Origin: Promethearchaeia archaeon | GTDB taxonomy: Archaea > Asgardarchaeota > Lokiarchaeia > Sigyniarchaeales > SOKP01 | Direction: 5' to 3' | Assembly: GCA_046497275.1 (NCBI GenBank) | Contig: JAWOFX010000088.1 | Span: forward strand, 30,001 to 62,000 | DNA: 32,000 nt | In this document: positions 1 to 32,000 of the stretch, piece after piece | How the letters are laid out: each line of letters begins with the position of its first letter | Position numbering within the stretch: the first letter of the stretch is position 1 | Notes under the pieces: model-generated | Databases searched by the model: none | What the model saw: only the letters and a program-made list of their open reading frames with translations | What the model was told of the DNA's origin: nothing | Translations under genes and position numbers: made by a program

Positions 1-985
1 TCTTATCTAGATCTTTTATAATCTGCTCTCTTGCTTGTTCGATAGTTAATCCTTGATATTTCGAATTCTCATTCATTCGACCATCTTTAGTAAATAGCTG
101 AATTTCATCGAGATCATATTCTAATTTCCATTTTATATCTGTTTCATCTCCATATGTACAACAATAGACTACTCCAGTACCAAAATTCATATCAACGTCC
201 TTATCTACCCTTATTCTGACAGTACGATTGGCAATTGGTAATTTAACTTCAGCAGCAGAAAGATGATAATATCTATCATCATTTGGATGGATAAAAACAC
301 CTACACAACTCTCCATCATTTCAGGACGGGTAGTTGCAATTTCAACAAATTCATCCTCTCTGCCAACTAAAGGTAATTTAATATACCAAAGTTTTCCTTT
401 TTCTTCAGCATATCCCACTTCAGCTTTTGCTACCGAAGTTTGGCAATTAACACAAAAGTGTGTAGGGAATTTATCCCTATATAACCAACCTTCTTCAAAA
501 AAATAAAGGAGAGATTTTTGGACTTTATATTTATACTCATCATCCATCGTACGATATGTATAATCCCAATCTGTTGAATATCCTAAATCATCAAACTGAA
601 TTGTCATATCTCTAATATTATCTTCAACCCATTCAACACATTTTTGAAGAAATTGCTCTCTGTCATCCTTAGAAATACCATAATTATTCTCAACAGCAAG
701 TTCCACGGGAAGTCCATGGCAATCAAACCCTTGGGGAAAATATACATTGTATTTCCCCTTCATTCTATGATATCGGGCGACAAAATCTATCCATGAATGA
801 TTCAGTATATGTCCTAAATGTAAAGTTCCACTGACGAAGGGAGGGGGAGTATCGATACTAAATAGTTCCTTCCCATTTTTAGTTAAATCAAATTTATAAA
901 TGCCATTTTCCTTCCAATAATTAATCCATTTCTTTTCTGTTTCTGTAAAATTAAATCGTTTGGGAAATGTTGCTTTCTTTTCCAT
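1..985 (-). CDS. valS: Valyl-tRNA synthetase, archaeal type (N-terminal part; runs off the window start)
   Basis: Not in the ORF track. Manual translation from ATG at 985 gives MEKKATFPKRFNF...FSIDTPPPFVSGTLHLGHILNHSWIDFVARYHRMKG...FPQGFDCHGLPVE. This has the class I HIGH-like motif HLGH and the DTPPP and GFDCHGLP motifs of ValRS. Confidence 0.93.
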   Translation of the reverse strand, partial: MEKKATFPKRFNFTETEKKWINYWKENGIYKFDLTKNGKELFSIDTPPPFVSGTLHLGHILNHSWIDFVARYHRMKGKYNVYFPQGFDCHGLPVELAVENNYGISKDDREQFLQKCVEWVEDNIRDMTIQFDDLGYSTDWDYTYRTMDDEYKYKVQKSLLYFFEEGWLYRDKFPTHFCVNCQTSVAKAEVGYAEEKGKLWYIKLPLVGREDEFVEIATTRPEMMESCVGVFIHPNDDRYYHLSAAEVKLPIANRTVRIRVDKDVDMNFGTGVVYCCTYGDETDIKWKLEYDLDEIQLFTKDGRMNENSKYQGLTIEQAREQIIKDLDK

Positions 986-1175
986 AATTGAATCAAAGTT
1001 TTAAAGAATTAATAATGGTAATGAATTAACAAATTATAGATTTTCGACTCTAATTTTTCTGAGATTGATATTAATAAAAAATTTAAATTAAATCTGAAGA
1101 ATTTATTTAATTTCTTTTCATAAAATAAATGCAATAAATATCTATCAATATATTTAATTAAGGAAACAAGTGAAA

Positions 1176-1853
1176 TCAAGATTTCCATTTTTTTATTGCT
1201 TGGTTAAATTTAGTAGTATAGCCAGTGTGAGCGGTTAATAAAATCTCTATATTCTCTAATTTTGCAATTTTTTTTATAGAACTATTAACATCATCAAAAT
1301 CATGGCAGATAATTTTAATAAATGCTTTGACTTTCCCATCTTTCAATCTTAACAAATCTCCTGTAAATAGAAATTTTTCATCAACCAAATAAGCCGTATG
1401 ACCTTTCCTATGACCAGGTGTGCTAATCGCATGAATTCTAATATCTCCCACTTTCATCACTTCTCCATCATCTAAGAATTTATACTTTTCTGGATTTTTG
1501 ATTTTAGTTTTTTTTCCAAAATATATCTTTTTATCTTCAAATAATGAAAGTCCTCCTACATGATCTATATCAGAATGGGTTAAGAAGACATGTGATATAT
1601 TTTCAGGTTTTAGATTTAATTTAGTTAATTCTTTTTTCATTTTCCTTTTAGTAAACCCCGCATCTATTAAAATTTTCTCTGAATTTTTAGTAAAGATAAA
1701 ACTTGAAGCAAAATAATTTTTAATGGCAATTATATTTTCGGTTATATGTCCTGTTGATGGAACATAGAATATTAACTTTAAAAGTATATAAAACAGAAGG
1801 ATTATAATACATAGAATTCCTAACAAGATTATTATTACAAAATACCATTCCAT
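1176..1853 (-). CDS. Metallo-beta-lactamase-fold hydrolase with an N-terminal transmembrane anchor
   Basis: Motifs LIDAG, THSDIDHVGG, TPGHRKGH, TGD and TAH. The first ~30 aa are hydrophobic. Confidence 0.85.
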   Translation of the reverse strand: MEWYFVIIILLGILCIIILLFYILLKLIFYVPSTGHITENIIAIKNYFASSFIFTKNSEKILIDAGFTKRKMKKELTKLNLKPENISHVFLTHSDIDHVGGLSLFEDKKIYFGKKTKIKNPEKYKFLDDGEVMKVGDIRIHAISTPGHRKGHTAYLVDEKFLFTGDLLRLKDGKVKAFIKIICHDFDDVNSSIKKIAKLENIEILLTAHTGYTTKFNQAIKKWKS

Positions 1854-1912
1854 TTAAATCATTAATTAATAATTTTAATTCCTTTTTGTTATATATAAGG
1901 ATTATATATAGA

Positions 1913-2014
1913 TGGACCTGACGGGAATTGAACCCGTGGCCTCTTGAAGTCCTGGACTCCACGGAAAGTGGAATATCTTGCGAATCAAGCGATCTTCCGC
2001 TGATCTACAGGCCC
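1913..2014 (-). tRNA. tRNA-Ala(CGC) with a 30-nt intron at canonical position 37/38 (intron 1949..1978); CCA not encoded
   Basis: Reverse complement folds as: acceptor stem GGGCCTG/CAGGTCC with the G3:U70 alanine determinant, discriminator A, D stem GATC/GATC, anticodon stem CTTGA/TCAAG, anticodon CGC, T arm ACGGG-TTCAATT-CCCGT. The intron contains the hairpin TTCCAC/GTGGAG. Confidence 0.95.
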
Positions 2015-2035
2015 ATATAATTGAATTTTAAAGCT

Positions 2036-2052
2036 ATATTATTAAATTCTCA
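2036..2052 (-). promoter_or_regulatory. Putative BRE/TATA promoter of tRNA-Ala
   Basis: The minus strand reads GAGAA-TTTAATAATAT about 25-35 nt upstream of the tRNA 5' end. The background is AT-rich, so support is weak. Confidence 0.35.
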
Positions 2053-2126
2053 AAACTAAAAATAATTTACTTTTTACCATAGATCTGTATATTATCAAGA
2101 TTAGAAAATTAATTAAGAAAATTATG

Positions 2127-2963
2127 TTATAGAAAATCAGTAATTTGATTATGACTCTCTGGAAAATATAATAGTTTCTCCTTATTTTTATCCTTATATC
2201 TTTTTATGGTTAGATCAAGATAGTCCTTATCTTTATCAATCCCGATAAAATTTCTATTTAGCACACTACACACCACACCAGTGGTACCAGAACCAACAAA
2301 CGGGTCAAGAACTGTCTCTCCTTCATTCGTTGATGCTAAAATTATCCTCGTTAATAATTCTATAGGTTTTTGTGTTGGATGTTTCCCATGTTGTTTTTCA
2401 GATTTGGGGAGTAATGGAATTGACCATACGCTTCTCATTTGTTTATCCTTATTTTTTAATTTATCCTTCGGATTATTCCAATGTTTCATTAGTTCATAAT
2501 TAAATGTATGACTAGATTCTTTAGATTTTCGAGCCCATAGGATAATTTCATGGCTATGGGTAAAATATTTACAAGAAAGATTGGGCGGAGCATTCGGTTT
2601 AAACCATATAATATCATTAATAATATCAAATCCATTTTTTTCTAACAAATATCCTACTTTATAAATAATATGAAGAGTTCCGGAAATCCAGATTGAACCA
2701 TCTTTTTTCAAGACAAGTCTGCAAGCTTTTATCCATGAATCAGTAAAATTAATATCTTCTTGAAATCCTTTTGATCTGTCCCACTCGCCCTTATCTACTG
2801 ATTTCATCTCCCCAGACTTGCACGTAACACCCCCATTCGAAAGTAAATATGGGGGATCAGCAAAAATTAAATCAAATTTCTCTTCGGAAAAATCTTTCAT
2901 TACTTCAACTGAATTTCCATGAATTAATGTGAAATTTTTATTTTCAAAGTAAGGTTTAATCAT
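2127..2963 (-). CDS. Beta-class amino (N6-adenine) DNA methyltransferase, DpnA (M2.DpnII)-like; GATC specificity inferred
   Basis: The catalytic DPPY precedes the SAM-binding DPFVGSGTT (beta order). Segments DPPYLLSNGG, SVDKGEWD, PNLSCKYFTHS and GKHPTQKP closely follow DpnA as I recall it. Confidence 0.88.
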   Translation of the reverse strand: MIKPYFENKNFTLIHGNSVEVMKDFSEEKFDLIFADPPYLLSNGGVTCKSGEMKSVDKGEWDRSKGFQEDINFTDSWIKACRLVLKKDGSIWISGTLHIIYKVGYLLEKNGFDIINDIIWFKPNAPPNLSCKYFTHSHEIILWARKSKESSHTFNYELMKHWNNPKDKLKNKDKQMRSVWSIPLLPKSEKQHGKHPTQKPIELLTRIILASTNEGETVLDPFVGSGTTGVVCSVLNRNFIGIDKDKDYLDLTIKRYKDKNKEKLLYFPESHNQITDFL

Positions 2964-3257
2964 GTTTAATTTATAGATGAAATGATATAGATAATAAATT
3001 TTTTATTAAACTATTGTTTAAGATTTGTATAATCGGATTTATTAACATTAATATTTTTTGCCAAATATTTTGAGATAAAAATAAAATATTTACTTGTATT
3101 GAAAATAAAAAAAATAAAACGTGTTTTTGTCTTATTTTAATCCAAAACTTATGAATTCTTGATTTAAATTATTATATGAGATTATTTTATATAATAATAA
3201 ATTATGTATATGGAAGTTCATTACTTATATCTAAATTATTTAGTAAATTGACTTATT

Positions 3258-4196
3258 ATGGATAAAGAGAGATTCAGAGAATTATTTCAAGATCGATTAA
3301 TCCAAGATGTTGCTCAACAAAAAATAGATATTGTTTTATCTGGGCAATATGGAAAGGCATTAGAATTATTGAGGGATGCTGAAGCTACCGGCTTGTTTCC
3401 TGCTCTAGTAGGCCCCCCTGGAGTTGGCAAAACCATCTTATGCCGCTATTTCGCTAGCTTGCGTTCAAAAGAGAAACAAGGAAGAAACTTTCATTGGTTG
3501 ACGATGGATGAATCAATTAAACCTTCGCACTTTATTGGAAGTTTCGATCCAGCTATAACATTAAAACAAGGCTTTACTATAGAAGCTTTCAATTCAGGTC
3601 CTCTTTTGAGCGCTATGTTAGAGGGAGGTACTTTTCTAGCAAATGAAATAAATAGAGCGACCGAATATTCACAAAATACATTATTAGAACCGTTAGAGGA
3701 GGCATCAATCGGGATCCCCCATCTGGGAAGAATTCAAGCAGATGAGGATTTTTTCTTTATATGTGCTATGAATCCAGAAGAACTTTCTGGAACTCACAGA
3801 TTATCTGAGGCGTTAAAAGATAGAATAAAAGTGTGGATAAAATTAACCTATCCAGAAAAAGCTACTGAATTAGATATTATTCGTATTAATTTACCGGAAC
3901 AATTTATGGTAGAAGAGTCTGAATTGGAACTGATATATTCAATCATCGAGGAAACAAGAAAGAATAAAATAGATATTGAAGTACCAGCTTCGATAAGAGC
4001 AGGCATCGCTATAGCTAAGCTACTAGGAAGAAAAAGATATCTTGAAAATAAAGGACTCGCGGAAGGCAAGGAATCTGTATATGTTCATCTAGCTGATATC
4101 TCTAAGCATGTTTTACTTGGAAGCATCAAATCCAAGCCTGGAGTTAAAGTAGAGAATGTTATTGATGGGATAATAAACAAAACATTAGGAGGATAA
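3258..4196 (+). CDS. MoxR-family AAA+ ATPase
   Basis: Walker A GPPGVGKT; Walker B region FLANEINRA; FFFICAMNP; LSEALKDR arginine-finger region; lid PASIRAG. A vWA gene follows immediately. Confidence 0.9.
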   Translation: MDKERFRELFQDRLIQDVAQQKIDIVLSGQYGKALELLRDAEATGLFPALVGPPGVGKTILCRYFASLRSKEKQGRNFHWLTMDESIKPSHFIGSFDPAITLKQGFTIEAFNSGPLLSAMLEGGTFLANEINRATEYSQNTLLEPLEEASIGIPHLGRIQADEDFFFICAMNPEELSGTHRLSEALKDRIKVWIKLTYPEKATELDIIRINLPEQFMVEESELELIYSIIEETRKNKIDIEVPASIRAGIAIAKLLGRKRYLENKGLAEGKESVYVHLADISKHVLLGSIKSKPGVKVENVIDGIINKTLGG

Positions 4197-4206
4197 ATTA
4201 AAAGTA

Positions 4207-6693
4207 ATGCCCGTCTTCCCTGAGGATCCCTGTGAATTCGCGGTTGAATTTATTCGAAAGATGAGATCCCATCCAGACATAGTCCAAATACCATCTTCAA
4301 GACAAGTATTATCTATACCGCGACTCATTCTTTCTCGATACTATAGAAAGGGGGCAATAACTCCAAATGATTATATTGAAATCAGTAAAGTAACTTCCTT
4401 TCCAGATAATCAAGAATTAGCAAATGATTTGGCTTTTGAGATTCTTTTTCCAAATTATAAAAAAGATATTGTGTCAGATTTCTTTGAAAATGGAATAAAT
4501 GAATCCAATATTGAAGAGGATTTTCTAAGCTCATCTGAGAAAGAAGAATTAGATGAACTCCAAGATCTTATTGATGATATTGAGATGTCTGTAGATACTA
4601 ATAAAATACAGGAAATGGAAGATTTTATAGATGAATTAAATAAAAAGAGAAATGAAGAACCATACAATTCAGCAATGCATTTTTTCAATGACGATTCAGA
4701 ATTATTTAAAGAAGAAATTTCTTCCTTAGAAAATTTGATGGAAGAGGCAAAAAAGCGTCTTATGGAAAAGATAAACTCTCTAGATCCAGAAGACCTAAAA
4801 GCCGCATCAAATTTGGATTTAAATGATTTAATAGAAAAAAACTCAAGGAGAGAATGGGAAAAACTTACAAGTCAAGCTTTGAGAAATCAAGATATTTCTG
4901 AGGATTTAAAAAAATTGATGGAAGAAGGAAAATTCGAAGATCTTATTCAATCTATGAAATTTTTAAAGAACACAGAAGCTCTTCAGAAAGACCAATTTCA
5001 GAAAATGAAGAATGATCTGAAGGATCAAATAAAAAACCTCGATCAACTCTTTAATGCAGCAAAAAATTTAGGAGAATGTCCAAATTTCGATAAAAATAAT
5101 GTATTAAGTAATTCGCTAGATAAAAATTCCTTTGAGCATAATTTCAATCTAGCCAATGCATTAGATCAATATTATGGTACAAATTTGAGAGAAGATTTGT
5201 TAAATAAAATCAATCAAATGTCTAATAATTCTAAAATTAAACCATCTTTAGAAAATCTGACAAAAAATCCTCTGGCAAATAAATCATGGAATTCTCTTTT
5301 TAATAAAGCCCTTGAAAATGCTATGCAAGAAATTGAAAATCAAAAAAGAAGGATAGAAGGATATAAATCACTTTCTCATCAATTACAACAATTAATGAAT
5401 TCTTGTGAGAATATGCATTGTAGCCAAAAGATCTCCCAAAAAATTCCAGAGATGATAAAGAAAACTCTTGAAACAAGTAAAAATCCTTCCGAATTAAGAG
5501 ATGCTGTTGAATTCTTAAGAAAGATTGGCTTAGAGCTCAACTCTAAGGATATTGAAAATATTGGAAAACAACTCAATATGCCAGAGGAGGAAATATTTGA
5601 GTTAATTGAGCCAAATTATCAATTACTTAAAAAATTAATAGAAAAAAATAAAGCAAAATTCGATCGGCTCCAAAATTTAATAAAGCGACTAAAAGATGAA
5701 ATAAACTATGATAGAATGAAAGAACTTCTTAACAGTGCCTTTTCTTCTGACAATAGAGAAGCTTTAGCTGCACTAGGTCATCATGATTTAGGCGAAGCTA
5801 TTAAGGGTGCACAACAAATGGAAGGGCAAGAGGGAGTCGATAAGCTAGTAGCAAGCCTTTCTGCTGGTAGCGGGGAAAATCTATTGAAACAATGGTTTGT
5901 TCATAGAAAAAATTTACCAGAACAAGCTAAAGAAAAAGTAAAGGAGTTAGCAAAAAAAATGTTAATCGAACTTGGGATTTATTATTCAAGAGCTAGACTG
6001 GGAAGTTCCACAACTGGACCAATTCCTGTTAATATTGTTAGACCGTATACTGTTGGGGATGATATTGATAATATAGATTTGGAAGAAACAATATTTAATA
6101 TTCTTGAGAAAGGAAAAAAGCTTTCCCATATAGGTTATGATGATTTTTACGTATATGAAACTGCCAAAGGCCTACGTAGCGCTTGTATTGAGCTGGATAT
6201 TTCTGGAAGTATGACCGGAGATAAGCTGGCATATATGGCCATATGTGTTACTATGTTGGTTTATTCTTTGAAAAAAGAAGAATTAGGATTATGCTTTTTT
6301 GAATCTGACACCCACATTCTAAAAGAAATGGATAAGAAAGTTGAATTGGAAGAATTAGCTGATGAATTATTGACAATAAGCGCTCGAGGAGGTACAAGAA
6401 TTCAAAAAGCTCTTGAGTGGGCGAGAAGACAATTCAAAGAAAAAACGAACTCCCGTGAAAAATTAAATATATTATTTACTGATGCGGAAATCTATGATCT
6501 CGAAAACGCTTTAGAAGAGTTAAGAATATTCCGTTCAATGGGGATTGATTTTATTTTAATCTGTCCTGAAACATCATTTAATCTGGAAGAAGCAAAGAAA
6601 ATGGTAAAAATTGCAGGAGGACAATTACTTAAAATAGATAATTGGGAAGGATTTCCAGATCTAATTGCTGAAATAATAAATAAGAGATTTTGA
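4207..6693 (+). CDS. Large vWA-domain protein (CoxE/YehP-like MoxR partner) with a long helical middle region
   Basis: C-terminal vWA with a complete MIDAS (ELDISGS, GGT, LFTDAE). The pre-vWA segment VRPYTVGDDIDNIDLEETI is typical of MoxR partners. Starts 10 nt after the moxR stop. Confidence 0.88.
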   Translation: MPVFPEDPCEFAVEFIRKMRSHPDIVQIPSSRQVLSIPRLILSRYYRKGAITPNDYIEISKVTSFPDNQELANDLAFEILFPNYKKDIVSDFFENGINESNIEEDFLSSSEKEELDELQDLIDDIEMSVDTNKIQEMEDFIDELNKKRNEEPYNSAMHFFNDDSELFKEEISSLENLMEEAKKRLMEKINSLDPEDLKAASNLDLNDLIEKNSRREWEKLTSQALRNQDISEDLKKLMEEGKFEDLIQSMKFLKNTEALQKDQFQKMKNDLKDQIKNLDQLFNAAKNLGECPNFDKNNVLSNSLDKNSFEHNFNLANALDQYYGTNLREDLLNKINQMSNNSKIKPSLENLTKNPLANKSWNSLFNKALENAMQEIENQKRRIEGYKSLSHQLQQLMNSCENMHCSQKISQKIPEMIKKTLETSKNPSELRDAVEFLRKIGLELNSKDIENIGKQLNMPEEEIFELIEPNYQLLKKLIEKNKAKFDRLQNLIKRLKDEINYDRMKELLNSAFSSDNREALAALGHHDLGEAIKGAQQMEGQEGVDKLVASLSAGSGENLLKQWFVHRKNLPEQAKEKVKELAKKMLIELGIYYSRARLGSSTTGPIPVNIVRPYTVGDDIDNIDLEETIFNILEKGKKLSHIGYDDFYVYETAKGLRSACIELDISGSMTGDKLAYMAICVTMLVYSLKKEELGLCFFESDTHILKEMDKKVELEELADELLTISARGGTRIQKALEWARRQFKEKTNSREKLNILFTDAEIYDLENALEELRIFRSMGIDFILICPETSFNLEEAKKMVKIAGGQLLKIDNWEGFPDLIAEIINKRF

Positions 6694-6708
6694 GTAATTA
6701 TTTTCCTT

Positions 6709-7920
6709 CTAATTTAAGAGAGATAACTTTCTCATCCAAGATGATATTGTTTTACGATCCTTTTTCAATTTTATTGCTATTTCATTAGATGAGAAATTCT
6801 TATGAATAAGATTACATAATAAGGGTTTATAGTAATAGTAAAGTCTGGTATTAGTAAAAGTATTATTCCAAAATCTTTTACATAATTCATTTATCGTATC
6901 TGGTCTCACGGAAAATTCAACTGCCATCTCATCTCTTTCATAACCTTCTTTGATCATAGATATTAGCAGTGGTTTTATGAAGAATTCATCTCTAGCTTCA
7001 AGATAATTCATATCCCAAAATCTTTTTATATATCTATGAATGGTACTAAAATATTTTACCGCTAATTGCTTAGTTATTTTTGTTAGGCTAAATCCCCTCT
7101 CTATCATTGATTTGATACGAAGTTTCATAAAATAATATTTAGCGTCTGAATAAGTTTTATTCCAATATTCATTAATGTAAGACGAAATGATACGTCTTGA
7201 AATATCTAATCCGTGTGCTATATCTTTTAAGAGAACTCCACGACTTAATTTTTCTTTTATCAAATCTTTTAAAAAAAATCTTTTAGCTTCGGATATTGAG
7301 TCAATTCCCCAGTCATTATACAAAATGTTATAAATAAAACTACGATTCCTACCAATTTTCTCAGAAATTTGAATTCCATTATAACCCTTAATAATTAACC
7401 TTTTTATCTCAAATTTCATTAAATAATGCCTAACATCTCTGAGAGTTAAGCCCCATACTTCATTACATTTTGTATAAAGAGCAGTCTTCCCAATTTTTAA
7501 CTCTTTTAGTATATCATTTAATGAATACCCCTGGATAATTAGGTCTTTTAAAACTTCAGTTTCGATGTTTTTATTTTTACCACCAGAACCTCCAGCATCT
7601 TGATTATACCCAAATCTATTACCATGTTCTTGAATATTTGATTTATATAATTTAATATATTCTATTTCTTTCTTATCTAACAGATTAAAAGGAACTTTAT
7701 CTATAATTTCAATTTCAAACTTATCAATTCCCTGGTATCTCATTGAATTGTATAAAGGCGCTAATTCACCAGTTCTTGCACAAGATTTGTGTTGTATCCA
7801 GCGTCTTTTTAAAGTCTGTTTAGTTTGGCCAATATAGACTTTTAAATTTATTAAGTTTGTAATTTTATAGATTATTCCATTTTCATTTAGACTTATTCTT
7901 TTTCTGAGAAATTTATTCAC
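6709..7920 (-). CDS. Free-standing GIY-YIG endonuclease with a C-terminal array of HTH-like repeats
   Basis: GIIYKITN...VYIGQT...RRWIQH...KKEIEYI...GYN: all canonical catalytic positions are present (Y18, Y29, R40, E85, N106). A GGSGG linker leads into the repeats. GTG start. Confidence 0.88.
   Translation of the reverse strand: MNKFLRKRISLNENGIIYKITNLINLKVYIGQTKQTLKRRWIQHKSCARTGELAPLYNSMRYQGIDKFEIEIIDKVPFNLLDKKEIEYIKLYKSNIQEHGNRFGYNQDAGGSGGKNKNIETEVLKDLIIQGYSLNDILKELKIGKTALYTKCNEVWGLTLRDVRHYLMKFEIKRLIIKGYNGIQISEKIGRNRSFIYNILYNDWGIDSISEAKRFFLKDLIKEKLSRGVLLKDIAHGLDISRRIISSYINEYWNKTYSDAKYYFMKLRIKSMIERGFSLTKITKQLAVKYFSTIHRYIKRFWDMNYLEARDEFFIKPLLISMIKEGYERDEMAVEFSVRPDTINELCKRFWNNTFTNTRLYYYYKPLLCNLIHKNFSSNEIAIKLKKDRKTISSWMRKLSLLN
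6712..7551 (-). repeat. Protein-level tandem repeat: five full and one partial 48-49 aa units
   Basis: Conserved Trp at aa 156/204/253/302/351 and Gly at aa 131/179/228/276/326. Unit pattern is approximately I-x2-hI-x2-G-[YF]-x4-I-x3-h-x5-I-x6-W. Confidence 0.85.
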
Positions 7921-8283
7921 CCATTTCTAAAATTTCTAAAAAAATACCTCCTCCCATTAATGAATTTTCACTTTTCTATTTAAACTTCTATAAAATTTGA
8001 TTGAAATATTTTTGGTCTGTGGTTGGAAAGTAAATCAGATTGAAATTCCTTTTTGTAAAAGAATATTAAATTAGTGATACAAATTATTCCAAGAATTAAT
8101 TTATTGAAATTATTCAATAACTTTATTTTAATCGTCTCATTTGAGTCTCTGAACAAAAACACAAAATCAAAGATCTATTAACTATATCTATCAATCTTGT
8201 TAAATTTTATAATAATAAATTATTATTATAGAAAATTTATTCTAGATGTAGAGTATCAATATTATTATATCAAGATTTTAATC

Positions 8284-10620
8284 GTGTCAGAATCAGAACT
8301 CGAAAATTTGATTAGAAGCAAGGTTGGAAATAGTCTTTATAAAAAGGCAAAAGATTTTCCATCCAACAAAATGAATATTATCTCTTTAAAGGAGGATCCG
8401 TTATTTGTAAGAATAATTGTATTTGATAATGATCGTGATTTTCATATTATTATCGATCAAGAAAGGAAAGAAATTTTTCATGATTGTCCATCTTTTTTAA
8501 TCTATTCTGAAAGAGATAAAAAAATTTGTAAACATTTTCTTAAATCATTAATGATTTTAAATCAAGAAAAAGCAATTGAAATATTTAAGAATCTAGATAA
8601 TTATAATCTAACATCAGAGGATTTTGGTTCTAAAAAGAAAAGCCGTAGTTATATTCTTCTTGCTAATAAATGTTTCAATGAATTAGATAATTTTATTGAT
8701 GGATTAAATTATTTAAATAAAGCAATTATTAATCAATCGAATTGCGAATCAATAATAGAAAAATATCTCAATATCGCCTTAGATAAAGGATTATTTATTG
8801 AATTTTTTGAGTTTCTTGAAAAAGGATATAAGAATGAATTTGGTGATTATTTAAGCGAGTTTGAGAAAATTATTGAACGGGGTTTTCGAAAATTCTTAAA
8901 TTCTATTCCCAAATACTCTTTTTATAATTTGTTAAGGATTCTAAACCATTTAGATAGCATCTTCAACTACAAGAATCTTAATTTTATTACTGATTTGTTT
9001 TCAAAATTCAGCAAGATGATTGATTGTAAGAATTTAAATGAAAGATACTTCGCTTCCTATATTCTTAAGAAATATTTTGGTACTTTAGTAAATAATGATA
9101 AAGAAGATTTTAAGATCTCAAAATATGATAAGAAGATGGAGCATTTGAATAATCAACTTGTTGAGTATTTTATTCAGGAAATTGAAAATTTTAGCGTCTT
9201 TGAAAAATTAAAGCTTATGAAAGATCAATTTCAAATATTAGATATCCCTGAAGAAAGATATATAGATAATTATGAAAATTATAGGAAAGAAATTAAAGAG
9301 TTAGAGAAGAAAGTTTATCTAAAAAAATTCATTTTTTTAAAATTTTTAATTGAAAAATATAATATAAAAAAAACTAAAGTAGATTTCAGAAAAAAAAGAA
9401 ACGTATATGTAGTAAATCATGATAAAGAAAATATGAATAATCCTACATATCAATACATTTTAAGTAAAATCGGGTTTTTTGGTATCAATGATTCAACAAT
9501 TAAATCTTCTGATATAGGTATAAATTATTTTATTATTAAAGATCTTTTTCTTGATGATTTTAATGCATTTCCGGACATTTTCTATTATAAAAAACAATTT
9601 TGGGGAGATGAAGAACATGAAATAAATATTAGAGAAGCGGGGGCTCTATTAACAAAAGATAAGGATTATGTGTATAATGTTGAAGAACAATATTCAAACG
9701 ATAAAGTTATGGTTGTTGAGTGGGATCTGGCGTCAACACCGATAAAAGGAAGTCTAGTTCATGCATATAGTTCTCAAATTCTTATTCCAGACCAAAATAA
9801 TTCCCTCTTTCACGATTTAAGACCTTTTGACTTATGTTATTGTATGAAAACACCAACTAAAATTGAAGGGGATATGATTAAAAATATCAACGTAATAACT
9901 AAATGTTCCTTTAAGGATGCTATTAAAAATATATCTAATGGAATGGAATTTGTTGAGGTCTATTATCCTCTCTCGTTGGTGAAATCTGTAGTTAAAAAAG
10001 AAATTAGCCCATTTGAGGCAGAGAAAATCGCATCAACTAACCCCAACAGGCAATTTGTCCCGAATTATAAAAAATTTATAAGAGAATTCCGAAAATTTTT
10101 ATTTAAATTTATCAATAAAAATAGAGAATTTATTTTTAATGATATAAGATATAATCCTGAAGATAACTCTAATCAAATATTAATTTTATTAAATTTATCT
10201 AATGATTTAGCAGGAATGGATTTACCCTATGCGAAACTGATTCAACAAACATTAGAAGAAGATATTCACTTAACTGGATTTAAGCAAAAGATTATTAAAA
10301 ATATTCATATTTATATTCAAGAATTATTAAAAAAAAGAGAAATGGGAAGTACCATTGCTTTTAAACTAAAAAAAATGAAAAACTCTCCATTTATAAAATA
10401 TTTTGATGATATTATTAAAATTAGAAAAGATGAGTTTGAAAGTCAAAAGATTTTGAAATCAGGTAATAAATTTGATATTTCTGAAATAAAAAAGACTTAT
10501 TACGGTACCAAAATATCTCAAATATTAAATCTTGGAGATAATTCCATTATTTCTCCAAAAGAATTTAAACTATTTAAGGAATTAGTTCATAAACTTAATT
10601 TGCACTTAAAAGTAGTATAA
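8284..10620 (+). CDS. Large hypothetical protein with an N-terminal SWIM-like zinc finger
   Basis: FHIIID...IFHDCPSF...KICKHFLK is a SWIM-like HxC...CxH. The likely start is GTG at 8284 (VSESELENL); the ORF-track extension to 8197 is low-complexity I/Y/N sequence. Confidence 0.7.
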   Translation: MSESELENLIRSKVGNSLYKKAKDFPSNKMNIISLKEDPLFVRIIVFDNDRDFHIIIDQERKEIFHDCPSFLIYSERDKKICKHFLKSLMILNQEKAIEIFKNLDNYNLTSEDFGSKKKSRSYILLANKCFNELDNFIDGLNYLNKAIINQSNCESIIEKYLNIALDKGLFIEFFEFLEKGYKNEFGDYLSEFEKIIERGFRKFLNSIPKYSFYNLLRILNHLDSIFNYKNLNFITDLFSKFSKMIDCKNLNERYFASYILKKYFGTLVNNDKEDFKISKYDKKMEHLNNQLVEYFIQEIENFSVFEKLKLMKDQFQILDIPEERYIDNYENYRKEIKELEKKVYLKKFIFLKFLIEKYNIKKTKVDFRKKRNVYVVNHDKENMNNPTYQYILSKIGFFGINDSTIKSSDIGINYFIIKDLFLDDFNAFPDIFYYKKQFWGDEEHEINIREAGALLTKDKDYVYNVEEQYSNDKVMVVEWDLASTPIKGSLVHAYSSQILIPDQNNSLFHDLRPFDLCYCMKTPTKIEGDMIKNINVITKCSFKDAIKNISNGMEFVEVYYPLSLVKSVVKKEISPFEAEKIASTNPNRQFVPNYKKFIREFRKFLFKFINKNREFIFNDIRYNPEDNSNQILILLNLSNDLAGMDLPYAKLIQQTLEEDIHLTGFKQKIIKNIHIYIQELLKKREMGSTIAFKLKKMKNSPFIKYFDDIIKIRKDEFESQKILKSGNKFDISEIKKTYYGTKISQILNLGDNSIISPKEFKLFKELVHKLNLHLKVV

Positions 10621-10674
10621 GCAGAAGTTTAGGAATTTTAAAGAGTACATAGAATTAATCTAAATAAATGTTTA

Positions 10675-11832
10675 TTATTTTCTCTCAGCTTTTCTTTTAT
10701 ACATACTATAGAATTTGGTCAGAAATTTTTGATAAATTTCTATGCTTTTTAGATATTCATTAAGATTAATAAATTCTAAATCTGTATGCTCTAATTTTGG
10801 ATCACCCGGACCGTAAGTAATAGATGGTATATTAAACTCTATTCCAATATTATTAATAAAAGTCGTACCTGTTTTTTTGATCAACACAGATTTTTCTTTT
10901 ATAGTATTATAAATGGCCCATCTTAATGCCCCGATTATAAATTCATTTTCTTTTATTTCAAATCCCTCGACTAAACTTGAAATATTCTCTTGTATTCTAA
11001 TCTTTGTATTACGATTTCTTTCATAAGAATTTTGAAATTCAAGAACTCTATTCCTTATTTCATTAATAATGATGTTTGAATTTATAGAGGGAGGAAATCT
11101 AATATCAATTTGAATAGTACACTCTGAAGGAACACAATTTGTTAAATGACCTCCAGATATCACAGTTAAATTTGGAATGATTTTGTCAAAATATCTTGTT
11201 TTATTTAATTTTGTTTTTAGTATTGATTCATTTAATTTCCAGCATACTATTTTAATAATATTCCAGATCTCCAAAGAGATTTCAATAGCATTATTATATT
11301 GCCAAGAACTTGCAACATGACCTGTATTTGATAATACTCTGAAAGATATACTTAATCTTCCTTTATATCCAATGCAAATTTGATTTATACCAGTAGGCTC
11401 ACCAAAAATAGCAAAATCTGGGTTTATATCTGATTTAATTAACTCTCTAATCCCAACTAGACTTTCTTCTTCTCTTACAATTCCAGCAAAAATAACTTTT
11501 CCGGCTATTTCCTTATTAAAATTATATTGAGTTAGAGAATATACCATAGCAGCTAAAGAGGGTTTACAATCCACCGCTCCACGTCCATATAACTTTCCAT
11601 CCTCCTCAAAAACGGGTAATTTTCCAGGTATAGTGTCCATATGCGAACTGAATAAGATTATGGGCTTTCCTCTTCCTTTTTCAGCAATTAAATTGCCCAC
11701 ACCATCAAAAATAACTTTAAAATTATGTTCTTTTAAAAATTCAGCAAGAAAATTAGAATACTTTTGTTCTTTCCCAGAAGGACTATATATTTCTATACAA
11801 GATCTTAAAAAATTAATAGCTTCTTCATTCAT
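10675..11832 (-). CDS. lysK: M20 family [LysW]-lysine/[LysW]-ornithine hydrolase
   Basis: M20 motifs SHMDT, GRGAVDCK, REEES, GEP, GHVAS, YGPGD and EHT. Sits in a cluster with lysX/lysZ-type genes. Confidence 0.8.
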   Translation of the reverse strand: MNEEAINFLRSCIEIYSPSGKEQKYSNFLAEFLKEHNFKVIFDGVGNLIAEKGRGKPIILFSSHMDTIPGKLPVFEEDGKLYGRGAVDCKPSLAAMVYSLTQYNFNKEIAGKVIFAGIVREEESLVGIRELIKSDINPDFAIFGEPTGINQICIGYKGRLSISFRVLSNTGHVASSWQYNNAIEISLEIWNIIKIVCWKLNESILKTKLNKTRYFDKIIPNLTVISGGHLTNCVPSECTIQIDIRFPPSINSNIIINEIRNRVLEFQNSYERNRNTKIRIQENISSLVEGFEIKENEFIIGALRWAIYNTIKEKSVLIKKTGTTFINNIGIEFNIPSITYGPGDPKLEHTDLEFINLNEYLKSIEIYQKFLTKFYSMYKRKAERK

Positions 11833-12652
11833 TTGTGATCACAGTTCCACTTTGCTTTTCTAATGCATTAAAAATCGGATATTCAGATAATCCAGAACTC
11901 ACTATTACTTTATTTACATTCATATCTAGTGCCTCAAGAGCAGCATATGCCTTCTTTTTCATTCCGCCTACTAATTTTTCCATTAAATTTTGTAATTGAA
12001 TTTTTTTAATCTTTTTTATCAAAGAATTTTCATCATCGAAATCCTTGTAAATACCCTTAACATCTGTTAAACTAATTAAAATTTCTGCTCCTAGAGAGTT
12101 GGCTACATAACTTGCTGCTCTGTCTCCATCTACATTTAATATTTCACCATTCTCACTTTTCGCTAAACACCCAATTATTGGCAAATAATCATTTTCTAAA
12201 AGATATCTTAATAATTTTGTATCCACCTTATTTACTTTCCCAGAAAACTCACCTCTTTTCATGATTTTTTTATCATTAATCATTACAATAATCTTTTCCT
12301 TTCTCTTAGCGTGAATAGTTCCACCATCTATGCCGGTAAATCCAAAAGCATTTATTCCTTTCATTTGAAGAGCTTCAACTAAGCGTTTATTATTCTTTCC
12401 TCCTAACACCATAATTGCAACATCTATTGTTTCCTTATCGGTATATCTTGTTCTAAAACCTGAAGGTGTTTTAAAATATTTTGGATTTTTATTCATCTCC
12501 CGTAATACTTGATTTATTTGAGGACCACCACCATGAACAATAATTAATTTATATTTTTTTTTATAATTTTTTTGGATGTTGTAAATATCCTCTACAACAT
12601 TAGAAAAATTTTTTGCCAATAAAGATCCCCCAATTTTGACAACAACAATCAT
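11825..12652 (-). CDS. lysZ: [LysW]-aminoadipate/[LysW]-glutamate kinase (acetylglutamate kinase family)
   Basis: VVKIGGS, IVHGGG, SGFRTRYTD, LNVDGDRAA, LTDVKG and GGMKKK motifs. Its stop overlaps the lysK start by 8 nt. Confidence 0.85.
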   Translation of the reverse strand: MIVVVKIGGSLLAKNFSNVVEDIYNIQKNYKKKYKLIIVHGGGPQINQVLREMNKNPKYFKTPSGFRTRYTDKETIDVAIMVLGGKNNKRLVEALQMKGINAFGFTGIDGGTIHAKRKEKIIVMINDKKIMKRGEFSGKVNKVDTKLLRYLLENDYLPIIGCLAKSENGEILNVDGDRAASYVANSLGAEILISLTDVKGIYKDFDDENSLIKKIKKIQLQNLMEKLVGGMKKKAYAALEALDMNVNKVIVSSGLSEYPIFNALEKQSGTVITNE

Positions 12653-12668
12653 GAGCGGTTTCTCTTTT

Positions 12669-13535
12669 TTAACTGTAGTTTTTTATAAAATAATCAACTA
12701 TTTTTTTTGCCACATTTACTTTGCTTGCTCTAGCAACTCCTCTAAATTGAGGTGTTCCATTGATTTCAATAACATATAGTTTTCCATTTTTTTCCATTAA
12801 ATCAACCCCAACAATTTCTCCTTTTACTGCTTTAGTCGCTTTTAAACTTAAATCTCTTAATACTTTTGTGATTTCAATTTTACTTGCCGTTCCTCCTATC
12901 GCGATATTGCTTCTGAAATCATTATCCGGCTTGAATCGCCCCATCGCTGCCACACATTCATCACCAACTACAAAAACTCTAATATCTGTAGGTGATTTTT
13001 GATCATCTTTCTTTATATATTCTTGCAGATAAAATAGTTTTTGTAAAATATTTCCCATACTTTCCCTTAATTCAAAGTTTGAAATTGCGCTATTATGAGA
13101 ATCTAATTTCGCAATCAAGCGTCCCCACGACCCAATTATTGGTTTAATTATTGAAGGATAATCTAGATTTTCTTCAAGAGCATTGAGAGCTGAATCTCCT
13201 TTAAATGCAAAGTAAGTTTTTGGAATAAGAATATTATTCTCAATTAATTTTAATGAAGTTAGTAATTTATTTCCAGTAATATTTAAACATTCAAAATTAT
13301 TTATCACTTTATAACCCTTAGTCTCTAATATTCCTGTTGAAAACAAACCTCTAAAATAACTAAGCGATCGCTCTAAAATTAGGTCATAATGATATTCTAA
13401 ATCTTTTGCTTTTGATATGCTAAAATATATTTTTTGATTATTAATTAAATCATAATCTATATTCTTTTTCTCCAATTCCTCAATTAAGCGTTTTATTTCC
13501 CATGTTACCCGATTATGTAATATTGCAATTTTCAT
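12669..13535 (-). CDS. lysX: LysX/ArgX-type ATP-grasp [LysW] ligase (RimK family)
   Basis: KPIIGSWGRLIAKL, YLQEYI, DIRVFVVG, RSNIAIGG, GVDL and EINGTPQF. GSWGR is diagnostic of LysX/ArgX. Confidence 0.82.
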   Translation of the reverse strand: MKIAILHNRVTWEIKRLIEELEKKNIDYDLINNQKIYFSISKAKDLEYHYDLILERSLSYFRGLFSTGILETKGYKVINNFECLNITGNKLLTSLKLIENNILIPKTYFAFKGDSALNALEENLDYPSIIKPIIGSWGRLIAKLDSHNSAISNFELRESMGNILQKLFYLQEYIKKDDQKSPTDIRVFVVGDECVAAMGRFKPDNDFRSNIAIGGTASKIEITKVLRDLSLKATKAVKGEIVGVDLMEKNGKLYVIEINGTPQFRGVARASKVNVAKKIVDYFIKNYS

Positions 13536-13655
13536 TGATTATTTTCTATACTCTGAATTTTTAATTATTGTAGTTTTAATAGATTAAATTATAATATAAG
13601 TATCTTAGTGTTGTATAATAATTATTAAGGTTAGTATATAAATAACATAGATAAC

Positions 13656-15113
13656 ATGACAAAATCTCAGATAACATTTATTATCCCTTCGTTTTTTAAT
13701 TTAGAGACATATCAAAAAATTCTTTACTATAATGATCTTCCTCTCGGAACTCTTCAGATTTCCTCATATCTAAAAAAACACCATGATATCAAAACGGATA
13801 TAATTGATATGCGTGTTGAGGAAGAGAACGATCTAAAATGGGATTCTGAATCAAATGATATTATTAAATTTAAAGAATTTTGTTTAAAAGTTTTAGAATC
13901 TAAAATTCAAGACTCTCAATATATAGGGATAAATTGTTTTACTTCTTTTCAATATTTACAATCGAAAATAATTGCAGAATTAATTAAAAAAAATTTTAAG
14001 GATACGATTATTTTTATAGGCGGATATCATCCCTCTTCAAAACCCCAAGATTTCTCATACCCGAAATCTCCATTTGATTTTGTTCTAATTAATGAGGCGG
14101 AGCATCTTTTATCCGAATATCTAAAAAATGAAGAAAACCGAATCAATACTAACAATAAGCGAACAAAGATATTAAAAACCAATAATATAATTGATGTAAA
14201 TGATCTTCCCTTGCCTGATTATGAACTCTACTTAAATAAATATCCTTATTACAACAAGTTTAAATTTGAACTTTATACCTCAAGAGGATGCCCATATCAA
14301 TGTGCTTTTTGTTCTCTAAATTACAGGTTTAGAACATATAACTTTGATAATTTTAAAAAGATTTTTGAAAACTTAGTCGATATTGTCCTAAAAAGAAATA
14401 AAAAATATCCTAAAATAACTTTTGCAGATCAAGCATTCTTTAGTTTATCTATTAAGGATAAAATATTGGATTATATAATCAAAGAAGAACTCCAAGATAA
14501 AATCACTTTCTCTTGTCAATCACGTGTAGAGACTGTGGGAAATGAACTAAGATTAATTAAAAAAATTAAAAAAGTAAAATTAATAATTGGATACGGTCTT
14601 GAATCAGCAGATAAGAAACTATTAGTTGAAATGAAAAAAACTAAATCCCCTACTAATTATCTTAACAAAATGAAGGATATCATTGGTATATATAAAAATA
14701 GTAATATTAATTATTGTAGATTAAATATTTTATGTGGTTTTCCTAGTGAGAATAAAACATCTTTTGATAATACTATTGATTTTATTCGAAAATATGCCTC
14801 TCATGAGAATATTCAACTAAGTCCTTCTCTTTTTTCTTGTTATCCTAATACCCTTGTTTATCATAATATGAAATATTATGAAAATCTCTATGGTTCAGAA
14901 TTTAATGATAATTGGTGGAAAAGTAATGAGAACCAATTTAAATTCTCCGTATTAAAAAAATGTTCTTTTAATTATTTATTAAGAGATTTGATCTATGATT
15001 ATAAAGAAAAATATCTACCATTATTAAATATGTTTAAGTTTTCCAGTTTTAGGGATTTAGCTATTTGGAAAAAATTTTATAATGATTGGTATAATGAATT
15101 AAATTTTAACTAA
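13656..15113 (+). CDS. B12-binding-domain radical SAM protein
   Basis: PLGTLQISSYL, GINCFTS and FIGGYHPS (B12-binding domain); SRGCPYQCAFC (CxxxCxxC); GLESAD; GFPSE. Confidence 0.9.
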   Translation: MTKSQITFIIPSFFNLETYQKILYYNDLPLGTLQISSYLKKHHDIKTDIIDMRVEEENDLKWDSESNDIIKFKEFCLKVLESKIQDSQYIGINCFTSFQYLQSKIIAELIKKNFKDTIIFIGGYHPSSKPQDFSYPKSPFDFVLINEAEHLLSEYLKNEENRINTNNKRTKILKTNNIIDVNDLPLPDYELYLNKYPYYNKFKFELYTSRGCPYQCAFCSLNYRFRTYNFDNFKKIFENLVDIVLKRNKKYPKITFADQAFFSLSIKDKILDYIIKEELQDKITFSCQSRVETVGNELRLIKKIKKVKLIIGYGLESADKKLLVEMKKTKSPTNYLNKMKDIIGIYKNSNINYCRLNILCGFPSENKTSFDNTIDFIRKYASHENIQLSPSLFSCYPNTLVYHNMKYYENLYGSEFNDNWWKSNENQFKFSVLKKCSFNYLLRDLIYDYKEKYLPLLNMFKFSSFRDLAIWKKFYNDWYNELNFN

Positions 15114-15405
15114 ACAATATTAAAATAAAAAATATTTCCATAAAAATAAAAAATAAGAGCCCCACTAATTTTAATCTCTTTGGATTTGAATGAATATTAT
15201 TAAAAATCGAAATATCTATTGTTTCGGCTAATAAATCATCTATAAAGAGAACAGCTCCAATAGCAATGAAAATCAGAGAAAATAAAAAGTTTTCTTTAAA
15301 TAATAGTAAAACTATTCCTTCAACAAAAATAATTGCTCCAGAGAGCAAATGATGTAAGAATCTCCATATTCCAGTTATTTCCAGTTTTTCATCTTTTTTC
15401 TTCAT
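15106..15405 (-). CDS. Small hypothetical membrane protein (about 3 TM helices)
   Basis: 99-aa ORF with three hydrophobic segments. It fills an otherwise empty gap and overlaps the radical SAM stop by 8 nt (convergent). Confidence 0.65.
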   Translation of the reverse strand: MKKKDEKLEITGIWRFLHHLLSGAIIFVEGIVLLLFKENFLFSLIFIAIGAVLFIDDLLAETIDISIFNNIHSNPKRLKLVGLLFFIFMEIFFILILFS

Positions 15406-15554
15406 TTAATATCTCATCTCTATTATCTTTATAAAATCTTTGATCTTTACATTTTATAAAGATGTGATCGGAAAGGATAAAAAAGAAAATATAATATGAT
15501 TAATTTACTAAAATAAGTAATAAGATTTAAATTGAACATAAAACCTCTAAGATT

Positions 15555-16826
15555 ATGGAATATAAACATCCTTCTAAGGATATTACAGAAACCGAAGGCA
15601 CGCTCTTGCGCGGAAAGACCATCTGTATGTGTTTAACTGGTAGCGTAGCAATAATTAGTGCTCCAATAATCGCACGAGAACTTATGAGAAGAGGCGCTGA
15701 AGTAATAGCAGTTATGACACCAGCAGCTACAAGCTTAATTACTCCCCAGATGATGCATTGGGCGACGGGAAATCCTGCCATTACTGGTCTTACTGGTAAT
15801 GTCGAACACATTTATCTTGCTGGAGAAAGACCCCGGGAAGTAGGGCAAGCTGACTTGGTATTAGTATGTCCAGCAACAGCGAACACAATCTCTAAAATCG
15901 CTAACGGAATAGACGATACTCCAGTTACCACTGTAGTTACCACCGCATTTGGCTCATCCATTCCAATTATTGTAGTTCCTGCTATGCATGAGAGCATGTT
16001 CCGACATCCTATCTTAAAAGAAAATATGACTAAATTACGTAAGTTTGGTGTTGAGATTTTAGGTCCGAGAATCGAGGAGGGGAAGGCAAAAATTGCAAGG
16101 ATAGACGATATTATTGATAGAGTAATTGATATTTTAGTCGCTAAAAAAGATCTTGATGGAATAAAAATATTAGCGACTGCTGGACCAACTAGAGAATATA
16201 TTGACGAGATCAGATTTGTTTCAAATGAATCCTCAGGTAAAATGGGAATTGAAATTGCCAAAGAAGCGTCTGCGAGAGGTGCCGATGTATTATTAGTCAA
16301 TGGAAAAAGTTCTGTTGAGGTACCAGATTATTTAAATGTTAAAAATGTAATTTCTACTGATGATTTCATAAGTTCTGTAACTAATGAGCTAAAAGAACAT
16401 GATTATGATATGTTTATTTGTGCGGCAGCAATAAGTGATTTTTCTCCAACTGATTGTATTGAAGGAAAAATTTCTTCTACTGAAGTTAAGGAATTGCAAG
16501 TAAACATGAGATTGACTCCAAAAATCATTGATAAAGCAAGAGAAGTTGATAATAAAGTTTTCATCGTTGCTTTTAAAGCAGAAACAAATGTCTCAAGAAC
16601 CGAACTAATTGATAGAGCGTATAATCGTCTTAAAAAATCAGATATAGATTTAATTGTTGCTAATGATGTTGGTCGCGAAGATATAGGTTTTGAAAGTACT
16701 GAAAATGAGGTTTATATAATCGACAAAGAAAAACATACTACTCATGTTTCAAAGCATTCAAAACGATATATTGCATCAAAAATTATAGATATAGCATTGG
16801 AAAATTATCGAATCAAAGATTTGTGA
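15555..16826 (+). CDS. coaBC: Bifunctional phosphopantothenoylcysteine decarboxylase / phosphopantothenate-cysteine ligase
   Basis: LTGSVA, CPATANTISKIANGIDD, PAMHESM, TAGPTRE, RFVSNESSGKMG, AAISDF, FKAET and IVANDV motifs. Confidence 0.96.
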   Translation: MEYKHPSKDITETEGTLLRGKTICMCLTGSVAIISAPIIARELMRRGAEVIAVMTPAATSLITPQMMHWATGNPAITGLTGNVEHIYLAGERPREVGQADLVLVCPATANTISKIANGIDDTPVTTVVTTAFGSSIPIIVVPAMHESMFRHPILKENMTKLRKFGVEILGPRIEEGKAKIARIDDIIDRVIDILVAKKDLDGIKILATAGPTREYIDEIRFVSNESSGKMGIEIAKEASARGADVLLVNGKSSVEVPDYLNVKNVISTDDFISSVTNELKEHDYDMFICAAAISDFSPTDCIEGKISSTEVKELQVNMRLTPKIIDKAREVDNKVFIVAFKAETNVSRTELIDRAYNRLKKSDIDLIVANDVGREDIGFESTENEVYIIDKEKHTTHVSKHSKRYIASKIIDIALENYRIKDL

Positions 16827-17081
16827 TAAAACCTAGTAAATCTGCCCAATTTATTACTTATTCTACATCACTTCTTATAAACTTTTTGAAAGAAAAAATT
16901 TAAATATGTATTCAGTTTTTATGGTAAGTGAAAAGAAAGTTGAGAAAGTTGAGTTTGAGTTGAGTTTATAAGTATTTACTCATACACCTATCATAAAATA
17001 CAATATTAATGAATTATTTAGTACATTGATATATAAGAATTTGCATATTTAATATAAGAGAAATGTTTAATAATCGTTATT

Positions 17082-17088
17082 AGGAGTG
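17082..17088 (+). promoter_or_regulatory. Shine-Dalgarno-like AGGAGTG upstream of top6B
   Basis: Followed by in-frame ATA (17091) and ATT (17097) in a frame that stays open into top6B. Confidence 0.5.
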
Positions 17089-17147
17089 TAATAAAAATTA
17101 CCACTGAAGAAGAAGGACGAATAACGCAAGGAACTATCGCTCAATTT

Positions 17148-20100
17148 ATGCGAAAAAGAACTCAATTAGTTGGCTTTGAGTTTGGGTATTGGAAGCATGC
17201 ACAATATGCTGCTGAATTCTTAGATAATGCTCTTGATGCAATAGAGACCTTCCAATGGAAGGAAATAAAAAATGAAGATTCCAGCATAGCTTTTACATTA
17301 GACCAAGAATTATTCTTAGAAAATTTTTCTATTTTACAAGAGGAACAAGAAGAAGAGGATTCACAAACCTTAGATAATGAAGCAAAACAAACATTATTAG
17401 AAGAAATTAGGCCAGTATCCAAAGAATTAAAAAAGAATGATATCACCACCAAATCCAAAAAAGAAGTTCCAAAACCTAAAAAAAAGGAAGAAATCGAAGA
17501 AATCGAAGTTAAAAACTTGATTAAAGATATGGAGAGCTTAATCCAACCTGTCAACAATATCAATATCATAGATAAAGAACCAATTGTTATAATTAGACTC
17601 ACAGAATCAGAGGCTCATTCTTTATTAACTGGTGAGATAGATGCTAAAAATATAATGAGTTACAAATTCGAAGTTTTTGATAATGGTCTTGGAATGGCTA
17701 AGGTGGATGTAGAAAAGTATGGAAAATATTTAGCATCATCAAAAAGCATGGAGTTAAAACAGACAAGAGGTAGCCAAGGATTTGGTGCTCCAAGTGCATT
17801 TAGCGATGCCCAAAACACAACAGGAAAACCAATTGTTGCAGTATCTAAAACTTCGGATAATTTATATGCAACTGCATCTGAATTCTTTACAACTTCTAAA
17901 AATGAGAAAAGATATGTGGTTCATCCTACAGAAATAGATGTTCCTTTTCTTCATGGTACATATATTAAACTTAGTTATCTAAATATAAAATATGTAAGAG
18001 GATATGTGGATACTTACATTAAAGAAACTGCCTTAATGAACCCCCACGTGACTATTATATATATTGATCCCTATAATGAGGAATTCATATATCCTAGAAA
18101 GGTTTCATCTTTTCCGGCGGAACCTAGATATGCAAAACCTCACCCCTCATCAACAAATATAGGCGATCTTCAGGACCTATTAGGAAAATCTGAACATTTA
18201 TCATTAACTTCATTTTTACAAGATAATTTTGTAAGAATGAGCTATAATACTGCTAAGGAAGTAGTAGATCTCGCAGAAAGAGATTTACAAGACAAAATGA
18301 ACTTGCTGATCCTAAATGATGGATTCATTAAAATTACTAAAAAAAAAAGTGATCCAGTTCATTTTTTAAGATATGAAAAACGAGTTTATGGGAGATCAAC
18401 AAGATTAAGAGATAAATTAGTAGCTTATGAGGTTATTTCTGATGAAATGAGGGAAAAATATTGGAATGAGATTCAGAAATATCAAGATTTAAATGCAGAA
18501 ATTGATAGTATCACTGATAAAATTAAAAAATATAAAACTAAAATCCAAAAGGCCGATACCAAGAAAGAACAAAGGAAAATTAAGAGAGATGTTAAGAAAT
18601 TAAGAAGAAAAATTGATATTATTCGAGAAGACAAGGATAATATAAGAAAAAATCTGAATAAAATCTTTAAGGATAAAAAAGATGGATTAGAAGAAATTAC
18701 AGCTAAAAAAAAACTTCAAGAATTTGAAGATTTAGTAGAAGATGTAAAAATTTCAGATGCAAGGCCCCAAGATCTTACTAATGATCAATTTAATTCTCTT
18801 TTTTTTGCGTTTAAATCTATAAAATATATGGCTCCTCCCACGGACACAGTAGTCCCAGTTGGGGATGTTGTTTTAGAAAATACCTTAATAAAAGAATTGG
18901 GTCTAAAGGTATCAGAGAACTTAGATGATTTTGGAACTCCTGTAGAAGAATTAAAGAAATCATCTAAAAGTTTCCTAAATCGTAAGAAAACATTAATTTT
19001 AGAAAATAACCCAGATATGAGTAAAGAAGATTTGGATAATATTGAATTAACTGATGAGGATTTAATTGAATTCAATTCTCAAGTACTTTCTCAATTCATA
19101 TTGAAAGATGAAGATTTTGAACCAGAAGGATATATAAAAGATCTTAAGGATTTATTGGAAATATCTGAAAATTCAAAACAAATAGATTATAAACAAATTT
19201 TTGAATATTTTGTTGAAAATTTCACAAGAGAAGACGATTTCGTAGCAGCTGAAACTCGTGATCCTACTAGCGGTAAAGGTTTGGCCTACATTGTCGAAGG
19301 TGTTCTTGCTTACGCAAATAAACTAGATGTTCCAAAAAGATCAAGGGACGTTTTATCTCGATTCGTTAATAGAACGCCCAAACTTAGAGATTCAGCAGAT
19401 TGTGCTATTACCAAAGCAGTCCAAAACGTTAATTGGAAAAATTACAATATTGATAGTTTTGACAACGGATTGCCTAAAGGACCAATAAGGCTTTTGGTTA
19501 ATGTATCAGGACCATATGTTCATTTAATGTTCAAATCACAATCAAAAAATGCATTAGCTGATGATGAGGATCTTATAAATGAAATTAAATACTGTTTAGA
19601 AGCTATTGGAAGAAGATTGAGAGTATATCTTAACAGACGTGCTAAAATAAGAAAAAAAGAAAAAAGAGCAAATTTAATTGAAAAATATATTCCTAAATTT
19701 GTTAATAGTGTTTATAATATTGCTCAAGAGGGTAGTAGTTATAAAGATAAAATCTCCAAGGAAGAGCTAGAAAAATTGATGAAATCACCTATAAGGAAAC
19801 AAACATCTCCTATTAGTGAAGATATTACTAAGAAGATCTCCAAAAAGAAAAAAATAGAAAAAGAAAAGAAAAAGAAGGAATATGAAGTTGGAACCCTTGA
19901 AGAATATACTAAAACTGAATTAGAAAAGATCGCGGATGAAAAAGATATTGAGATACCAGCAAAAGCCAAAAAAGATGAAATTGTTAATATAATAGAAGAA
20001 ACCTTGGATATTGGAAAGGCAGAAGAGAAAGAAAAAAAGGAAGAGAAAGAAATTAAAGAGAAAGAAGTCGAAGAATTAGACGTCGAAAATTTAGAAAAAT

Positions 20101-20525
20101 ACACTGTAAAAGATCTGAAAAGAATCACTAAAGAGAAAAATATTGAAATATCATCAACAGCCAGGAAATCTGAATTAATAGATCAGATTCAAAAATCTCT
20201 CGGTATCAAAGAGAAAAAAGTAAAAGAAGAAAAGGAATCGGAACAGCCGGAAAAAATCATTAAAGAAGAGAAAAGGGAAAGAGTAAGAGCCCCTCCGATG
20301 CCTTCAAAGACAAAGCAACAAAAATTGCCCGTCCTTACAAATGAAGCTATTCTTGAGGCATTAGATAATGAAGAGTGGCAAAATATTCAAGACCTTATTT
20401 TTAAGATGAGAATTAAAGATATGTTAGATGCTCGACTATTACAAGTAAAGTTAAAAGAACTAGAAAGAAAGGAAGAATTAATTGTAAAAGCAAAAAAGGG
20501 AAAAAAGTTTTGGAAATTAAAATAG
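17148..20525 (+). CDS. top6B: DNA topoisomerase VI subunit B, greatly enlarged (true start probably upstream, about 17091-17097)
   Basis: GHKL motifs EFLDNALDA, DNGLG and QTRGSQGFG; NPH; PHP; H2TH region; APPTD; RFVNRTP; NWKNY; switch-lysine region FKSQSKNALA. Directly upstream of top6A. Confidence 0.93.
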   Translation: MRKRTQLVGFEFGYWKHAQYAAEFLDNALDAIETFQWKEIKNEDSSIAFTLDQELFLENFSILQEEQEEEDSQTLDNEAKQTLLEEIRPVSKELKKNDITTKSKKEVPKPKKKEEIEEIEVKNLIKDMESLIQPVNNINIIDKEPIVIIRLTESEAHSLLTGEIDAKNIMSYKFEVFDNGLGMAKVDVEKYGKYLASSKSMELKQTRGSQGFGAPSAFSDAQNTTGKPIVAVSKTSDNLYATASEFFTTSKNEKRYVVHPTEIDVPFLHGTYIKLSYLNIKYVRGYVDTYIKETALMNPHVTIIYIDPYNEEFIYPRKVSSFPAEPRYAKPHPSSTNIGDLQDLLGKSEHLSLTSFLQDNFVRMSYNTAKEVVDLAERDLQDKMNLLILNDGFIKITKKKSDPVHFLRYEKRVYGRSTRLRDKLVAYEVISDEMREKYWNEIQKYQDLNAEIDSITDKIKKYKTKIQKADTKKEQRKIKRDVKKLRRKIDIIREDKDNIRKNLNKIFKDKKDGLEEITAKKKLQEFEDLVEDVKISDARPQDLTNDQFNSLFFAFKSIKYMAPPTDTVVPVGDVVLENTLIKELGLKVSENLDDFGTPVEELKKSSKSFLNRKKTLILENNPDMSKEDLDNIELTDEDLIEFNSQVLSQFILKDEDFEPEGYIKDLKDLLEISENSKQIDYKQIFEYFVENFTREDDFVAAETRDPTSGKGLAYIVEGVLAYANKLDVPKRSRDVLSRFVNRTPKLRDSADCAITKAVQNVNWKNYNIDSFDNGLPKGPIRLLVNVSGPYVHLMFKSQSKNALADDEDLINEIKYCLEAIGRRLRVYLNRRAKIRKKEKRANLIEKYIPKFVNSVYNIAQEGSSYKDKISKEELEKLMKSPIRKQTSPISEDITKKISKKKKIEKEKKKKEYEVGTLEEYTKTELEKIADEKDIEIPAKAKKDEIVNIIEETLDIGKAEEKEKKEEKEIKEKEVEELDVENLEKYTVKDLKRITKEKNIEISSTARKSELIDQIQKSLGIKEKKVKEEKESEQPEKIIKEEKRERVRAPPMPSKTKQQKLPVLTNEAILEALDNEEWQNIQDLIFKMRIKDMLDARLLQVKLKELERKEELIVKAKKGKKFWKLK

Positions 20526-20531
20526 GGTGAT
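20525..20531 (+). promoter_or_regulatory. Shine-Dalgarno GGGTGAT for top6A
   Basis: Overlaps the top6B stop and lies 7 nt before ATG 20539. It explains the spurious GTG start in the ORF track. Confidence 0.65.
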
Positions 20532-20538
20532 ATTAACA

Positions 20539-21726
20539 ATGGCTAAAAGTGAAATGAAAGAAAAATGGGATTTAAAAGCTACAAAAGAATTATTAAATAA
20601 TTTACAAAACCAAGATTTTGAAAATAAAGATATAGAATTACCTGATGACACAATTAAGATCGATGATCTGAGAAGAAAAGAGGCACTGAATAAATTATAT
20701 TCACTTGTTGACAGTGTGATTGAAGATATTTATACTACGGGTAAACCAGTAATAGAATTACCATCGAGATCCAATTCTAATATTATTTGGGATGAAGAAA
20801 GTGATTTATTGCTCCTTGGAAAACAAATTCAGCAAAAACAGTTTCACTCATTAACTAGTGTTGCAGATATAACTCGTTTGATGCGTGTTTTGGAAATTAT
20901 AAATGAACTCCTCATGAAAGATATGCATGCCACGAAGAGGGAAATTTTTTACACTGATGTTAAACTTTTTCAAGATCAAAAAAATAGTGATAAGAGCATA
21001 GAAGATGTTGCAACCATGCTTTATACAACAAGAAATTCTACTCATGTAGTTGCCTCCGCCAGAGGATCATGTGTAGGCAGATTAAGAATTAGGGATAAAA
21101 ATGATATCATAGATTTAGAAGGACTAGGCAGTGGCGGATGGGGAATTAGCCCAATGTTAGATAATATTGAAATATTAGAATCTGATGCGGAATTCATTAT
21201 GGTTGTTGAAAAAGATGCGGCAATGATGAGATTGGCAGAAGCACGTTTTTGGAAACAATATCCTTGTATTATCCTTACTGCTCAAGGAGTTGGAAATGTG
21301 GCTGTAAGAATGTTTCTGAAAAGATTAAGCAAAGAGTTACAACTTCCCGTGTTTAGTTTAGTTGACAGTGATCCATATGGTCATTATATCCATAGCGTAT
21401 ATATGCGTGGATCTAAAAGATTGAGTTATGAATCTCCATTCTTAGCTACACCCGATATAAAGCTTTTAGGTGTATTAACAAGAGATTTAGATAAATACAA
21501 TGTACCAGATGATTGTAGACTAGATATGAATAAAACAGACATTAAAAGAACACAAGATTTATTAAAAGAAGATTTTGTAAAAAAAAATAAAGCTTGGAAA
21601 ACCGATTTAGAACTTGCTCTAAAAATAAAAAAGAAAGCAGAAATTCAAGCTCTTTCATCTCATGGATTTGAATTTTTAACAGAAAAATATCTCCCAGAAA
21701 AGTTATCAACTGGAGATTGGTTATAA
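20539..21726 (+). CDS. top6A: DNA topoisomerase VI subunit A (Spo11 homologue)
   Basis: TKREIFY (catalytic Tyr), Toprim VVEKDA, DSDPYG and KAEIQAL. Confidence 0.96.
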   Translation: MAKSEMKEKWDLKATKELLNNLQNQDFENKDIELPDDTIKIDDLRRKEALNKLYSLVDSVIEDIYTTGKPVIELPSRSNSNIIWDEESDLLLLGKQIQQKQFHSLTSVADITRLMRVLEIINELLMKDMHATKREIFYTDVKLFQDQKNSDKSIEDVATMLYTTRNSTHVVASARGSCVGRLRIRDKNDIIDLEGLGSGGWGISPMLDNIEILESDAEFIMVVEKDAAMMRLAEARFWKQYPCIILTAQGVGNVAVRMFLKRLSKELQLPVFSLVDSDPYGHYIHSVYMRGSKRLSYESPFLATPDIKLLGVLTRDLDKYNVPDDCRLDMNKTDIKRTQDLLKEDFVKKNKAWKTDLELALKIKKKAEIQALSSHGFEFLTEKYLPEKLSTGDWL

Positions 21727-21739
21727 AAGGTAATGCATT

Positions 21740-22264
21740 ATGAGAGTATTTCAAAAAAAAGATGGTGGGATCGTTCAATTAATAGATAAAGAGAGAATGC
21801 AAGAATGGTCAATTGAGCTTCCTTTAATATTTATAGAGTATATAAGGAACAATAAACTGGATAGTTATGATGACGACAAGGTAAAAAAAGCAGTTGCAGA
21901 ATATTTAGATGAAATAATGGAAGATGTAGCAGTTCCAAGATTAATTGAGGTTTTGGAAGGAGATAATGTAGAGGAAATAATCAATGCTTTGGAACGCATT
22001 GAAAAAATTGCCAATGAGAATCTTGATATAACTCGTCCGATAAGACCTTATTTAGAGGATCTTTTACAAAAAGATAATGAAAAAATAAGTAACTTAACAG
22101 ATAGCATCTTAGAATTATTCAGAAGAGAGGAGAGAAGGAAGGAATTGAGCGAAAAGCGGAAAATTATGGAGAAAAAAGAAGAATTATTCATGAAAGGAAA
22201 AATTACTGCTGATGAATATGCTGAAGCCAGAAAAGAATATATCAAATTTCGCGATAATAGATAA
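21740..22264 (+). CDS. Hypothetical helical protein (HEAT-like hairpin, coiled coil, SHOCT-like C-terminus)
   Basis: VPRLIEVLEGDNVEEIINALERI is HEAT-like; LFMKGKITADEYAEARKE is SHOCT-like. Tightly spaced between top6A and pyrE. Confidence 0.65.
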   Translation: MRVFQKKDGGIVQLIDKERMQEWSIELPLIFIEYIRNNKLDSYDDDKVKKAVAEYLDEIMEDVAVPRLIEVLEGDNVEEIINALERIEKIANENLDITRPIRPYLEDLLQKDNEKISNLTDSILELFRREERRKELSEKRKIMEKKEELFMKGKITADEYAEARKEYIKFRDNR

Positions 22265-22285
22265 TACCAAAAAGATGATTTATTT

Positions 22286-22981
22286 ATGAAGCCAAGTTTA
22301 GAATTAAAAGAAGATTTTACTAATTTTATATTAAAAAACAATATTATTGGGTTTTTTAAGGATCCAATTACTTTAAAGTCTGGAAGAGTTTCCTATTGGT
22401 ACGTAAATTGGAGAGATATCTCATCAGATGTCTATTTAATCGATAAATTAACGGATTTCATTATCAAATTTGTTAATGAATTAAATTTAAATCCCGATTG
22501 TTTTTTTGGAGTTCCTGAAGGCGCTACCAAACTAGGTATAATAACTCAATATAAATGGGCGAAAATGCAAGAAGATTTTAGAAAAAATAATTATATCCTA
22601 TCAATGGGACGAGGATCTCCAAAAAAACATGGAGATCCAAAAGATAGATACTATTTGGGAATACCAGATGGTAAAGTAATTATTCTTGAGGATGTGACAA
22701 CCACTGGGCAGTCTCTTATCGATATTATTAACCAATTCTCCATACTAAATATAGATATCCAAGCTGCTATTAGTTTAACGAATAGAAATGAGAGAAGAAG
22801 TGATGGAAAAACAGTAAAAGAACTAATAATGAGAAAAAACATACCTTATTATTCAATGAGTAATGCTTTAGAGTTATTACCTAGAGTTTATGAAATGAAT
22901 GAAATAGATAAGGTTATCGCTAAAAAAGTCGAAGATTATTTTTTAAAATATGGAGAGAAAGAATTAATATTAACTAGATAA
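22286..22981 (+). CDS. pyrE: Orotate phosphoribosyltransferase
   Basis: TLKSGRVSYWYVN, KKHG loop and the PRPP-binding motif IILEDVTTTGQS. Confidence 0.9.
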   Translation: MKPSLELKEDFTNFILKNNIIGFFKDPITLKSGRVSYWYVNWRDISSDVYLIDKLTDFIIKFVNELNLNPDCFFGVPEGATKLGIITQYKWAKMQEDFRKNNYILSMGRGSPKKHGDPKDRYYLGIPDGKVIILEDVTTTGQSLIDIINQFSILNIDIQAAISLTNRNERRSDGKTVKELIMRKNIPYYSMSNALELLPRVYEMNEIDKVIAKKVEDYFLKYGEKELILTR

Positions 22982-22993
22982 GTATCCTGTTTT

Positions 22994-23548
22994 TTAATGT
23001 AGATAGAAGTTCCTCCATTTATATATTAATTCTGAAATCTGAGAAAATAGAATTTGTTCAGCATTAGTTAATCTACTTTCATCTGAAACGGATAATTCAC
23101 TACGTGCTAATCGTAATAATTTTAAAAGTCTACTATCAATTATATTTGCCATATAAGAATTGAATTTGTCTAAATCTGATTTAGGTTTAACCCCTTCTTT
23201 TACTTTTATTTTAGTAAATAGCTTAAATTCCTTTATTTTATTTAAAAAGTACTTATCGTGTATTTCTCTTAGTTTTCGATCATCTCTTTCACTTATAGCA
23301 TGTCTTTGTACATCTGTATTATCGCATTTCTCTTGTGGCGCAATTTTTAATATATTTTTATCAATTAAAGGAATTGCCAGAAATAACTCTAATCTATAAT
23401 TTTCTCCTTTTTTAAAAGGACCAATTTTCCTATTTAAAAGGGAGAACCCTTTATAATCATTAATACATTCGGTTAAAATTTCCGTATTCTTAAAAATGAA
23501 ATTTATTCTGATTAATATTTCCTCTAAATTTGGTTTAATTTTAAACAA
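22994..23548 (-). CDS. gins23: GINS complex subunit, GINS23 (Psf2/Psf3-like, B domain then A domain)
   Basis: B-domain-like IGPFKKGENYRLELFLAIPL, then helical A-domain motifs IIDSRLLKLLRLA and LTNAEQILFSQISELIYKWR. mcm is nearby. Start codon uncertain. Confidence 0.72.
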   Translation of the reverse strand: MFKIKPNLEEILIRINFIFKNTEILTECINDYKGFSLLNRKIGPFKKGENYRLELFLAIPLIDKNILKIAPQEKCDNTDVQRHAISERDDRKLREIHDKYFLNKIKEFKLFTKIKVKEGVKPKSDLDKFNSYMANIIDSRLLKLLRLARSELSVSDESRLTNAEQILFSQISELIYKWRNFYLH

Positions 23549-23679
23549 GCCTTTTTCCGCAACGTTTTTTACTTTTTAATTATATTTTTTATATTACAAA
23601 CATAATTTATTATAATATTAATAGAAAATTAGAAAATTATATTTAATTATTAATTATTTACTACTTCTGTGAAATCTAT

Positions 23680-26600
23680 TTGATTGCTGAGATAATTCTA
23701 CTCGTTATTTTCGTAATATTTGTTATAGTTGGGTTTTATATAATTTATCGGCAGGTAGCCTTAGTTAAGAAAGGAGAATTATCGTATAAAGAAATCTTAT
23801 TATGTGCTTTTTATGGAATTATTTTTAGCATGTCAGTGATGATCATTATGGCAATGGCGTTCATATTTGCCATAAAATCTCCAGATCTATGGACAATAGG
23901 AATAGATCCCCCCGAAAATATAAATGAATTAACCTTGCTCATTCCTTTTATTATTTGTTTCGTATATATTTCTTTATATCCATTAGTCGATTTCATATAT
24001 TTAGCTTTAAGTTCAGAGACAAAAGAAGGCTTAACCATCTTTCACAAGATTCTTGGAGAAAAAGTAATTAATAAAAATAAATCAAAATACATATCTTTGC
24101 TAATGGCATTCATTTTTTATTCAATTATATTTGTAATTCCTCCATTTTTAATTACTCTAGCAGGTGCTCCTTTTATCATGATTTGGATCACGTGGTTTTT
24201 AATCTATCCTTTAATGATATTAACATATTATGGTGCTAAAGGGTATATCGCAGGTATTACAAACGCCTTCGTTCATATCCCATACATGAAACGCTCTATT
24301 TTTTTAGGATTTGAAGATTCTAAAAGAACATTAAAAGAATTTCTTGATGATCCTATATCCTATATAACGATTGGATTAATGTTATTCGTATTTGTTTGGC
24401 AATGGATATCAATGTTTCAAACTTTAGGTTTTTTAGCAACGGGATCTCTAGCGATTTCTACCTATTCTTACTCTGGTATGGTTTTTATCACTCTACTATT
24501 TGGTGTTATTGGATATTTCACACGTTTTTGGGGAAGAAAGATTCAATATAGAGGTATTGATATCTTTTTTGCTGCCTATCTTATGGCTGCTGTTGGAATA
24601 AATGTATTAGTTAATTTTCTTATAGTAAATATCGATAAATTAACGGATACGTTTAATAGCTGGGTATTTACATCTACCATTCCCACTAGTTTCCTATTAT
24701 TTGCGATACCTGCAGTGATTGAGGAAATAGTTCTTATAATTTTTACATCCTATTATTTTCTTTCAAAAAAAAGTAGTTTTAACATTAACTTCAAACTATC
24801 AAAAATAAACCAATCTTCTCAAACATTTGACCCCGTTCCATTATTTAATTTTTTAAAAAGTAAAGATCCTGAGATAAGTAAAAATGCAGAAAACGCTTTA
24901 ATCAAAATGTACGAAAGAATCCCATTTAAAGTTGATGTGGATATTGATGATTTTAGAATAAAAACTCAATTATTAGACGGTTTATGTGATTTGAATCAAA
25001 AATCAAGAGAAGTTAGTTATAGAATCTTAATAAATCTAGAAAAAAAAGTTCCAGAAAAGATTCTACCTTGGGTTATAGAAGGATTAAGATCACCTAATTA
25101 TGATAAGAGTATTCCAATTGCAAGATCTCTTCAAGAATTAGAACTTTCATTTATCGAAAAGATTCCCCAAAAATTATTGCTTGAATTGATCGGAGATCCC
25201 GAATGGAGGATTAGATTCCTTTCCCTAAAAATACTCTCACGATTAGTAGAATTTAGAGAAGATAAAATTGAGAAACTTGATTTATATAAATTACTAGAAG
25301 ATCCCGAAATAAAAGTTCAAGCAGAAATTTTGAATCTATTATCAAAAACTTCTTATCTCCCACCGCTTGATCTTATTATTGATAAAATTAATCATAATCA
25401 TAAGTTGATCCGTGCCTCAGCAATTAAGAATTTACAGAAAATAAATAAAGAGAATTTTGATTCTAAACTTATCCCTAAATTGTTACCCTTGATGAGAGAC
25501 CCTTCAAGTTCGGTAAGAGCATCTATCTTCCAATTTTTTACAAAATTAGGTAATTTTAAAAAATTTTCCATACCTTTATCTCCAATATTAGATGGTTTAT
25601 CAGATCCTGATCCTAAATTGAGAAACGCTTCTGTCACTCTTCTCAGTAAATACTTTCAAGAAAAACCTAAAGCTATTGATATAAAGAATATCATAAATAA
25701 AATAGATAAAACTAACACAGAATCTTTATTAAGTATTTTAACTCTATTAGGAAAAATTTGGTACAAAAATGAAGAGAAAGTATTAAAAATCCTTTTAGAG
25801 TTTATTAAATATGATAATATTGACGTAAAGGAAAAAGTTTCACAGATTATCGTAGAAAAATCCAGAACAGAACCAAATTTGATTTTAAATGAATTAATTA
25901 AAATCCAAGATACCTCAAAATTCGTTTCAAAAGGTATTATTTCAAGAACACTAATAAAAATTGCTCAAAAAAATCCGGAAAAGATTATTCCCAAATTAAT
26001 CAAACTCTCTCAATCCGAGGATATTGATATTAAATTAAATGCTTTATCCGCAATAGAAGGTATTATAGATGATTATTCCAATAAAATTGATATTAAGGAG
26101 ATTTTTTCAATTTTACAAACTAATAAAAATAAAGAAGTGAAAAAAGAAATATCAAAAATTCTAAAAAAATTTGCGAAAAAAGATCCTGAATCTATAGAAC
26201 CTATAATCAATGAATTAATTGAAATTTTTGGTGAACAAGAAACATCTGTAAAAATTTCATTAGTAAAATCTTTATTAGAGATAGCAGAAAAGGCTCCTAA
26301 TTTAATCTCCATTAAATCCGCAATAAATCTTCTTTCTGAAAAAGATTCATTTATAAGAGAATATGCAACTAAAATAATTGGAGCAATTGGAGCTCATTCA
26401 GAAAAATATAAGATAGCTATTGATGCCTTATTAAATAATGCACTTCGTGATGAGGATTGGATTGTTCGAGAAGCCGCAATTAGCGCTCTTGGAAAAATTA
26501 TTCATCAGTTAGAAAATAAGGATTTTATTGTAAGTCAATTGATTTCATTCCTTGATGATGATGAGACTTGGGTGAGACGTTCAGCTTTAAACATGCTCTC

Positions 26601-27039
26601 CGAAATTGAGGATTTAAAAGCCTCACAGATTTCTATTAATAAAATCGAAAAAAATATTTATCATGAAAATGAAAACGTTAGAGAAGCAACCGCAAAATTA
26701 TTAAAAGTTTATGCTCAAGAAAATCTTGAGAAGATTTTTAAATATGCTTTGGATTTATTAGAAGATTCTTCTGAAAAAGTAAGAAATACTATGATTAATT
26801 CCATGGTTGATATAGTCCGAAGAAAAGGAGTTAAAAATATTTTACCACAATTATTAAAACATCTGAGTGATGAATTTAGTATTCAAATACAGAGGTCAAT
26901 ATCTATTATATTGGGTCGTTCTGTTAAATATGAAGGAGAAGATATTAAAAAGAGAGTAATTTCTCTATTGAAAATACGATGCGAAATGTCCCAAGATGAA
27001 ATTATTTGTGGAGTCCTCCAAAATCTTATGGAAAATTAA
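23680..27039 (+). CDS. Integral membrane protein (about 9 TM helices) fused to a long HEAT-repeat solenoid
   Basis: Nine hydrophobic segments in aa 1-360, then repeated L-x-D-x3-VR-x2-A units (e.g. LMRDPSSSVRAS, ALRDEDWIVREAA, FLDDDETWVRRSA, LLEDSSEKVRN). Confidence 0.85.
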   Translation: MIAEIILLVIFVIFVIVGFYIIYRQVALVKKGELSYKEILLCAFYGIIFSMSVMIIMAMAFIFAIKSPDLWTIGIDPPENINELTLLIPFIICFVYISLYPLVDFIYLALSSETKEGLTIFHKILGEKVINKNKSKYISLLMAFIFYSIIFVIPPFLITLAGAPFIMIWITWFLIYPLMILTYYGAKGYIAGITNAFVHIPYMKRSIFLGFEDSKRTLKEFLDDPISYITIGLMLFVFVWQWISMFQTLGFLATGSLAISTYSYSGMVFITLLFGVIGYFTRFWGRKIQYRGIDIFFAAYLMAAVGINVLVNFLIVNIDKLTDTFNSWVFTSTIPTSFLLFAIPAVIEEIVLIIFTSYYFLSKKSSFNINFKLSKINQSSQTFDPVPLFNFLKSKDPEISKNAENALIKMYERIPFKVDVDIDDFRIKTQLLDGLCDLNQKSREVSYRILINLEKKVPEKILPWVIEGLRSPNYDKSIPIARSLQELELSFIEKIPQKLLLELIGDPEWRIRFLSLKILSRLVEFREDKIEKLDLYKLLEDPEIKVQAEILNLLSKTSYLPPLDLIIDKINHNHKLIRASAIKNLQKINKENFDSKLIPKLLPLMRDPSSSVRASIFQFFTKLGNFKKFSIPLSPILDGLSDPDPKLRNASVTLLSKYFQEKPKAIDIKNIINKIDKTNTESLLSILTLLGKIWYKNEEKVLKILLEFIKYDNIDVKEKVSQIIVEKSRTEPNLILNELIKIQDTSKFVSKGIISRTLIKIAQKNPEKIIPKLIKLSQSEDIDIKLNALSAIEGIIDDYSNKIDIKEIFSILQTNKNKEVKKEISKILKKFAKKDPESIEPIINELIEIFGEQETSVKISLVKSLLEIAEKAPNLISIKSAINLLSEKDSFIREYATKIIGAIGAHSEKYKIAIDALLNNALRDEDWIVREAAISALGKIIHQLENKDFIVSQLISFLDDDETWVRRSALNMLSEIEDLKASQISINKIEKNIYHENENVREATAKLLKVYAQENLEKIFKYALDLLEDSSEKVRNTMINSMVDIVRRKGVKNILPQLLKHLSDEFSIQIQRSISIILGRSVKYEGEDIKKRVISLLKIRCEMSQDEIICGVLQNLMEN

Positions 27040-27367
27040 CTTAATATTAATTAAAGTATAAAATTGGTCGATTTAATAGATCGATTCCTCTTCTCAATAT
27101 TCTATTCTTTCTTTTAATTTAGTTTTGTATTTTTTTTATAAATTTTTACTAAATTTTCGCTCCCCCCATTCTTTTTATCAAATTTTATTTTCTAATTAAT
27201 AAAACACTCTAATTTCCAATAATAAGAAATCTTTGAAAACATGCAAAATGATGATATAAAAATTTGCGAATCTGCACAGAAAGAAAGCACCGACGATATT
27301 ATTTTAACATTAATAAGAGAATTAAAAATTCAATAGATATATTTTAGTAATTATAAAATAAGAATTA

Positions 27368-30300
27368 GTGATAATCATTACTCAACCCGTATCGAGTCCA
27401 ACCACACCTATAAATCCCGTTCAGAAATTTGAAGACTTTTATAGGTTTTATGAAGATTTCCCTGGAGAATATAAATATCAAGAACAAATTAAAAATATAG
27501 ATGCCAAGGGTGGAAATTCACTAGTATTTCTGTATGAAGATCTATTATCATATGATCCTAAATTGGCAGAGATGCTAAAAAAAGATCCAGAAAGACTCTT
27601 GGACGATGCCGTTGAAGCATTTAAAAACACTCTTAAGTTTCTATCTGGAGGAAAATTAAGTTATGAGGATTATTTTGTAAGAATATCCACTCTAGACGAA
27701 AAAAGCACATTAGGGGTACCTATAAGGGGACTTCGATCGAAACATATCGATCAGTTTGTCTGGTTGAAAGGAATAACAATTCGCAGCTCAACAATTAGAC
27801 CACGATTAACAAAGGCAACATTCGAATGTCTTGTGTGCGGTGCAACTTTCGTGGTTATTCAACTTACAACCAAAATTAAATGGCCAAATTTTTGTACAAA
27901 TAATAGATGTAAGGCAAAAGCAAAATCTGATTTTCGTTTGATTACAAAAAAGTCAGAATTTATTGACTGGCAAAGTATAACAATCCAAGAAGTTCCCGAG
28001 GATTTGCCCTCAGGAAGGATTCCACGCTCGGTCCAAGCTATTTTATCTCACGAATTAGTTGATTATGTTAAACCCGGTGACCGAGTAAAGGTTATGGGTA
28101 TTTTCAGATCTGTTTTAGCAACATCTATGAGAAGTAATAATTCTACCCTTTTTAAAACATTTATTGAGGTAAATTATATCGACCCTGAGGATAAAAGTGA
28201 AGAACAAATCGATATTTCTAAAGAGGAAAAAGAAGAAATTTTAAATATTGCGAAAGAACCTCGGATCCAGAAAAAGATTGCTAATTCTATAGCCCCAACT
28301 ATTTATGGTAGAGACGAATTAAAAATGGCTTGTGCTTTAAGTCTCTTTGGTGGAACGAAAAAAAAGAAACCTGATGGTGGTTATAAGCGTGGAGATATCC
28401 ATGTGCTTTTTGTAGGAGATCCTGGTACCGGGAAGAGTGAAATCCTAAAATCATCTGTGGATATATCACCTAGAGGGCTTTATACTTCAGGTAAAGGTTC
28501 CACAGCAGTAGGTTTAACTGCTGCCGTAATTAAAGATGCAGATACAGGACAAATGAATCTGGAAGCTGGAGCCATGGTTTTAGCAAATGGTGGAGTTGCG
28601 GCAATTGATGAGTTCGATAAGATGGATACCGCAGACAGATCGGCATTGCATGAGGGAATGGAACAACAATCGTATCATTATAGTACAGAAATTATAACCG
28701 CTGATGGAAATAGAATAATTATTGGAGAATTTATTGATAATTTAATGAAAAAGAAGAAGAAAGAAATAATTTCAGGAAATGATTGTGAAATCTTAGATTT
28801 TAAAGATTTAAAGCTTTATTCAACGGATTTTAATGAAATATTTAAAACTAAAGTTGATAGAATTAGTCGACATAAGGCTCCTGATACCTTTTATAAAATA
28901 AGGTTCACTAATGGACGTTCTATAACAGTTACTCCAGAACATCCTATATTTGTTTTTCGAGATGGGAAATTAAAATATATTAGAGCAGAAATGGCTAAAC
29001 CTAATGAGTTTATTCCTATACCAAAATGTCTTCCCAATTCAAGCAAAAGTATCCATTTAGATGAAAATAAATCTGCCCTTCATCCACATGCTAAGGAGAT
29101 TTCCTTCCCAGAATATTTAAATTCGAAATTAAGTAGGATATTAGGATATATTGTTTCTGAGGGTCATAGTTATAAAGGATCAGTAGTTGAGATCGGATTC
29201 TCGAATTCAGATGAGGTATTACTCAGAGAATTTAAAAATTTAATGGAAAATATATTTGAACTTAAACCCAAAATAAGTCATAGGAAAGATGGAACTACAA
29301 CATTGCGATATCTCTCTATAGAATTATATAAATGGATGAAAAATAATTTTCCAGAAGTCATGAATCTATCAATTAAAAAAAGAATACCATCAAAAATTTT
29401 GGGTGGTAGTAAAGAAGTCGCTAGAGAATTTTTAGCCAGTGCATTTAAAGGTGACGGAAGTGTTGAATCAACCTCTATATGTTATAGAACTTCCTCTAAA
29501 GGATTAAGTCATGATTATCAAGATTTACTTTTAAAATTAAATTTACAATCCAGAATAATATTAGATAAGTTTAATGATTCATATAAAGTTTATATAAGGG
29601 GACAATCGCTTATTCCGTTTTATGAAAAAATTGTAGAAGTCGATGATAAAAGATTGGAAAAGATCAAAGAATTAATCCAACCTAAAGTCGAAAAAACCCA
29701 TCATCATGATGTTCTTCCAACATCAATAGCTATAAAAATTATTGAACTTAAAAAAGAATTAGCCATCCCGTATGATGGTTATTATGATCGACATTTAAGA
29801 AGAAAACATGGAATAACCCGAAATGTTTTTCTTAAGGAAATGAATCAGATAAAAAGTAAGTTTAAGTTAATTAAAAAATGTCTGAAGAAAACCAATAATA
29901 TAACAGAAATAAGAAATACAACAAATTACTCTCAAGAAAAATTGGCAAAAATCTCTAATATTAAAAGAGGTAATATTGATTATTATGAAAGAGGAGGATA
30001 CATTAATCCTAAAAGAGAAATAATTCAATCAAAAATCTTGAATTCGTTAGAAGAAAAATTAAAAGAACTTGACCAAAAAATAAGTGATTTAATAAAACTA
30101 AGTGGATCTGATATCTTATGGGATCGCATTAAAGATATTAAAGTGATTCAAAATAGAAGTGAGAATTATACTCCTTGGGTATATGACATCACGGTTGAAC
30201 CAAATCATACTTTTATCAGCCAAGGAGTTATTTTACACAATACGGTCAGTATAGCAAAGGCTGGGATTGTCGCCACACTCAGAGCGGAGACTGCCATTAT

Positions 30301-31075
30301 TGCTGCAGCAAACCCTCATTCTGGAAGGTATGACCTCTATAAAACCCCAACTCAGAACATTAGATTGCCACCTTCTCTTCTATCGCGATTTGATCTGATA
30401 TATGTGGTAATTGACAGACCAAATACGGTTGATGATGCTCAAATGGCTGAATTTATTCTAAAGAATGCTATGAGAGAACCACCCAATCCATCAGATGATG
30501 AAGAGGGTACAGCAGTAATTCCCAGAGATCTATTAAAGAAATATATTAAATATGCTAAAAGAAATTGTCATCCATATCTAACTAAAGAAGCTAAAGAACA
30601 TATTAAGGAATTTTATTTAAAATTAAGAGGTGATTACGATAGTGAGGATGCAATTGTATCAATTTTAGCTCGAAATCTCGATGCCTTGGTCAGATTGAGT
30701 GAGGCTTATGCGAAAATGGCACTAAGGGAAGATGTTCTAAAAGAGGATGTTGATGCAGTTATTAAACTATTTGAAAGATATTTAACTGATACGGGATATG
30801 ATAAGACAACCGGTAAAATAGATATGGATAGAATCTTTGTTGGGGAGTCTAGAAGTAAACTTAATAAATTAGATAAATTGCTCCAAAGAATGAAAGAAAT
30901 TTTTGAAGAAAATAACTGGAAAATGCTTGATAAGAAAAATGTCATTCAAATCCTTGACTTAGAAGAGGGTTTAGACGAGGAATTTATTAAAAATGCTCTA
31001 ATAGAACTTGTGACTGAAGGAACATTATATGAACCACGTGTAGGATATATCCGGTTTACCAATAAAGAGCAGTAA
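27368..31075 (+). CDS. mcm: MCM replicative helicase containing one intein (about 711 aa after splicing)
   Basis: C4 zinc finger (CLVC...CTNNRC), QEVPE, Walker A GDPGTGKS, Walker B IDEFDKM, MEQQ|TVSIAKAG, arginine finger LLSRFD and a C-terminal winged helix. Confidence 0.97.
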   Translation: MIIITQPVSSPTTPINPVQKFEDFYRFYEDFPGEYKYQEQIKNIDAKGGNSLVFLYEDLLSYDPKLAEMLKKDPERLLDDAVEAFKNTLKFLSGGKLSYEDYFVRISTLDEKSTLGVPIRGLRSKHIDQFVWLKGITIRSSTIRPRLTKATFECLVCGATFVVIQLTTKIKWPNFCTNNRCKAKAKSDFRLITKKSEFIDWQSITIQEVPEDLPSGRIPRSVQAILSHELVDYVKPGDRVKVMGIFRSVLATSMRSNNSTLFKTFIEVNYIDPEDKSEEQIDISKEEKEEILNIAKEPRIQKKIANSIAPTIYGRDELKMACALSLFGGTKKKKPDGGYKRGDIHVLFVGDPGTGKSEILKSSVDISPRGLYTSGKGSTAVGLTAAVIKDADTGQMNLEAGAMVLANGGVAAIDEFDKMDTADRSALHEGMEQQSYHYSTEIITADGNRIIIGEFIDNLMKKKKKEIISGNDCEILDFKDLKLYSTDFNEIFKTKVDRISRHKAPDTFYKIRFTNGRSITVTPEHPIFVFRDGKLKYIRAEMAKPNEFIPIPKCLPNSSKSIHLDENKSALHPHAKEISFPEYLNSKLSRILGYIVSEGHSYKGSVVEIGFSNSDEVLLREFKNLMENIFELKPKISHRKDGTTTLRYLSIELYKWMKNNFPEVMNLSIKKRIPSKILGGSKEVAREFLASAFKGDGSVESTSICYRTSSKGLSHDYQDLLLKLNLQSRIILDKFNDSYKVYIRGQSLIPFYEKIVEVDDKRLEKIKELIQPKVEKTHHHDVLPTSIAIKIIELKKELAIPYDGYYDRHLRRKHGITRNVFLKEMNQIKSKFKLIKKCLKKTNNITEIRNTTNYSQEKLAKISNIKRGNIDYYERGGYINPKREIIQSKILNSLEEKLKELDQKISDLIKLSGSDILWDRIKDIKVIQNRSENYTPWVYDITVEPNHTFISQGVILHNTVSIAKAGIVATLRAETAIIAAANPHSGRYDLYKTPTQNIRLPPSLLSRFDLIYVVIDRPNTVDDAQMAEFILKNAMREPPNPSDDEEGTAVIPRDLLKKYIKYAKRNCHPYLTKEAKEHIKEFYLKLRGDYDSEDAIVSILARNLDALVRLSEAYAKMALREDVLKEDVDAVIKLFERYLTDTGYDKTTGKIDMDRIFVGESRSKLNKLDKLLQRMKEIFEENNWKMLDKKNVIQILDLEEGLDEEFIKNALIELVTEGTLYEPRVGYIRFTNKEQ
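28670..30241 (+). mobile_element. Intein (524 aa) with a LAGLIDADG homing endonuclease and an extra XRE-type HTH
   Basis: Interrupts the conserved MEQQ|TVSIAKAG. Starts SYHYSTEI (Ser1); block B ITVTPEH; LAGLIDADG-like LGYIVSEG and FLASAFKGDGS; block F VYDITVEPNHTF; ends ILHN, followed by Thr+1. Confidence 0.95.
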
Positions 31076-31181
31076 TCAACTTTTTTAATATTTTCATTCA
31101 TTTTAATTATGTTTCATAATAAGAATTAATAAAAATTAATAATCCTTTTAACTCACAATAAAGTAAAATCAACTCATCATT

Positions 31182-31760
31182 ATGTCATTGGTTATTGAAA
31201 ATTTAAAAGAAGCTCTAATTGGCGAAACTAAGGCACAAAGAAAATATGATCTGTATGCTGAAAAAGCACTGGAGGAAAATCGTCCAGAAATTGCACATCT
31301 TTTTAAAGCGGTTTCCTTTGCTGAAAACATTCACATTAAAAACCATAAACGAGCTCTTTCTCTTCTTGTAGACTCGGATGCAAATGTCCAAGACTTTCTC
31401 CAGATAGATGAAGAAGAATTAAAAAATAAGATTGGAGATACTTTTTCCAATTTAGAGGACGCGATTGAGGGAGAACTCTATGAGACAAAAAAAATGTATA
31501 AAAAGTTTGAAAAAAATGCAAATTCTTTAGGGAAAGAAGTTGCAGAACTTTCTTTTTCCTTAGCTCGTGATGCTGAAAAAATACATGCTGATCATTTCTC
31601 TTCTTATCTAAAAAACCTTGAGAAAGGACGAGAAATCAAGAAAAGAAAAATATATGTATGTGAGATTTGCGGGAATGTAGAATTTGAAGAGCCTCCAGAA
31701 ACTTGCCCAGTTTGTGATCATTCAAAGAATTTCTATAAAGAAATAGATGCTCCTTTTTAA
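31182..31760 (+). CDS. rbr: Rubrerythrin
   Basis: Di-iron ligands in GETKA, ENIH, GELYE and EKIH, plus a C-terminal rubredoxin CEIC...CPVC. Confidence 0.92.
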   Translation: MSLVIENLKEALIGETKAQRKYDLYAEKALEENRPEIAHLFKAVSFAENIHIKNHKRALSLLVDSDANVQDFLQIDEEELKNKIGDTFSNLEDAIEGELYETKKMYKKFEKNANSLGKEVAELSFSLARDAEKIHADHFSSYLKNLEKGREIKKRKIYVCEICGNVEFEEPPETCPVCDHSKNFYKEIDAPF

Positions 31761-31843
31761 TATGATTTTATTAATTAAAAGAATAATATAAGGGCTGTTC
31801 ATATCTTTTGTTACTATTTTATTTATGTAAATTACTCAGTGAG

Positions 31844-31899
31844 TTAAGGATTTATAATAAAAATAGTAAAATAGAGTTGATCTCAACTATAATCCTTAA
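31844..31899. repeat. Nested inverted repeat (possible bidirectional terminator or operator)
   Basis: TTAAGGATT (31844-31852) and AATCCTTAA (31891-31899) enclose AGTTGA-TC-TCAACT (31875-31888). Lies between convergent genes. Confidence 0.45.
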
Positions 31900-31937
31900 A
31901 ATAAAATATTATAAGAGAAAAAATTAGAAAAAAGAAT

Positions 31938-32000
31938 TTATACTCCAGAAGGCTCAAGCCATAAGCCTACGAAATAAGATATCACAAATGCTATGAACCC
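31938..32000 (-). CDS. Possible 3' end of a membrane-protein gene entering from the window edge
   Basis: The minus frame reads GFIAFVISYFVGLWLEPSGV-stop, which is hydrophobic. Only 21 codons are visible. Confidence 0.4.
   Translation of the reverse strand, partial: GFIAFVISYFVGLWLEPSGV

Follow-up and report, generated by a model that had tools for sequence, protein, structure and literature searches.

What is a nuclease gene doing on the opposite strand of an archaeal operon, and how did it come to lie there? We analysed a 32,000-nt window of a Promethearchaeia archaeon assembly (contig JAWOFX010000088.1), in which positions 6709..7920 of the minus strand encode a 403-aa protein that joins a GIY-YIG nuclease domain to a row of helix-turn-helix (HTH) units. 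The reading frame is open throughout, down to a stop codon at 6709-6711, and the gene occurs once in the genome. Its GTG start codon is a prediction; the sole Shine-Dalgarno-like motif lies ~26 nt 5' of it. In the same window, Rfam detects one tRNA, with an intron, and ARAGORN detects none. Overall, we read the gene, with a probability of about 0.78, as a homing endonuclease gene that is free-standing, of the I-TevI/Seg kind, and resident in a Lokiarchaeia-type Asgard chromosome. The mobile element belongs to a known kind, of which it is a new, long-armed form, and does not constitute a new kind of system.

Architecture of the encoded protein

The catalytic domain spans aa 12-108 (7597..7887, minus strand). 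The Pfam GIY-YIG model PF01541 matches aa 15-94 with 27.1 bits (cut-off 22.6), and alignment with I-TevI (1mk0/1ln0; ~30% identity) places the residues Y18, Y29, R40, H44, E85, and N106. We take their I-TevI counterparts to be Y6, Y17, R27, H31, E75, and N90, a numbering that fits the R27A and E75A mutant chains. R40, H44, E85, and N106 are invariant across the 12 members of our family alignment A1, and at least 90% of the sequences in it keep Y18 and Y29. The domain also superposes closely on 1mk0/1ln0, with a Foldseek TM-score of 0.85 and a VIA Z-score of 13.7 (rmsd 1.6 Å over 87 aa), and PHROGs homing-endonuclease families match the protein at an E-value of 1e-18. The TIGR01453 model for group I intron endonucleases scores 40.8 bits, below its cut-off of 56.05. 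Judged by these alignments, the domain is of the I-TevI type with every catalytic residue intact. Matches to N-myristoyltransferases in the structure-database search were discarded as chance. Behind the domain lies a short Gly-rich linker (aa 109-119; 7564..7596, minus strand), predicted to be flexible, with pLDDT below 50 over aa 109-116 in an AlphaFold2 (AF2) model. It includes the motif GGSGG at aa 110-114, and G110 and G111 are invariant in alignment A1.

The remainder of the protein is an array of six tandem units of 48-49 aa, all encoded on the minus strand: unit 1 (aa 120-167; 7420..7563), unit 2 (aa 168-216; 7273..7419), unit 3 (aa 217-265; 7126..7272), unit 4 (aa 266-314; 6979..7125), unit 5 (aa 315-363; 6832..6978), and unit 6 (aa 364-403; 6712..6831). 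Tryptophans recur at positions 156, 204, 253, 302, and 351, that is, at intervals of 48, 49, 49, and 49. When aa 120-403 are autocorrelated with BLOSUM62, the maximum falls at lag 49 with a score of +31, against -87 at lag 48 and -166 to -291 at the remaining lags from 40 to 59, and the mean ungapped inter-unit score stands at 8.6 SD over 2000 shuffles in a crude register. This periodicity is far beyond chance. The AF2 model, with a mean pLDDT of 87.7 and values above 90 across the repeats, confidently folds every unit as a three-helix HTH and shows connector helices that run without a break into helix 1 of the following unit. A preliminary description of this DNA, made from its letters, had noted the intact nuclease domain, the GGSGG linker, the regular spacing with its five tryptophans, and six differing recognition-helix strings, and each of these is borne out, the six strings all being found in the protein. 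It had also counted five full repeats and one partial repeat; there are indeed six units, but the sixth is a whole HTH, missing only the connector helix at its C-terminus.

By sequence, the units belong with the homeodomain-like HTHs, of the kind modelled by HTH_23, HTH_28, and HTH_7. The Pfam models HTH_23, HTH_28, and Terminase_5 HTH exceed their cut-offs within the array, the last of them at aa 371-398 in unit 6. When a profile of the unit was compared with solved structures, the best natural match was Cbp2 (2LVS; E-value 9e-7), covering both Cbp2 repeats, followed by the IS5376 transposase (8q4d/8b4h) and then by the HTHs of resolvase and Hin. The Pfam models NUMOD1, NUMOD3, and the I-TevI DNA-binding domain gave no match to the protein at E-values up to 1; NUMOD1 does match one unit of the family member P0039, with 33.3 bits (cut-off 22.8). 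We dropped a further PDB match, the "CAP repeat" 8vd6, as a relative, as it is a computationally designed protein (PMC12339374).

The preliminary description had recognised no comparable array on a nuclease of this type, but the idea of a unique architecture is weakened. About 18 unnamed metagenomic clusters combine a GIY-YIG domain with an HTH array of four to eight units, and the regular form of six to eight units with helical connectors was seen only in these clusters and in Lokiarchaeia-type genomes, whereas the GIY-YIG proteins common in phages are 195-363 aa long and bear homeodomain-like HTH modules singly or in small numbers. The number of units thus varies among homologues, and the architecture is not that of a fixed known family. 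A tblastn search with the array against 50,697 phage records returned no match. Likewise, our literature searches found no description of a long-array family and no tandem-HTH GIY-YIG enzymes of archaea.

The insertion site and its alleles

The genes around the endonuclease gene belong to an operon on the plus strand: a MoxR-type AAA gene (3258-4196; Pfam AAA_5), a vWA gene (4207-6693; Pfam VWA), and, beyond the endonuclease gene, a gene previously referred to as the "SWIM" gene (8284..10620). We place the start of this downstream gene probably at GTG 8284 and not at TTG 8197, because relatives align with the longer ORF only from aa 22-35 onward, and because in empty sites the start codon lies 0-35 nt after the vWA stop codon. 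The endonuclease gene was said to be free-standing, antisense, and outside any intron or intein. We agree: it lies on the strand opposite to both neighbors, and no intron or intein encloses it. Its position is not simply intergenic, however, as the element sits in, and replaces, the 3' end of vWA.

Comparison with related genomes identifies both forms of the locus. In seven of them the AAA, vWA, and downstream genes are intact and contiguous: four from the same genus (G002, G004, G005, and G006), in which vWA directly adjoins the next gene, and three others (G016, G025, and G031). The site is filled in the window itself (G000) and in L023, G078, G103, L038/L039, and L040; these same-site orthologues are 44-71% identical and come from at least five other assemblies, two of which belong to another genus in which three genomes have the empty site. 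Broken copies of the endonuclease gene occur in G012 and G028, and a locus search with a narrow family alignment (A2) returned one locus. Contigs from two DNA and two RNA-library runs, in which rare alleles would be invisible, include none that joins vWA directly to the downstream gene. The earlier suggestion of a selfish insertion is strongly supported by this pattern of empty and filled sites in two genera, which points to an insertion that is site-specific.

Moreover, the sequence comparisons reveal that the vWA 3' end is present twice, as a diverged functional copy and as a native remnant. The last ~66 nt of vWA (6628..6693, plus strand), an extent that we take from a drop in identity, are 71% identical to the closest empty-site relative, G002, against 79-81% for the remainder of the gene. 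In G103, compared with G025, the same stretch falls to 74%, with 26% of positions recoded, against 87% elsewhere. This stretch is probably a replacement 3' end brought in by the element. Homology with the G002 empty site restarts at position 8259, where a decayed remnant of the native vWA end (8259..8281, plus strand; reading ..IIISRF and a stop) lies just before the downstream gene, exactly where it would be expected. It matches G005 at 14 of 14 nt and G025 at 17 of 18; at only ~20 nt, it convinces just beside the clearer remnants of G103, G078, and L038. The G103 remnant is identical to the native G025 end at 35 of 36 nt; over G103 and G078 together, the remnants share 33-35 of the 36 nt of that end, whereas the functional ends share 29-30. 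The L038 remnant extends over 31 codons. A search of vWA for a long co-conversion tract found none, and the last ~66 nt alone stand out.

Between the remnant and the endonuclease gene lies the non-coding part of the insertion (7921..8258), which has no match in empty sites; the promoters of both the endonuclease gene and the displaced downstream gene presumably lie within it. Since the insertion separates the latter from its operon, its expression must come from inserted DNA.

The age of the insertion is a separate matter. Between the two genera, the replacement 3' ends are 73% alike, and the rest of the vWA genes 72-73%; the ends are therefore no closer than their host genes and give neither a date nor a direction of transfer. 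The divergence of the endonuclease also approximately tracks that of its hosts. Given both observations, old vertical descent with repeated precise loss accounts for the observed pattern roughly as well as recent homing does.

Proposed mode of action and alternative readings

We propose that the protein would act as a monomeric tethered nuclease, in which the connector helices hold adjacent units in an AraC/MarA-like geometry and six different recognition helices are laid out along a long asymmetric site. At about one helical turn per unit, the footprint would be ~50-65 bp. The target would be the conserved vWA 3' end of element-free alleles: the nuclease would make its cut next to it, and the element would be copied in when the cut DNA is repaired from a filled allele. 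This element spans ~1.6 kb and is made up of a probable, diverged replacement for the last ~12-30 vWA codons, the endonuclease gene in antisense orientation, and ~340 bp of DNA upstream of that gene. Its insertion splits the target, which would protect the carrier, and leaves vWA intact; the native 3' end, pushed against the start of the next gene, has become the remnant that is now decaying. DNA binding by every unit, the length of the footprint, the position of cleavage, and current activity are what we infer here.

How the array would read DNA can be approached through its orthologues. Unit 1 is 85% identical to its counterpart in L023, with an identical recognition helix, and throughout the orthologues the best match of each unit is always the unit at the same position. 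Columns 29, 31, and 32 of the recognition helix differ among units and are 71-75% conserved across orthologues, and because these unit-specific residues stay conserved, it is plausible that each unit reads a sub-site, as the preliminary description suggested. A stronger version, in which the array is a modular and extensible reader whose units each cover about one helical turn through their own recognition helix and can be added (as in the seven-unit orthologue L038), removed, or exchanged, we consider unlikely. If true, the family would be a natural nuclease running on a programmable rail of HTHs, directed at targets of at least 50 bp. Beside zinc-finger and TALE arrays, nature would then have a third repeat-array solution, one already joined to a monomeric GIY-YIG cutter.

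The gene could instead be a domesticated element, a former homing endonuclease kept for the host's benefit with its nuclease idle or repurposed, either regulating the MoxR-vWA operon as a DNA-binding protein or supplying the displaced downstream gene with its promoter. Purifying selection acts on the endonuclease gene: compared with the 71%-identical orthologue L023, dN/dS is 0.15 at a dS of 1.2 (dS for vWA, 0.93), as expected of a gene maintained across a long divergence, but the same would be expected if the homing cycle were still running. In G012, in G065, and on the contig of P0030, distant family members (29-32% identity) occupy a second site in the same operon, immediately 5' of its MoxR AAA gene. 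The downstream gene, cut off from the operon by the insertion, must also be expressed from inserted DNA. Against this, the operon does without the gene in all seven empty relatives, an orthologue of more than 50% identity is found in only 2 of the 153 other genomes of the order, and the catalytic residues are all retained here while broken copies exist elsewhere. We therefore find domestication quite improbable.

We give somewhat less credence still to a stranded relic, inactive and intact by chance or through recent arrival, whose array would be a structural solenoid with only one or two units binding DNA. Units 1 and 5 carry no net positive charge, known GIY-YIG enzymes manage with one HTH and accessory elements, and degenerate relatives exist. 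Such a relic would not readily account for a dN/dS of 0.06-0.35 in every single unit (relative to L023), nor for five orthologues, down to 51% identity, that retain six units in strict positional orthology; the same-site orthologue L038 has seven through duplication of unit 5. RNA-library contigs identical to segments of the gene are also a weak hint that it is expressed, with DNA carry-over as a possible source. Finally, a defence or restriction nuclease, in which the HTH array would recognise foreign or modified DNA for degradation by the GIY-YIG domain, possibly together with MoxR-vWA, is hardly credible: a DNA methylase gene does lie nearby (2127-2963), restriction enzymes do include GIY-YIG domains (PMC1564403), and the sole PADLOC match is the generic "HEase" model (E-value 2e-5), but no defence-system model matches the endonuclease or its three neighbors beyond chance, the closest catalytic domain is that of I-TevI, and a site that is filled in some genomes and empty in others, together with a target-gene end in two copies, marks a homing element and not a defence island.

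GIY-YIG homing endonucleases were catalogued in phages, bacteria, and organelles, a 2006 census listed no orthodox one in archaea (PMC1564403), and our literature searches found no description of GIY-YIG homing elements in Asgard genomes. As a natural experiment the locus is clean: filled alleles can be set beside empty ones, and a target-gene end that has been recoded beside a remnant of the native one. The element would also provide a natural GIY-YIG cutter, monomeric in our reading and mounted on a long, regular array whose connectors are rigid and whose number of units changes in evolution. The I-TevI nuclease domain has previously been fused to engineered DNA-binding arrays, and if the units read DNA independently, this scaffold would be worth engineering.

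Comparison with known systems

Two groups of proteins resemble the array itself. The archaeal CRISPR-repeat-binding proteins Cbp1 and Cbp2 consist of three or two tandem homeodomain-like HTHs akin to our units, and those of Cbp2 jointly read a ~25-bp site (PMC3597662). Both are small proteins that stand alone, lack a nuclease, and have flexible basic linkers, whereas the Asgard endonuclease has six units and a nuclease; the NCBIfam Cbp1 model NF040595 matches it weakly, with 21.7 bits (cut-off 140). In the AraC/XylS domain (MarA 1bl0 bound to DNA, Rob, SoxS, Rns, AdpA), two HTHs and their connector superpose on pairs of units such as 3 and 4 with Z-scores of 8.5-10.4 (rmsd ~3 Å over ~100 aa), although a Z-score of ~10 between helical repeats may mean a shared arrangement only. 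MarA inserts its two recognition helices from the same face of the DNA into consecutive major grooves, and the Asgard array iterates this two-HTH arrangement five times. The likeness is structural only, with HTH_18 at 12.9 bits (cut-off 33.6).

The phage proteins that pair GIY-YIG with HTH_23/HTH_7 (ESM Atlas clusters; phrog_314) share the domain pair and are the nearest neighbors by features and structure (score 0.94-0.95), but at 195-363 aa they have no room for a six-unit array. I-TevI, from the td intron of phage T4, and I-BmoI share the catalytic fold and residues of the Asgard endonuclease, and in them, too, the nuclease is tethered to a DNA-binding region that is separable, modular, and terminated by an HTH. 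I-TevI, however, has a long linker with a zinc finger, a single HTH, and a minor-groove helix (NUMOD3), where the Asgard endonuclease has a linker of ~10 aa, six homologous HTHs, and no NUMOD3. I-TevI is also intron-encoded, whereas the Asgard gene lies on an archaeal chromosome outside introns. In that respect it resembles the Seg endonucleases of T-even phages (SegB, PMC2330249), which are likewise free-standing GIY-YIG genes between or beside conserved genes, are sporadic among relatives, and spread with flanking DNA; Seg genes are phage genes, and their short DNA-binding tails are unlike the long Asgard array.

The closest parallel for the insertion itself is found in fungal mitochondria, in the mobile ORFs (mORFs) of Allomyces atp6 and of Glomus atp6, atp9, cox2, and nad3. 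These enter the 3' end of a host gene, bring a diverged in-frame replacement C-terminus, and leave the native C-terminus downstream as a remnant nearly identical to the host sequence (PMC3630166). Most of the mORFs described there are LAGLIDADG endonucleases, with GIY-YIG represented only by the atp9 one (PMC3630166). In mORFs the endonuclease is fused in phase with the host gene, whereas the Asgard element has an antisense gene in an archaeal host, and its duplicated piece, at 12-31 codons, is shorter than theirs. The design is otherwise shared: a diverged in-frame 3' end beside an endonuclease gene, with a native-like copy displaced downstream (G103, G078, and L038), so that an archaeal chromosome shows the insertion design used by mitochondrial mobile ORFs.

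The endonuclease and its periodic array

The endonuclease gene (6709-7920, minus strand) lies in an archaeal assembly of 3.85 Mb that is 98.9% complete (the window is G000:C69:30001-62000), and encodes an open 403-aa protein with a GTG start. The tryptophans at 156, 204, 253, 302 and 351, the GGSGG motif at 110-114 and the six recognition-helix strings listed in the preliminary description are all present. BLOSUM62 autocorrelation of the array reaches +31 at a lag of 49 residues and falls between about -170 and -290 elsewhere, and the score between units exceeds that of shuffled sequences by 8.6 SD. Chance is ruled out as the source of the 49-residue period. The array is basic (pI 9.7).

The N-terminal ~100 aa form a GIY-YIG domain (Pfam 27.1 bits versus 22.6), and alignment to the I-TevI catalytic domain shows that Y18, Y29, R40, H44, E85 and N106 coincide with catalytic residues. 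All 12 family members compared keep R40, H44, E85 and N106, and at least 90% of them have Y18 and Y29, bearing out the nuclease assignment first made from sequence. An AlphaFold2 model built from the 12-member family alignment has a mean pLDDT of 87.7, and its N-terminal domain matches 1ln0/1mk0 with a TM score of 0.85 (Z 13.7, rmsd 1.6 Å). Residues 109-116 are disordered in this model, marking the linker. The repeats had been read as HTH modules, and prediction of the full protein agrees: every repeat forms three helices at pLDDT >90 throughout, of which the second is short and the third 12 residues long, and past the conserved tryptophan a connector helix continues unbroken into helix 1 of the next unit. 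Pairs of adjacent units fit bipartite DNA-binding domains of the AraC/XylS type, among them that of the MarA-DNA complex, with Z 8.5-10.4 over ~100 residues (rmsd ~3 Å), values that for helical repeats may mean a common arrangement only. When a profile of 43 units was searched against solved structures, the best natural relative was Cbp2 of Hyperthermus butylicus (2LVS), followed by the IS5376 transposase (8q4d/8b4h) and then resolvase and Hin HTHs. Cbp2 is an archaeal protein whose two homeodomain-like HTHs bind a ~25-bp CRISPR repeat (PMC3597662).

All units share the scaffold positions L5, I9, G12, I18, L22, I30, W38 and A/R45-46. Columns 29, 31 and 32, where helix 3 begins, vary from unit to unit and are 71-75% conserved among orthologues, the pattern expected from unit-specific base contacts and an indirect, sequence-level pointer to them; no simple code emerges. 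Five same-site orthologues have exactly six units each, and each window unit scores best against the orthologue unit of the same rank (diagonal 55-215, off-diagonal mostly <80). In the metagenomic contig L038 (protein P0028) there are seven units, of which units 5 and 6 both match window unit 5, so one unit has been duplicated. The called ORF of P0028 has ~95 additional N-terminal residues. An array search found the GIY-YIG domain in 18 of 47 representative clusters, with 4-8 units in the full-length proteins; unit number does vary among homologues, a question raised by the preliminary description. Some array proteins without the nuclease have 6-9 scored units, and four metagenomic proteins of 679-834 aa (P0044, P0051, P0053, P0058) carry HTH arrays, with as many as 10-13 units under loose thresholds and no GIY-YIG domain by phmmer or among the best 25 Pfam matches listed. 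MarA places two helices in successive major grooves. In Cbp2 and Pax, two HTHs read 20-25 bp (PMC3597662). By analogy with these three proteins, an array of six might span some 50-65 bp. At the vWA end, the DNA that encodes EFPxLISEII is itself conserved among empty alleles and is the natural candidate for the target.

Insertion at the 3' end of the vWA gene

In the window's own genus, the vWA gene (4207-6693, plus strand, in the window) adjoins the next gene, with 0-35 nt from stop to start and no endonuclease gene, in G002, G004, G005 and G006, a count that leaves out G001 (vWA match reaching the contig end) and G003 (61% complete). Orthologues convergent with vWA occupy the identical place in several other assemblies: the JGI contig L023 (71% endonuclease identity; 93% at the vWA C-terminus), the metagenomic contig L040 (53%), G078 and G103 from another genus (51-52%), and the metagenomic contigs L038/L039 (GCA_040961635.1, GCA_040961015.1; 44%). 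The site is empty in three further genomes of the G078/G103 genus, G016, G025 and G031. With seven relatives empty and orthologues at the same site in several assemblies, the selfish insertion proposed earlier holds: the gene is a site-specific insertion. Among 154 genomes of the order, orthologues of >50% identity occur, besides the window's genome, only in G078 and G103, and distant family members in four more. Two distant members, L032 (G012:C44:16548-20204) and L010 (G028:C4), contain 1 and 3 in-frame TAA stops, respectively; they are decaying copies, as expected late in the homing-endonuclease life cycle.

Alignment of filled G103 with empty G025 reveals clean boundaries. On the right, homology restarts at the final 12 codons of native vWA (PKLISEIIKSRF, then stop), a remnant identical to G025 at 35/36 nt and immediately preceding the downstream gene's start. 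On the left, the vWA gene in use has a different ending (PKVFSDIINSRF, then stop), whose last 66 nt are 74% identical to G025 versus 87% over the remainder. The pattern recurs in G078, and in L038 the remnant spans 31 codons. The window retains a decayed remnant of ~20 nt at the expected spot (8259-8281, reading ..IIISRF and stop), and its vWA end shows a local drop in identity to the closest empty relative (71% versus 79-81%). Because a remnant lies on the right and a diverged end on the left, we conclude that the element inserted into the vWA 3' end carrying a replacement end. The two diverged copies of the vWA end also form direct repeats that could mediate precise loss. Between G078 (L037) and G025 (L034), the first ~120 nt right of the insertion, comprising the native remnant and the downstream gene start, are ~97% identical and the vWA genes ~87%, reflecting either local constraint or a conversion tract.

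Distant family members (29-32% identity, 5-6 units) lie immediately upstream of the MoxR AAA gene in L002 (G012:C179), L027 (G065:C30) and the P0030 contig, one of them flanked by a D12-class methylase gene and the AAA gene. This position gives the operon a second target site; in the window, the spacer before the AAA gene (2964-3257) is empty. Divergent from the window's MoxR-vWA operon is an N6/N4 DNA methylase gene (2127-2963, minus strand; Pfam N6_N4_Mtase, E 2e-64). A 102-nt tRNA gene (1913-2014, minus strand; Rfam 57.6 bits), absent from ARAGORN output, is presumably of the intron-bearing archaeal type.

TTG 8197 opens the long ORF of the downstream gene. Relatives lack any equivalent of its first ~29 codons, which run over the insertion and the vWA remnant, and that remnant stops two bases ahead of GTG 8284; this GTG is therefore the likely true start. 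The 778-807-aa product has no Pfam match, so the 'SWIM' label rests solely on the earlier motif reading.

Selection, expression and alternative readings

When the window is compared with L023, dS comes to 1.2 in the endonuclease gene and 0.93 in vWA, which fits co-divergence since a shared insertion. The corresponding dN/dS is 0.15 for the endonuclease (0.06-0.35 in every unit) and 0.05 for vWA; the endonuclease gene has therefore been under purifying selection. Such selection and the family's association with the operon also suit domestication of the element, the main alternative, which we consider unlikely given the many intact operons that lack the gene. A stranded relic with DNA binding confined to some of its units is slightly less probable still, being hard to reconcile with selection on every unit, and a defence role, unsupported by defence models, is very improbable. 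For the site-specific element, the present distribution reflects either homing in recent times or ancient descent followed by repeated precise losses; the data favour neither, and both are part of how elements of this type normally cycle.

Two metatranscriptome libraries from one study contain contigs 100% identical to several parts of the endonuclease gene, a weak hint of expression, with DNA carry-over an alternative source. One RNA-library contig (run X6), identical to the gene over 7620-7917, terminates at 7917, 1-3 nt within the predicted GTG start codon (7918-7920), and adapter sequence follows immediately. If this single contig marks a true 5' end, either the transcript would lack a leader or translation would begin at another codon.

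Relation to known mobile endonucleases

The kind of element is already known: it encodes a free-standing GIY-YIG homing endonuclease whose DNA-binding tail is modular, and its insertion replaces the end of a host gene. Fungal mitochondrial mobile endonuclease ORFs have the same layout (Allomyces atp6; Glomus atp6, atp9, cox2 and nad3), likewise entering the 3' end of a host gene and bringing a replacement end (PMC3630166). The nearest feature and structure neighbours are phage proteins joining GIY-YIG to HTH_23, HTH_7 or HTH_28, which at 195-363 aa are shorter than the 403-aa endonuclease; the array itself had no match when searched against phage genomes. A 2006 census of the GIY-YIG superfamily listed no orthodox homing endonuclease in archaea (PMC1564403), and our literature search found no paper on such HTH arrays. 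New, relative to these systems, are the length and regularity of the array (six to eight units joined by helical connectors), its presence in the chromosomes of Asgard archaea, and the association of the family with one operon, where distant members occupy a second site upstream of the MoxR AAA gene.
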